Origin: Bacteroidia bacterium
Lineage (GTDB): Bacteria > Bacteroidota > Bacteroidia > M30B66
Assembly (NCBI GenBank): GCA_965279035.1
Contig: OZ257142.1
Span: 2,656,001-2,720,000, forward strand
Reading direction: 5' to 3'
DNA length: 64,000 nucleotides
Positions 1 to 64,000 of the stretch are shown piece after piece. A model generated the notes under the pieces. The model was given only the letters and a program-made list of their open reading frames with translations, made no database searches and was not told the origin of the DNA. The stretch's first letter is position 1. Each line of letters starts with the position of its first letter. The translations under genes and the position numbers were made by a program.

Positions 1-281
1 CAGTGGTAAAAAATTCCATCATTATGGGGAACGACTTTTATCAATCCTTGGAAGAAATTGTCCTTAAGAAAGATGAAATCCCCATGGGAATTGGTAAAGG
101 ATGTCACATCGAACAAGCCATCATCGATAAAGATTGCCGCATTGGAAATAACGTAATTATAAAAGGCGACAATTCACTTCCGAACATTGAAACCGATCAA
201 TACTGCATCGTTGATGGCATAGTAGTCTTAAAGAAAAAGGCTTTAATTCCTGATGGAACACACATTGGATTTAATGGATAA
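1..281 (+). CDS. glgC: Glucose-1-phosphate adenylyltransferase, C-terminal part (5' end outside window)
   Basis: Left-handed beta-helix tail NSIIMGNDFY...GIGKGCHIEQAIIDKDCRIGNNV...DGIVVLKK typical of GlgC. Confidence 0.9.
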   Translation, partial: VVKNSIIMGNDFYQSLEEIVLKKDEIPMGIGKGCHIEQAIIDKDCRIGNNVIIKGDNSLPNIETDQYCIVDGIVVLKKKALIPDGTHIGFNG

Positions 282-332
282 GTCTATTTACAAATGCCAT
301 TAATTGATTAAATAATTCTGTTAAGCAACAAG

Positions 333-368
333 CATTCATTAACAATTCAATTTGTTAATGAATGTTTT
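333..368 (+). terminator. Probable terminator hairpin after glgC
   Basis: CATTCATTAACAA (333-345) / TTGTTAATGAATG (352-364), perfect 13-bp inverted repeat followed by TTTT; AT-rich stem. Confidence 0.5.
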
Positions 369-487
369 GATCAATGAAATTTCATACTTGAGATTCATTG
401 AATGAAGAAGCATTTTATAGTCTACACTTGTTAAAAACTCAGGTGATACTTAAATTTTGTTTTTATTTCCTATCCCATTCTACAACC

Positions 488-495
488 TAGATTTG
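488..495 (+). promoter_or_regulatory. Bacteroidota housekeeping promoter -7 element (TAGATTTG)
   Basis: Matches TAnnTTTG about 20 nt before ATG 515. Confidence 0.5.
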
Positions 496-514
496 TAATA
501 TGAAGATTCAACGT

Positions 515-1084
515 ATGAAAAAACATGTAATGCTAGCTTTCCTAGTTATGGGGCTTCAGGGAAGTGTCACGTTTGCACAAGCTCCCGCAGCTCCTAAAAT
601 GCCTGTTGATGAAGTAAGTAAGCTCGTTACTTACACCGATGTGGTTGAAGAACCGGGAATGAATAAAGACACACTGTATAACCGTGGTCTTCGCTGGTTT
701 AAGTCGTATTTCAAAAACCCAAACAAGGCAATTAAATTAGCTGATGCCGAAGGACGAACAATTGATGGTGGATATACCTTTACCATACAACGCCCAGATC
801 CAGCTTCTAAAAAAACACCCGCTCCGCTTGTTGATGCTGGTTATGTAAATTATAAAATGAAGCTCTTTTGTAAAGACGGAAAATTCAAATACGAAATCAC
901 CAATTTTTCATGGCAACAAGCTTCGTATTATCCAATTGAACGTTGGTTGGATAAAGATGCCAAAAACTATGATCCTAATTATGCTTCGTATCTTCAACAA
1001 ACCGACAAATACGTAAAAGAATTAATCAAATCACTCGAAACTTTTATCGAAACGGATCCTTTGAAAAAGAAAGATGATTGGTGA
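515..1084 (+). CDS. DUF4468-like secreted protein
   Basis: Signal peptide MKKHVMLAFLVMGLQGSVTFAQ; YTDVVE...KDTLYNRGLRWF...CKDGKFKYEITNF pattern. Alternative start at 500. Confidence 0.7.
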   Translation: MKKHVMLAFLVMGLQGSVTFAQAPAAPKMPVDEVSKLVTYTDVVEEPGMNKDTLYNRGLRWFKSYFKNPNKAIKLADAEGRTIDGGYTFTIQRPDPASKKTPAPLVDAGYVNYKMKLFCKDGKFKYEITNFSWQQASYYPIERWLDKDAKNYDPNYASYLQQTDKYVKELIKSLETFIETDPLKKKDDW

Positions 1085-1099
1085 GATAATAAATAATTT

Positions 1100-1134
1100 A
1101 AAAGCCGGAAATGTTCACATTTCCGGCTTTTTTT
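1100..1134. terminator. Rho-independent terminator, probably bidirectional
   Basis: AAAGCCGGAAATGT-TC-ACATTTCCGGCTTT plus T tract, between convergent genes. Confidence 0.85.
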
Positions 1135-1197
1135 ATGCCTTCATTCAGAAAAAACAAGATTCAATTTCTAAAATAGTTCAATTAGCAATTGAAATAA

Positions 1198-3573
1198 TTA
1201 ATGTGTAAAAACAACTCGCTTTGTCGCTAGAATATAATCATTCGATAAAATCTGAATGAAATAAATTCCAGATGGAAGTGTATTTCCCAGCTGAATTGTC
1301 CCTTCATTTCCCGAAAGATTTTCTCGTTGAATTATCCGACCACTTATATCTGTTACATTCAATTTCAAGGAATTCAACTGTTGTTTCGTTTGATAATACA
1401 CATTCACCAATCCATCCGAAGGAATTGGGTATGCCTTCAAAATCAAATCATCCTGATTAAGACTCGCTATGTTCGTTGTAACTGAATCAACTACATAAAA
1501 ATGATCCAATCCAGCTTCAACTATATGTCCATTTGGAAAATCAACCGCTTCCATTACAAAACGAACTTGTCCCGGATTCGGAATAAAATCCTTCACTTTA
1601 ATCGATTCACTTACCCATTGAGAAGAGTTTGTTCCTTGGATAATTTTTTTAATAGTTAAAGGTGCTCCACCATTATTAATTAATCGGATAAATAATGTGT
1701 CATTGATAGCATCATTTCCTCCTCCATTAAAAAACCATCTGTCATACCAAATTGTTGGTTCTATATAAGTAGATAAATCCATGATGGGAGAAGTTAATCG
1801 CGTGTAACCATCATCTACATCATCGTTTCCTGCAGAAGTTCCTGCATTATTTCCAGTTACATACGCATATCCATTACAATCACCACTATAATCTGTTCCT
1901 GGATTGGATGCAACTCCATTTAAATTGGTTGCAACAGGAATGGCTCTTTCAAATATTCCAGTTGAAGTAGTTGAGGTAACTATCCATCCATAATTAAACT
2001 GAAAATCATCATAATAATTAGCATTCAAAGTAGATTGAATGGTTGAAATGGAATTATCAATTGAAATTTGAGGATTGCATAAAGTCTCAAACCCCCATTT
2101 CCCAATAGCAAGCTGGTAAGTATCTGGAACCAAATCGCATTTGCTATAATTCCCTTGATTGTCGGTACTTAATTGAATCCCTGAATTTGAATTCGACAAA
2201 GAAACCAATGCCGATTCAATGGCCGAACCACTTGAATTTTCAACATTTCCATTTAAAGCAAAACCGCTTGGACTAAATAAATTGATCTCAAATTCAGTTA
2301 AAACTCCATTAGCAAGAACTACATTGGTTAACGTGAATGTGTTATATCCTGGCTTTGAAAATATGATTGTATACGTTCCAGGAATGGCGGTTCCGGTTCG
2401 GTAAGTTCCGTCTATACCTGTTTGTTCCGAAATGCCTGCTTCAACAATACTAACTGTTACATTATCGAGCAATGCTCCACAAGAACTATCTTTCACAATT
2501 CCTTCGAAGTAACAACCACGCACATACGTTGGTGTTAATACATACAAACCACCTTCAATATCAGAGGCTACTAAATTTCCGCTTGGTAAAAATGGATATA
2601 CACCCCAACATCCATTGAATGTATTTCCTTCATAGCTCGAAAAATCATTTTTTGCGACTTCAATCAAATTCGCCGGACGAGCTCCATCAACAATCACAAC
2701 ACCTTCGGTATACCACGAAGTAACTGCATAATCGTTTAAAATATGCGTATTATGTACAATGCAATTGGAGCCTGGAGCAGTTTGATAACGATCGAGTTCA
2801 GAAATATTTCCAAGTACATCAATGTTATAAGAAGTTAAATAAGAATCAGGGACTTCATCCGTTGTAAAAAGGGTATTGTGATCATCGCTTAACCAGGTGT
2901 TATGCGTGAAATTTCCTGGAGTTGTCTGAGTGATTAATGTTACAGGATTGGATTTATCGCTGACATCGATTGCAGAATAAAATCCATCATAAATATGTGA
3001 TCCCCAAATTGTATCACCCGAAACAATTCCATCATGAATATAACGCTCATCATATCTACCTTGATAAACAGGATTCCAGGGATCTGTTAAATTTAAAAAT
3101 AAAGCTCCTCCTTCTCCGATATTAGAACCATACACATAACAAAATCCATTATCAATATGTAATGTATGTGCTTTGCTCAATTGATTTAATATAGCTCCAT
3201 CTCCACGATATACATGAGAATAAATGGTATCAGGAAGTTCACGCATATCGATGATCGTTAATCCTCCATTAGTTCCTTCGGTAGTAACGTATGCAAATCC
3301 ATTCCATGTTTTCACTTCACGCCAAATACTCTCCACGCCATTTACTTCAAAACTTAATACTGGAATATCAGGATTACTCACATCCACAATGGATAAACCT
3401 GTCGTAGTTCCAACTAATGCATATTCATTCCCGAGACTATCCACATATCCACCAATATTTGCTAATTCTCTACCAGGAAATGCCAAATGTCCCCGCACGG
3501 TTAAATTGTAATTCTCTTGAGCATTCAGACTAAAAAAGGCAAAAAAAGCAATCAAGAAAGAAATTCTTTTCAT
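1198..3573 (-). CDS. Choice-of-anchor B family (LVIVD beta-propeller) protein with carboxypeptidase-regulatory-like domains and T9SS type A CTD
   Basis: Signal peptide; WREVKTW, AHTLHID, YIHD, THNTW, VHNTH, GCWGVYPFLPSG motifs; C-terminal YPIPSDG...LPSGIYFIQI. Confidence 0.85.
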   Translation of the reverse strand: MKRISFLIAFFAFFSLNAQENYNLTVRGHLAFPGRELANIGGYVDSLGNEYALVGTTTGLSIVDVSNPDIPVLSFEVNGVESIWREVKTWNGFAYVTTEGTNGGLTIIDMRELPDTIYSHVYRGDGAILNQLSKAHTLHIDNGFCYVYGSNIGEGGALFLNLTDPWNPVYQGRYDERYIHDGIVSGDTIWGSHIYDGFYSAIDVSDKSNPVTLITQTTPGNFTHNTWLSDDHNTLFTTDEVPDSYLTSYNIDVLGNISELDRYQTAPGSNCIVHNTHILNDYAVTSWYTEGVVIVDGARPANLIEVAKNDFSSYEGNTFNGCWGVYPFLPSGNLVASDIEGGLYVLTPTYVRGCYFEGIVKDSSCGALLDNVTVSIVEAGISEQTGIDGTYRTGTAIPGTYTIIFSKPGYNTFTLTNVVLANGVLTEFEINLFSPSGFALNGNVENSSGSAIESALVSLSNSNSGIQLSTDNQGNYSKCDLVPDTYQLAIGKWGFETLCNPQISIDNSISTIQSTLNANYYDDFQFNYGWIVTSTTSTGIFERAIPVATNLNGVASNPGTDYSGDCNGYAYVTGNNAGTSAGNDDVDDGYTRLTSPIMDLSTYIEPTIWYDRWFFNGGGNDAINDTLFIRLINNGGAPLTIKKIIQGTNSSQWVSESIKVKDFIPNPGQVRFVMEAVDFPNGHIVEAGLDHFYVVDSVTTNIASLNQDDLILKAYPIPSDGLVNVYYQTKQQLNSLKLNVTDISGRIIQRENLSGNEGTIQLGNTLPSGIYFIQILSNDYILATKRVVFTH

Positions 3574-3861
3574 AGTGAAATGGTTGATTGCGCAAGTTAA
3601 TTGAAATAACCGATTTGCTTAATTCATAATTTAATACTAAAACCTATTTATATCCGTTTAAAAAATATTTGAAATGATATGATAAGGTATTTACTTCCAC
3701 TCATTGCTTTTCTTTTGCTTTTGATTGCTTTTTCATAATGAATAATGCAAAGAATCTCTGAATTCTGTATGCATGGAATTCAAATAAACTTAATCACAAG
3801 TTTACTATTTGAATTTGCTTAATTCATTCAGTAGTTAAATAAATATTATATAAAACGAGTA

Positions 3862-4710
3862 TCAGATTCTAATCAATTTCTTCAACACGATTCCCAATCC
3901 GAAAAGAATTCCAATTACCATAGATATTGCTCCTGCAATGGAAGCATTCCACCAAACAGCTAAATAGTAACCTCCAACACAGGAAGCTATTCCAATCATT
4001 CCAGCTAATACAAGTAAAAATGGTAATCGCTTAGCAAACAATGCGGCGGTTGCTGGTGGACCAACCAAAAGTGCAATCACCAAAACAGCTCCTACCGATT
4101 CGAAAGAAACAACGGTTGCCATCGACACCATACCCATAAGTAAATAATGCCAAAACACAACAGAAATCCCAAGTGCAGTTGCATATCCAGGATCAAACGT
4201 TGTTAAATAAAGTGCACGATATCCAATTATTAACATACCGATTAAAATCACCAATAAACCTCCAGCAATCCATACCTGACGAGGTCCTAGTGAAACTCCA
4301 TTTTCGGTTATAATTAAATCAAAAGGGACGTAAGCAATTTCACCATATAATACACAATCTTGATCTAAGTCTGTTTGTGCTGTATATCCAGAAACGAGAA
4401 TAACTCCAATGGCAAATAAGAATGTGTATATGAGCCCAATGGCTGCATCATTTTGAATATGCATTCTTTTTTGAACCCATTCGATTAGAAACGTAACCAA
4501 TAATCCACAAGCTGCAGCCCCAGGTAACATCACAATACTTTCTCTTGAACCACTTAGCATATAAGCCACAACCAAACCCGGAAGAACAGCATGTGAAATA
4601 GCATCTCCAAACATAGCCATGCGTCTTAAGACCAAGAATGTACCTGGAATTACACAACATAAAGCGATGAGACTTGATGTGAATAGAATCCAAAAATCAT
4701 TCATCATCAT
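3862..4710 (-). CDS. mntD: Mn/Zn/Fe ABC transporter permease (ABC-3, TroD/MntD-like)
   Basis: GDAISHAVLPG and DLDQDCVLYGEI motifs; multiple TM helices; overlaps the upstream permease stop. Confidence 0.85.
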   Translation of the reverse strand: MMMNDFWILFTSSLIALCCVIPGTFLVLRRMAMFGDAISHAVLPGLVVAYMLSGSRESIVMLPGAAACGLLVTFLIEWVQKRMHIQNDAAIGLIYTFLFAIGVILVSGYTAQTDLDQDCVLYGEIAYVPFDLIITENGVSLGPRQVWIAGGLLVILIGMLIIGYRALYLTTFDPGYATALGISVVFWHYLLMGMVSMATVVSFESVGAVLVIALLVGPPATAALFAKRLPFLLVLAGMIGIASCVGGYYLAVWWNASIAGAISMVIGILFGLGIVLKKLIRI

Positions 4711-6005
4711 TGCTTGGAAGGTATTACAGTATTGTGTGGATCTATTTTAGGATGCCCAAGAATTTCATCCAATTGTGCCTCTATTTCAGGTGTAATAACA
4801 TGTTCCATAGCTTCAGCATCATCATGCACATGATCGGGATCAAGATTTAAATATTGCTGTAAATAAAGTTCCCACAAACGATGTAAACGAACAATTCGAC
4901 GTGCTTCTACTTCTCCACCTAAACTCAAACTCCAAGCATGCAAGCTCATTGAAACAAGTCCCTTTTTCTCTAACAACTTTAATCCTTTATGAAGTTGACG
5001 ATTTGAAAATGCTCGGTAATTAATTAAATCTTCTTCCAAAACAGGTTTCAATGCATTGCCCGTTTTTTCTCCTATCTGATAAAATAGCTTCAATATATTT
5101 TCTTCTAAAGTTTTATTTCTGTTTTTTTCTTTCTCAAACCATTGTGCTAATAAACCTCTTTGGGGAGCAAATAACATCGACAATCCTGCAACAACAGTCG
5201 CTACTACAACGATCCATGGTCCTGTGGGCATAGCTGGAGCAGTATAAGAAACAAAGGCTCCCATATATCCCGAAAACATTCCAATAACCATAGCTAGAAA
5301 AAGAAGTTTCTGCATAGAATTGGTCCACAACCGAGCAGTTAAAGCGGGAGTAATTAACAAGGCCGACATAAGCACAACTCCAACGGCTTGAATGCCAACA
5401 GAAACAGCCCACACCGTAATAAACGACAATCCAAACCGAAGCATTTTTACAGGAAATCCTACCGAAATGGCAAATTCCTCATCAAAAGATATGGCTGTAA
5501 ATCCACGCAAAAAAAGAAAGAGTATTCCTAAAATGAGGATTGATGAAATAGAAAACAATTGAATGTCTTCCAAGGTAATTGAAGCGGCTTTTCCAAATAG
5601 AAATTTATCTAACCCAGCTTGTGATGCATTTCCACTGTGTTGAATAGATGTAAGTAAGACAATTCCAACCCCAAAAAAAACAGAAAGCATTAATGCAATG
5701 GCTGTGTCTGGACGAACTTGCTTGGAACGAGTAAGCGCCTCCATGATCATTAAGCTCAACATGCCACTTAAGATTGCTCCAATTAAAAAGTACAAGGGAT
5801 TTTTTTCTCCTGTTAAAATAAATGCCAAACAAACGCCAGGTAAAACACTATGCGAAATGGCATCTCCAACTAAAGCTCTCTTTCTCAAAAAAGTAAAACA
5901 GCCAACTATGGCAGCCATTCCACAAAGTATGATGGAACCAGCTACAACCAATCTCACATTGGGCTCACGTAAAAAAAAGAAATCGCTGAATACCTGCTCG
6001 TTCAT
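4707..6005 (-). CDS. mntC: Mn/Zn/Fe ABC permease fused to C-terminal DtxR/MntR-like metal-dependent repressor domain
   Basis: N-terminal ABC-3 permease (GDAISHSVLPG); C-terminal EENILKLFYQ...RLHRLWELYLQQYL...HVHDDAEAMEHVI...DPH, the DtxR winged-helix plus dimerisation/metal site pattern. Confidence 0.88.
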   Translation of the reverse strand: MNEQVFSDFFFLREPNVRLVVAGSIILCGMAAIVGCFTFLRKRALVGDAISHSVLPGVCLAFILTGEKNPLYFLIGAILSGMLSLMIMEALTRSKQVRPDTAIALMLSVFFGVGIVLLTSIQHSGNASQAGLDKFLFGKAASITLEDIQLFSISSILILGILFLFLRGFTAISFDEEFAISVGFPVKMLRFGLSFITVWAVSVGIQAVGVVLMSALLITPALTARLWTNSMQKLLFLAMVIGMFSGYMGAFVSYTAPAMPTGPWIVVVATVVAGLSMLFAPQRGLLAQWFEKEKNRNKTLEENILKLFYQIGEKTGNALKPVLEEDLINYRAFSNRQLHKGLKLLEKKGLVSMSLHAWSLSLGGEVEARRIVRLHRLWELYLQQYLNLDPDHVHDDAEAMEHVITPEIEAQLDEILGHPKIDPHNTVIPSKQ

Positions 6006-6787
6006 GTTTCGCGTACAGGAAAATTACGCTCTCTCAACTGATCCCCTACTTGAGATAAAACAGTCAACTTTCCACTATACGTAATTTTTAGATTTTCATC
6101 CGTAAATACATCTTTCAAAGGTCCATTGGCAATGAGTGATGCATTTAATAAAACTAACCAATCGAAATATTCAGGTGCTGTATGTAAATCATGATGTACA
6201 ACAATGATTGTTTTACCAGCAGCTTTCATTTTGCGCAACATTTCTACTATCGATTGTTCTGTTGCTGCATCAACTCCTACAAAAGGCTCATCAAGCAAGT
6301 ACAAATCTGCCTGCTGAGCCAAAGCTCTCGCTAAAAAAACACGTTGCTGCTGTCCTCCCGATAATTGTGAAATCTGTCGATTCGAATAAGTCAACATATT
6401 GACTTGCTCTAATGCTTCCCCTGCAATCTTTTTATCTTCTGTCGAAATTCGCTGAAACATTCCTCTTTGCTGATATCTTCCCATCAACACAACATCCAAT
6501 ACCGTTGCAGGAAAATCCCAATCGACTGTTTGACGTTGTGGAATATACGAAACGCGTTTGCGAACTTTAGTTAGTTCTTCGCCATATACACGTGCATATC
6601 CAGAATTTAAAGGAACCAATCCTAAAATTGCTTTTACCAAGGTTGATTTTCCGGCACCATTGGGTCCCATAATTCCAATGATTTGCCCTTGTGGCAATAA
6701 AAAATCAATATTCCATAATACCGGTTTACGATGGTAAATAACGGTTAAGTTATGTGCTTCAATCGATGGATTCTGTATTTCTGCCAT
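6002..6787 (-). CDS. mntB: Metal ABC transporter ATP-binding protein
   Basis: Walker A GPNGAGKST, signature LSGGQQQR, Walker B LLDEP, HHDL. Confidence 0.92.
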   Translation of the reverse strand: MAEIQNPSIEAHNLTVIYHRKPVLWNIDFLLPQGQIIGIMGPNGAGKSTLVKAILGLVPLNSGYARVYGEELTKVRKRVSYIPQRQTVDWDFPATVLDVVLMGRYQQRGMFQRISTEDKKIAGEALEQVNMLTYSNRQISQLSGGQQQRVFLARALAQQADLYLLDEPFVGVDAATEQSIVEMLRKMKAAGKTIIVVHHDLHTAPEYFDWLVLLNASLIANGPLKDVFTDENLKITYSGKLTVLSQVGDQLRERNFPVRET

Positions 6788-6789
6788 AC

Positions 6790-7710
6790 TTAACGTAATG
6801 CATTTGCAATTGTGTGAGCATTGTGTCGAAGCATACCTTTATAGGTTCCTTCTGGACTTCCTTTCTTGCCCATAGAATCGGAATAAAGTGTTCCACCAAT
6901 TCTAATTGGATGTCCTTTCGCAGCACAACCTTCTATAACTGCTTGTAATGATTTTTGAGAAACAGAACTTTCTACAAATACGGCTTTGATTTTCCTGTCT
7001 GTAATAAAATTGACCATGTTACTCACATCCTGCAATCCATATTCTGAAACGGTAGAAATTCCCTGCAATCCTTTCACTTCAATTTTATTTGTTAATCCAA
7101 AATAACGAAATGCATCATGCGATGTGATGAGGACTCTTCGATCTAAGGGAATAGTTTGAATAGCAATAAAAACTTCATCACGAACTTTATCTAATGTATC
7201 ACGATAAGCTCTATAATTTGAACCTATTTGACTGGTGTCATTTGGAAAAAGACCTTTTAGCGTATCGGTTGCTCCTCGAACTCCACTAAGCCAAACACTT
7301 GGATCCATCCAAAGATGTGGATCAATAGTTTGTGTTCCATCACCAGCAAGTTGAAGTAAATTTTCATTCACATATTCGCCAATTCCAATAACAGGTTTAT
7401 TACGACTCAATTTATGGAGTACATCAGCCATTTTACCTTCTAAATGATGACCACTATATAAAATAATATCCGCGTTGGAAAGTAAATTCATATCTCCTTG
7501 GGATGCTTTATATAAATGAGGATCAACACCGGGACCCATCAATACCTGTATTTCAACTAAATCTCCTAGAATATTTTGTGCGAAGTCGGCAACCATTCCT
7601 GTAGTTGCTACAACTTTCTTTTTACGGTTTGAAGAAGAATTTTGATTTGATGAACAGCCCGTTAATACTAGTACAAACAAAAAAAGCACTTTAACTAGAC
7701 GATGATTCAT
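6790..7710 (-). CDS. mntA: Metal ABC transporter substrate-binding lipoprotein (TroA family)
   Basis: Lipobox LTGC; GVDPHLY, DPHLW, SHDAFRYF, LYSDS metal-ligand motifs. ATG 7710 preferred over TTG 7716. Confidence 0.9.
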   Translation of the reverse strand: MNHRLVKVLFLFVLVLTGCSSNQNSSSNRKKKVVATTGMVADFAQNILGDLVEIQVLMGPGVDPHLYKASQGDMNLLSNADIILYSGHHLEGKMADVLHKLSRNKPVIGIGEYVNENLLQLAGDGTQTIDPHLWMDPSVWLSGVRGATDTLKGLFPNDTSQIGSNYRAYRDTLDKVRDEVFIAIQTIPLDRRVLITSHDAFRYFGLTNKIEVKGLQGISTVSEYGLQDVSNMVNFITDRKIKAVFVESSVSQKSLQAVIEGCAAKGHPIRIGGTLYSDSMGKKGSPEGTYKGMLRHNAHTIANALR

Positions 7711-7726
7711 TCTCAAGAATTTTCGA

Positions 7727-7734
7727 CAAAGATA
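7727..7734 (-). promoter_or_regulatory. -7 promoter element of metal ABC operon (TATCTTTG on minus strand)
   Basis: Exact TAnnTTTG match ending 16 nt upstream of ATG 7710. Confidence 0.6.
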
Positions 7735-7761
7735 GCTTTTTTACAATAGCCGAAATTAATT

Positions 7762-7777
7762 TTTAGACAAATCTAAA
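7762..7777. promoter_or_regulatory. Putative DtxR/MntR-family operator TTTAGA-CAAA-TCTAAA
   Basis: 6-4-6 palindrome just upstream of the metal transporter promoter; resembles TTTAG-N6-CTAAA MntR/SirR/TroR-type boxes. Confidence 0.65.
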
Positions 7778-7779
7778 TT

Positions 7780-8334
7780 TCAGGATTTCGGATAACCATT
7801 CTTTCGTTGAATGGAATCTAATTGACGCAGATGATGTATCAAATGCCAATATAAAAATCCAAGAGTTTGATCTGCAGTAAGAGCTCCTGCTAGGGGATGT
7901 TTAAATATCAAATTGGAATGTTGCTGCCAATGAAGAGTTTCAATAAATTCTCGTAATTGAATGAGTTGTTGCTTCCATTCGGCTTTTATTTCCTTTGAAT
8001 CATGAGCAATGGATTCTTCGATTATTTGTTTGGGTGTTTGAAATCGTTTAGGAAGAATCAAATTGAGTGTTAACAAAGCATACCGCCGTTTGTGTTTAAA
8101 TTGAGGTCGACTAAATTTTCCACTTTCAACTCGTTTCTTCATTGAAATTAAAGTGAGCCTTTCTACTTGAAAAAGGTGATCGTATACTTCCATAATTCCC
8201 CACGTTGAATCACTTGGTTTGAACTGTTGTTGATTCAACCTTAAATTATCCCATTTATTCAATAAAACACGAACAGCATTTTCATATCGAATTAATGATT
8301 TCAATAGCCGTTTATTATTTACCTTCAGATTCAA
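7780..8334 (-). CDS. DinB family protein
   Basis: FKPSDSTWGIMEVYDHL and HPLAGALT...HLIHHLRQ His-triad pattern; start codon uncertain (TTG). Confidence 0.8.
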   Translation of the reverse strand: MNLKVNNKRLLKSLIRYENAVRVLLNKWDNLRLNQQQFKPSDSTWGIMEVYDHLFQVERLTLISMKKRVESGKFSRPQFKHKRRYALLTLNLILPKRFQTPKQIIEESIAHDSKEIKAEWKQQLIQLREFIETLHWQQHSNLIFKHPLAGALTADQTLGFLYWHLIHHLRQLDSIQRKNGYPKS

Positions 8335-8839
8335 AACAACTGATATTTAACATTCTAAGGAAATTGATTTCTTATCAAAATACCCATTTAATTTAATTCA
8401 TTTACGCATGCATTCGACAAAATCTGCACACTTCTTTTTTTAAATCATGATACAATAAGCTTAAAAATTTAAATACCTAAATCAGGAATTTTATAGGTTT
8501 TCTAATTATCCTTTTATTCTTTTCAAAATAAATTAAACTTACATATATACTAGTATTTGAGTTTTACATTTTTATGGATAACTCAAATTAAAAGCATTCC
8601 ATTTTTAAACTAACTTGAAGAGTATAGCTTCTCACATTATTATGAAGATACTTCTAATTTATTTTTTAGATAAGGCCTAGATATAAATTTGAAATGAGCT
8701 ATTAAAATAATTCAATGTAATCTCTTTTATTCACCACGTTCATTCGAAACTTACATCTGTTTGATCTCTTGATGATCTTGCATTTATACGTTTTAAAGCT
8801 TAGGTAGTTTTGATTTCTTAATTGACCTAACTAATTACA

Positions 8840-9550
8840 ATGATGAACAAGTACTTATTTTCAATTGGATTGATTTCTTTGATTTCCGTCCAATATTCTT
8901 CTGCTCAATATTCGCCGAAATTAGCAGCACTCAATCAAAGTGTTGTTGCAATTCAAGGTTCAAAAACAGCTTCTTGTGGAACCTTTAGAACCATGGAATC
9001 TATGAAATATACCGATGGTGGTGATGCACGTGTTGTTCAAGTAAAAGTAGAACAACCTATCTGTGATAAACAACAAGGTGTTTTAGCATTATTAAATCCC
9101 TCTGGTGCTGATTGGAAATATAAAGTCATTCGCAAAGAAGGGACAATAGTTAGTGAGGGATTAGTAGGATATAATAGACGTATCGGAAGTTTAGAAACTG
9201 GTTCGTATCTCATTCAATTTACATTACCCGATGGAACATCAGCAGTTGATGAATTCACAGTCATTAAGCCCAATGCAATGATGTCAAGTATTGAAATGTC
9301 CAACAAAAACCAATACCTCAGTGGAAATGAACTTTCGTTCACTGCGATTAGCGAATCTGGTGCTGAATATATATGGGATTTTGGTGATGGCACGCAACCC
9401 ATATATGGTGAAAAACAAGTAAATCATAAATACTCGAAACCTGGAATCTATTCCATTGTGCTAACTGCCAATAATTTTGATTGCACTAGCATCGTCACAA
9501 AACAAGTAATTGTCACTGGACCAATTGCTCAAGGAGATTCTGAAAAATAA
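8840..9550 (+). CDS. Secreted PKD-domain protein
   Basis: Signal peptide; C-terminal YIWDFGDG...HKYSKPGIYSIVLTA PKD motif; no T9SS CTD visible. Confidence 0.75.
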   Translation: MMNKYLFSIGLISLISVQYSSAQYSPKLAALNQSVVAIQGSKTASCGTFRTMESMKYTDGGDARVVQVKVEQPICDKQQGVLALLNPSGADWKYKVIRKEGTIVSEGLVGYNRRIGSLETGSYLIQFTLPDGTSAVDEFTVIKPNAMMSSIEMSNKNQYLSGNELSFTAISESGAEYIWDFGDGTQPIYGEKQVNHKYSKPGIYSIVLTANNFDCTSIVTKQVIVTGPIAQGDSEK

Positions 9551-9565
9551 TAAAATCTCTTTGTG

Positions 9566-9605
9566 AAGCCGGCTTAACTATCATTGGATTAAGCCGGCTT
9601 TTTTT
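9566..9605 (+). terminator. Rho-independent terminator
   Basis: AAGCCGGCTTAA...TTAAGCCGGCTT followed by T tract. Confidence 0.8.
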
Positions 9606-9617
9606 CATCTTTGAAAG

Positions 9618-10529
9618 ATGAAATTATTAAAAGATCTATGTGCCGTTAGAGCTACTTCCGGAGATGAGGGCCCAATGAAGAAATTCCTGCTGGAATTTAT
9701 CCATCAAAATCAACATCATTGGAAAAACAAACCGCTAATCATAGAAAATGATGATTTGCAAGATTGTCTGTTACTCGTTTTTGGAAAGCCTCGAACTGTC
9801 ATCTTTGCTCATATGGATTCAATTGGATTTACCGTCCGATATAAGAATCAATTGGTAAAGATTGGAGGACCAAGAACCGTTAATGGTTATGCTCTGGTTG
9901 GTGAAGATTCTAAAGGTGAAATAGATTGCATCCTTTCGGTGGATGATGACGGTGAACTGAATTCTATATTTCACCGAACAATAGATATTGGAACTCCGCT
10001 TTCTTTTAAACCTGATTTTCGAGAAACATCAAGCCAAGTCCAATGTTGTTACATGGATAACCGACTAGGAATTTATTCCGCTTTAAAAGTAGCAGAAACA
10101 CTCGAAAATGGAATTATTGCTTTTTCATGTTGGGAAGAACATGGTGGAGGTTCGGTAAATTATATAGCCGATTTTATCTTTAAGAAATACAAGGTAAGAC
10201 AAGCTCTCATTTCTGATATTACATGGGTTACAGAAGGTGTTAAAGCTGGTAAAGGTGTTGCAATTTCAATTCGAGATTCTGGAATTCCAAGAAGATCATA
10301 CGTAAATAAAATTCGTGAGCTAGCCATTGAATCTAAAATTCCATTTCAATTGGAAGTGGAAGGAAGTGGAGGAAGCGATGGTACAGAATTGCAAAAAGGT
10401 CATTTACCTTTTGATTGGTGTTTTATTGGTGCTCCAGAAAAAAATGTCCATACCCCGGATGAAACCGTTCATAAAAAAGACATTCAAAGCATGATTGAGA
10501 TGTATCATTTTTTAATGAAACGTTTGTAA
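9618..10529 (+). CDS. M42-family metallo-aminopeptidase
   Basis: AHMDSIG, MDNRLG, WEEHG, SDI, GGSDG, HTPDE zinc-ligand motifs. Confidence 0.85.
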   Translation: MKLLKDLCAVRATSGDEGPMKKFLLEFIHQNQHHWKNKPLIIENDDLQDCLLLVFGKPRTVIFAHMDSIGFTVRYKNQLVKIGGPRTVNGYALVGEDSKGEIDCILSVDDDGELNSIFHRTIDIGTPLSFKPDFRETSSQVQCCYMDNRLGIYSALKVAETLENGIIAFSCWEEHGGGSVNYIADFIFKKYKVRQALISDITWVTEGVKAGKGVAISIRDSGIPRRSYVNKIRELAIESKIPFQLEVEGSGGSDGTELQKGHLPFDWCFIGAPEKNVHTPDETVHKKDIQSMIEMYHFLMKRL

Positions 10530-10532
10530 AAT

Positions 10533-10566
10533 AAGAAAGGCTGGAAGTAGTTCCAGCCTTTCTTTA
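10533..10566. terminator. Bidirectional terminator
   Basis: AAGAAAGGCTGGAA-GTAG-TTCCAGCCTTTCTT between convergent genes. Confidence 0.85.
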
Positions 10567-10583
10567 TCATAAAATTTTATTGA

Positions 10584-13500
10584 CTATTTTATCAAATTGA
10601 CCAATCCTTCGTAGCGTTGAATAAAACCACGATCATCGGTTACTTCAATCTTGTACAAATATGAACCTGGTGGGGCTGTTGTTGAAGAAGTAAAAGGTTT
10701 ACCGTCCCATCCATTTTCCATATCATAGGAAGCATATACTTGCTGTCCCCATCGATTAAATATGTATATATGAAATGCTTGCATTCCTTCACCATAAGGG
10801 CGGAAAAAATCATTCACTTCATCACCATTTGGAGTAAAACTGTTCGGAATATAAATTCTGTATCCGGTAGTAATTGTAATACTTCGTTCTAAAGAATCTA
10901 AACATCCAAACTCATTACCAACAAATTGATGAATCGAATAAATACCTGCTGTATCAGGAAATACATAATCTTGATTTAAGCCATACAGCGTATCTCCAGT
11001 TGAAATAACATACCAAACCGAATCTGCTTGCGTCGCCGTGCTGTTGAAAGAAATTTCTGGTTCAATCACTGTTGCTTCCAATTGATCTAAGCCGAAACCA
11101 GCTTTAGGAACAGGATTAATTAAAATGTATTGCTTACGATCTTTACTTGAAGAACAACCATGTGAAGTTGTTACATTTAAAGAAACGTCATATAAACCGG
11201 CTTCTTCATAATTAAAAGATGGTGTTTCAGATGCAGAAGGATTTCCTGTTCCAAAATTCCAGCTGTATATCATATTAGCTGGTCCAGTTGATAAATTGAT
11301 AAAATTCACTTTTACAGGCACACATCCAGTAATTACTTCAGCATAAAAGTCAGCTACTGGCTCAGGATAAATGATTACATCTGAAGTGTATAAATTACTG
11401 AAACAACCTGAGTCATCAATTTGAAGTGAGATAGTTTGTGATCCTGTAGTTCCGAAAGAAATATTTGAAGGATTTAAAATACTACTTGATGGGATATTAG
11501 CATTCGCACCAAAATTCCATATGAATGTAGCGGTTGGTGTAAACTCACCTTGTGCTTCAAAACTAAATGAGTTTCCATTGAGACACTGACCAGGAGGAAC
11601 TTCAAAATTCACAAATGGTGGAGCGGTTACAGAATAAAACAAGGTGTCTGTTGCATCACATTGTCCATCATTTGCCGTTAATATAAACTGATATGTTTGG
11701 GTGTTCGTGGTATTATTATACAATTGAATTGAAGCTTCCGATAATGTTGGATCTGAAATTCCAATTAAAGGTGTCCATTGATAAGTATAAGCTGGGTTTC
11801 CTGCAACACCAATCGTAGCAGTAGCTCCAGAACAAACTTCATGATCCGAACCTGCATCCACCAATGGTAATGAAAGCACTTGAATGTTTTGTGTTGAAGG
11901 CAATGATTGGCAACCTAAGGAAACTACAGATAAACCAATTGATTTACCACCTGTTGTGTTCCATTTTACAGTAATAGGACCTGGCCCAACAGTCGTATTC
12001 GCTAAACCATCACCAAAATCCCAATTATAGATTGCATTTGCTGGAGCAGATCCAGAATATTGTATAGTAGATTCTCCGTCCAAACAAACAGGTGTACTAG
12101 CTGTGAATGTTGATGAAGGTATCGGATTTACTACTACTTGAATTTGTGTAGGCAAGGACGGACAACCATTCTCTGTTACTGTTAAGTTTAGAAAATATGA
12201 ACCAGCAGTTCCCCAAGTAACATTGATTGGACCTGATGAAGTTGAAGTTAATGGTGTTGCAGTTGGGAATGACCAATTAAAAGTTGCTGTTGCCCCTGCT
12301 CCACCCGTATATGTTACGATACTTGGACTTCCTTCACATACAGGACTTAATGCTGTAAAAGAAGAAAGAGGTGTATTATATACTGTAACAGTTTGTGAAA
12401 TAGGTAATGAAGAACATCCATTTTCTGTAACAGTTAATGAAACAGTTTTTGTACCCGAAGCATTCCAATTTACATTATAAGGCCCAGAAGTTCCTCCAGT
12501 TGTTGATGCGATTCCTCCATCAAATGACCAAACATAAGTACCTGCACTTGTTCCTGTTCCGGTATAATTTGTTATTGCATTAATACCTGGACAAACGGCT
12601 GGTGTAATTGTAAATGCTGCAGTTGGAGTTGGGTAAACTGTTACCTGTTGTGTTGTTACAGTTGAAGTACATCCATTATCTGTAACAGTCAAACCAACGG
12701 CATGAGATCCAGAATTTGACCAAGAAACTTGTTGAATGCCTGAAGTTGTGCCTCCAGGCGTAATAGTCCCATTACTATATGTCCAAGCAAAAGAAGCATT
12801 AGCACTAGCGATTCCAGAATACGTTAAAGTTGATTGAATTCCAACACAAACACCTGTAGGATTAATCGTAAAAGTTGATGTTGGAATAGGATTTACAACA
12901 ACGGTATTGGTTGTTACAGTAGAAACACACCCGTTTTGAGTAACTGATAAAGTAATATTCTTAGAACCAGCAGTTGCCCAATTTACAGTATATGGCCCAG
13001 CACCAGTTCCGCTTGCAACAACACCACCATCCCAATTCCAAGTATAGGTTGCTCCCGCGGTTGCAGTTCCACTATATGTAATTGTAGCATTTTGATTTGG
13101 GCAAACAGAAGGAGTTGCCGTAAATGTTGATGTTGGAATTGGATATACTGTTACAGGAACAGTAGAAGTATTAGATACACAGCCATTATCGTTACATGAT
13201 AAAGTAATGTTCTTTGTTCCACCTGTTGGCCATGTTACACTTATTGGCCCTGAGCCAGTTGCTGGCGTTCCAGTTCCTCCATCAAAATTCCAAGTAAAAG
13301 TTGAAGTTAAAGCTGCAGTACCTGTATATGTTAATGTAGTTGAAAGTCCAGCACAAAGGGCATTGGGACTAACAGTAAATGTTGAAGTTGGAGGAGGTAG
13401 TATTGTAACTGTATGAGAAGTTACAGATGAAATACATGAGCCAACATGTACTTCTAAGTTAATAGTTTTAACTCCTGGTGTTGCCCAAGTAACTGAAAAA

Positions 13501-14942
13501 GGACCGATACCACTGGCCGGTGATGCCACGCCACCATTAAAATTCCAAACAAATGTAGCCGAAGCAGGTGCATTTCCAGTATAAGATACGGTAACCGGAG
13601 CTGCTCCACAAACTTGACTAGCAGAAGTAGTAAATGTAGATGTTGGTGATGGATATACATCAACTGTAGTAGTAAATGTATCAGCAGCACAAGCACCGCC
13701 ATTAATTCTCAAACTTACATTTTTAGTTCCTGAAGTAGCCCAGTTTACATTTTGTGGCCCCAAACCAGTGCCTGGAACTGCAGTTCCACTATCAAAATTC
13801 CATGTTGGAACGGCTGTCGCTGTTGGAGTTGGTTGCCCTATAAATGTAAAAAGAGAGGTTTCTTGACCAGCACAAATAGGGGAAGTAACAGTAAATGTTG
13901 CATCATATTTCCTAGGACGGATGATCACTGTATCTTTTACTACAACATTACCAATACAAGGAATACTGAATGTTGCTGTACAAATAACCGTTCTATTGGT
14001 TGTTGTGTTTAACATGAATGCAGTATAATTGGGATTATTTAAAGTCCCAACATTTGTCCCATTAACAGTCCACTGCAATGAAACCAAATTAGCTGTGATC
14101 CCATTTAAAGTACCTGTTGCAGGAGCATATTGAAATGCTTGATTTGACATTCCTCCAGTAACATTATTAAAACCTGTTGGAATACTACCACAGCTACACA
14201 TAGGACTAGAATTAGCCCCCATCAATCCCATAACCCAACCTGTATTCCATAGAGTAGCACAAGCTGGTTTATTAATTACATGAATTTGAATAATGTTCGT
14301 AGTTTCAAATAATTGAATTTGAAATGATGAATTCAAACCTGGGCAGTCGGTTCCAAAAAACGGTACATTATTCCAACTGATAATAAAACGACGATTTGGA
14401 GCAACACCCGTTGTTGTATAAGTCACAGAACCTCCTGTTCCTGGATTAAAATCTTGCCAACATGCCATAATAGCACTTTGAGGTGTGCCTGTATTACAAG
14501 AAGGTAAAGCTTCAGGAGTATAGTCGGTAGGAACCGGTTGAACAAAACTCACAAAACCATTGGGACTCACATACAATTGATTATAGGTGTTCCCATAAAA
14601 TTGAAAGGGGAAACCAATTGTAATGGCACCACTTGCTCCGTCATCTGCTAAAGAAATTGCTGTTCCTGTTGTTGGTCCAGCATTCAAAGGAATTGTTGAA
14701 TAATTGTATCCAACAAACATTTGAGAGCTATTTCCACTTACAGTTGTGTTAACTGTAGCATGCAAAGGAAGAGTTTGATTCGTACATAATACCGTATCGT
14801 TCGCAGGTGAGATAGAAAGTGTTTGCGAAAATAAATTACCAGTTATAATTAAGTAGCTGGCTAATACTAAGAGCCTCAGGTGGTTGGGGAGTAGAGTTTT
14901 CAATCTGTAAGCAGACTTTATCTGAATGTGCGTAGTATTCAA
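10584..14942 (-). CDS. Large PKD-repeat surface protein with nidogen-like N-terminal domain and T9SS type B (gliding-motility-associated) CTD
   Basis: About 8 tandem ~86-aa PKD-like repeats (PTSTFT..C...YTG...WNFDGG...GP..V.W...G.K...NGC); C-terminal IPNSFTPNGDEVND...IFNRWG...WDG. Start (TTG) uncertain. Confidence 0.85.
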   Translation of the reverse strand: MNTTHIQIKSAYRLKTLLPNHLRLLVLASYLIITGNLFSQTLSISPANDTVLCTNQTLPLHATVNTTVSGNSSQMFVGYNYSTIPLNAGPTTGTAISLADDGASGAITIGFPFQFYGNTYNQLYVSPNGFVSFVQPVPTDYTPEALPSCNTGTPQSAIMACWQDFNPGTGGSVTYTTTGVAPNRRFIISWNNVPFFGTDCPGLNSSFQIQLFETTNIIQIHVINKPACATLWNTGWVMGLMGANSSPMCSCGSIPTGFNNVTGGMSNQAFQYAPATGTLNGITANLVSLQWTVNGTNVGTLNNPNYTAFMLNTTTNRTVICTATFSIPCIGNVVVKDTVIIRPRKYDATFTVTSPICAGQETSLFTFIGQPTPTATAVPTWNFDSGTAVPGTGLGPQNVNWATSGTKNVSLRINGGACAADTFTTTVDVYPSPTSTFTTSASQVCGAAPVTVSYTGNAPASATFVWNFNGGVASPASGIGPFSVTWATPGVKTINLEVHVGSCISSVTSHTVTILPPPTSTFTVSPNALCAGLSTTLTYTGTAALTSTFTWNFDGGTGTPATGSGPISVTWPTGGTKNITLSCNDNGCVSNTSTVPVTVYPIPTSTFTATPSVCPNQNATITYSGTATAGATYTWNWDGGVVASGTGAGPYTVNWATAGSKNITLSVTQNGCVSTVTTNTVVVNPIPTSTFTINPTGVCVGIQSTLTYSGIASANASFAWTYSNGTITPGGTTSGIQQVSWSNSGSHAVGLTVTDNGCTSTVTTQQVTVYPTPTAAFTITPAVCPGINAITNYTGTGTSAGTYVWSFDGGIASTTGGTSGPYNVNWNASGTKTVSLTVTENGCSSLPISQTVTVYNTPLSSFTALSPVCEGSPSIVTYTGGAGATATFNWSFPTATPLTSTSSGPINVTWGTAGSYFLNLTVTENGCPSLPTQIQVVVNPIPSSTFTASTPVCLDGESTIQYSGSAPANAIYNWDFGDGLANTTVGPGPITVKWNTTGGKSIGLSVVSLGCQSLPSTQNIQVLSLPLVDAGSDHEVCSGATATIGVAGNPAYTYQWTPLIGISDPTLSEASIQLYNNTTNTQTYQFILTANDGQCDATDTLFYSVTAPPFVNFEVPPGQCLNGNSFSFEAQGEFTPTATFIWNFGANANIPSSSILNPSNISFGTTGSQTISLQIDDSGCFSNLYTSDVIIYPEPVADFYAEVITGCVPVKVNFINLSTGPANMIYSWNFGTGNPSASETPSFNYEEAGLYDVSLNVTTSHGCSSSKDRKQYILINPVPKAGFGLDQLEATVIEPEISFNSTATQADSVWYVISTGDTLYGLNQDYVFPDTAGIYSIHQFVGNEFGCLDSLERSITITTGYRIYIPNSFTPNGDEVNDFFRPYGEGMQAFHIYIFNRWGQQVYASYDMENGWDGKPFTSSTTAPPGSYLYKIEVTDDRGFIQRYEGLVNLIK

Positions 14943-15075
14943 AACAGTTTGCTAAATATACTAAAAAAATTTCGACTACATAAAATAGTTCCTTGATTAA
15001 ACAGTATATTTTATCAAATCAATAAAATATACCTGTATCCTTACTGTTATAATAGATTTTGAAGGTTATTAACAA

Positions 15076-17265
15076 CTATCGAACAAGTACAACTATTCCA
15101 GTATAAACATGTTCCGTGTTAAAGACGTCTTTAATCCAAAGTTTGTAATTATAAACACCTGTTTCTGATGGCTTTTTCCCTTCATTGGCTCTTCCATCCC
15201 ACTCTTCTGAATATGTGTTAGTCTGAAAAATTTCGACTCCCCATCGATCAAAAATAATCATGCGATAGGTTTTAAATCCTTCTCCTTTCGGGCTAAACGT
15301 TTCATTTATTCCATCACCATCGGGAGTAAATGCATTGGGTATATAACAAGTATAAATAGGATCAATACGAATTCTAATTTTTGAAGTATCATAACATCCT
15401 ACTTCATTCACTGCGATTATTTTGGCTTTATACCATCCAGTGTCAGTATAGGTGTATGTAATATTAGGATCATCTTGAATATCTCCATTTCCAGGATCTA
15501 ACCAACTTCCCGAATTCTCAGATGATAAATCAAAAAAAGTAATATTAGGTGTTAAAATACTCGCCTGGCGTGGATTTGCATCAATGCCAGCTAAAGGTCG
15601 AGGACGAATTTGAATAAATCCTGGATACGTTGTTTGAATTGTATCTGTACAACCAATAATATTTTGGACGGTTAATGATAAATCATAAATACCTGGTTCG
15701 GTATATATATGTGTTGGATTTGCTAATGTAGAAGTAGAACCATCGCCAAAATCCCAATAAAACAACGCACCGGGAGAGTAGTTTGAAAGATTTTGAAAAA
15801 CCAAGTTAGCAGGCTCACATGCATTTTGATTATTAACTGAAAAATCGACCGTTAACATTCCATAAACAGTTACTAAGACTGTATCGTGATCTTCGCAATG
15901 TGGATCGGTAATCGTTAAATAAACAGGCCAAATTCCTGGTTCAGACCAAACTACATTTTGTGGATTTTGTAAAGTAGATGTTGAAATGGATGCGGGACCT
16001 GTAAATTCCCATTGAAACGTTGCATTACTTTCGTACTGCCCAGATGCTTGAAATGAAAATGAGTTTGTTGAGATGCATTGAGGTGCTTGTTCGGGTATAA
16101 TTGCATCAATTTTTCGATAAACAGCAATATTTAAAAATGCTGTATCAGCGCAGGAATAACCTGGATTCGCAATAAGTAAAACAGTAAATTGACCTGAATC
16201 TGGATAAGAGTAAACAGGATTTGTTAATGTACTTACATCAGAAGTAATCCCAGCAACCCCAAAATCCCATAGATAATTGGCTGCATTCGTACTTTGATTT
16301 ACAAAACTAGCTTGCAAACCATTACATAAAGATGTTCCACCATTTATGTCACTTAATGGTGCTTCAAATTCTGCTAATGTAGTATTCCCACATTGAACTA
16401 CATTAAATTGAAAATCCCGTTTATTTACACTTAGCAATACACCATTACGGTATTCACTCACACACACGGCAACAACATATTGTCCAAGCTGAGTTGGATA
16501 AGCTGTTAGCATACCTGTAGCCGGATCAATACTTGCTTGTGGTGTTGAAGGCATTGGATTCGTAGCAGAATACGGACTAGAAAAACTAACAAAATTATAG
16601 GGTGGACCTGCCGGTGGAATTGGCATTGGGACATCTGGTGTAGCACCCTCAAATGGATCACAAAGAGAATACACAAGAACATCCCCATCAGGATCTGTTG
16701 CTGAATGATTAAAATTCAAATGATCATTAATACACAAAACGATAGGAGGAAAACCATTGTAACGCGGACTCGAATTACAGGATGTCCAAGCAGATTCAGG
16801 AATGTGTGCTACATATGTAGCTCCAGTATCACCCGGATTGTTAAGATTTAAAATCGATTGGTTTCTACAACAACGTTGGTAAACTAAAGTATAACCACCA
16901 GGATAAGAAGGCAATGAGACAACTTCAGAATAAATACATTCTTCAACACACACATTAGCAGCATCTTGAAAACATGGATTAATATTGATTGGAGGAATCA
17001 AATGACTCCCGGGATAAATCATTTCAACATTTCGAACAAATCCTCCATTCGAATTGTAAACTGCCACATTAGCTGGACTATCATATGGCGCTTGACCATT
17101 TAAGCAATCACGATATAATTTCAATGTGATTCGAAATTGTCCATTTCCTAGACAATCATAATATATTTCTCCTCCTATAATATGTGTAGCTTTAAGCAAA
17201 CCTGAATTAGGCAGCTGAATAAAAAAGAATAAAATAATCAGTAAAAATCTGATCATTAGTAACAA
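15076..17265 (-). CDS. PKD-domain protein with T9SS type B CTD
   Basis: N-terminal THIIGGEIYY...LYRDC, YQRCCRN; WDFG PKD motifs; IPNAFTPDGDGINE...FDRWG...WDG. Start could be ATG 17256. Confidence 0.85.
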   Translation of the reverse strand: MLLMIRFLLIILFFFIQLPNSGLLKATHIIGGEIYYDCLGNGQFRITLKLYRDCLNGQAPYDSPANVAVYNSNGGFVRNVEMIYPGSHLIPPININPCFQDAANVCVEECIYSEVVSLPSYPGGYTLVYQRCCRNQSILNLNNPGDTGATYVAHIPESAWTSCNSSPRYNGFPPIVLCINDHLNFNHSATDPDGDVLVYSLCDPFEGATPDVPMPIPPAGPPYNFVSFSSPYSATNPMPSTPQASIDPATGMLTAYPTQLGQYVVAVCVSEYRNGVLLSVNKRDFQFNVVQCGNTTLAEFEAPLSDINGGTSLCNGLQASFVNQSTNAANYLWDFGVAGITSDVSTLTNPVYSYPDSGQFTVLLIANPGYSCADTAFLNIAVYRKIDAIIPEQAPQCISTNSFSFQASGQYESNATFQWEFTGPASISTSTLQNPQNVVWSEPGIWPVYLTITDPHCEDHDTVLVTVYGMLTVDFSVNNQNACEPANLVFQNLSNYSPGALFYWDFGDGSTSTLANPTHIYTEPGIYDLSLTVQNIIGCTDTIQTTYPGFIQIRPRPLAGIDANPRQASILTPNITFFDLSSENSGSWLDPGNGDIQDDPNITYTYTDTGWYKAKIIAVNEVGCYDTSKIRIRIDPIYTCYIPNAFTPDGDGINETFSPKGEGFKTYRMIIFDRWGVEIFQTNTYSEEWDGRANEGKKPSETGVYNYKLWIKDVFNTEHVYTGIVVLVR

Positions 17266-17317
17266 AATAAATTCAAAAAAAGAAACAACTAATGTACTCT
17301 GTTTTAATAAAGAACAA

Positions 17318-19435
17318 TCATCTAATTACTGAAACTCTACCAATAAATTGTTCTTTCTCAAGTGTTGGTTTGGTAAGTATTACTTTGTATGCATATACAT
17401 CAATAGGAATTCGATCAAGCACTCCCCTTACTCCTGTACCCCATTTTTTATCATAATCATCCGTATGGAAAATTTCCTCTCCCCAACGATTGTATATATA
17501 CATTTCAAAGGAAACAAAACCTTCTCCCAATCCCGAAAAACTATCATTTAGTCCATCCCCATCTGGTGTGAATGCATTAGGAATATAAAAACTGAAAGGT
17601 GGATATGATTTTATAGGATTACTAACGGTGTCTTTACATCCATATATATTAGTAGCAATCAATTGAACATTAAATTTTCCAGTATCTGGAAACGTATACA
17701 ATGGGTTTTGATCATTCGATTCACCTATTCCATCTCCAAAATCCCAGTTCCATACATTCACTTCTGGATAGGATAAATCAGTAAATTGGATAGTAGAGTG
17801 TTCAAAGTATTGAAGAGTATATAAAGCATGTATTTCACGAACATTAACAGTCATCGATTTGGAAATTTTTATTCCACAACTATCTGTAACTGACAAATAA
17901 TAACTAGTTGATTCCATAGGCTTTACAAATCTATCTAGATTTTGCAAGCTACTATTATCCAACCAAGAATATACAAAAGGCGCTTTGCCCCCCGTTGAAT
18001 AACCAATTAAATGTGCTTCCTTCCCTTTGCAAATAGTAGTATCATTAGATAAATACAATTTCATTTTAGTATAATTCAAAATATTGGCAAGTATAGAATC
18101 ACTAGCTACTGAACCACATTGATCTGTAGCTGTTACAACATACCATGTTGAAGAATCTGGATATACTGTTATAGGATTGCCAATGGTTTGCCCAATCCAA
18201 TTTATAGAATATGGTGAAACTCCGCCAGTTACTACAGCATTTAAATTCACAGGTGTTAATGGACAAATTAATGTTACATTCTGTCCCGGATCAACATCTA
18301 AAAGTGGTGGAGGATCATATATAAAAAAATCAACTCGCTTAATTTCTATTGTTGTACAACCTGTATCTCGGTAAATGATGGAAACCGTTTCACCTCCCGA
18401 TTCTGTGATATTATCGGGTAAGGCAAAAATATTAAAATCAACCTCGCTTTGACCAGGTTGAAATGTGATTGTAGTTGGAAAGGTTGAATAGTCAGTTCCA
18501 AATTGAGCTGAACCAGCATGTTCTAAATAAATTGTTAGAGCTTCGTTTGTTGAACCAGTTCTTTTTAAAATAATCTTATTATTTCCACAGCTTTCATAAA
18601 TAACATCGGATCCATTTATATAACTCGGCTTTTGTTCAATTGTAACTTCAGGAGATGAGAAACTGGAGGATTCTAAAAAAACAGCTGAATCATAAATTCC
18701 ATCCTTTACGTCAGCAATAACTAAAGTAATGGTATATGTTTGACAGGGAATAACTGTTGCTTGAGCAATAAATGGTTTAGTAAATCCATCAAATTGAACG
18801 GTTGGCCCTCCCCCATTTATTCCATTTCCATTATCAATATAGTAGGATGCAAAACTTCCCGAATTGATGTTATTGATTGCTACAGGTAAATTTGTTCCAG
18901 GGATAAGAGCAATATTTTGAGCACCTGTAATACCGGGACCTTGGATAAAGAAAGCAAATGCATCATTAAATTCAGAACCTACAAATTCTGGATATTCTTC
19001 GGAAGCAAAAACATATTTAAATTGAACTTTATCGCTTTCACAAAAGAAATTGAATCGTAAAACAGCAGCATCTTTAGATTCTACATTCCCACCTAAGAGT
19101 TGTTCTATTTGAGCATTACCACCAACCGACAAATCTTGACCAGAACTGGGAGTGTTGTTGGGTCCTGGTGCATCTTGAATTATGCCAGTACTCATAATAA
19201 CACCTGAAGTTAAACCGATATTTGAATTTGTTCCATCAAAACGGCCCAACATAGAAGATGAGCCATTAAATGTAATATTCGAAACTGTAACACCAGAACC
19301 AACTAATACATTTTGTACTAAAGTGGAAGCATTTTGTTGGTTAACAATTAACTGGGCATTTGTAAAAGCAGGAACCAACAGCAAAATTGCTGAGATTGTT
19401 TGAAGAATTATGTTGCTTTTACCGTTTGAACCCAT
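17318..19435 (-). CDS. Choice-of-anchor L domain protein with Calx-beta-like and PKD domains and T9SS type B CTD
   Basis: LVQNVLVGSGV, YVFASEEYPEFVGSEFNDAFAFFI, NIALIPGT, FDGFT, IADVKDGIYDSAVF; IPNAFTPDGDGLND...YNRWG. Confidence 0.88.
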   Translation of the reverse strand: MGSNGKSNIILQTISAILLLVPAFTNAQLIVNQQNASTLVQNVLVGSGVTVSNITFNGSSSMLGRFDGTNSNIGLTSGVIMSTGIIQDAPGPNNTPSSGQDLSVGGNAQIEQLLGGNVESKDAAVLRFNFFCESDKVQFKYVFASEEYPEFVGSEFNDAFAFFIQGPGITGAQNIALIPGTNLPVAINNINSGSFASYYIDNGNGINGGGPTVQFDGFTKPFIAQATVIPCQTYTITLVIADVKDGIYDSAVFLESSSFSSPEVTIEQKPSYINGSDVIYESCGNNKIILKRTGSTNEALTIYLEHAGSAQFGTDYSTFPTTITFQPGQSEVDFNIFALPDNITESGGETVSIIYRDTGCTTIEIKRVDFFIYDPPPLLDVDPGQNVTLICPLTPVNLNAVVTGGVSPYSINWIGQTIGNPITVYPDSSTWYVVTATDQCGSVASDSILANILNYTKMKLYLSNDTTICKGKEAHLIGYSTGGKAPFVYSWLDNSSLQNLDRFVKPMESTSYYLSVTDSCGIKISKSMTVNVREIHALYTLQYFEHSTIQFTDLSYPEVNVWNWDFGDGIGESNDQNPLYTFPDTGKFNVQLIATNIYGCKDTVSNPIKSYPPFSFYIPNAFTPDGDGLNDSFSGLGEGFVSFEMYIYNRWGEEIFHTDDYDKKWGTGVRGVLDRIPIDVYAYKVILTKPTLEKEQFIGRVSVIR

Positions 19436-19502
19436 TTGCTTTGTGAACGCAGAATCCGATGGATTGTTTTATCTATCGAAGGTTTAAAAACCGGGCGCCT
19501 TT

Positions 19503-19518
19503 AGCGAATTCTGTGCCA
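19503..19518 (-). promoter_or_regulatory. Putative sigma-54 (-24/-12) promoter TGGCACAGAATTCGCT
   Basis: TGGCAC then GG-N10-GC spacing, oriented toward the type-B-CTD gene cluster, ~70 nt upstream of ATG 19435. Confidence 0.55.
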
Positions 19519-19581
19519 GTTCTTAGTCAAATTTAGTGTAAACTTTCGTCCAATTTTAAATTCTTCAACAAACTTTTCAAT

Positions 19582-20958
19582 ATGAGTGATATGAAAACGC
19601 TGGTAGACCAGAACAAAGACCGATTTTTAGCCGAATTATTTGAACTTTTACGCATTCCATCGGTAAGTGCAGATCCAAAATACAGTGCTGATGTTTTGCG
19701 CACTGCCGATTCTGTTCGAGATCATTTAATCAAAGCAGGTGCTGATAAAGTTGAAGTTTGCTCAACCGCTGGTTTTCCCATTGTATATGGTGAAAAAATC
19801 ATCGATCCTGCTTTACCAACCATATTAGTTTATGGTCATTACGATGTTCAACCAGCAGATCCAATTAATTTGTGGACTTCCCCCCCATTTGAACCTGTTA
19901 TTCGTGATGGAAATATTTTCGCCAGAGGTTCGGCCGATGACAAAGGTCAAATGTTCATGCATGTAAAAGCTTTTGAATTAATGCTTCAACATAATCAACT
20001 TGCTTGCAATGTTAAATTTATGATTGAAGGGGAAGAAGAAGTTGGATCATCTAATCTAGATACCTTCCTTGTTAATAATAAAGAACGTTTAAAAGCCGAC
20101 TGTGTATTGGTTTCTGATACATCGATGTTAGCGAATGATATTCCCTCTATCACAACAGGTTTACGTGGTTTGAGTTATGTAGAAGTTGAGGTAACAGGTC
20201 CAAATAGAGATTTGCATTCAGGTGTATATGGTGGAGGAGTTGCTAATCCAGTCAATGTACTATGTACAATGATTGCTTCGTTACATGATGAAAACCGACA
20301 TATCACCATTCCCGGTTTTTACGATAATGTAATGGAACTCAGTACCGTTGAACGTGCCATGATTGCAGAAGCGCCGTTTAGTCAAGACGAATACAATGCT
20401 GAATTGAAAATCAATGATGTATTAGGTGAAAAAGGATACACAACTGTGGAACGCACTTCAATTCGTCCAACATTAGATGTAAATGGAATTTGGGGTGGAT
20501 ATACTGGAGAAGGAGCTAAAACCGTTCTACCATCAAAAGCATTTGCAAAAATATCAATGCGCTTAGTTCCAAATCAAACACCTGATGAAATCACTGCCTT
20601 GTTTCAAAAACATTTTGAAAGCATAGCCCCTGCAAGCGTGAAAGTAAAAGTAAGTCCACATCATGGTGGATTTCCTGCAGTAACACCTGTTGATTCGGTT
20701 GAATATCGTGCTGCTGCAAAGGCAATGGAAACAACGTTTGGTAAACAACCCATTCCTGCTCGTGGTGGAGGAAGTATTCCAATTGTAGCTTCATTTGAAA
20801 AAATACTGGGTTTAAAAACTGTATTAATGGGATTTGGATTAGACACCGATGATATTCATTCACCCGATGAACATTATGGAGTGTTTAATTATTTGAAAGG
20901 AATAGAAACGATTCCCTACTTTTACAAATACTACGCTGAAATGAAATCAGCTAAATAA
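19582..20958 (+). CDS. M20-family dipeptidase (Dug1/CNDP-like)
   Basis: YGHYDVQP, RGSADDKG, EGEEE, DLHSG, GGSIP, HSPDE. Confidence 0.92.
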   Translation: MSDMKTLVDQNKDRFLAELFELLRIPSVSADPKYSADVLRTADSVRDHLIKAGADKVEVCSTAGFPIVYGEKIIDPALPTILVYGHYDVQPADPINLWTSPPFEPVIRDGNIFARGSADDKGQMFMHVKAFELMLQHNQLACNVKFMIEGEEEVGSSNLDTFLVNNKERLKADCVLVSDTSMLANDIPSITTGLRGLSYVEVEVTGPNRDLHSGVYGGGVANPVNVLCTMIASLHDENRHITIPGFYDNVMELSTVERAMIAEAPFSQDEYNAELKINDVLGEKGYTTVERTSIRPTLDVNGIWGGYTGEGAKTVLPSKAFAKISMRLVPNQTPDEITALFQKHFESIAPASVKVKVSPHHGGFPAVTPVDSVEYRAAAKAMETTFGKQPIPARGGGSIPIVASFEKILGLKTVLMGFGLDTDDIHSPDEHYGVFNYLKGIETIPYFYKYYAEMKSAK

Positions 20959-20965
20959 AATAAAC

Positions 20966-20998
20966 TCCAGGCAGGAAAGCACCAATTTTCTGCCTGGA
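20966..20998 (+). terminator. Stem-loop after dipeptidase (terminator or mRNA-stabilising hairpin)
   Basis: TCCAGGCAGGAAA...TTTTCTGCCTGGA; no clear T tract, 14 nt before the next ATG. Confidence 0.45.
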
Positions 20999-21012
20999 TA
21001 ATTTATCTTCTT

Positions 21013-21888
21013 ATGATCAGAAAATCGATTGCTTTTATATTTTCTGGAATTCTCCTGATAAGTGCTTGTAATAAAAAGGAGGAGAAATTAATCACTGGAA
21101 ATAAACCTCCACCAGATAATACCATTCCATCAAGTTTGCAGGTTGGCTTTATTAATAAAGCATATATCAGTATTCTAGGACGTGAACCAGATACTGATGA
21201 ATTCAATTCTGCAAAGTCTATTTTAGATCAAACTCAATTTTCTGAAAATTCCCGTAAAAACGTTATTAGTCAAATACTTACTAATGATGAATTTTATGAT
21301 CGTGAATTTGAAATTTATCGGAACGACTTATTAAATAGTACCGATACGATTCAAATAACAGATATGATTAATACGTTTGAGTTTCTACTTACTAGTCCCG
21401 CTTATGAGGCTCAATGGCCATTTATTCAAATTGAACTTACTCGTTTACAAGCATTACGAGCAGTTCCAATGGGCTTGAGAAATGGAACAGTTACATTGAA
21501 AGAAATGCATAAACGCTGTGTAGATAATTACTTCTTTGATCAAATTAATATGGGATCGCTCAATTTTGTCATTGCTACTTTCCAGCATTTGCTATTAAGA
21601 AATCCAACAGAATTTGAAAAAAGTGAAGGAGTGAAAATTATTGATGGGTTTAATGGAATATTATTTCTTCAAATTGCTCAATCGAAAAATGAATATGAAA
21701 GCATTTTTTTCAATTCTGATGCATATTATGAAGGACAGATAAAATTGAGTTTTTATCGATTCTTATTGCGCTTACCTACTTCTGAAGAAACTGCTTATTA
21801 CACAAATAAGTTGAAAGCGAATTCGGATTACAAATCAATTCTGGCTGAAATTCTTAGTAGTGATGAATTTGCCGGTTTAACAAACTAA
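21013..21888 (+). CDS. Uncharacterised lipoprotein with three helical (G)R-x-P-T/D-x-x-E repeats (DUF4214/DUF1549-1553-like)
   Basis: Lipobox ISAC then NKKEE; repeats YISILGREPDTDE, FQHLLLRNPTEFE, FYRFLLRLPTSEE; LTNDEF and LSSDEF ends. Confidence 0.65.
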   Translation: MIRKSIAFIFSGILLISACNKKEEKLITGNKPPPDNTIPSSLQVGFINKAYISILGREPDTDEFNSAKSILDQTQFSENSRKNVISQILTNDEFYDREFEIYRNDLLNSTDTIQITDMINTFEFLLTSPAYEAQWPFIQIELTRLQALRAVPMGLRNGTVTLKEMHKRCVDNYFFDQINMGSLNFVIATFQHLLLRNPTEFEKSEGVKIIDGFNGILFLQIAQSKNEYESIFFNSDAYYEGQIKLSFYRFLLRLPTSEETAYYTNKLKANSDYKSILAEILSSDEFAGLTN

Positions 21889-21892
21889 ATCC

Positions 21893-22375
21893 ATGAAGAA
21901 GATCCTTGTTTTCTGTTTAGTTGTTCTGATATTCCAATCCTGTAAAAAAGAAACGGAGTACATCTATGAGGTTGATTCAACTCAAGTTGAGAAAGATCAA
22001 ACCAATAAAGACATTTCAAAAAGCACCATTGAGTTTTTGTCTATAGCATATTCAGACATTTTTGGTTCAACCATTACTCAAAACCAATTGAATCGTTTAT
22101 CACTGCTTTATTTAGCATTTGGAGATAAGAAACTATTAGAGGATTTACTCATCAAGAATATGATTAATCGTCCGGAATCTCAATTGCCAAGTAATGCCAC
22201 TATGCGTGCTGATGTTGCTGCCTATGTGAAAAGCACTTATATCAAACTGTTTAACCGTGAACCAAACGAATTGGAAGCTTATACTTTGAAGAAAAATATT
22301 GATGAAAATGCCGATTTGACTTCCGTTATGGTTTACTATTCCATGATGACTTCTGACGAATACCGATACTACTAA
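21893..22375 (+). CDS. Uncharacterised lipoprotein, related helical repeat
   Basis: Lipobox FQSC then KKETE; YIKLFNREPNELE...MTSDEYRYY matches the repeat in the previous gene. Confidence 0.65.
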   Translation: MKKILVFCLVVLIFQSCKKETEYIYEVDSTQVEKDQTNKDISKSTIEFLSIAYSDIFGSTITQNQLNRLSLLYLAFGDKKLLEDLLIKNMINRPESQLPSNATMRADVAAYVKSTYIKLFNREPNELEAYTLKKNIDENADLTSVMVYYSMMTSDEYRYY

Positions 22376-22378
22376 ACT

Positions 22379-23692
22379 ATGTCGAATTACATCCCAAGAA
22401 GAAGCTTCCTGAAAAGGACCGCCCTGGCTACTGCAGCAACAATTGCTGCTCCTTACATATTACCGAGCGGGCGTTTGTTTGCATCGTCGGGAAGCCGAGT
22501 AGCAAATCATGTTGTATTTTGTTTATTTGCAGGTGGAATTAGAAACATTGAGTCTGTTGATATGCAACGTGGCAATTTAATGCCTCGCAGTTTAACAGGC
22601 GCGGGTTCAGTTGCTCCTAGTATTGCAGCTGGTGTTGATCCATTACCCAATTTCAATGGTACATCGCTTCAAGCTCAAGCAACATTATTTCGTGAATTCC
22701 GCTATGCACAAGGACCAACAGGACATTTCAACGGACATTCTACTGCACTTACCGGCAATTACACTTTACAAGATTTGAGTATAAAAGAGGCACCTAAAAT
22801 GCCTACCATTTTTGAATATTATCGTAAACACAACAGTCCATCACAAACAGCATTAAATGCTTGGTGGATTTCGAATTCACTTGGTCCCTACCCTTCATTA
22901 AATTATAGTTCCTATCCAGGATATGGAGCTCTTTACGGAGCCAATTATGTTCAACCATTAACATTGATAAGTGGTGATGGCTTAGATGCATTGTCCAATC
23001 CACAAATCTTCAGTCAAGCTGAAAAAACCAAAATAAATTCACTTCGTAATTTTTTCAATGACAGTTTTTCAAAAAGCGGTCAATATGGAAATGCAGGAGT
23101 TGACAATGGATTAATTGATAGAGATCCAGTTCAGGAATTTCTAAGACAGGAATTAATAACAGCAGGAAATGGCGGTTATACAGATCCTTGGGGAGTTGGT
23201 ACAAGTATGAATGGTGATATGTATAATGTTTATTTCACCGAACGCATTATTCAAACATTCAAGCCTGAGTTAACTGTTGTGAATATGCAAGGAGTAGATG
23301 TATGCCACTCCAATTTTACTGAATATTGTAATAATCTTCGAAAAGCCGACTATGCCGTTGGGCATTTATGGGAAACCATTCAAAACACGCCGGGGATGGC
23401 AAATGATACGATATTAATTGTTGTACCAGAACATGGACGAAATTTACAACCGAACACCTTGATAGATCAATTTGGAAATGCTGCTATAGATCATACAAGT
23501 GATGATACTTCGCGAGAGATTTTCTGTTTGGTGGTTGGTCCTCCTGGTAAAGTGGTTCAAAACCAAAATATAACACAGGTTACTGGAGAAAGCATCGATG
23601 TAGTTCCTACTATTGCTCATATTCTTGGCTTCCATGATGAAATTCCTGGAGGTTTGCTTAATGGGCGAATCTTAAATGAATCGTTTGTATGA
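22379..23692 (+). CDS. Tat-exported DUF1501-like / alkaline-phosphatase-superfamily protein
   Basis: Twin-arginine PRRSFLK; HVVFCLFAGG, GHFNGH, DVCH, TILIVVPEHGRN, DH, DVVPTIAHILG pattern of the AlkP core fold. Confidence 0.7.
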   Translation: MSNYIPRRSFLKRTALATAATIAAPYILPSGRLFASSGSRVANHVVFCLFAGGIRNIESVDMQRGNLMPRSLTGAGSVAPSIAAGVDPLPNFNGTSLQAQATLFREFRYAQGPTGHFNGHSTALTGNYTLQDLSIKEAPKMPTIFEYYRKHNSPSQTALNAWWISNSLGPYPSLNYSSYPGYGALYGANYVQPLTLISGDGLDALSNPQIFSQAEKTKINSLRNFFNDSFSKSGQYGNAGVDNGLIDRDPVQEFLRQELITAGNGGYTDPWGVGTSMNGDMYNVYFTERIIQTFKPELTVVNMQGVDVCHSNFTEYCNNLRKADYAVGHLWETIQNTPGMANDTILIVVPEHGRNLQPNTLIDQFGNAAIDHTSDDTSREIFCLVVGPPGKVVQNQNITQVTGESIDVVPTIAHILGFHDEIPGGLLNGRILNESFV

Positions 23693-24633
23693 AAAAGCAA
23701 ATTCTCGTTTTCCTTTCAATTGGTATAGCTGGAATCCTCTTGATTAATTCTTGTAAAAAAGATGAACCTGTTCCAGTAAATCCATACGATTCGATTAATT
23801 ATGGTGACGATACTCCAGAACCCGATACCGTTGACCCTGCTTCCTTAGTTGGTTTGCATCGTAATTTGTTTTTGACAAGATGTGCATTACCTGGATGTCA
23901 CGATGGTGTTTTTGAACCCGATTTCCGTACTATTCAAAGCACCTATTCAACCATGGTTTATGCGCCTGTTAAAAAGAATAATGCAGCCAATTCATTTACT
24001 TATCGTGTAGTTCCAGGTGATACTGCTATGTCGGTTTTGTATGAACGTATTACGAATTGCTGTTTTGTAAATGAAGACGATCGTATGCCTCAGGATAATA
24101 TAGGTACAGCATTGCCAGCATCCGATATTCAACATGTTGGTCAATGGATTATGAATGGAGCAAAAAACGTAGATGGAGAAGTTTCTACTCGTCCCGATTT
24201 AGAACCAGTTGTTCAATATTATTTCGCTGCAAATTCCACGTTTGATATTGAACTTTCGGCTGAAACGAATCGGTTAGACAGCTTAATCTACAATCCTTTT
24301 TACATTCCAAGTGGAACAAGTAGTTTTTATATAGCCGTTCCTGTTACTGATGATATTACACCTACAGGTGAATTATTAGTCAATAAACTTTACTTGAGTA
24401 CAAGTCAAGATAATTTTGCTGGAGCTATCATGTTAACTGCCACCTTTTTTAATATTCCTGGACAAGATCCTATTTGGCTCGTAACTGTTCCAACTTCAGG
24501 ATTAACAGCAGGTGCTCAATATTTCATGAGGTATTATGTAAATGATGGACATCATGCTCAAAACACTGAATTTCCAGAAACGACAAGTAATCCATTTTAC
24601 AAATCCTATTGGAGTTTTATTCTTCAACCTTAA
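23689..24633 (+). CDS. Lipoprotein with putative monoheme cytochrome c domain (CX4CH, distal Met) and C-terminal beta-rich domain
   Basis: Lipobox INSC then KKDE; CALPGCH at 23881-23901; VVPGD...SVLYERI...RMP...HVGQWIMNGA resembles planctomycete-type cytochrome c domains. Confidence 0.65.
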   Translation: MKKQILVFLSIGIAGILLINSCKKDEPVPVNPYDSINYGDDTPEPDTVDPASLVGLHRNLFLTRCALPGCHDGVFEPDFRTIQSTYSTMVYAPVKKNNAANSFTYRVVPGDTAMSVLYERITNCCFVNEDDRMPQDNIGTALPASDIQHVGQWIMNGAKNVDGEVSTRPDLEPVVQYYFAANSTFDIELSAETNRLDSLIYNPFYIPSGTSSFYIAVPVTDDITPTGELLVNKLYLSTSQDNFAGAIMLTATFFNIPGQDPIWLVTVPTSGLTAGAQYFMRYYVNDGHHAQNTEFPETTSNPFYKSYWSFILQP

Positions 24634-24637
24634 TTGT

Positions 24638-25081
24638 ATGAAAAAGCTATTAAGCCTACTCCTACTTTCGCTTGTTTTAGTTTCGTGTAAAAAGGATGAT
24701 GAAGTTGAAATAACATCCACACCCAACATCACATTTAAAAGTATCAGTCCGGGAACCATTAAAGAATTTAAAGATTCGGTAGTTATTGGCATTGAGTATA
24801 CTGATGGAGATGGTGATTTAGGTGAAAATGGAACCGGAATTGAAAATGCCTTTGTTACTGACACTCGAACTAATCTTCTCTATACGTTTAGAATACGTCA
24901 ATTGGCTCCTGATAATGCGAATATCATAATTCGCGGTAATTTGAATATTGTAGTACCATCCATAGGATTATTAAATTCAAGTTCGACAAGTGAAAGTGCC
25001 ACATTCCAAGTTTATATTAAAGATCGGGCTGGCCATTCGAGCAATACAGTAACGACAAGCAGCGTTACAGTTGTGCCTTGA
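24638..25081 (+). CDS. Uncharacterised lipoprotein with DGDGDLG motif
   Basis: MKKLLSLLLLSLVLVSC-KKDDE; YTDGDGDLG; YIKDRAGHSSN. Start taken at ATG 24638 rather than the ORF-track 24542. Confidence 0.7.
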   Translation: MKKLLSLLLLSLVLVSCKKDDEVEITSTPNITFKSISPGTIKEFKDSVVIGIEYTDGDGDLGENGTGIENAFVTDTRTNLLYTFRIRQLAPDNANIIIRGNLNIVVPSIGLLNSSSTSESATFQVYIKDRAGHSSNTVTTSSVTVVP

Positions 25082-25109
25082 TTTTTTCTAAACAATCGGG
25101 TTAAATCGG

Positions 25110-25580
25110 ATGAATAAACTCCTTCAGTTAATTACGTTAAGTTGCGTTTTACTCGTTTGTTCTTGTTCGAGTTATGATCAAGTAACTGCTCCAACTGTAA
25201 GTGGTATCTCGGGATTTAAGATTGGGAAGCTGTCAGAAGGAAAACTTCCTTTAAGTTTCAATACAACCTTAAAAAATCCTGACAAACTTAAGTTTCATGT
25301 GAAACGAGTAAATCTGGAATTGATATTCGCAGGTGTGCGTGTGGCTGAGTTGAAGTCGGAACGCAAAATGAAAATTCGTCGACAAATTGAACCTGAACTT
25401 CATTGGGAAGTGACTGCCGAACTAGCACCATTACTCAAAAAACCGGGTGCATTATTAGGGACGTTATTTCGTGGTAAAATTGATTTCGAAGTGAGTGGTA
25501 CCATGACCATTGGCAAATTTCTTTGGTCAAAAACAGTTCCTGTGAAATTGAAATTACCGGTGGAGATTCCTGTGTTTTGA
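25110..25580 (+). CDS. LEA_2/WHy-domain-like lipoprotein
   Basis: Lipoprotein signal ending CSC; LKNPDKLKFHVKRVNLELIFAG...FEVSGTM beta-sandwich pattern. Confidence 0.6.
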   Translation: MNKLLQLITLSCVLLVCSCSSYDQVTAPTVSGISGFKIGKLSEGKLPLSFNTTLKNPDKLKFHVKRVNLELIFAGVRVAELKSERKMKIRRQIEPELHWEVTAELAPLLKKPGALLGTLFRGKIDFEVSGTMTIGKFLWSKTVPVKLKLPVEIPVF

Positions 25581-25587
25581 TGTGCTC

Positions 25588-25637
25588 CTTCTACTGGCTC
25601 AGGGAGCGACTAAGCCTGCACACTGAGCCTGTCGAAG
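25588..25637. repeat. REP-like inverted repeat (CTTCGACAGGCTCAG type)
   Basis: CTTCTACTGGCTCAG (25588-25602) versus CTGAGCCTGTCGAAG (25623-25637): 15-bp inverted repeat with 2 mismatches. Confidence 0.55.
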
Positions 25638-25733
25638 TGTGATGGTGCGCTGGTTAGTTGATGTGATTTGAAGATTTATTTTTTGAGTTAATCGATTCCA
25701 ACATTTATATCGAAAAATTAGTTTCTATTGGTT

Positions 25734-25768
25734 TCGTAATTCGTATATCGAAATACGTATATCGTTTA
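25734..25768 (+). repeat. Degenerate 7-bp tandem repeat x5
   Basis: TCGTAAT TCGTATA TCGAAAT ACGTATA TCGTTTA. Confidence 0.6.
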
Positions 25769-25792
25769 TCCCAATCATCCAATTTAAAAGGC

Positions 25793-25800
25793 TACATTTG
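25793..25800 (+). promoter_or_regulatory. -7 promoter element TACATTTG for cold-shock gene
   Basis: Exact TAnnTTTG match 60 nt before ATG 25861. Confidence 0.55.
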
Positions 25801-25860
25801 CTGAATCTAAACTGAACTTTGTCTTGTGGCAGGTTCCTAAACTACAAGGCAAAGCAAAGC

Positions 25861-26313
25861 ATGGCAAAATCATCTGAAACCTTTAATAAAAAAGAGAACG
25901 AGAAAAAACGCTTGAAGAAGAAGAAGGATAAAGAGCAGAAAAAAGAAGATCGAAAAGCGAATGAGGGAAAAGCGAAGAGCTTTGATGATATGATTGCTTA
26001 TGTAGATGAAAATGGAAATTTAACTTCTACTCCTCCCGATCCATCTAAAAAACGAGTGGTCAATATTGAAGAAATTCAAATTGGTGTTGCTAAAAAAGAA
26101 GAACAAGAAGCAGAGGATTTATTGAGAAAAGGAACTGTTTCATTTTTCAATACATCGAAAGGATATGGTTTTATTAAAGACCACGTGAGTCAGGAAAGCA
26201 TTTTTGTACATATCAACGGTTTGGTTGATTCCATTAAAGAAAACGATAAAGTAACGTTTACTACAGAGCAAACTCCCAAAGGAAAAAGTGCGGTGGATGT
26301 GAAGTTAGCTTAA
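25861..26313 (+). CDS. Cold-shock domain protein, Bacteroidota long form with basic N-terminal extension
   Basis: MAKSSETFNKKENEKKRLKKKKDK; RNP motifs KGYGFI and IFVH. Confidence 0.9.
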   Translation: MAKSSETFNKKENEKKRLKKKKDKEQKKEDRKANEGKAKSFDDMIAYVDENGNLTSTPPDPSKKRVVNIEEIQIGVAKKEEQEAEDLLRKGTVSFFNTSKGYGFIKDHVSQESIFVHINGLVDSIKENDKVTFTTEQTPKGKSAVDVKLA

Positions 26314-26334
26314 TAGAATTCAGTTAAAATGGAT

Positions 26335-26372
26335 TGCCTGATTGTTATTCTACAATCAGGCATTTCTTTTTT
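26335..26372 (+). terminator. Rho-independent terminator
   Basis: TGCCTGATTGT-TATTCT-ACAATCAGGCA followed by TTTCTTTTTT. Confidence 0.75.
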
Positions 26373-26395
26373 CTAGCTATATTCCCATACAAATT

Positions 26396-26728
26396 ATGAA
26401 TATGGTCACCTTTGAACGTGTTAGAGAATTGGCTTTATCACTTGATGCGAGCGAGGAAATGCCCCATTTTGATAAGACCTCTTTTCGTGTAAAGAAGAAG
26501 ATATTCTTGACGATGAATGAAAAAGAAAATCGGATTTGTGTGAAGCTTTCTTTAATTGATCAATCGGCTTTTGGAGCATTTGATCCGGACTGCATTTTTC
26601 CCGTTCCCAATAAATTTGGAAATCAAGGTTGGACATTAGTTAATTTAAGCCGTGTTCGCGAAGAACAATTGGAAGATATCATAAGGACTGCTTATCATGA
26701 AGTAGTTTCTACACTAAAGAAAAAATAG
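26396..26728 (+). CDS. MmcQ/YjbR family DNA-binding protein
   Basis: VRELALSL...PHFDKTSFRVKKKIF...GWTLVNL...AY pattern. Start at 26396 or 26402. Confidence 0.85.
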   Translation: MNMVTFERVRELALSLDASEEMPHFDKTSFRVKKKIFLTMNEKENRICVKLSLIDQSAFGAFDPDCIFPVPNKFGNQGWTLVNLSRVREEQLEDIIRTAYHEVVSTLKKK

Positions 26729-26740
26729 GATTTTCGATTT

Positions 26741-28393
26741 GTGAAAACCAAGCATCAAAACTTTATTAAAATCAACTGGAATGTGGCATACAACCGTTGT
26801 TGCATTCTCATGCTGTGTTTATTCTGGGGAATGGTTTGTTGGGCTGGAAATGCTGATACAGAATTAAAAAAAGGATGGGCGGCTTTAGTCAAAGATGATG
26901 ATATTGAGGCCATGCGGCATTTTGGAGCGGCACTGGAAATTGCTAGAGAAGAAAACGATCAAGAAGCTGTTGGAACTGCCTTGTTACATTTAGGAATTTG
27001 TTCATACAGTGTGAGTTACAGCAAAGGTTTGGAGTATGCGAATTCTTCAATGAAAGCATTTGAATCCTTGGAGAAATTTAATCCTGAAAAAGCGCTAATC
27101 GGACGAAGTCGATGTTTGCAATTGATTAGCACAATCTATATGCGTCAAGGGAAATTCCGTGAGGCGATCGGATTAAGTAAACAAGCTGAGTTAGGATTTA
27201 AACCGGGGAAAGATAGTACAGGGACTTTGGGACTGATTTATTCGAGTTTAGGTTCAGCTTATCAAGCACTAGGGAAACCGGATTCAACTAAATACTTCTA
27301 TCGCAAAGCCTTGGAAGAACAGCTTTTAGAAAAAAATGAGACCTATTTACCAACGGCTTATTTGAAAGTTGCTGAATTAGAAATGGCTCAGGGAAATTCT
27401 GTTGAAAGCCAACAATTACAGACTAAGGCACGTGAAATTGCCTTTAGAACAAGTAACCGACAGGCACAAGTGATGGTACTTTTAGCTGAATATAGATGGC
27501 TTTTGAAATTCGATCAATCGGAAAAAGAAGCAATGGCAAAGCTCAATTTAGCTGGAGAAATAGCCTTGGGTTTAAGTGATAAATCATTTTTACTACGCTG
27601 TTTAAAAATCAAAGCCGATTGGAGCAAAGAAAAAGGCGATTTTGAAAAAGCATTGGAATATGAAGAAATAATTCAGGATATACGTGATACGCTTTATACA
27701 CGCGACAAAGAAGAAACAGTAAAACGATTAGAAGTTGAATTTGAAGTATCGGAAAAAGATCGAGCATTACGCATTGTTCGACAAGAAAAGGATATTGCTC
27801 AATTAACAAATTCCTTGTTATGGGTTATAGTAATATCGATGATGGTTTTAGTAGTAGGAGTAGTTGGATTTCAGCGAAAAATTAATCGTAGAAACAAGCA
27901 ATTATTAGAAACGCGAGAATCTTTATTTAAGGCGGAAGAGGAGAAGAAAATACTCAAAGAGAAACAAATGCAGAATGAATTAGAATTCAAAGAAAGTCAG
28001 ATTAGTGCCATGGCTTTGCAGATGTTGCAGAAGAATGAATTGATGAGTGCATTAAAAGATCAATTGGAAAAGCAGGGCGGACAAACAAGCGAAAATGATT
28101 TAAGTCGCTTGTTGAATAGAAGTGATTATCAAGATAAAGAATGGTCTGATTTCAATATTCAATTTGAAAGCTTGAATAAGAATTTTTATACTCGATTGAA
28201 AGAAGCATATCCTGAGATAAGTCCAAATGATTTAAAACTATGTGCCTTGATTAAGTTGAATATGTCGATTAAGGAAATGGCGGGGATTTTAAACATCTCG
28301 CCCGACAGTGTTAAAACGGCTCGATATCGTTTACGAAAAAAGTTAAAAATGAATTCAGAGGATAATTTGACGGAGTTTATTTTAGCGTTATAG
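26741..28393 (+). CDS. Membrane-spanning TPR sensor with C-terminal LuxR-type HTH (one-component regulator)
   Basis: Signal peptide, TPR helices, TM LLWVIVISMMVLVVGVVG, coiled coil, LCALIKLNMSIKEMAGILNISPDSVKTARYRLRKKL. Confidence 0.85.
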   Translation: MKTKHQNFIKINWNVAYNRCCILMLCLFWGMVCWAGNADTELKKGWAALVKDDDIEAMRHFGAALEIAREENDQEAVGTALLHLGICSYSVSYSKGLEYANSSMKAFESLEKFNPEKALIGRSRCLQLISTIYMRQGKFREAIGLSKQAELGFKPGKDSTGTLGLIYSSLGSAYQALGKPDSTKYFYRKALEEQLLEKNETYLPTAYLKVAELEMAQGNSVESQQLQTKAREIAFRTSNRQAQVMVLLAEYRWLLKFDQSEKEAMAKLNLAGEIALGLSDKSFLLRCLKIKADWSKEKGDFEKALEYEEIIQDIRDTLYTRDKEETVKRLEVEFEVSEKDRALRIVRQEKDIAQLTNSLLWVIVISMMVLVVGVVGFQRKINRRNKQLLETRESLFKAEEEKKILKEKQMQNELEFKESQISAMALQMLQKNELMSALKDQLEKQGGQTSENDLSRLLNRSDYQDKEWSDFNIQFESLNKNFYTRLKEAYPEISPNDLKLCALIKLNMSIKEMAGILNISPDSVKTARYRLRKKLKMNSEDNLTEFILAL

Positions 28394-28554
28394 AGTTCGT
28401 GTTTACTCGTTGAAGACCATTACATATAAAATGTTCACCTATTGTCTACCTCAATAATTAGCTGAAGGTATTGAATTGATGGAGATTTGTTAAACCGATT
28501 GAGCATAAGAGAACAATCGGTTATACTCAATCAATTCATTTAAATTTGTCGCAC

Positions 28555-29472
28555 ATGAAAAAGTTCCTGACCCTTATTGCTTGTTCTATTTTCCTTGTTG
28601 GAACGATTCAAGCACAAGTACCTAATTTCAGTTTTGAAGAAGCTAATTTCGATGGTTCACTTCGTAACTGGGGCAATGTTTACTTACAAGAAGCATGGCT
28701 TGATACGACAGGAGAAATGCATGGAGATTCAACTTATTTGGACTTTGCATATTATTTTCAATCGGATGATGCTTGGAATGGCTCATGGGCAGCTGAGATG
28801 CGTAATTCCTATAATTACACTCAAAACATAGGACGTGCAGGTGCAATTATAGCTGATTTAGATAGTGTATTTTCGGCTTGGGGTTCGTTTGAAACGATTC
28901 CTTTAAATGCAACACCTTCATCGCTTGGCTTTTTTTACAAGCATGTTGGTGTGGATGGCGACACTGCTTCGGCAGAAATTACGGTATTTGATAGCTTAGG
29001 AAATGAGATTGGATTTGGACGTACAATCATTCCCAATTCTACATTGGCCTATACGCATGCAGTAACTCCGATTGAGTATACTTCGAGTGAAATGCCTGCT
29101 TCGGCGATGATTAAGTTTAGTAATTTTTATACTCAAGCTCCGGGTGTTCGTCAACCAGCGCTGGGTTCTCGCTTTGTGGTGGATGATGTACAATTGTACA
29201 ATTTAATTACTGGATTTGATTTGATTAGTCGTCAGCAATTGGATGTGATCGCATATCCAAATCCGAGTTCTGAGAGTTTTGTGATTAAGCGAAATACGGC
29301 TGTTCCGGCTCAGGTTAAGTTGTTTTCGATGTCAGGTGAATTGGTGAAACAACAACAGATAAGTGGAGAAACATCCGCTTTCGGATTGAGTGATATAAGC
29401 AATGGAAGTTATGTATTGGAAGTTGAATCGGCAGGCAAAAGTTGGAAACAAGTGATGCTTATTGAGCACTAA
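28555..29472 (+). CDS. Secreted protein with carbohydrate-binding-like jelly-roll domain and T9SS type A CTD
   Basis: Signal peptide; VPNFSFEE...VDDVQL jelly-roll ends; AYPNPS...SNGSYVLEV. Confidence 0.8.
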   Translation: MKKFLTLIACSIFLVGTIQAQVPNFSFEEANFDGSLRNWGNVYLQEAWLDTTGEMHGDSTYLDFAYYFQSDDAWNGSWAAEMRNSYNYTQNIGRAGAIIADLDSVFSAWGSFETIPLNATPSSLGFFYKHVGVDGDTASAEITVFDSLGNEIGFGRTIIPNSTLAYTHAVTPIEYTSSEMPASAMIKFSNFYTQAPGVRQPALGSRFVVDDVQLYNLITGFDLISRQQLDVIAYPNPSSESFVIKRNTAVPAQVKLFSMSGELVKQQQISGETSAFGLSDISNGSYVLEVESAGKSWKQVMLIEH

Positions 29473-29486
29473 AATTTCGAGAGGAA

Positions 29487-29594
29487 TTGCGTGAAGGATG
29501 GAAAGGGTTTGTGCGCCTTTTTAGGCGTACCGCAGCGAAGCGAAGCCCTGCACAGCCTGACTTGAGCCTTTTTCAGGCGAAGGGCACGCCCAAA
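29487..29594 (+). ncRNA. Structured intergenic RNA/repeat resembling the Flavo-1 motif
   Basis: GC-rich island: GCGTG/CACGC closing stem, AGGGTTT/AAGCCCT, GTGCGCCT-TTTT-AGGCGTAC, GCCT-TTTTC-AGGC; ends GGGCACGCCCAAAT. Family assignment is from recall, not a search. Confidence 0.5.
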
Positions 29595-29658
29595 TAATAC
29601 TCCTGATATTTTGAACAGAATGCTCTAATTTGTGTTCGTATAAAAAAACCCAACCAAC

Positions 29659-30072
29659 ATGAAAAGAAAAGCACAAGCTGTTTGGCAAGGCTCTGGAAAA
29701 GAAGGCCATGGACATTTAAGCACGCAAAGTTCTGTATTGAAAGAAACGCAATATTCGTTCGGAAGTCGCTTTGCTGAAGGCATTGGAACAAATCCTGAAG
29801 AATTAATTGCAGCAGCACATTCGGGCTGTTTTACGATGAAATTGTCGTTTAATACGGACGCAGCAGGATTTAAAGCAGAAAAGCTCGAAACATCGTGTAC
29901 CATTACGTTTGAAGATGGTTCGATAAAAGAATCGTATTTGGAATTGGTGGCAAATATTCCGGGAATTTCGAAGGAGAAATTTGATGAACTAGTTGCAGAT
30001 GCTGAAAAAAATTGTCCGATTTCGAAGTTGCTTAATACCACTATAACGGTAAATGCGCAATTAATTTCTTGA
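29659..30072 (+). CDS. osmC: OsmC peroxiredoxin
   Basis: YSFGSRF...GTNPEELIAAAHSGCF...AEKNCPISK. Confidence 0.93.
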   Translation: MKRKAQAVWQGSGKEGHGHLSTQSSVLKETQYSFGSRFAEGIGTNPEELIAAAHSGCFTMKLSFNTDAAGFKAEKLETSCTITFEDGSIKESYLELVANIPGISKEKFDELVADAEKNCPISKLLNTTITVNAQLIS

Positions 30073-30087
30073 ATTTAACATCTTATT

Positions 30088-30124
30088 AAAGCACCGAGGT
30101 TCTTCGTGAATTTCGGTGCTTTTT
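30088..30124 (+). terminator. Rho-independent terminator
   Basis: AAAGCACCGA...TCGGTGCTTT followed by T residues. Confidence 0.7.
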
Positions 30125-30154
30125 GTATTGTAGGTTTGCAGAAATAATATTGGA

Positions 30155-32176
30155 ATGACACAGCCCCAACCCAAATTCACGAATGCATTAATTGATTCGA
30201 GCAGTCCGTATTTGCTGCAACACGCGCACAATCCTGTGAATTGGTATCCTTGGGGTGAAGAAGCACTCGAAAAAGCCAAACGAGAAAATAAACCTTTATT
30301 GGTAAGCATTGGCTATTCGGCTTGTCATTGGTGCCATGTGATGGAGCACGAATCGTTTGAGGATGAAGAAACTGCAGCTTTGATGAATGCGCATTTTGTA
30401 TGTATCAAAGTTGATCGAGAAGAGCGCCCCGATATTGACCAAATTTATATGGCAGCTGTTCAATTAATGACACAACGTGGTGGTTGGCCATTAAACTGTT
30501 TTGCATTACCTGATGGAAGACCGATTTACGGAGGCACTTATTTTCCTAAGGAAAACTGGCAGCATGTGTTGAAGCAGATTGATTCATTGTACATAAATGA
30601 TTGGGAAAAAGTGCAGGAATATGCTGGCAATTTGACCAAAGGAATTGAGCAGATGGAATTGTTTAAGGTGAAGGAAGGTGCTGAATCGATCAACAAAAAC
30701 GATTTGCAGCAAAGCGTTGGAAAATGGCTGGGAATGATTGATCAAGAAGAAGGAGGACCGAATCGTGCACCTAAATTTCCTTTGCCTTCGAATTATTTGT
30801 TTTTACTACGTTATTCGGTGTTGACCAATCAAAAGCATGAGTTAGAACATGTGCATTTGACCTTGAAAAAGATGGCGTTTGGTGGAATTTACGATCAGAT
30901 TGGTGGCGGCTTTTCGAGGTATTCGACGGATGTTTGGTGGAAGGTTCCACATTTTGAGAAGATGTTGTATGATAATGGGCAATTGCTGAGTTTGTATTCA
31001 GAAGCATATCAGCAGAATGCGGATGAAGATTATCGGACAATTTGTTTGCAAACGGCTGAGTTTGTGAAGCGAGAATTGACAGCAAAAGAGGGTTATTTTT
31101 ATTCAGCTTTGGATGCAGATAGTGAAGGCGTTGAAGGGAAATTTTATACCTGGAAATTGGATGAGTTGAAAGCAATTTTGACTGAGGAAGAATTTCGTAT
31201 TGCAAGTGTTTATTATAATGTGAATGATTTCGGATTTTGGGAACATGAGCAATACATTTTGTTGAGACGCGACGAAAACCGCATTGTTGCGGAAGTGCTC
31301 GAATTGGATGAGTTGCAGCTGGAGAAGCACATTCGGAAAATTAATTCGAAATTGATGGAAGCGCGCGAACTGCGGATTCGTCCGGGTTTGGATGATAAAT
31401 TATTGTGTAGTTGGAATGCGATGATGATTCGTGGCTTGGCCGATGCATCACGTTTTTTAGATGAAGAACAATTACTGTTAGATGCTGAAAAAGCTGCGCG
31501 TTTTATTCTACAAGAGTTGAAAGATGAAAACGGAAGACTCTGGCATACTTGGAAAAATGGAAAGCGTAGTGTTCTTGGTTTTTTAGAAGATTATGCATTT
31601 CTAATTGATGCCTTGATTGGCTTGTATGAAGCTAGTTATGAAGATCATTGGTTGTTGGAAGCGCGCGATTTGATGTACACTGTTTTAGGAGATTTTGAAC
31701 GAAGTACAAGTGGTTTATTTTATTTCACTTCCTCGCAACAGGGAGTTTGGGTAGCAAAACAATTAGAATCTTCGGATAATGTTCAGCCTGCGTCGAATTC
31801 GATGATGGCAAGAAATCTATACACATTAGGAATTTATTTTGGCAAAGCCGAGTGGATGCAACAAACCGATTCGATGTTACGAACTGTGCGTGATGAATTG
31901 CTGAATTACGGACCGGGTTATTCGAACTGGGGATTGTTGGTATTGGAACGGGAATTTGATTTTAAGGAAATGGTAATTAGCGGTCCAAATGCTATTTCAA
32001 CAGCTAAACGAATACGAAAAACCCATCGTCCAGATTTGCTCATAGCCGCAACAGAACAATTCAGTTTATTGCCTTTGATGGAAGGAAGATCAAACACCGA
32101 AACCTTGACTTATTATGTATGTCGCGGAACAGTATGCGATGCACCCGTATTTGATGAATTGGAGTTGAGATTATAA
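30155..32176 (+). CDS. Thioredoxin-domain protein, YyaL/SPATA20 (DUF255) family
   Basis: [51 protein letters not shown] -7 element at 30131-30138. Confidence 0.92.
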
Positions 32177-32178
32177 TT

Positions 32179-33822
32179 TTATGATGTGCGAATGCGAGCT
32201 ATGTGTTCGAGTCCTAATTCTTTGATAGAGACTTCACGCATTTCCACTTTTCGAACTTTACCAGAAATTGTAACTGGGAATTCCTTGGTGAATTTCCAGT
32301 AGCGTGGCACTTTATAATGCGCAATTTGTTGATCACAAAAAGCTGCTAATTCCGATTCGGTTAAAGAAGTATGTTCTTTTATTTTCACCCAAGCCATGAC
32401 TTCTTCCCCATATTTTTCGCTTGGAACGCCAATCACTTGAACATCGCTAATGGCGGGATGTGTATATAAAAAGTCTTCAATTTCTTTGGGTGAAATATTT
32501 TCTCCACCTCGAATGATTACATCTTTAATTCTTCCGGTGATGTTGATATAGCCTTCATCATCCATTGTTGCCATGTCACCAGTATGCATCCAACGTGCAT
32601 TGTCGAGCACTTGCAATGTTGATTCGGGATTGTTCCAATATTTAAGCATTACGGAATATCCGCGTGTACACAATTCTCCCGCAACACCTCGATCTACAAT
32701 GTGTCCTGTTTCCGGATCAATCACTTTTAATTCTAAATGATCTTGCACAGTACCAACCGTGCTAATTTGTTTTTCGAGTGGAGTACCAATTACTGTTTGA
32801 GCGGAAACGGGCGAAGTTTCGGTCATTCCATAACAAATACTCATTTCGCGCATGTGCATCTTGGTTTGCACTTGTTTCATGATTTCGATTGGACAAGGGG
32901 AACCAGCCATCACGCCTGTTCGCAATGAACTTAAATTGAAGCGATCAAAATCTGGTAATTGCAATTCGGCGATAAACATCGTAGGCACGCCATAAAGTGA
33001 AGTACATTTTTCTAATTGTATGGCTTCGAGTGTTTTTGCAGGATCAAAACTGGCAGCAGGAATAACCATACATGCACCATGAGATGTGCAACACAAATTT
33101 CCGATAACCATTCCAAAACAATGGTAAAATGGAACTGGAATACATACACGATCGTGCTGCGTGTAGTTCAATCGACGCCCAATAAAATAGCCATTGTTGA
33201 GTAAATTATGATGCGTAAGTGTAACTCCTTTAGGAAATCCTGTTGTACCAGAAGTGTATTGAATATTGACTGGATCGTCGAATTGAATGCTGTTTTCAAT
33301 GGCTGAAATTTGATCATCCTTAATTCCATTTCCACGCTCTAAGAAATCTTGCCAAGCGAGTTCGAAAAAAACGACTTGGTCCAATTGACTGCATTCTGGC
33401 TGCACTTGGCTAATTATTTCTTTGTAATTGCTGCTTTTGAATTGGGTCGCAGCAAAGAGCATTTTCAATCCCGATTGATTGATGACAAAGGCTAATTCAT
33501 GTGAACGATAAGCTGGGTTGATATTGACTAAAATACTTCCAATGCGCGCTGTTGCATATTGCAGTATCACCCATTCGTAACGATTCGGCGCCCACACTCC
33601 TACCCGATCGCCTGGCTGGATGCCCGATGCCACAAGACTTTTAGCAGCTTGAGTGGTTTGAGAATAAAAGGATGAATAGCTTGCGCGATATCCTTGTTCA
33701 ACACATATCAGTGCATCCTGTTGAGGAAAACGAGCAACAGTTCGTTGGAGATTTTGTCCAATCGTTTCACCCAATAAGGGAACATCCGATGGTCCACTAG
33801 AATAGGAAATTGCAGAGCGCAT
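32179..33822 (-). CDS. Acyl-CoA synthetase (AMP-binding, ACSF2/FadD-like)
   Basis: YTSGTTGFPKG, YGMTETSP, HTGD, RIKDVIIRGGENI. Confidence 0.9.
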   Translation of the reverse strand: MRSAISYSSGPSDVPLLGETIGQNLQRTVARFPQQDALICVEQGYRASYSSFYSQTTQAAKSLVASGIQPGDRVGVWAPNRYEWVILQYATARIGSILVNINPAYRSHELAFVINQSGLKMLFAATQFKSSNYKEIISQVQPECSQLDQVVFFELAWQDFLERGNGIKDDQISAIENSIQFDDPVNIQYTSGTTGFPKGVTLTHHNLLNNGYFIGRRLNYTQHDRVCIPVPFYHCFGMVIGNLCCTSHGACMVIPAASFDPAKTLEAIQLEKCTSLYGVPTMFIAELQLPDFDRFNLSSLRTGVMAGSPCPIEIMKQVQTKMHMREMSICYGMTETSPVSAQTVIGTPLEKQISTVGTVQDHLELKVIDPETGHIVDRGVAGELCTRGYSVMLKYWNNPESTLQVLDNARWMHTGDMATMDDEGYINITGRIKDVIIRGGENISPKEIEDFLYTHPAISDVQVIGVPSEKYGEEVMAWVKIKEHTSLTESELAAFCDQQIAHYKVPRYWKFTKEFPVTISGKVRKVEMREVSIKELGLEHIARIRTS

Positions 33823-33824
33823 AG

Positions 33825-35516
33825 TTATTTAGAATAAAAGAATTCGTTTGAATGTTGATTTCCACTGGCTCGATGTTGAGCTTCTGAAGCACGTAACTCG
33901 ATACGCCGAATTTTTCCACTGATAGTTTTAGGAAGCTCGGGAACAAATTCAATAATACGAGGCATTTTGTATGGAGCTAAGTTTTTACGTGCAAAGGCAA
34001 AGATTTCATCCGCTAACCCTTTATCAGAAATGTATCCGTTAGCTAAAATGATAAATGCCTTGATCTCATATCCTTTAACTGTATGTGGACTTCCCACAAC
34101 TGCCGATTCTACAACCGATTCGTGTTCAATTAAAACACTTTCCACTTCAAATGGACCAACACGGTAATCAGAAGATTTAATGACATCATCGTCGCGACCG
34201 ACAAACCAGATATAACCATCATTGTCTTTGTAAGCCTTATCACCCGTGTAATACAAACCATGTTTAAACACGTCCTTCAATTTTTCAGGATCTTCGAAAT
34301 AGGAATTAAAAATTCCATTGGGTTTTCCAGTAGTCGTTTTGACGGTGATATTTCCTTCTTCACCGATGGGCAGTTCATTTCCATGTTCATCTGCAATGAC
34401 AATTTCATAGAGAAAAGTTGGTTTTCCCATGCTTCCATATTTCAGCACATTGCCCGGAAGGTTTGCAATCATACAGGTGCTTTCGGTTTGACCATATCCA
34501 TCACGAATGATGAGTCCAGTACCACGTTTCCAAGTTTCGATAATTTCGGGATTGAGTGGTTCGCCCGCTGCTACACATTGACGAAAGCTGAATTGATACT
34601 TGTTAAGATCTTCTTGAATGAGTAATCGCAGAACCGTTGGTGGAGCGCAGAAAGTGGTGATTTTATGATCTTGAATGAGTTGTAATTGTTCTGCAGCTTG
34701 AAATCTTCCCGCTTGATGAAAAGCAAAAATGGTAGCACCAACATTCCAAGGAGCAAAGAAACTGCTCCACGCAAATTTCGCCCAACCCGGTTGAGAAATA
34801 TTATAATGAATATCTCCTTTTCGAAGACCAATCCACGATGCAGTAGATAAATGACCGAGTGGATAACTCATATGTGTGTGAATAACCACTTTGGGCATAC
34901 CAGTCGTTCCTGAGGTGAAGAATAGAAAAAGCGGATCGTCGGGAGCAGTAATGGCAGCCTCGGCTTCAATTGAGTGCTTATAGATTTCATCGATGCTGAT
35001 CCAACCATCGCGTGTTCCATCGACCAGTAATTTCAGCGGGATGGTTTTGCCTGATAGGATTTCTGCCTCATCCATTTTAGGAGCATTTTCCAAATCAGAA
35101 ATAACAAGCGAAGGCATTAAACGACCAAAACGGTAAACTAAATCGTGAACACCTAAAATAGTTGCAGCTGGAATGAGTCGAAATCCACCTTTTATTCCAG
35201 TTAGAATCGTCAACCAATTCATCGGCAATAAAGCCATTTGAAATAAAATAATATCCTGTTGTTTCAATCCATTTGTACGCAAAAAATTGAGAAAGCAATT
35301 GGTTTCCTTTCTCAGTTGATCGAAGGAAAAGGATTGGGTAATATTTCCATTGGTCCAAATGAGTGCTTTTTCATTGGGCATTTCTTGTACGTTTAATGCT
35401 TCAAACACATCGCGCACCCAATTAAATTGCAGGGGTTTTTCAATAGAAATTTCGTTTAATCGATCAAATTGTTCATCTAAAATGCGGGCACGAACCTTCT
35501 GAAAAATAGATTTCAT
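33825..35516 (-). CDS. Short/medium-chain acyl-CoA synthetase (ACSM-like)
   Basis: FTSGTTGMPK, PGWAKFAW, DGYGQTE, GRDDDVIKSS, LPKTISGKIRR. Confidence 0.9.
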   Translation of the reverse strand: MKSIFQKVRARILDEQFDRLNEISIEKPLQFNWVRDVFEALNVQEMPNEKALIWTNGNITQSFSFDQLRKETNCFLNFLRTNGLKQQDIILFQMALLPMNWLTILTGIKGGFRLIPAATILGVHDLVYRFGRLMPSLVISDLENAPKMDEAEILSGKTIPLKLLVDGTRDGWISIDEIYKHSIEAEAAITAPDDPLFLFFTSGTTGMPKVVIHTHMSYPLGHLSTASWIGLRKGDIHYNISQPGWAKFAWSSFFAPWNVGATIFAFHQAGRFQAAEQLQLIQDHKITTFCAPPTVLRLLIQEDLNKYQFSFRQCVAAGEPLNPEIIETWKRGTGLIIRDGYGQTESTCMIANLPGNVLKYGSMGKPTFLYEIVIADEHGNELPIGEEGNITVKTTTGKPNGIFNSYFEDPEKLKDVFKHGLYYTGDKAYKDNDGYIWFVGRDDDVIKSSDYRVGPFEVESVLIEHESVVESAVVGSPHTVKGYEIKAFIILANGYISDKGLADEIFAFARKNLAPYKMPRIIEFVPELPKTISGKIRRIELRASEAQHRASGNQHSNEFFYSK

Positions 35517-37151
35517 AATTATTTATTGATAGAGCAATATCGTGTTATGAAATGATGAAAAATAGAATTTAAATCATGAAATGGGAATTATGTAAAAATT
35601 CAATTTTCCTTTATTTGATTAGATTTTAAAAATTAACATGGATTGAATTCCTTAACATTTAACTAAAAAATGATTGATCGATATTCATTTCGATTTAATC
35701 TGAAAGATGCATTCTCTTTCCTATATTTCCCTATTAGTAATAACAAGATAATTAGTATGGAAACTTCCGATAGTAATGCTTTTTGGCAATTCGATTCTAC
35801 TTATTGGTTTGGTAAATTGAATAGTCAAAATAGTGGTTTATCGCTAGAAGTTATAGCAGAAAGGCAATCGCAAATTCATCAAAGAAAGATCACATCTCCT
35901 TTTATTAAAGGGCTGCTTTTGTTTTTGGGACAATTTAAAAGTCCATTGATGTTGATGCTTTTGGGAGCTGTTCTTTTATCAGCATTTTTGGGTGATACTT
36001 CTGATGTATTTATTATACTCTTTATTGTTATTTCAACGGGTTTGATTAGTTTTTTTCAAGAGCGAAATGCTGGAAAAGTAGTTGAAAAATTACAATCAAT
36101 GATTGCCTTAAAATGCACTGTATTACGCAATGGGAAAGAAGAGCAAATTATTTCATCTCACATATTACCTGGTGATATTTTACTTATTAAAGCAGGAGAT
36201 ATTCTACCTGCCGATTGTTTAATAATAGAAGGAAACGAAGTTCAGGCGAATGAATCAAGTTTAACGGGTGAATCGTTTCCAGTCAGAAAATTACCAGGAG
36301 CTCTTCCTGTCGAAACACCATTAGCTAAACGAAGTAATTCCTTATGGGAAGGATCTAGTATTGTGAGTGGAAATGCCAAAGCATTGGTTATAAACACTGG
36401 GGCTGATAGTTTATTTGGAAGTATAACAAAAAGTGCAGAAACTACTATTGAAACTTCGTTTGAAAAAGGCATTCGTGATTTCGGATATTTTTTAATGAAG
36501 ATTACGCTGGCATTGTCGGTGTTTATTTTGACAGTGAATTTACTCAATCATAAAAGTGTAATTGATTCTGCATTATTTGCTTTAGCCTTAGCAGTAGGAA
36601 TGGCACCCGAATTATTGCCAGCAATAACAACTATTGCTATGAGTGCTGGCTCGAAACGGATGTTAGCCAAAAAGGTGATAGTAAAAAAGCTCACATCCAT
36701 TCAGAATTTAGGTGAAGTAAATTTACTCTGCACCGATAAAACGGGAACGATAACAGAAGGAATAATTAAAGTGTTTGGATTGCATGATGGAGAAGGAAAG
36801 GAAAGTGAATTTTTAAAAGAACTAGCTTATTGGAATTCAAGTTTAGAATCGGGATATTCAAATCCCATTGATGATGCACTGAAGGAATTACATATTGAAA
36901 ATACAGTTCAAATAAAAAAGTTAGGAGAAGTTCCTTATGATTTTATTCGCAAAAGATTAAGCATTGCATTACAAAAAGAACAAGATAAATTGCTTATTTC
37001 TAAAGGATCCTATCAAACGATTCTTCCTATTTGTAATCAAGCACGAATGAGTGATGGAAGCATTGTGGCGATTGATGTTCTTAAGAATTCGCTCGATTCT
37101 CAATTTATTGACTATGGAAATAAAGGATTAAGAGCCATAGGTATTTGTTAT

Positions 37152-38522
37152 CACACCCGTCCAAGACGTTTTAAAATAGGGTAAAAAAATAGAGTTGGTC
37201 CGGATTAAATCCGGTATGTTTGAGTTACGACACAAAAACATAAACCAACTCCGGCATGAAGATCACATTATTTGCTCAGATATTCCAAAAAATTAAGCGA
37301 GATTCTTTCAATAAACTAGTAGAAAAGTTTGAGTCCAATAAACATTGTAAAGGCAATGATGCTTGGTCTCACTTTGTGACAATGGTTTTTTGCCAGTTTT
37401 CCAAGTCTAATAGCTTAAATGACGTTTGCAATGGAATGCGATCAGCAACAGGCGATTTAAATCATCTGGGAGTGTCAAAAGCCATGAGGCGATCATCGTT
37501 GGCATATAATAACCAACATCGCAACTGGGAGCTGTTTCAAGCGATGTATTTTAACTTGTATGAGCAGTTTGAATCAACCTTAAAAACAAGCCGAAAGCTG
37601 CTTCCCAAACGTAAAATCTATCTGCTCGATTCAACCACGATTGACCTTTGTCTTAAAGTGTTCGACTGGGCACTATTTCGAAAGAAGAAGGGAGCTATAA
37701 AACTTCACACAGTCCTTGACTTTGACGGCTGTATGCCCGTTTTTGCTGATTTGAGTGATGGCAAAAAGCACGATGTAAATGCAGCACATGATATTGAATT
37801 TCCCACAGGAAGCATTGTTGTAGCTGATAGAGGATATGTCGATTTTAACTGGATGAGAAAATTAGATGAACAAGGAGTATTCTTTGTTATTCGAGGAAAA
37901 GAAAACATTCAGTTTGAACTTTATGAGCGAACTAAGAGCCCAACCGATGAAGCAAATCCAGACTTGCAATACGACTGGAAAGGCTTTTTGAGTTTACCTC
38001 AATCAAAAGAAAAATACCCGCAAAAGCTCCGAATGGTTCAGATCTGGGATGAAGAACAACAGATATATCTTGAACTTCTTACAAACAATTTTTCTTGGAC
38101 AGCATCGACCATTTCAGAACTATATAAACGTAGATGGAGCATCGAATCGTTCTTCAAGGAGATCAAAACACACCTGAAAATCAAGTCTTTCATAGGAACC
38201 AGCATGAATGCTGTTCTGATACAGATTTGGACAGCACTAATCACCATACTGCTTTTAAAGACACTTCAAAAGGAAGCAAAACACTCTTGGCACCTCTCAA
38301 ATTTGGTGTCCTTTATTCGATTAAATCTCTTTGTGAAAATTGACCTCAAAAAATGGCTTGATAAACCCTTTTTAGATGATGACGAAATTGATAAACTGGA
38401 ATTACAAATGTCCCTTTTTTAAATTATAGAGGGTTTAATTTTCAAAAGAGCGTTCTTTGATGAGTAATCTCGCATCAAATCAGGATTGTATTTTCGTTAT
38501 ACAAACGTCTTGGACGGGTGTG
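37152..38522 (+). mobile_element. IS4-family insertion sequence, copy 1 (1371 bp)
   Basis: Perfect 20-bp terminal inverted repeats CACACCCGTCCAAGACGTTT; 9-bp target duplication ATTTGTTAT at 37143-37151 and 38523-38531. Confidence 0.95.
37256..38422 (+). CDS. IS4-family DDE transposase (DUF4372-type N-terminus)
   Basis: LDSTTI, ADRGY, YKRRWSIESFFKEIK (YREK motif). Confidence 0.95.
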   Translation: MKITLFAQIFQKIKRDSFNKLVEKFESNKHCKGNDAWSHFVTMVFCQFSKSNSLNDVCNGMRSATGDLNHLGVSKAMRRSSLAYNNQHRNWELFQAMYFNLYEQFESTLKTSRKLLPKRKIYLLDSTTIDLCLKVFDWALFRKKKGAIKLHTVLDFDGCMPVFADLSDGKKHDVNAAHDIEFPTGSIVVADRGYVDFNWMRKLDEQGVFFVIRGKENIQFELYERTKSPTDEANPDLQYDWKGFLSLPQSKEKYPQKLRMVQIWDEEQQIYLELLTNNFSWTASTISELYKRRWSIESFFKEIKTHLKIKSFIGTSMNAVLIQIWTALITILLLKTLQKEAKHSWHLSNLVSFIRLNLFVKIDLKKWLDKPFLDDDEIDKLELQMSLF

Positions 38523-39653
38523 ATTTGTTATAAATCAATTACAAAAGAAAGTGTAGATAAAGACGATGAAAATGAAATGATATTTGCAGGTTTTGTTCTT
38601 CTGCAAGATCCTATCAAGACTGGAATAATTGAAACAATTGATGCGCTAAAACAACTCAAAGTTGGACTAAAAATTATTACTGGAGATAATCAACATGTTG
38701 CACGTTCGATTGCATTAAGTATAGGTATTGAAAATCCCAATATAATTACAGGAGCAGAATTGCTTTCTTTAAGTGCTGATGAATTAACACTGCGAGTAAA
38801 GCTGGTCCATATTTTTGCTGAAGTAGAACCACAACAAAAAGAACTTATAATTCAATCTCTTCGACATTCTTATACAGTTGCCTATATAGGTGATGGTATT
38901 AATGATGTTTCAGCATTGAATGCTGCAGATGTAGGAATATCGGTTGAAAATGCAGTAGATGTTGCGAAAGAAGCGGCCGATTTTGTGCTCATGGAAAAGG
39001 AATTAATTGTATTAACCGATGGCATTAAAGAAGGACGAAAAACTTTTGCTAACACACTTAAATATATATACATCAGTACGGGATCTACCTTTGGAAATAT
39101 GTGCAGTGTGGCAGTTGCATCACTTATATTGCCTTTTCTTCCAATGCTTCCAAAGCAAATATTACTCACGAATTTCTTGACTGATTTTCCCTATTTAACT
39201 GTAGCTTCTGATAATGTAGATGAAGAGCAATTAGAAAAACCCGGTAAATGGAATTTCAGGATTATTCGAAATTATATGATTGTTTTTGGAATTCACAGTT
39301 CATTGTTTGATATCATAACCTTCCTCACTTTATTATTCCTATTAAAAGCACAGGAATCATATTTTCAAACAAGTTGGTTTATTGAATCGGTTTTATCAGA
39401 ACTCTTTATTCTTTTTATTATCCGTACACACAAGAATTTCTTCAAAAGTAAACCAGCAAAATATATGGTCGCCATGAGTGCTTTAGGTTTAAGTATTACA
39501 CTTGGACTTCCTTATATGCCTTTTTCTCAGGAATTCGGCTTAGTTCCGCTCCCAATGCTTAACCTAGGTGTAATGCTTAGTATTGTTGCAGCTTATATAT
39601 TCACTGCCGATTTATTAAAAGTTTGGTTTTTCAAACGTTTAAATCGTGTATAA

Positions 39654-41567
39654 TTAAATCGCTTGCAACGTAAAATGATAGGTCATTCCATGTCCATATT
39701 CAGATGTCGCATGAATATGTCCACGGTTTTTCTGTACTACTTCATTCACAAGTAAATGTGATAAACCACTTGCAATTTGGTTCGATGCCGTTTGACTAAA
39801 AATGCGTTTCTCATCAAAAAGAGAAGCTATTTCATCGCTTGAAAGTTCTTTTCCAGTTTGTTGCACACGCACTTCCACATGACCGTTTATTCTAGTAGCA
39901 TCTACTTTAATGGTTGCACCTGGTTTTGAATTTTTAATTGAATCTAATACCAGATTTCGAATACTCATTAGTATCAATTGAGGATCGGCATATACAACTT
40001 GCGTTTCAGGAAGATCGTTAATGAGTTGAATTGATTTTCCTTTCGCAAGAGATTCTAATAAATAGAGTTCATCTGAAAGACATATCCTTAAGTTAACTAT
40101 TTCAAAACCTGCCTGGATTCGATGCGTTGTTTTATTGGACCAAAAAAGCAAATTATCAATTACCTGATTTGTCAGCTGAAGATCTGCAACAACAGTAGCA
40201 CAGGTTTCATACAAACGTTTTGCACTTTCGGGATGATGCATGAGTGTTTCTAATCGACGTATGGATTCGTCAATCGGATTTCGAATATCCGAATTCAACA
40301 AATTCAATAAACGAGAATTCATTTCATTGGTTTGAAGCAATTGTTTTTGCTGCAATTCAATTTGTTCAACATGCTCTTTAAGCTGAAGAGTCTGATTTGC
40401 TAAAGCTTGTTTGTTAATGGTATGTCGCGTATTTAAATAATATAAAAATCCTGAACCGATGAGCAATAAAACGAGTGCGATGAATAAGCCAATTTGCATA
40501 CGCGACATCACCGATATAGTAGATGACTTTTCGAATAATTCACGGTTTTTTTGCTCAATTTCGTTCATGGTACGTTGTTGAGTGTTTTGTAGTGTCACCG
40601 ATGATAAGTATAATCGTTCATTCAGATCGTTGAACTCTTTCTGAATTTTGAGAGACTGAACTAAGTCACCTTTCTTTTCAAACATAGATGCTTCAAGCGC
40701 ATATACATTTTTTAGTTCTTCTCTATAATGTCGTTTCTCTGCAATACCGCGAGCTTCTTGCAATCGCACCATTGCTTCTTCATTTTTACCTTGAATAGTA
40801 TCAATACAAGCCAGCCCATGTTGGTTTTCTACAATTCCAAAACGATTATCCGAATTTCGCGAAATGATTAAGGCTTTTTCGTAATAATTACGTGCAATTG
40901 CAAGTTTATTTTCCAATCGTTTTATTTCTCCTAGATTGGTGTAGTTATTTGCAATTTCAATTGAATCATTCCGCTTATTGGCAATGTATAATGAGCGTTC
41001 GTAATAGCGTTCTGCCAATTCGTAATTGCGTTGATGCCTGTAAATATCTCCAATATGATTGTAGATCAAACCAGTTTCTTTTTCATAATTCCATTTGTTT
41101 GCGATTTTTTCGGCTGCATTAAATTGAATTAATGCTTGAGCATATTTCTTTTCTTTTCGATAAACATTCCCTTGACCTATGATTGCTTGCGTTATACCTC
41201 TGCCATTCTTAAGTTTAAGGTAAATCGAAAGTGATTTTGAAAATAGATCTTCAGCTAAATTATAATCCCCTTGAAGAAAATAAAATTTACCCATCTGAAT
41301 AAGAGCTGCAGCAGCAGACTCATTATCGCGATGATCCATCGCAAGTGCATATTCTCGAGTTGATTTCTCAATTCCTACAAGTGGATCGATTGTATAGGGA
41401 TCATTTTCCACATGCTGAGGCGAAGCAAGCATAGCGATATGCATGATAGAAAACGATATCAAGAAAAAGAGTTGAATGTAAGCCAAGCGGACATTCTTCT
41501 CCCTTGTTACTTTTTTACAAGAGAAAATAGTAGTAAAAAAAGTCCTGAATATCATTCGGCAATTCAC
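39654..41567 (-). CDS. TPR-containing membrane sensor with degenerate histidine-kinase domain
   Basis: TPR repeats, TM IGLFIALVLLLIGSGFLYYL, HisKA/HATPase-like tail with LNSDIRNP, NLLFWS, NLVLDSIK. Start uncertain. Confidence 0.75.
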   Translation of the reverse strand: MNCRMIFRTFFTTIFSCKKVTREKNVRLAYIQLFFLISFSIMHIAMLASPQHVENDPYTIDPLVGIEKSTREYALAMDHRDNESAAAALIQMGKFYFLQGDYNLAEDLFSKSLSIYLKLKNGRGITQAIIGQGNVYRKEKKYAQALIQFNAAEKIANKWNYEKETGLIYNHIGDIYRHQRNYELAERYYERSLYIANKRNDSIEIANNYTNLGEIKRLENKLAIARNYYEKALIISRNSDNRFGIVENQHGLACIDTIQGKNEEAMVRLQEARGIAEKRHYREELKNVYALEASMFEKKGDLVQSLKIQKEFNDLNERLYLSSVTLQNTQQRTMNEIEQKNRELFEKSSTISVMSRMQIGLFIALVLLLIGSGFLYYLNTRHTINKQALANQTLQLKEHVEQIELQQKQLLQTNEMNSRLLNLLNSDIRNPIDESIRRLETLMHHPESAKRLYETCATVVADLQLTNQVIDNLLFWSNKTTHRIQAGFEIVNLRICLSDELYLLESLAKGKSIQLINDLPETQVVYADPQLILMSIRNLVLDSIKNSKPGATIKVDATRINGHVEVRVQQTGKELSSDEIASLFDEKRIFSQTASNQIASGLSHLLVNEVVQKNRGHIHATSEYGHGMTYHFTLQAI

Positions 41568-41764
41568 AGCTATTCATACCCTGTTTAAGCCTTGATTGTT
41601 TCCTTATTTACTAGTAAAATCAAGGTATTAGCCCCTAGAATGTAAGGTTGAATTTAAAATAGGATAAGAATTAGAATAGATACACAACAATTCAATGAAT
41701 TGCCCTTTATTTAAAGCATTAATCGATTAGGTTTTGGTGTAATTAATTTTACAATTTTGTAGGA

Positions 41765-42829
41765 ATGTATCGTATTCTATTTTCTCTATTCAGCTTCTTC
41801 CCTTTAATACTCAATGCTCAATCGCTTGAAATGAGAGCCGATAGCTTCCGAAAGGCTTTTCAAATTCCGGAATTAGCATTTGCAGTTATCTCATCCGATT
41901 CGGTTATCTATTCGTATGTTGGAGGAACACCAGTGTGGGAAAGCGGCAGAATTGCTCATCAAAATGATTGCTTTCATTTAGGATCGAACACCAAAGCCAT
42001 TACAGCATTCATTGCTGCCGATTTAGTAAAGCAAGGTAAACTTCAATGGCAAACCTGCTTCTTCGACTTATTTCCCGAATTATCATCCACAAGCAAAAAA
42101 GAATATCAAAAAATCACGCTTGAAATGCTCCTAACATTTCGAGGAAAAGTACCACCCTATACCTATACATTCGATCAACCAAATCCCATAGATATAAAAG
42201 GGAAATACAACCAACAACGATATTTAGTTGCACAGTATTTTCTGAAACAGCCCGCTATGAAAACAGAAAAAGGTTTAACCAGATCGAATGTCGATTAAAT
42301 TCTCGCTGGTCTCATGCTCGAACGTGCAAGTGGGAAATCGTATGAAGAATTATTAAACGATTTAGGAAATAGAATGCATATTCATTTTGGAATAAATCCA
42401 CCTGTGATTAGTGATTCCACACAAGTTCAAGGACATGATGAAAATAATCGACCTGCTCTTTTAAGTAATTTAACGAAATTAAATTGGTTGTTATGTGCTG
42501 GAAATGTGCACATGAATTTACCCGATTATCAAATATTTATTCAAGAAGAATTAAAAGCATTAAAAGGAAATTCCTCCTTTTTTAGTGAAAACGAAATGAA
42601 TAAAATGCTTTTTGGATATCCTGAATTTTCGATGGGTTGGTTTAATTCAGAAGATGAAAATTTTCACATTGCTCACAATGCAGGAAATGCAGCTAGTTTT
42701 CGTTCTGATGTGCGGATTATTAAAGAAAAAGACCTGGCTATTATTGTATTAATGAATGCTTCGGGTGAAAAAAAATGTCAAGGAATGCAGCTCTTTCTAG
42801 ATGAAATCATTCACACCTATTTAAAATAA
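41765..42829 (+). pseudogene. Serine hydrolase (beta-lactamase class C-like family) split by an in-frame TAA
   Basis: SxxK motif GSNTK; ...SNVD-TAA(42296-42298)-ILAGLMLER continues in the same frame; HNAG motif downstream. Confidence 0.8.
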
Positions 42830-42860
42830 AAAATCCCGAAACGTTTATTCATTTCGGGAT
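42827..42860 (-). terminator. Terminator between convergent genes
   Basis: ATCCCGAAA...TTTCGGGAT with a T tract on the minus strand. Confidence 0.6.
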
Positions 42861-42868
42861 GCTGTTTT

Positions 42869-45754
42869 CTATCTTCCTCCTGGAGGTGGACCCATTGGTG
42901 GACCTCCTGGACCGCCCGGACCACCATGAGGATCTGTCGGCATTTCAGGCATTTTCATTCCATTGAATTTTCGGAAAGTAAATGTGAAAGTGAGCATGAA
43001 ATAACGGTTTAAAACTTTAGTGCGATTGTCTTCAACATAAGTCTCAGTAATTGTTCTACTAATACTCGTATTTTGATTTAGTAAATCAAAAGCAGTTGCG
43101 CGAAGTTCTCCCGATTTTCCTTTGAGAAATTTATACCCAATTCCTGCATTCCAAAGCGTGAAATTCTGATTGAATCCACTTCCCAAACCATTATAACGTG
43201 AATGCGTAATTTCGGTATTTAAAACAAGACCTTTCCAAGGCAACCAATTCCATTTGAATCCTGCCGTTTGAACAACATAATTGTTATTGAGTGAAGGTTG
43301 CAAGGTGCTTTGAACCTCATTCCATCCTCCGTTATAACTCAATGTAAAATCGATTTTTTCGCTGATGTTACTTGCTACAACCACACCTCCATTGTACGTT
43401 GTAGTGCTGGTTTCATTTCTCAATCCATTTATTTCTCCCGGCTTTAAAGTATAATTCACTCCTCCTTGAATATTCAAGGTGCTTTTAATCCACTTAACTG
43501 GTAAAGAATAGGTGAGCAGAGAACTGAGATTCACATAGCCATTGAGATTGACAGGTCGCGTTAATTGTGAACCTTTTCGCAAATGAATTCCTGCAATGAG
43601 GGTGTCGTTATTGGCTAAAAAGGTGGAATTACCAATGTAATTATTGGTGAATGTGCTACTGATATTTGCAAAGAAAGCACGACTGCTTTTTAAGTTAGCC
43701 GTAGCGAATCGTGTACTAATCGATTGAGAATATTCCTGTTTAAGATTTGAATTACCTGTTGATAATTGAAGTGGATTACTATTGTCAACTACGCTTTGTA
43801 ATTGTGAAATAGAAGGAACATTGGTATTACTTCTGTAAAAAACTCGAATATTGGTTGAACTACTAAATTTATAATTCAACATAGCAAAAGGAACGATGTT
43901 GTTAAAGCTTCGTTTTATTGCAAATGCATGCGGATACGATTGATTTCCATCGAGAGTCACTTGCTGCATATTGGCATTAAAAACCATCATTAATTTTGCA
44001 GTTCGAATTCGAATTCCAGCTCCCCCTTTTTGAGTGGTTATCGTATTATCATAACGGTTCGACAACAAGGAATCGAGTGTAGAATATGAACCTGAAATTG
44101 CATTAAAACGATTGGTATATTTTAATGAATTATTCAAACTGAGCGATGGAGCATAATTCAAAAATAATTGAGCCACTTTCCCCAATGGCTCAGTATACAT
44201 GATGTTGGTAGAATATGTTTGAGCGTTCGTATAGGTATTGGATTGTTGTTTTAATACAATGGTTGTATCAACCAATCCATAAAAAGAATTTGAAGAACCA
44301 AGTCCCGACAAACCACTTTTTTCGGAATTATCCGAATTCAACGTGAGTGAAATTGTACGCCCAAACTTTTTGAATTTATGTCGAAGAAGCACATTATGAC
44401 TCATCGAATATCCCGAGTTTTGTGAGTAATTATTGGTGCTAGTTGCACTTATAGGATTGATAGAATTCCGAACAGTATTTCCATTCACATCACTACCATT
44501 TTGATTGGCTTGCCAGCTAATTCGCGGTGTATAAATAATGGAATTATTCGTGTCGAGATTAATTTCTACACGCAAATTCAAGCGGTGATTTAGATTATTG
44601 CTCCAACCTGTATTCGATTCGCTATACCGTTGATTGGTGCTGTCGTTTAAGTAATAATCCCGATCTACATTTTTGCTGGTTTTATTCGCACTATTATTAA
44701 AGAAATAACTACCACTTAATTTCACTTTTGGACTTAACGAATCGCTATAATTCAACCCTAACGAATGCGTTGTATTAATTCCGTTCGATTGTCCCACCAT
44801 AAAATTCGAAGGATCATTCGCTCCCGGAGCCATACCCATCATACGTCCAATTCCACCACCGCCCATTCCGCCGCCACCTTGTCCACCACTGCTTCCCATC
44901 ACACCTAACAAATCTTGATTCGAGAAATTTTGTTGATTCACATTGTTGCTTTGTCCAAGAATCGTAAACCGACGATTTCCCTTAAAATAATTCATGTTCA
45001 GCCCTGCATTGTATCGATCATTTGTTCCACCACCTGCGTACACTTTCCCAAATTGGGCATTCTTCATTCCTCTTCGCGTAATAACGTTCATAGTCTTTCT
45101 CGAATTCCCATCATCAAAACCACTAAACTGAGCTTGATCACTGAGTTTATCAAAAACTTGAATTTTATTCACCACTTCGGCAGGTAGGTTTTTTAATGCC
45201 ATCGAAGCATCGTCGCCAAAAAATTCCTTCCCGTCAATCAACACCTTCTTCACTTCTTCCCCACCCGATTTCACAACACCATTATCAACTGTAATTCCAG
45301 GCATTTTCTTCACTAAATCTTCGGCAGTTGCATCGGGATTTACTTTAAACGCATCGGCATTAATCTCCGTCGTATCGCCTTTCTGAACTGCTCGTTGTTG
45401 AGTTCCTTCCACTTCCAATCCTTTCAAATTACGCATCGTACTTTCTATTCCTCGAGTACCAATGTCTTTATCCTCGTTCATCCGAATTGGAAAACGCAAA
45501 CTCGCATAGCCAATAAATGAAATTTGAATTCGATACATTCCCATAGGAACATTCGGAATAACAAAATTTCCTTGGGCATCGGTCTGAGCTCCAGTAACCA
45601 ACACAGAATCAGGCAGTCGATACATCCCAACGTTTGCTCCAACAATGGATTCGTTTGTTGATTTATCTATAATGCGACCTTTTAGTTGAAACTGTTGTGC
45701 AGAAAGGGAAACAGCAAAAAGAAATAAAGAAAAAAAGAGAAAACAATGTTTCAT
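42869..45754 (-). CDS. TonB-dependent-receptor-like outer-membrane beta-barrel protein with carboxypeptidase-regulatory-like N-domain
   Basis: Signal peptide; ISFIGY; KGDTTEINADAFK...EDLVKKMPG...DGKEFFGDD; GNSNLKQEY; terminal RYFMLTFTF plus Gly/Pro tail. Confidence 0.85.
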   Translation of the reverse strand: MKHCFLFFSLFLFAVSLSAQQFQLKGRIIDKSTNESIVGANVGMYRLPDSVLVTGAQTDAQGNFVIPNVPMGMYRIQISFIGYASLRFPIRMNEDKDIGTRGIESTMRNLKGLEVEGTQQRAVQKGDTTEINADAFKVNPDATAEDLVKKMPGITVDNGVVKSGGEEVKKVLIDGKEFFGDDASMALKNLPAEVVNKIQVFDKLSDQAQFSGFDDGNSRKTMNVITRRGMKNAQFGKVYAGGGTNDRYNAGLNMNYFKGNRRFTILGQSNNVNQQNFSNQDLLGVMGSSGGQGGGGMGGGGIGRMMGMAPGANDPSNFMVGQSNGINTTHSLGLNYSDSLSPKVKLSGSYFFNNSANKTSKNVDRDYYLNDSTNQRYSESNTGWSNNLNHRLNLRVEINLDTNNSIIYTPRISWQANQNGSDVNGNTVRNSINPISATSTNNYSQNSGYSMSHNVLLRHKFKKFGRTISLTLNSDNSEKSGLSGLGSSNSFYGLVDTTIVLKQQSNTYTNAQTYSTNIMYTEPLGKVAQLFLNYAPSLSLNNSLKYTNRFNAISGSYSTLDSLLSNRYDNTITTQKGGAGIRIRTAKLMMVFNANMQQVTLDGNQSYPHAFAIKRSFNNIVPFAMLNYKFSSSTNIRVFYRSNTNVPSISQLQSVVDNSNPLQLSTGNSNLKQEYSQSISTRFATANLKSSRAFFANISSTFTNNYIGNSTFLANNDTLIAGIHLRKGSQLTRPVNLNGYVNLSSLLTYSLPVKWIKSTLNIQGGVNYTLKPGEINGLRNETSTTTYNGGVVVASNISEKIDFTLSYNGGWNEVQSTLQPSLNNNYVVQTAGFKWNWLPWKGLVLNTEITHSRYNGLGSGFNQNFTLWNAGIGYKFLKGKSGELRATAFDLLNQNTSISRTITETYVEDNRTKVLNRYFMLTFTFTFRKFNGMKMPEMPTDPHGGPGGPGGPPMGPPPGGR

Positions 45755-46122
45755 GAAAGGAAATCAAAAAAAGAAAAAACGCCAGTTAAATGAATTTCAA
45801 CATCACTAAAAACGAGCGCTAGTTGGGATTTGAAGCTGAAATCTCATGCTAGAATCAAATTCATATTTACAAATTAGCCAGCGAGAGAGTTTGAAAATGA
45901 ATAAAGGTTTAGTGTAAGCGATTGAATTATGCTGCGAATGTCAGTTTTACAAACAAAACCACCAAATCAATCGATCAGATATTCAAGCAAGAAGAAAATT
46001 AGGATTTGAAAACGAATTTGGGCGGTGCACACGCTTTCTTTCCTAGTCCGGCAAACGCACAAACTACGCTCTTCGGGCTATCCAATCAATCGTTACCGCT
46101 TGCGTTTCATTGATAAAATCGA

Positions 46123-46551
46123 TTACAACTCATCTAAAAGCTCTAACAATTCAGTGAGTTCAGGAAATTCTTCAAAACTATCTTCACGCTCTTCCAATTC
46201 TTTCCTGATTTTATTTTTGATGTTATCAGTAAAAATGAATGAGATTAGTCCTGTTTCATCCAACTCTTCCGTTAAACTTTGGTGAATTGAAAAGATAGAC
46301 TGAAAAACGATATTTTCATCTGGATCATGTAGTGCAGTGACAAGCAATTGCCCACTTTCTTTCATGGGAACAAAGGCTGCAAAATAGGTTATCCCCTCTT
46401 TCCACATTGCCGATCGCCCTGGCCATTCCAATAGTAAATCAGCCCATTCGGAGGGGTGTAACATGTATACATGGTCAATAGCGGCATCCGGGTATTCCAG
46501 TCCGTTGACAACATTTTCTTCATCAAGAAAAAAGGTGAGTGCTTCTGACAT
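46123..46551 (-). CDS. Hypothetical acidic helical protein
   Basis: 142-aa ORF from ATG 46551 (MSEALTFF), very Glu/Asp/Leu-rich; co-directional with neighbours. Confidence 0.6.
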   Translation of the reverse strand: MSEALTFFLDEENVVNGLEYPDAAIDHVYMLHPSEWADLLLEWPGRSAMWKEGITYFAAFVPMKESGQLLVTALHDPDENIVFQSIFSIHQSLTEELDETGLISFIFTDNIKNKIRKELEEREDSFEEFPELTELLELLDEL

Positions 46552-46628
46552 AACCAGTTTTAACTTGCTGAAAAATAGACAAAATCCCTTTGCAAAATCG
46601 ATTTTCTCGACCTTAAAAAAGCAAAATG

Positions 46629-47051
46629 CTATAAATGAAGACGTTCGAAATTCAATTCCATCATCCCCTCTTTCCAAATCTGTTCTCCTAAACGAATTAA
46701 AAGAGTGCGATCATTTTCATCAACACAGGCAAAAATATTGGCAGCATCCAAACCTTTTCCTTCACCATAATAAATCCCCATACAATTTGCCGTCTTCGTT
46801 CTATTAGGATGTACTGGACCATATACTACTTCACCAGGATGAGTAAATACACTGGCATTTTCTTGTATGATATCGAGTTGAGGAGCATCATCAATCCATA
46901 TTTCTTGTCCAGAAACACGTGCATGCATGAAAGTCCGTTTAAAAGGTAATAACGCATTAAATGCGTCACAGGTAACAGGAGCCTCTTTTAAATAATAGAA
47001 AAAGCGTATTTGAATTCCTGTTTGAGTTTTTAGTATAAATCCATTTTCCAT
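46629..47051 (-). CDS. DUF3830 family (cyclophilin-like fold) protein
   Basis: APVTCDAF..LLP...HARVSGQEIW...ENASVFTHPGEV...IYYG. Confidence 0.8.
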   Translation of the reverse strand: MENGFILKTQTGIQIRFFYYLKEAPVTCDAFNALLPFKRTFMHARVSGQEIWIDDAPQLDIIQENASVFTHPGEVVYGPVHPNRTKTANCMGIYYGEGKGLDAANIFACVDENDRTLLIRLGEQIWKEGMMELNFERLHL

Positions 47052-47061
47052 ATACGAATAA

Positions 47062-47589
47062 CTAAATTAATTCCCGTTTTATTGCTTCTATTGCTTTTAC
47101 TAAACCAACATAAAAATTCCCATTCTTAAATGGAGGTAGAATAAATTCATCAATAATATTTTGACATTTAACATTGGTCAATTTGTCTTCAATACCAATA
47201 CCTGTTGAAATTCTTATTTCACGTAATCCTTTACTAAATAAAATTAAAACGCCATCGTTTTTATTCTTATTTCCAATTCCCCATGTATTAAATAAACCAA
47301 TGGAATAGCTTGCTAAATCAGGTGATGGATTATAATTATCTATCGAAACAATGGCTATTTGTGCGCCTGTTTGTTTTTCAACATCCATAACCATCGAACC
47401 TAATTGAGCTTCTTCTTTATCTGTCAAAACACCTTCAAAATCATTTACAAATCCAACAGGTTTGGGAAAACTATCGAGTATTATGGAATAATTTGAATGA
47501 TATTTAATTGAATTTTCGTTCCGAAAAGAACCAAAAAACAAGATTAAAATAATTAGAAAAAATACAGATGATATACAGTGTTTAATCAT
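47062..47589 (-). CDS. TPM-domain protein
   Basis: GFVNDFEGVL, QIAIVSI, FNTWGIG..NKNDGVLIL, IRISTGIGIE. Confidence 0.88.
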   Translation of the reverse strand: MIKHCISSVFFLIILILFFGSFRNENSIKYHSNYSIILDSFPKPVGFVNDFEGVLTDKEEAQLGSMVMDVEKQTGAQIAIVSIDNYNPSPDLASYSIGLFNTWGIGNKNKNDGVLILFSKGLREIRISTGIGIEDKLTNVKCQNIIDEFILPPFKNGNFYVGLVKAIEAIKRELI

Positions 47590-47622
47590 TTAATTACGAA
47601 TTTATGGATTACTAAATACAAA

Positions 47623-48510
47623 TTATTTTTGTAAAAAGGAACCTAATTCTTCTATACTCTGTTTGGCTTCGGGCATAATGGTATGTAAAAACTGGAAAAC
47701 GTGAACCATTCCAGGCCAAAGTTGCATGTGAGCATCTACGCCGGCTTCGCGGGCTTTTTCTACAAATCGTATAGTATCACTCAAGAGCATTTCGCGTTCA
47801 CCCACATGAATTAATAAAGGTGGCAATCCTGATAAATCTCCGTACAGTGGAGAAGCTAATGGATGCTGTGGATGTGTGGTATTCAAATACCGGTTTGCCC
47901 ATACTTTCACCGCCGGAATTGTAAGCATTGGATCTTGATTTAAGTCGGCAGCATACGATTCTTCGGGCACGCTCAAATCGAGCCAGGGCGATAAAGCAAT
48001 TACTTTATTTGGATGAGGAATATCGAGTTGTTTTAAATAAAGCAATAGTCCCATACATAAACCACCACCCGCCGAATCGCCAGCTAATACTATCTTTTCA
48101 GGCGCATTTGATTTCAATAAAAACTGATAGGCTTTTAATCCATCTTCCAGTGCTGCAGGGAATGGATTTTCGGGTGCTAAACGATAATTAATTGCTAAAG
48201 TTTTCATTCCAGCTGCTCTACTCAATCGACCAATTAAACTACGATGCGTTTGCCAAGAACAAACACAATATCCGCCACCATGAAAATACAACATCACCTT
48301 ATTCGATAAAATCGTTTTAGGTTCAAACCAAGCAGCCTCCATTCCTTCCACTAATAATTTTTTGACTTTCACCTGAGGATCATCAGGAATCACACGCTTT
48401 GATAACCAATCGATCATGCCCAAACCACGCAACTCATCACGCGTACCGTTATAGGCAAGCAATTTAAAAATACGAGCACCTGGACTTAAAAAATTACCAA
48501 TGAGCGACAT
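47623..48510 (-). CDS. Alpha/beta hydrolase, hormone-sensitive-lipase family esterase
   Basis: HGGGY, YRLAPE, GDSAGG, HVF. Confidence 0.9.
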   Translation of the reverse strand: MSLIGNFLSPGARIFKLLAYNGTRDELRGLGMIDWLSKRVIPDDPQVKVKKLLVEGMEAAWFEPKTILSNKVMLYFHGGGYCVCSWQTHRSLIGRLSRAAGMKTLAINYRLAPENPFPAALEDGLKAYQFLLKSNAPEKIVLAGDSAGGGLCMGLLLYLKQLDIPHPNKVIALSPWLDLSVPEESYAADLNQDPMLTIPAVKVWANRYLNTTHPQHPLASPLYGDLSGLPPLLIHVGEREMLLSDTIRFVEKAREAGVDAHMQLWPGMVHVFQFLHTIMPEAKQSIEELGSFLQK

Positions 48511-48534
48511 GGCTACAAGATTAATAAATTCAAT

Positions 48535-50361
48535 CTAACTTGATGCAATTCGTGAAAACAGGGCATCAACCCGTTTTTCAATTTCTGGATCAAGCTCTAA
48601 CACAGGAGCATGATGAGGCTTAATGCGAGCATCAATAATGAGTGATCCATTGCATCCCCAATGTTTGTTTTTCTGAAATGCATCCACTCCATATATATCG
48701 TGCGATGGATTGCTACGAGTAAACGTTACCCATACCCAATTGTTGAAAGTTGCAGCAATAAATTCCGCATCATCGCATACTACAATGAGTGGAAATGTTT
48801 TTTCTAATTCTACTGGAATTGCTGAAATAAGTCCTTGTATTTGTTGCTCAGCATCGGTATACGAAAGAAACTTTGGTCCACTAATAGCAAGCACTCCAGG
48901 CATCGCCACTTTCATCTTGCTGAATTTATCTGGTAATGAAAGAGCTGGGATTTGTTCTCCTAAATTTCGCCTCTTTTTTCCAGCTGCAGCCAAAACTAAT
49001 TTTGACCCGGTATTCAATCCATCACCACTATAATCGAGTGTATCGATACTGGTTTGGGTGTGAAAATGCAAATCGCGTTGAAGCTGAATGCGTTCTAAAA
49101 TATGACTAAAAAAAGCCTTTTCCTGATGTGTATCGAGAGCTGCATTGTCTTCTTTAGCTGCAATAAAAAGATATTTGGCTAAACTTAATTGTCCAGTACC
49201 TAAGATGTGATTTGAAATAGTTAAAATTTCAGCAGGGCGTCGATCTTCGGTTGAATAAGGTGTGTAACGTTCACTTCCAATAGCAAGCAATAAAGGATGA
49301 ACTCCTGCAGCATCAACTGCGTGAACATCATGCACGCCGGGCAATTCATCGCGAATAGCACCACCTGTCATATCATGGATGAGTGCACCAAAACTCGTGT
49401 CTTCTTGTGGTGGACGACCAACTACTGTAAATGGCCAAATCGCATGTTCGCGGTGATATACCTTTTTAACACGCATCATAGGGAAATCGTGCTTTAGGCT
49501 ATAATAGCCCAAATGATCTCCAAATGGTCCTTCAGGTTTATTTTCATTTGGATACACTTCGCCAGTAATAACAAAATCAGCTTCTGCATTCAAACAAAAT
49601 CCTTCTGAATCGTAGAAATAGCGAAAGCGTCGGTTATTCAGAGCACCAGCAAACGTCATTTCCGACATTCCCTCGGGCAAAGGCATCACAGCAGCGAGAA
49701 TATGTGCAGGAGGACCGCCAACAAAAATGCTCACTTTGAGCGGTAATCCTTTCGCATTGCTTTTAGATTGATGAACACCAATGCCCCGATGTAACTGATA
49801 ATGTAATCCAATTTCTTTATTGAGATTGTAATCATTTCCAGAAAGTTGTATGCGATACATGCCCAAATTGGCATTCATGATCCCGGGTTTGTCAATGTCT
49901 TCGGTGTAAACGGCAGGCAATGTTACGAAAGCACCACCATCGTTTGGCCAATGTTGGATAAGAGGCAAATCGCTAATTTGACATTCCTGAAAGCCGTGCA
50001 AACTGCCCGAACTCAATTTGCGAGGCAATGCTTTCAAGGCTAGAAAAGGCATTTTCCAATACTTCAATGGTTGCTTAAGCGCCGCCATCGGATTGGATTT
50101 TAGAGCAATCAATTGTTGAATATCAGCATAGGTATCCCGAAACATAAATTTGCTTCGCTCAACTGTCCCAAACAAATTAGACACAGCTGGAAATTTTGAG
50201 CCTTTTACTTTTTCAAAGAGAATGGCTTTTCCACCTTTGGCATATTCACGCAAATGAATAGAAGCCATTTCCAAGCTTGGGTCAACTTCTTCCTTAATAC
50301 GCAGAAGTTGACCACTTTGCTCCAGATCATTAATACATTCGTTAAGACTTTTATAGCCCAT
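48535..50361 (-). CDS. UbiD-family prFMN-dependent decarboxylase
   Basis: SNLFGT, NLGMYR, EGPFGDHLGYY, GRPPQED, DTLDYS. Confidence 0.9.
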   Translation of the reverse strand: MGYKSLNECINDLEQSGQLLRIKEEVDPSLEMASIHLREYAKGGKAILFEKVKGSKFPAVSNLFGTVERSKFMFRDTYADIQQLIALKSNPMAALKQPLKYWKMPFLALKALPRKLSSGSLHGFQECQISDLPLIQHWPNDGGAFVTLPAVYTEDIDKPGIMNANLGMYRIQLSGNDYNLNKEIGLHYQLHRGIGVHQSKSNAKGLPLKVSIFVGGPPAHILAAVMPLPEGMSEMTFAGALNNRRFRYFYDSEGFCLNAEADFVITGEVYPNENKPEGPFGDHLGYYSLKHDFPMMRVKKVYHREHAIWPFTVVGRPPQEDTSFGALIHDMTGGAIRDELPGVHDVHAVDAAGVHPLLLAIGSERYTPYSTEDRRPAEILTISNHILGTGQLSLAKYLFIAAKEDNAALDTHQEKAFFSHILERIQLQRDLHFHTQTSIDTLDYSGDGLNTGSKLVLAAAGKKRRNLGEQIPALSLPDKFSKMKVAMPGVLAISGPKFLSYTDAEQQIQGLISAIPVELEKTFPLIVVCDDAEFIAATFNNWVWVTFTRSNPSHDIYGVDAFQKNKHWGCNGSLIIDARIKPHHAPVLELDPEIEKRVDALFSRIASS

Positions 50362-50706
50362 AATTCAGAATTGGAGCAATATAAACACGAAAAGCGGGAA
50401 AAGGTGCGAGAAGAAACGAGATTTTTTTGAAACATAAAATAATCTGATTTGAATAAATAATTGAGAATACTAGTGGTGTATTCTTTCTTCATATAATAAA
50501 TGAATTTATCAAAGCTTGTATTTAAACATGTTATTTGATTTTTTCATCTATTAAAATATTAAATTGCAAAATAAAGATTCAACCATTATAAGAATTGAAA
50601 TCCTTTTTTTTCGGCTAATAGTTAAAATTTATCATAATTAATTTCGATATTTATCAATTAAAGAAACGAACCATCACTTTAACCAATGTTTCAAGCTTAA
50701 GTGTTT

Positions 50707-53700
50707 ATGAAAAAGTTCCAACTATTCATTCTATCTTATTTATTCCTCTTTTTTTATTCAACGAGTTGTATAGCTCAAACAGTTACTGTAACAAGCGGGT
50801 TTGCCGCATGGTTGCAAGGAAATGGATATGCAGGATGTTTATCTGGGAATGTATTGGATGGTTCTTGTCCTATTGTAATCAATACAACAAAAATTAATTG
50901 CAGTTCATACAATATTCAATCATTAGATGGCATTGAGTTATTTATTCATTTGGATACATTGATTGCGTCTGGATGTCAATTAAATTATATTAATTCATTA
51001 CCATATACCCTAACAAGATTAGACTTAAGCTCCAATTCTATTACATCGATTAATTCATTTTCTTACAACTTAAAATATCTCAATATATCAAATAATGATT
51101 TGACAGCACTACCTCAATTACCATCTAATTTAAAGCAATTGGATTGTCATTCAAATCAATTAACTTCAATACCTTCTTTACCTTCTGGACTTATAGAATT
51201 AAATGCATCCTACAATAGTTTAACCGATATAGGTACATTATCTGATTCTATTCAAATTGCCTATATTAATAATAATCAAATAACATCATTACCCAATCTA
51301 TCCAATACACTTGAATATATGTATTGTGATTATAACTCATTAACTACAATACCTGAAATAGGGAATAATATGATTAAATTTTATTGCTCAAATAATGTAA
51401 TAAATTCCCTTCCAGTTTTAAGTAATGCAAGTAGTTTAATTGAATTTAATTGTGCATCAAATTTACTTACTAGCCTTTCAGCACTTCCTAATTCATTAAT
51501 TAAACTATACTGTAATGATAATCAATTAATCTCATTACCATCATTACCGATGTCTTTACAAAGATTAGAATGTAGTCAAAACGACATTACTGCTTTACCT
51601 AATTTAGCGAATCTTAAGTACCTCTATTGCTCACAAAACCCATTATATAGTGGATTACCAACTTTACCGAATACATTACTAGAATTAGATTGTCAAGAAG
51701 ATTCACTTTCAACATTACCTACTTTACCTATAAATATTCAAAATCTAAATTGTAGTAATAATAATTTAACAAGTTTGCCTCAATTACCAGTATCATTGTA
51801 TGTTTTGAATTGCAGTTTTAATCAGATAACAAATTTACCAAGCATACCGACTTTACTTTTTAAGTTAAATTGTAGTCATAATGAATTAACGAATTTACCA
51901 AATTTACCTTCCGAATTATCCCAAATTCTTATAAATGATAATCCCAATATAATGTGCCTCCCAGCTATTGAAAAATTTAATGGGAATTCCTATAATTTTT
52001 CTATTACAAATACAGGTATTCATTGCTTACCAAATTATATTCAACATTATTACTCTTTACCATCAATTGATACACTTCCATTGTGTGGCATTTTTAGTAA
52101 TCCTGCAGGTTGTGAAATTGCTTGGAATATTGCTGGCAGAATTTATATTGATGAAAATTCAAATTGCTTATTCGATAGTGTAGAATTTAATATTAATCAA
52201 ATCAAAATGCAACTTGCCTTAGGAAGTACTGTTGTACAACAGGTATATTCCAATACTGCAGGATTTTACTCGTTTAATTCAGATTTAAATGAATATGAAA
52301 TAAAAATAGATACAACGGGACTTCCATTTAATGTTGTTTGTCCCAATTCAAATTCATATGTGACGAATCTATTTGGAATCGACACCTTAGATTTTAATGG
52401 GAATTTTGCATTGGAATGCAAACCTGGTTATGATTTGACCACACGCTATATTTCACATACATCTGGAATGTTTTTTCCTACAAATACAGCAACTGTAGTT
52501 TTTAGTGCAGGCGATTTAGCTCAATACTATGGCGTGAATTGCAATACAATAGGAGTTGCCGGAACCATCAAAGCTTGGTTTAGCGGACCTCAATCCTTTA
52601 CATATATTCCTTCAGGATGGACTCAAAATAATGATACCCTGACTTTGTCATTGAATGATATTAGCCAACTTAATTTAGAACAAGGATTCACATTAAGTTT
52701 TCTAACCGATACATTTCCACCAGCAGGATCTCAATTTTGCTTAACCGTTGAAATTCAAGCTAATGGAATAGACAATAATCCATTCAATGATACTACTATG
52801 CATTGTTTTGATGTAATAAATTCCTTTGATCCGAACTACAAAGAAGTATATCCATCCTATTCAGAACTTCCTGGAGAGTGGCATACCTATACGATTCATT
52901 TTCAAAACACAGGAACTGCAGCAGCACAAAATATACTGCTAAAAGATACACTTGATGTGAACCTTAATTGGGCTTCATTTGAAAAACTAGCATCGAGTCA
53001 TTCGGTATTTACACAAGTTTTAGAAAATGGGATTGTTCACTTTAATTTCCCACAAATCAATCTTCCAGATTCCACGAGCAATGAACCTGAAAGTCACGGG
53101 TGGGTTCAATACAGAATTAAAACCAACCAAAACCTAACAACTGCTACAACAATTCATAATAAGGCAGCAATTTATTTTGATTTCAATAGTCCCGTTATTA
53201 CGAATGATGCACAAATAAAATTTTGCACACCCTCCCAACAAAACAATACAATATTATTCTGTCAAGGAGATTCTGTTTTAATTGGAAATAGTTGGCATAA
53301 AGAAGAAGGAGTATATTCCTATCAATATAGTTCTATAAGTGGTTGCGATTCAACAATTAATACCATACTTCAATTTAGATCAACAAGTGGAAATATTGTA
53401 AATATTGCTTTGTGTCAAGGAGAAAGCATTACGTATGATGGAATTGTTTATGATACTGATGGTAATTATGAACGTAATTACACTTCTGCATTTGGATGTG
53501 ACTCACTTGTAACAATCTCCATTCATACAAATACAGATACATCTTCTACTGAGAATTTTATCTTTTGTGAAGGTGATAATATTTATGTGCATGGACATTA
53601 TTACTTTAATCCAACTTCTTTTATTACAAATTTTACATCTTCTTCTGGTTGCGATTCGGTTGTAACTACAATCATTGAGGAATTGCCTGTTGAATTTACC

Positions 53701-54156
53701 GTCATTAATAATGATCCTACTCTAAGCGTTGTTCAAAATATGCAATTTTATCAATGGATTGATTGTATAACAAATGAACCAGTTATGGGAGCTTCGATGC
53801 AAGTATTTACACCTGAAATTAATGGTATTTATAAAGTGCTTGTATTAACAGAAAATGGATGCATTAAAACATCTGATTGTTTTGCCATTGGTTTTGTTGG
53901 AATTAATCCTATAAATGATATTCATTTTAAATTATACCCTAATCCAGCATTTGATCAATTAACACTAATACATCCTGAAATGGATGGAACTATTTACTTA
54001 TGTGATTTAACAGGTAGAATTATTTCGGAATTAACATTATCAAAAACGAATTCAACACTCATTAATACCACAAATCTATCATCGGGAAATTACTTATTGA
54101 AAGTAAAATCAACGAGCATCGAATCGAAAACACTTAGATTCAGTGTAATTAAATGA
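50707..54156 (+). CDS. T9SS-secreted leucine-rich-repeat protein with DUF11-like/Ig domains and type A CTD
   Basis: Signal peptide; many 20-aa LxxLPxLPxxLxxLxCxxNxL repeats; SFDPNYK, YTIHFQNTGT, AAIYFDFN; GCDS repeats; LYPNPA...SGNYLLKV. Confidence 0.88.
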   Translation: MKKFQLFILSYLFLFFYSTSCIAQTVTVTSGFAAWLQGNGYAGCLSGNVLDGSCPIVINTTKINCSSYNIQSLDGIELFIHLDTLIASGCQLNYINSLPYTLTRLDLSSNSITSINSFSYNLKYLNISNNDLTALPQLPSNLKQLDCHSNQLTSIPSLPSGLIELNASYNSLTDIGTLSDSIQIAYINNNQITSLPNLSNTLEYMYCDYNSLTTIPEIGNNMIKFYCSNNVINSLPVLSNASSLIEFNCASNLLTSLSALPNSLIKLYCNDNQLISLPSLPMSLQRLECSQNDITALPNLANLKYLYCSQNPLYSGLPTLPNTLLELDCQEDSLSTLPTLPINIQNLNCSNNNLTSLPQLPVSLYVLNCSFNQITNLPSIPTLLFKLNCSHNELTNLPNLPSELSQILINDNPNIMCLPAIEKFNGNSYNFSITNTGIHCLPNYIQHYYSLPSIDTLPLCGIFSNPAGCEIAWNIAGRIYIDENSNCLFDSVEFNINQIKMQLALGSTVVQQVYSNTAGFYSFNSDLNEYEIKIDTTGLPFNVVCPNSNSYVTNLFGIDTLDFNGNFALECKPGYDLTTRYISHTSGMFFPTNTATVVFSAGDLAQYYGVNCNTIGVAGTIKAWFSGPQSFTYIPSGWTQNNDTLTLSLNDISQLNLEQGFTLSFLTDTFPPAGSQFCLTVEIQANGIDNNPFNDTTMHCFDVINSFDPNYKEVYPSYSELPGEWHTYTIHFQNTGTAAAQNILLKDTLDVNLNWASFEKLASSHSVFTQVLENGIVHFNFPQINLPDSTSNEPESHGWVQYRIKTNQNLTTATTIHNKAAIYFDFNSPVITNDAQIKFCTPSQQNNTILFCQGDSVLIGNSWHKEEGVYSYQYSSISGCDSTINTILQFRSTSGNIVNIALCQGESITYDGIVYDTDGNYERNYTSAFGCDSLVTISIHTNTDTSSTENFIFCEGDNIYVHGHYYFNPTSFITNFTSSSGCDSVVTTIIEELPVEFTVINNDPTLSVVQNMQFYQWIDCITNEPVMGASMQVFTPEINGIYKVLVLTENGCIKTSDCFAIGFVGINPINDIHFKLYPNPAFDQLTLIHPEMDGTIYLCDLTGRIISELTLSKTNSTLINTTNLSSGNYLLKVKSTSIESKTLRFSVIK

Positions 54157-54808
54157 TTTAAATCTCATGTAGAGTTATCGACTAAGGATGAGTTTTTGGA
54201 TGTAGTTTAACTCATCGTTTTGAATGGTAATAAAATAAATTCCATCTGAAATTGAATTAGGAATGCTCATAGGCAAGGAGAATATTCCAGAATTCAAATA
54301 GACTTGTTGTGTTTGGATTAATCTACCATCAATACCTAAAAGCGATATAGTTGTAGATTTAGAAAAAGAAGAATGATAATTTCCTGAAATCAGAAAATCA
54401 CCTTGACTAGGATTTGGGAATAGTTTAATAAATTCATTCTCTGGAGTATCTAAATGATCTATCAGATCCAGTGTGAGAGAATTACTTAAAAAAGATGTAA
54501 ATTCTAAACAATTCACATCACATTGAAATTCTAATCTGATGATATCTCCAATTTGAGGGTTATGCTCTAAATAATAGTTTTCATTTCCTACAATAATCCC
54601 ATTTTTCATCCAATATAACTGAGGATTTAATCCAGGATTTGTAATAGAAGACGTAAATAAAATTTCATCTCCTACATTGACTGTTGTATTCGGTATTGCT
54701 TGAATTGAAACAGTAGGAATTAGAGTTGGCAAAACATGCATATTAATAGTATTCGAGATCGTACTGCTTTGACTCACGCATTGCTCATTATTAATTAATC
54801 TACAGCTT

Positions 54809-56179
54809 CACACCCGTCCAAGACGTTTGTATAACGAAAATACAATCCTGATTTGATGCGAGATTACTCATCAAAGAACGCTCTTTTGAAAATTAAACCC
54901 TCTATAATTTAAAAAAGGGACATTTGTAATTCCAGTTTATCAATTTCGTCATCATCTAAAAAGGGTTTATCAAGCCATTTTTTGAGGTCAATTTTCACAA
55001 AGAGATTTAATCGAATAAAGGACACCAAATTTGAGAGGTGCCAAGAGTGTTTTGCTTCCTTTTGAAGTGTCTTTAAAAGCAGTATGGTGATTAGTGCTGT
55101 CCAAATCTGTATCAGAACAGCATTCATGCTGGTTCCTATGAAAGACTTGATTTTCAGGTGTGTTTTGATCTCCTTGAAGAACGATTCGATGCTCCATCTA
55201 CGTTTATATAGTTCTGAAATGGTCGATGCTGTCCAAGAAAAATTGTTTGTAAGAAGTTCAAGATATATCTGTTGTTCTTCATCCCAGATCTGAACCATTC
55301 GGAGCTTTTGCGGGTATTTTTCTTTTGATTGAGGTAAACTCAAAAAGCCTTTCCAGTCGTATTGCAAGTCTGGATTTGCTTCATCGGTTGGGCTCTTAGT
55401 TCGCTCATAAAGTTCAAACTGAATGTTTTCTTTTCCTCGAATAACAAAGAATACTCCTTGTTCATCTAATTTTCTCATCCAGTTAAAATCGACATATCCT
55501 CTATCAGCTACAACAATGCTTCCTGTGGGAAATTCAATATCATGTGCTGCATTTACATCGTGCTTTTTGCCATCACTCAAATCAGCAAAAACGGGCATAC
55601 AGCCGTCAAAGTCAAGGACTGTGTGAAGTTTTATAGCTCCCTTCTTCTTTCGAAATAGTGCCCAGTCGAACACTTTAAGACAAAGGTCAATCGTGGTTGA
55701 ATCGAGCAGATAGATTTTACGTTTGGGAAGCAGCTTTCGGCTTGTTTTTAAGGTTGATTCAAACTGCTCATACAAGTTAAAATACATCGCTTGAAACAGC
55801 TCCCAGTTGCGATGTTGGTTATTATATGCCAACGATGATCGCCTCATGGCTTTTGACACTCCCAGATGATTTAAATCGCCTGTTGCTGATCGCATTCCAT
55901 TGCAAACGTCATTTAAGCTATTAGACTTGGAAAACTGGCAAAAAACCATTGTCACAAAGTGAGACCAAGCATCATTGCCTTTACAATGTTTATTGGACTC
56001 AAACTTTTCTACTAGTTTATTGAAAGAATCTCGCTTAATTTTTTGGAATATCTGAGCAAATAATGTGATCTTCATGCCGGAGTTGGTTTATGTTTTTGTG
56101 TCGTAACTCAAACATACCGGATTTAATCCGGACCAACTCTATTTTTTTACCCTATTTTAAAACGTCTTGGACGGGTGTG
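54809..56179 (-). mobile_element. IS4-family insertion sequence, copy 2 (1371 bp)
   Basis: Same 20-bp terminal inverted repeats; 9-bp target duplication CTACAGCTT at 54800-54808 and 56180-56188. Confidence 0.95.
54909..56075 (-). CDS. IS4-family DDE transposase, identical protein to copy 1
   Basis: 388-aa translation identical to 37256..38422. Confidence 0.95.
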   Translation of the reverse strand: MKITLFAQIFQKIKRDSFNKLVEKFESNKHCKGNDAWSHFVTMVFCQFSKSNSLNDVCNGMRSATGDLNHLGVSKAMRRSSLAYNNQHRNWELFQAMYFNLYEQFESTLKTSRKLLPKRKIYLLDSTTIDLCLKVFDWALFRKKKGAIKLHTVLDFDGCMPVFADLSDGKKHDVNAAHDIEFPTGSIVVADRGYVDFNWMRKLDEQGVFFVIRGKENIQFELYERTKSPTDEANPDLQYDWKGFLSLPQSKEKYPQKLRMVQIWDEEQQIYLELLTNNFSWTASTISELYKRRWSIESFFKEIKTHLKIKSFIGTSMNAVLIQIWTALITILLLKTLQKEAKHSWHLSNLVSFIRLNLFVKIDLKKWLDKPFLDDDEIDKLELQMSLF

Positions 56180-59100
56180 CTACAGCTTATAATATTTCCA
56201 TTTTGAATTGAATTCGAACTATAAAAAGGAGTAGTACTAGTAGATAATAGAACATTGTTTCGATACCATGAAAATTGAGGGGCTGGACCACCGTTTAAAT
56301 ATTGAGCAGTATAGGTTACTGAATCGCCAGGGCAGATATAATCATCATCAGATGTAATTGTAATTTCTGGTATTACAGTGTGTTTTTTTATGATTGTATA
56401 AGTATTACTTGTATCAAAAGGAGTTGTTGTACATGTATTACTTGAAATTACTGAACAAAATAACAAAGTAGAATCCTCAGTAATTGTTAAACTATATGTA
56501 TTGCCAATATTTACCAATGTTCCGTTCTCAAACCATTGAATTTCTGGTGTAGTTCCTAAATTACTGCCATTTGAATGAAATGTTTTGGTTTCATTCTCAC
56601 AATAAACAGTTGTAGAGCCTAAATTATAAATTGAAATACTGGGTGTTACTTTATTTATGAGATCCATAGTAAGAGAATTACTTAAGACGGATTCATCTAT
56701 TGAACAAGCATTTGTATTCATTGAATAACATCTGATTATATCATTATCTAACAAAGCAGAGCTTGAAAATGAATTTGTACCTGATGCAATTAAAATTCCA
56801 TTCCTATACCAGTTAAGTGAAGCATCATTACTCAAATTTGTAGTAATAGCTGCAAAATTAATCTCTGTTCCAGAACAAACTGGTTCGGTATTGGAAGTTG
56901 AAATGTTTATGTTACCTGGTTGTAAATAGTTATGAATACGAAATGGAATAATCTCACTAAATAATGAGTCATTTGAATTTGAAATTCTACAACGAAAAAA
57001 TGATGAATCCAAAGCAATAGTTGGATTTGTCAAGAACAATTCAGCCTCTGAAACACCCATAAAAACTGAATCTTCTTGAAGATCTATCCAAGAATTACCA
57101 ATCAATTGTTGCCATTGATAATTGAATGATGCATAGTAACCTGTTTCTACTGAAAATAAAGCATTTTCTCCTAAACAAATAGTTACATCAGAAGTTTGAT
57201 TGAGTATATATGGATAATCTATTGTTTCACCAAGTTGATATGTTCCATATAGATTTGAAACATTTGAAATGGTCATTTGTCCAACTTGAGGCGATTCTGA
57301 ACCAACATGAATCCAATCGTTATTCACTTTCTTTAAGGCAACAAAATTCAAGGGATTAGAGGACGCATCTATAGCATTTGAAGGCCAATAAATATTTAAA
57401 TCTAATTGATCTGATTGACCAAACATGCTCATTTGTTCGAATGTTGCTGTGTAATTCAGAGTCTTTGTAGAGTCCATTCCACTTTGAGCAATGAGCGGGT
57501 CATCTCCTTCATGAAGACTTAATTTAAAACTTCTTATTGTATAATTAGGATCATACAATGTAATATTAAAATAATCGGTTAATGTCCCAATTGGAATACT
57601 TACAAAATTATTATTAGAATACGGCATTTTATATTTACCAATCAACCAACCATTTCCATTGACAATATATGAAGCGGAATAATAATATATATTACATAGT
57701 ATATTACATGTCAATGTATTGTATCCAATATTTAATTTCCCTTTATATAAAACAACTTTTTCATTTACAATGATATCACCGATATCGAAAATAACACCTT
57801 CATAAGAAGAGTTCATTATTGAAATTGAATTAAAGCCTCTAGTTGAAGATGGATAAGAATTATTCAAATAATTTCCATCACCTGTAACATATTGAGGTAC
57901 AGTAACATTTTCCAAAAGTCCTAAATCATTTGTTTTGTAAAAATATAAGTCAGTATCAACAAATGAAGCCCCTTCATTCACCAATAGATTTCCGCCTAAA
58001 GATAACCAACCCTGAAAGTAGGCTTCATAATTATTCATGGTAAAATCCCCATTTATTCTAAGATCGGTCATTACTTTTCGGTTAACTACAGAAGGAGTAC
58101 CATTAATTATAACATGATTGAATATGATATAGTTATCCAAATAACTATTATTAGATACATTATAACTGTTAATTAAAGAAAAATTAAAACTACGATTTGA
58201 AGTACTCGTAGAAAAGCCATCTCCAATGATAAAGGTATGATCAGAGCCAGCGTTGGGAATTCTTGAACTAAAATTTGAAAGTGTGGGTTTTAAATCAAGT
58301 TTAATATCGTTTGAATAAAAACAAGGATCTATCAGTTTTAAAGTACCCGAATTTAATTCAAATTCAATAGTCGAAATCGTTAAAACTGCTTGGGATGATA
58401 CACTAGATTCAAGAACATTTCCTGCATTACCATCAATACTAATTTCTCCTCCGTTTTGATGAAAAGAAGAGTGGAATTTTGTATCAATATAACCATTAAC
58501 GGTAATTCCACCTGAATCAATAATGAAATTTCCGTAATTCACAAAAGGTGATTTTCCTCCTCCTTCTGGACCAAGAAGAATATTTCCTCCAGATATGTTG
58601 AATGTACCATTCGATAGAATTTTATCCGAAATAGTTAACATACCCTGATTAATTTGAATAGTCCCACCATTACTTACATTCAGTATTTTACAAGCACTAT
58701 TTTGATTAATATCAACGGTTGTGCCTCCTGAAATCAAAACAAAATCATCATAATTGGGCACAAGGCCTTGGTTCCAAGTTGTTCCATCTTCCCAATTTCC
58801 ATTTTGTACAGAATAAATGATATGAGATAAGCTATCCGAAGAACCTATTGAAAATCCACTAGGAGTTAAATCATTCATGGATAATTGAGAACGAATGCCA
58901 ACATAGTTAAGATCATCTTGAAGTCCTTGAACATGAGCCCCAGCTATAGTATCTCCATGAATAATATGAATTGAGTAAGCTGACAGGGAATTAAATAGCT
59001 CAGTTGTTGATAATTTAATATTTAATGTAGAATCATTAAATTGAATTCCATTTCCAGTTTCAAAAATCCAATTACGATTAATACGTTGTTGAATATGAAC

Positions 59101-62100
59101 TCCATTGTCGATAATTGAAATTTGATTTTCATTCAATCCAACAGTACCGAGAAAAGATAATTGAATAGTCCCTGAATGAACTAAACTTGTGCTTGCGTTA
59201 AACCAGATAGATGAGGTATTATCCATTCCATCAATTAATACAGGAAATGTGCTCCACTGGAAATTAGTCGAAGAAATTGGAATACTGCCTACCTTATACC
59301 ATTTTGTAATGGAACCGGTAGTTAAAACAACAAAATGATTTTGACTATTTTCATTGTAATTTATTATTCCAGTAACTGTTGAATCTCCCAAACTAATGGA
59401 ATGTTCATTCACAATTAGATTACCACTTTTTAAATACAACGATTTTAATTGAACATCAAATGGGAGAGAAATAGAATTTTGTTCACCAACATCTATGACT
59501 AAGTTAATTTGCATAGTATTCAAGGGTAATAAATCGGTTGAAATGATATTATTAATAATTGAATCGATAACCAACGTTGATGAATTAGCATACGTAAGCT
59601 CCAAGTTTGAAATGAATGGTTGTGGAGCATATGTAGCAATTGTTAATTTGCTAAGATTATTTATTTCAAATAATCCATTTTGATTATTTATTAAGCTAAC
59701 CTGAATACCTTGAGGATTACGAATAATATAATTAAATCCCCCTAATGGCTGAGAATTAAAAATGAGAGATTGTTGAATGTCCTGTCTTTTAAATTCCAAA
59801 CCAAATGAATTCGTGGAATTATATATTCCTGTACTACAAGTCCCGCCAACTTGGATAAAATTACCAGAAATCGACATCCCAAAAAAATTATGACTAAATT
59901 GACTATCATAAGTAAATAATACATTTCCCCCCGTTTGATAATAATTATTAATTTTATATCCATTAGAATATGGAATTAATTTTAAGTTAGCAGTACCTGA
60001 AGAAATAACTATGAGAGAATCAGTAATTTCAGGTATTCCATATAGTTGAATTTCATTTTCTTGCAAAGGGCAATCAATAATTAATTTCCTAATTTTTGAA
60101 AATTGACTTGTTAAACTAAAAACTGTAGAAGCTATTTTTCCGGAAAAAATTACTGTTGAACTATCCCCAAAAAAAGCTTGTGGCATTGAATTATATTGAG
60201 GAAATTGCAATTCAAGAGTCCCATAAACAAACAAACATGATGAAGTGCTTGTGATATTTTCCTCATTTATATTAATTAATTTACCAGAACTTGTAACAGT
60301 AGTTTTGCTATTATAAGCTACAAATTTATTGGTTACAATTTCAGATTTAACAGCAAGAATTCCAGAAATTTCATTCTTACCAAATCCAAATTTCATTTGG
60401 AAATTTTTTTCCATTCCTTCCAGATGCAAACTTGAACCTGCTTCAATGGTAAGTTGAGTACTATCAATAGCTGAATTAAAGTCGATTAGATAATTTACAG
60501 TCGATTCTGTACTTAAATTGGATGCTTGAAAATAAACGTTGGAGTTATTGATAATACTAAATTTAGCTACAATTTCAGATGGAACATTCGATAAAGTATC
60601 TGTCTGCCCAGTAGATATTTCAATCCAATCAAAAGGGGATGGATGAATTCGACTTGGCGACCAATTTCCTGCAACTTGATAATCTTGATTGATTGCTCCA
60701 GTCCAATGATACATTGCAGTATGATTATCTCCACCTGTCAAATCAAATGAATTCAGTGGGTTATCGGAAATTAAAAGTGTATCCGTTTGCAAATAGCAAT
60801 TACCATAAACATATTCAACATTGTTCCAAACATTCCCATTCCAAAATTTGGGTTGATAATAACAAATTCCATCATCCGCATCTCCTTGTTGAAAGTATGC
60901 TTTAATCGCATAGATCATTGGAGCATCGATTCCAGTATCTTCAAAACTCCAATATCGGTGAAGAGAATTTGTAAAATTTGAATTTGGATGAACCATTGCA
61001 TTCACTCCAACTCTAATTGTTCTTTCGACAGAATTATCTCCATAAAAAAATTCTAAATCAGAACCAACAGGAACGTCATTCGGATTAATGGTACCAATTG
61101 GGAATCGGGCTGTTGTGATAGAATCGGGATATAATGTGTAATTAAATTTTCCGTTTCCATTGATAGCAACCATTCGTTGAGAAATGCCTGTTGTGGTCGA
61201 ATAATTCGACAAAACACAATTTCTAATTATTAAATCATAATCATTTAATAGTAGTATTCCATGTTTTAGATCGAGTGTATGAATGCTTCTCTCCCCGGGA
61301 ATTTGAATTCTATTAGTAGTCCCAGCTCCAGTTAAATCTATTTTTAAGGCAATTGGTCCATTGGAATCTGGCCATTCAATTGAAGTTGCTAAAACTTCAT
61401 CATTACCTGAATAAATTAGCGAAGAATTCGATTGGTTATATTGAAATCGACCGGGTCCATCAAAATGTCCTTTTGAAATAGTAACCCGAGACGCAGAATC
61501 TAAAGCTAAAATATTATTTAAAGTTGCTCCCTCTGAATTATTTAAAACGATACTAACAGAACCTGAAATAGAACCATTCATTGTAAATTCTTGATGAATA
61601 GTTCCTTCAAAAATAATTCCAGCGTATTTTATTGAATTAATTGTAACACTTGGTGATTGAATGATATTTCCCTTAACATGCAATACATTGGGAACGTTTG
61701 AACTAATACTTGATTCCGTTTTCAACGTAAACTGACCATTATTTAAAATCAGATTTCCGTTTATAACTAATGAGCTACAATAATAAGTAACAATAAAATT
61801 TGCATTATCTTGAATAAAATCACCCAAGACAATTGTAGTTGAAACTGTAGAATTGCTAGAACCATTACTTAACCATTTCCCATTCGTGTTTACGACATGA
61901 TAGTCGTTTAGAACTGTATCTATAGCATCACGCAAATAAGCCGTTTGAATTGATTGATTCGGGCAATCATAAATAAAATTCCCCAAAGTACTTCCTGAAG
62001 GTATAGATACCGATTCACTTGTAACACCAATTATTTTAACTGTAGAATGACTTTTATAATTAGCTAATGGAATACCACCACCATTGCGTGCATGTAAATA

Positions 62101-63746
62101 CAAACTACCATATTCAAAAACCAAATTGGATTTATTCCCTGTATTTACAATAGCTGTATAAGGTCCTGACTGTTTAATTACACCATAAATAATAGAATGG
62201 GAATAGGAAACATCAAAATAAGAAGATTCGGTTAGTTCAAGTTGACCTTTAATTACTGACTCAACTGTTTGAGTATCATTAAATTTAATTCCCCCAGAAG
62301 TAGTAAATGTTAAAACTAGATTCGAATTATTTTCAATACATAATTTTTTATCAATAGTCAAGTAAGTATTCGTTCCATTAAATGTATACACTCCATTACC
62401 TGTTATTTGTAATACATCAATTTCTTGATTAGGTATATTGGTCACGTTGACATTTCCACCTTGGAAAATAAGTGTGTCGTTAGGGCGGGGTGTTATTCGA
62501 GAGGGAAACCAATTACTTTCTACTTGGAAATCGGCAGAACCAGAGCTAGGCAGAAATGTATAACTCTGAGAACTTAAGGTTTTAAATCTTCCTGTTAATG
62601 GATTGACAACATTGTATAAAGGCCCATTATTACAACCAATATCATTGTATTCGAATATCGCATATCGAAACCAAGTATTTTCAGTTAAATAGGAATCATA
62701 TGTGCTATTTAGATTTCCTGAATAAATTACTTTACCATTTCCTATTAAATTCCCATAGGAATAGATTATACCATTATGAGGTAATGAATCTAATTCAATA
62801 TCTGGTGTTTGAACAACTAAGCATTTTTTGTTATTTCCAGTTTGATAGGCTAAAGCAAGGGAAGTATAATTAGATGTTGCAGTTAAATTTGTTGGTTGGG
62901 TTGTTGGAGGATCGCATGGTACTAATACTGGTGGCAAGTATTTAAATGTCAATCCTGATGAGGGGTCATTCCCTGGAGTATAGTTTATTCGATCTGTACA
63001 ATTACTACTTGATGTTGTTGAACTCCAATTTCCGCTGGAGCTTTTTCGTGATAAAAAATTGGTATTAGTTTGGAAACGGATTCCTACCTCCGTTGAAATT
63101 GAGGTAGTTGAATGACATTGATTATAGCTGAATTTAATTTCATTTGTAGTTTCAAACAACTTTACTTGAAATGTTAATCGTGTTGAATCTGAATGATTGG
63201 CATCCATGTTTCGCCACTCAATAGTTACAACTCGAGAAGGTGAAGCCCCGGTTGCTAAATAGCGAATTTCAGATTCTGCTACTCCATTTAAATCCGCTGA
63301 AAAAGGACAAATACATGTTACATTACTGGATGTACTTGCTATAGGATATTGATTTATAGAAGCTGTTGATCCCAGGACAAGAAAACCGTTGACATTTACA
63401 CTCAAACTAGTGTATGAATTAGGCCCTAGATTGAATGTGAAAGGAAGATATTGAGTATAATACTGATTCTCCATATTACTACCCGATGCAACAACATTAC
63501 CTCCCAATATTCCAATATAATTATTGATAGATTGGTCAAATGTGTATTCATTTACAATTTGGGCATGAATGCGAATATTAAAGAGAATACTTATTAGTAT
63601 TAGTTTGATACCTATTCTCATACATTACATATTTATACGATTTATTAAGGCAATATAATAATTCTAACTTGTTATTTAATAAAATTTTCAGATATTTAAC
63701 ATCATAACACATCCCAACTGGGCCAAGAACATATAATTAACTGAAT

Positions 63747-64000
63747 ATGAATAAAATACTACTATCACTCATCGTATTATTGACCATACTTTTTGTTCCT
63801 ACTAAAAGTAATGCTCAACTAGTTTCAGTTTCAAATGGTTTTGCAACATGGCTTCAAGGAAATGGATATGCCGGATGTTTAAGTGGGAATATGTTAGATG
63901 GTTCTTGTCCATTAGTGATCAATGCAACTAAAATAAATTGTAGCTATGCGAATATTCAAGATTTAAGTGGTTTAGAAGTTTTTCAAAATTTAGATACCTT
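63747..64000 (+). CDS. 5' part of an LRR-T9SS paralog of 50707..54156 (runs off window; absent from ORF track)
   Basis: MNKILLSLIVLLTILFVPTKSNAQLVSVSNGFATWLQGNGYAGCLSGNMLDGSCPLVINATKINCS matches SGFAAWLQGNGYAGCLSGNVLDGSCPIVINTTKINCS. Confidence 0.85.
   Translation, partial: MNKILLSLIVLLTILFVPTKSNAQLVSVSNGFATWLQGNGYAGCLSGNMLDGSCPLVINATKINCSYANIQDLSGLEVFQNLDT

Follow-up and report, generated by a model that had tools for sequence, protein, structure and literature searches.

In the 64,000-nt stretch of DNA analysed here (the window), six plus-strand ORFs, A–F, lie within positions 21013..25580, and the first five, A–E (21013–25081), form a conserved unit. The resulting five-gene cassette is carried, with the same gene order, by many uncultured Bacteroidota. 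We propose, with a roughly even chance of being right, that A–E encode one membrane-anchored envelope redox enzyme complex, in which C oxidises a small anionic substrate and D carries electrons. The features are as follows.

A, 21013..21888, plus strand: 291 aa; lipoprotein with helical repeats (DUF4214 / phycobilisome-linker type), matching the first two thirds of a scaffold known elsewhere as one fused protein
B, 21893..22375, plus strand: 160 aa; lipoprotein, matching the last third of the same scaffold as A
C, 22379..23692, plus strand: 437 aa; member of the alkaline-phosphatase superfamily with a Tat signal and a rebuilt active site
D, 23689..24633, plus strand: 314 aa; lipoprotein with a PSCyt1-like domain (about 50-160), then an Ig-like beta-sandwich
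E, 24638..25081, plus strand: 147 aa from the ATG at 24638; lipoprotein with a YxDGDGDLG acidic loop
F, 25110..25580, plus strand: 156 aa; LEA_2 lipoprotein, accessory neighbour

A conserved five-gene unit

The junctions A/B, B/C, C/D, D/E and E/F measure 4, 3, -4 (an ATGA overlap), 4 and 28 nt in the window letters, in exact agreement with the six co-directional genes and the spacing reported in an earlier note on this DNA. In the closest 80 Bacteroidota loci, in which C is 54-95% identical to the C of the window, the order around C is fixed (A in 74/74, B in 76/76, D in 78/78, E in 75/75), and the median junctions from A to E are 1, 11, -1 and -1 nt. Because order and tight junctions are kept over these 80 loci, the gene packing is not a matter of chance, and the co-occurrence that the earlier note wanted checked by gene neighbourhood was found for A–E. 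F, which exceeds the LEA_2 Pfam cut-off (28.4 vs 25.4 bits), is present in 13 of the 69 loci with room for it and was ruled out as a core part, which reduces the six-gene unit of that note to five; an upstream M20 peptidase (26/61 loci) was ruled out likewise.

Among 401 sampled Bacteroidota genomes, the 6 with full-length C are also the 6 with full-length D, and two genomes carry the entire cassette in duplicate. A promoter scan gave 24 matches where 27.5 were expected, no more than chance would give. None of A–F had an NCBIfam match over cut-off, and we found no published description of the five-gene cassette in the literature. Incomplete relatives were also seen: locus L115 has no A match, locus L112 has no E match, and a copy on an Acaryochloris plasmid has neither scaffold nor cytochrome.

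A phosphatase fold with a rebuilt active site

The AlphaFold2 model of C (pLDDT 89.4) gave 456 Foldseek matches at E<=0.001, and all those listed belong to the alkaline phosphatase superfamily (sulfatases, NPP and AP; E down to 1.6e-11, at <=17% identity). The model thus predicts an alkaline-phosphatase core alpha/beta fold for C; a PDB sequence search found nothing significant. C carries the Tat motif RRSFL in the window, and RRx[FL][LIMV] is present in 76/78 members of its family, as a motif match that lies below the Pfam cut-off. An AlkP-fold-like Tat protein, as recognised in the earlier note, is what these results describe.

The site of C was mapped via the alignment of a family with an intact site to ENPP1, in which we take Thr256 to be the nucleophile. 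Specifically, the first metal Asp is replaced by G52 and the nucleophile by H116, both in 78/78 family members, so that the superfamily nucleophile (Ser, Thr or Cys (formylglycine)) and the first metal Asp are both gone. D307, H310, E351, H352 and H372 are kept. Histidines 116, 120, 310, 352 and 372 are invariant or nearly invariant, and R55, D280 and R354 are invariant.

The family with the intact site (NPP/iPGM-like; alignment A13) is homologous to C over the full length (E 9e-34) and shares with it PTIFEY and the DxxH/H metal site, but it keeps Asp46 and the Thr nucleophile and lacks the Tat motif (0/20). No match to A, B, D, E or the fused scaffold was found at any of its 15 loci (1.5-kb flanks except one). 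Several of its members carry T9SS tails.

The earlier note had called C DUF1501-like. In searches for DUF1501 (PF07394; Pfam gathering cut-off 27 bits), C was not listed at E<=1, its close relatives matched in 1/42 cases, at E 0.02, and, among distant relatives, 2/46 just pass the cut-off and 7/46 match at E<=0.01. C nevertheless fits a motif set derived from two DUF1501 alignments (GG, a His placed nine residues ahead of T, D-x-H, EFGR and DH), with its own variants D-x2-H and EHGR; the C-terminal motifs were aligned by hhalign, and the N-terminal His was matched solely through the spacing of the motifs. The name therefore fits with respect to active-site pattern and gene context, but not with respect to the Pfam cut-off. 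The profile probability of C is 99.9 to the intact-site family and 59–70 to DUF1501. Judged by these profile scores, which come from alignments of unequal depth, C appears to bridge the intact phosphoesterase-like family and DUF1501, since its nearest family is intact and yet its Gly and His replacements are those of DUF1501.

A split scaffold, a cytochrome-like lipoprotein and related modules

A exceeds the Pfam cut-off for DUF4214 (PF13946; 33.6 vs 23.2 bits), and at E<=0.05 its family matches DUF4214 in 64/69 members and PSD1, weakly, in 23/69; a PDB sequence search of A returned phycobilisome-linker repeats only. A aligns to residues 5-213 of a fused scaffold found elsewhere (probability 99.0), B aligns to residues 217-335 (probability 97.9), and a repeat is common to the two (probability 87). 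By these profile alignments, A and B correspond, end to end, to the two parts of one fused scaffold; the split scaffold of the earlier note was thus upheld, the fused protein resembling DUF1549 and DUF1800. Of DUF1549/DUF1553 (PSCyt2/PSD1) and DUF1800, Pfam gave PSD1 for A at 12.7 vs a cut-off of 28.5 bits and none for B, and PSCyt2 exceeds its cut-off in 3/8 scanned fused scaffold relatives. A fused A+B profile detects DUF1800-type neighbours (E 3e-6 to 0.05; 15 matches among 1,050 reading frames). Complex prediction of A+B with C as partner scored 0.81, and a control with A replaced scored 0.82; the result was counted neither in favour of binding nor against it.

D contains a heme-like motif, C65-x4-C70-H71 (CX4CH rather than the canonical CxxCH), in 76/76 family members, a distal Met-Pro (M133-P134) and a C-terminal WIxxGA helix. 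The hhalign probability of D to PSCyt1 is 97.6 and 97.9, and each of the cassette-bearing genomes tested (5/5) has genes for cytochrome c maturation. The model of D (pLDDT 93) has helices at 53-65, 116-122 and 144-155; the Foldseek matches listed for it cover the beta-sandwich domain only and include no solved cytochrome fold. Pfam PSCyt1 (PF07635) matched 0/76 D proteins at E<=0.05, and a PDB sequence search of D gave nothing significant, with FoxE at E 0.11 as a lead only. An Atlas score of 0.89 for D is likewise a lead only. On the motif and profile evidence, D is likely a monoheme c-type cytochrome, and the cytochrome c-like lipoprotein of the earlier note can be specified as PSCyt1 type. 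Five distinct proteins combine the scaffold and PSCyt1-like domains in one chain; the fused domains have His-Gly-Gly where D has Met-Pro, and D is a weak candidate for their direct orthologue (probability 19.5).

The YxDGDGDLG loop of E is conserved, and E has no Pfam match over cut-off and no PDB match. A split-off PKD domain of fused proteins was ruled out as its origin (profile probability 0.7); we propose that E is an accessory subunit.

Planctomycetes and Verrucomicrobia have many modules that combine DUF1501 with cytochromes, described so far without a function (PMC3542564, 2012; PMC5615132, 2017). The module of the PVC superphylum, DUF1501 + PSCyt1/PSCyt2/PSD1 (PF07635/PF07583/PF07587; PMC3542564; PMC5615132), shares with the cassette a Tat AlkP-fold protein and a PSCyt1-type domain. 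PVC DUF1501 and C both have GG for DG, a His at the position equivalent to the nucleophile, and the motifs D-x(1-2)-H, E-[FH]-G-R and D-H, and both modules have a partner with helical repeats, that of the cassette starting like DUF1549. However, C falls short of the DUF1501 cut-off, and intact AlkP enzymes are much nearer to it. The partner in the cassette is split into three lipoproteins, its heme motif is CX4CH, A and B have no second heme motif, E has no counterpart, and the alignment of A with the fused PVC protein is weak (probability 7.6). Gene pairs of DUF1501 and DUF1800 (PF08811; PMC5122149) have the enzyme motif pattern of C and a scaffold related to A+B, but they comprise two genes only, the pair examined has no heme motif, and C reaches a probability of only 59-64 to their DUF1501. 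In Bacteroidota, too, DUF1501 is found in canonical pairs with a fused cytochrome and in pairs with DUF1800, so the cassette, which the earlier note read as a Bacteroidota version of the Planctomycete module, is not the only such version.

A third module, on which we found no paper, occurs in a distant, GC-rich clade (loci L160-L239) and comprises a fused scaffold, a C homologue and a multiheme cytochrome/LVIVD protein. The homologue belongs to the same enzyme family as C (probability 100), the scaffold is collinear with A+B, and the order scaffold-enzyme-cytochrome is that of the cassette, the scaffold preceding the enzyme in 51/60 cases and the multiheme cytochrome following it in 54/58. In contrast to the cassette, the scaffold is a single protein, D is replaced by a ten-heme cytochrome (ten CxxCH in 36/45 long ones) with LVIVD repeats and often EF-hands, EFGR (76/77) stands for EHGR, and no E match is present. 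The His at the nucleophile position in this clade was read from alignments of 12 and 4 sequences. In the ten-heme partner, Pfam showed LVIVD and EF-hands but no porin, so its assignment as an MtrAB porin fusion was given up.

The proposed redox complex and its location

In the proposed complex, A and B would scaffold C, and C would bind metals at a predicted His-rich site, via H116/E351/H352 and D307/H310/H372. C would oxidise a small anionic substrate of the kind usual for the fold (a phosphorus or sulfur oxyanion or ester), in place of hydrolysis through a covalent intermediate. D would bind heme and take electrons from the metal site of C, and E would be an accessory subunit. Mutual binding of the five proteins and electron transfer are inferred from gene context. 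This reading is favoured by the strict linkage of A–E, the joint occurrence of full-length C and D, the duplication of the entire cassette and the cytochrome c maturation genes of the genomes that carry it. In addition, Gly and His (78/78) coincide with Tat export in the C family, whereas the sister family has Asp and Thr, no Tat motif and no match to a cassette partner at its loci. A cytochrome neighbour of the enzyme persists while its type changes (monoheme D, multiheme, PSCyt1-like fusions). Also in favour, AlkP-fold enzymes are able to oxidise phosphite in a side reaction (PMC12704751).

Several observations count against the redox reading. According to PMC12704751, phosphite oxidation by PhoA needs its normal active-site residues, and C has changed the residues on which that reaction depends. 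The cytochrome is not universal, because DUF1501 + DUF1800 pairs have the enzyme pattern along with a related scaffold, yet no heme motif was seen in them. The Pfam result for D and the lack of a cytochrome among its listed Foldseek matches also weigh against it, as do the relatives that lack parts (L115, L112 and the Acaryochloris plasmid copy) and the short, 1.5-kb flanks of all but one of the intact-family loci.

A broader reading is possible, though we favour it less: the lineage of C would link ordinary AlkP-fold hydrolases to DUF1501, and scaffold-bound Tat proteins with His for the nucleophile would be a class of periplasmic oxidoreductases with interchangeable cytochromes (CX4CH monoheme, PSCyt fusions, ten-heme). 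If true, periplasmic oxidoreductases on a phosphatase fold would be a class so far unrecognised, and the small, separate subunits of the cassette would make it the easiest member to solve. A dedicated redox role of C would add a new use to a hydrolase fold that is among the best studied. The cassette splits the DUF1501 + cytochrome module into small parts, with confident models for C and D, and Tat export and a cytochrome partner go along with two changes in the active site, from Asp to Gly and from the nucleophile to His; the old question of what DUF1501 modules do can thereby be turned into defined experiments.

The strongest alternative, which we hold to be rather unlikely, is that C is still a hydrolase or phosphotransferase, acting through a His116 phospho-His intermediate or metal-activated water, with A and B localising C and the cytochrome sensing redox state or keeping the metal reduced. 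In its favour, the phosphoesterase-like group nearest to C, with relatives in NPP and iPGM, has an intact site, C itself keeps one full metal site (D307, H310, H372), the fold matches listed are all hydrolases or transferases, and DUF1800-type modules have no heme motif. However, the whole C family has lost the Thr nucleophile along with the first metal Asp, and the ten-heme partner of the distant clade would exceed the need of a sensor.

The sequences also bear on location. The hydrophobic leaders of A (69/69), B (75/75), D (76/76), E (71/71) and F (14/14) close with a conserved Cys, which is followed in the window by NKKEE, KKETE, KKDEP, KKDDE and SSYDQ, respectively; the five lipoproteins of the earlier note, four with KK(D/E) after the Cys, are confirmed, with the stretch of A shifted by one. 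C has no lipobox: none of 42 relatives checked has a Cys within the first 40 residues. The optimal surface lipoprotein signal (LES) of Bacteroidota is C-X-K-(D/E)2 with net negative charge (PMC5080379). In the window, D and E match it, A is shifted by one, B is weak and F lacks it. The strict form occurs in 20/69 proteins of family A, 1/75 of B, 20/79 of D and 29/71 of E and in 1/19 background lipoprotein families, and K at +3 in 68/69, 62/75, 59/79, 67/71 and 9/19, respectively. Heme of the c type is attached in the periplasm. Since C has neither an anchor nor a second export signal, and given the site of heme attachment, the complex is most likely on the periplasmic side, although the enrichment of export-signal-like residues in A, D and E counts against all parts being periplasmic.

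The surface exposure of subunits raised in the earlier note is doubtful on account of the missing lipid anchor of C and the weak signal of B. We accordingly regard as improbable a model in which the lipoproteins are flipped to the surface, carrying C along, to form a redox complex acting on extracellular polymers or minerals. K at +3 is commoner in A, B, D and E than in background families, D and E of the window fit the optimal signal (PMC5080379), and one scanned distant copy encodes a large T9SS-type protein after E, with similarly large genes following in four more copies. Against this, KKETE of B resembles the poorly exported KKEVE, the L112 copy apparently lacks the lipid Cys in A and D, and the fused relatives are not Bacteroidota-type lipoproteins.

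Least probable is capture by C of a metal or oxyanion, with no organic substrate, and a shift of the ion's redox state by the complex for uptake, storage or detoxification. In its favour are the lost nucleophile, the five invariant or nearly invariant histidines of C, the acidic loop of E, the EF-hands of the distant multiheme partner and the DUF1800 proteins that PMC12981691 places in metal-mineralising vesicles of Entotheonella. Against it, none of the genes that recur next to the cassette in the 80 loci is a transporter, and the invariant R55, D280 and R354 suggest a substrate pocket.

The five-gene cassette

The six co-directional ORFs of the window are separated by gaps of 4, 3, −4, 4 and 28 nt, an earlier description that the ORF coordinates bear out. 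Only A and F pass a Pfam cut-off, and none of A–F is above cut-off in NCBIfam.

Cassette genes (A–E), accessory neighbour (F) and upstream gene in the window
19582–20958, M20 dipeptidase, upstream of A (NF006053, 554.7 bits against a cut-off of 441)
21013–21888, + strand, A: ORF, putative scaffold half, DUF4214 above the Pfam cut-off
21893–22375, + strand, B: ORF, putative scaffold half, no family above the Pfam cut-off
22379–23692, + strand, C: ORF, AlkP-fold Tat protein, no family above the Pfam cut-off
23689–24633, + strand, D: ORF, cytochrome-like lipoprotein, no family above the Pfam cut-off
24638–25081, + strand, E: ORF, small lipoprotein, no family above the Pfam cut-off
25110–25580, + strand, F: ORF, lipoprotein, LEA_2 above the Pfam cut-off

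A pattern scan covering a single genome for each species yielded 388 coding stretches related to C, of which the best 80, all titled Bacteroidota MAGs, were kept; these loci are the closest to C, so presence counts lean toward conservation. Among loci with enough room for the gene concerned, these best 80 of 388 hold A beside C in 74/74, B in 76/76, D in 78/78 and E in 75/75, in the invariable order A-B-C-D-E, and F in 13/69. The proposed co-occurrence in other genomes thus stands for A–E but not for F. The five-gene cassette is real and conserved, and is a new version of a known but unexplained module type. Alignment rows that were broken, truncated or mis-started were excluded (one for A, from L065; two for B; three D ORFs from two loci; five for E).

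All five genes are present in 5 of 7 more distant cassette copies; E is not matched in L112, nor A in L115, and two of the seven are second cassettes in genomes already holding one. Among 401 sampled Bacteroidota genomes, full-length C occurs in six, including the centre genome picked for carrying C, and full-length D is confined to the same six. The variant cassette at L112 5307–9258 has A and D apparently without lipid anchors and no E, and that at L115 6814–9855 has no A and a D shrunk to the cytochrome domain.

Protein C and its family

The confident structural model of C (pLDDT 89.4) resembles sulfatases, NPPs and phosphatases, with identity never above 17%. The family closest to C, which is unnamed, has kept its site intact (profile probability 99.9, full length). 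In the intact-family alignment, G52 of C lies opposite the first metal Asp and H116 opposite the Thr, which aligns, weakly, with the nucleophile of ENPP1, Thr256; H116 opens helix 116–125 in the model. Across the C proteins, residues G52, H116, D307, H310, E351 and H372 never vary (78/78), and H352 is conserved in 77/78. The Tat motif is found in 76/78 C proteins versus 0/20 intact-family proteins, and none of 15 loci of the intact family, 14 of them with flanks of 1.5 kb, gave a match to a cassette partner.

The earlier reading of C as DUF1501-like is supported by a motif pattern that C shares with both DUF1501 types, but C falls below the DUF1501 Pfam cut-off, which is narrowly passed by 2 of 46 distant C relatives scanned (of 150 listed). 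Profile probabilities against DUF1501 are 59–70 for C (96.6 with a broader C alignment), 78–90 for the distant C clade and 1–6 for the intact family. Motif pattern, profile probabilities and missed cut-off together make C DUF1501-like and intermediate, but not a member, through either common descent or convergence. A C-family protein is also encoded in a cultured cyanobacterium (L146 7872–9050; NC_009928.1, Acaryochloris marina plasmid pREB3), where its gene adjoins that of a membrane protein; DUF1326 and DUF2182 genes are close by, and neither scaffold nor cytochrome is present.

Proposed scaffold and cytochrome partners

With four distant C relatives aligned as the query, a metagenome scan gave at least 415 relatives, of which 80 were kept (GC 57–76%). 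In 51 of the 60 loci with room, a gene that matches A as well as B lies directly upstream of C, and two of the misses do show an A+B-type gene. A aligns to residues 5–213 of this fused protein (probability 99.0) and B to residues 217–335 (97.9), so A and B are a single protein split into two, with a lipid anchor on each half, which upholds the proposed split of the scaffold into separate lipid-anchored subunits. The start of the fused protein resembles DUF1549 (84.3), the PSCyt2 cut-off is passed in 3/8 scanned, and its profile picks up DUF1800-type proteins.

The description of D as cytochrome c-like is supported: CX4CH is present in 76/76 D proteins and the profile matches the PSCyt1 domain of canonical modules (97.6–97.9), but Pfam PSCyt1 matches 0/76, and the Foldseek matches listed for the D model are beta-sandwiches only, fitting the C-terminal half. 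M133-P134 and W153-I154-x-x-G157 are invariant, and cytochrome c maturation genes (PF01578, PF03100) are present in 5/5 cassette-bearing genomes. A Cys-Cys pair just N-terminal to the Met-Pro loop (window D residues 124–125, D-protein alignment) occurs in 39/76. CX4CH is not peculiar to the cassette, since 16/18 motifs have this form in 14 loci where the D-like match is shorter; such PSCyt1-like proteins would escape a CxxCH-only search. Short or multi-domain Bacteroidota proteins with this domain lie away from the cassette (L246–L259), and the D profile matches 64/401 Bacteroidota genomes at E ≤ 1e-8.

A multiheme gene lies downstream of C in 54/58 loci of the distant clade; 36 of the 45 multiheme proteins with nine or more motifs have ten, and these proteins carry LVIVD repeats, some with EF-hands. 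The distant clade (L160–L239) holds a module of three genes, for the fused scaffold, a C homologue and a ten-heme LVIVD cytochrome, with EF-hands fused or adjacent, in GC-rich hosts; its scaffold is a single protein, whereas the cassette has two lipoproteins. No paper on this module was found.

Examples of the three-gene ten-heme module
L163, 5875–11147
L174, 5790–11986

In five distinct proteins the scaffold is fused to PSCyt1-like domains and a PKD domain; these cytochrome domains score 97.5 against PSCyt1 and, weakly, 19.5 against D. One 813-aa protein (L233 161–2602, the same in L234) has three cytochrome-like repeats, with CX2CH, CX3CH and CX4CH in that order, then PKD, then scaffold.

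Because canonical DUF1501 pairs of both types, with fused cytochrome and with DUF1800, also exist in Bacteroidota, the cassette is a lineage apart rather than a substitute for them, and the earlier view of it as a Bacteroidota version of the PVC module needs changing: it is not the only such version. The cassette resembles the canonical fused-cytochrome module in the motif pattern of C and the alignment of D to PSCyt1, but C misses the DUF1501 cut-off and the alignment of A to the fused protein of the PVC type is poor (7.6). PMC3542564 gives the function of the PVC module as unknown, and its figure S14 includes some Bacteroidetes loci that could bear on the cassette's novelty. Further literature comprises PMC5615132 on this module type, PMC5122149 (DUF1501 + DUF1800) and PMC12981691 (DUF1800 proteins in metal-mineralising vesicles of Entotheonella); bioRxiv 2022.05.06.490989 is not relevant to the cassette. 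No paper on the five-gene cassette was found in the literature searched, with subscription journals mostly outside coverage.

Proposed activity, location and surroundings

Since site residues, export route and partners change jointly, and the cytochrome neighbour persists while its type varies, we give about even chances to a scaffolded envelope redox metalloenzyme with putative binding, metals, heme and substrate. C, held by the A+B scaffold in the envelope, would pass electrons to the cytochrome. Phosphite oxidation by PhoA is a redox precedent on the AlkP fold, as a weak side activity requiring the normal active site (PMC12704751). That C is instead an altered hydrolase seems less likely.

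Surface export works best with C-X-K-(D/E)2 and a negative net charge; KKEVE is exported poorly (PMC5080379). Among the window lipoproteins, D and E match the optimum, the signal of A is shifted, that of B is like KKEVE and F has none. By family, C-X-K-(D/E)2 occurs in 20/69 A, 1/75 B, 20/79 D and 29/71 E proteins (crude background 1/19); C itself lacks a lipid anchor. Joint action of the parts would mean that all of them face the periplasm or that the partners take C to the outside with them; the periplasmic arrangement is favoured, with real doubt, and a surface complex is improbable. A complex that handles metal or oxyanion is about as improbable.

An M20 peptidase is the immediate or near-immediate upstream neighbour of the cassette in 26/61 loci with room (best 80 of 388). 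A 13-pair hairpin (20966–20998) fills most of the 54-nt M20–A gap, ending 14 nt before the A start; it leaves scant promoter room and may act as a weak terminator that allows read-through, or as a processing site. Divergent from the M20 gene are two large secreted proteins (15076–19435, − strand; L085 10689–14267 listed alongside), which we take, by motif, to be CHU_C proteins, with relatives in 25/80 loci (best 80 of 388). Large genes lie directly downstream of E in five distant cassette copies, and the one such protein scanned combines CUB and PKD with a CHU_C T9SS tail. At 25861–26313 the window encodes a cold-shock domain protein whose long N-terminal extension is rich in lysine.
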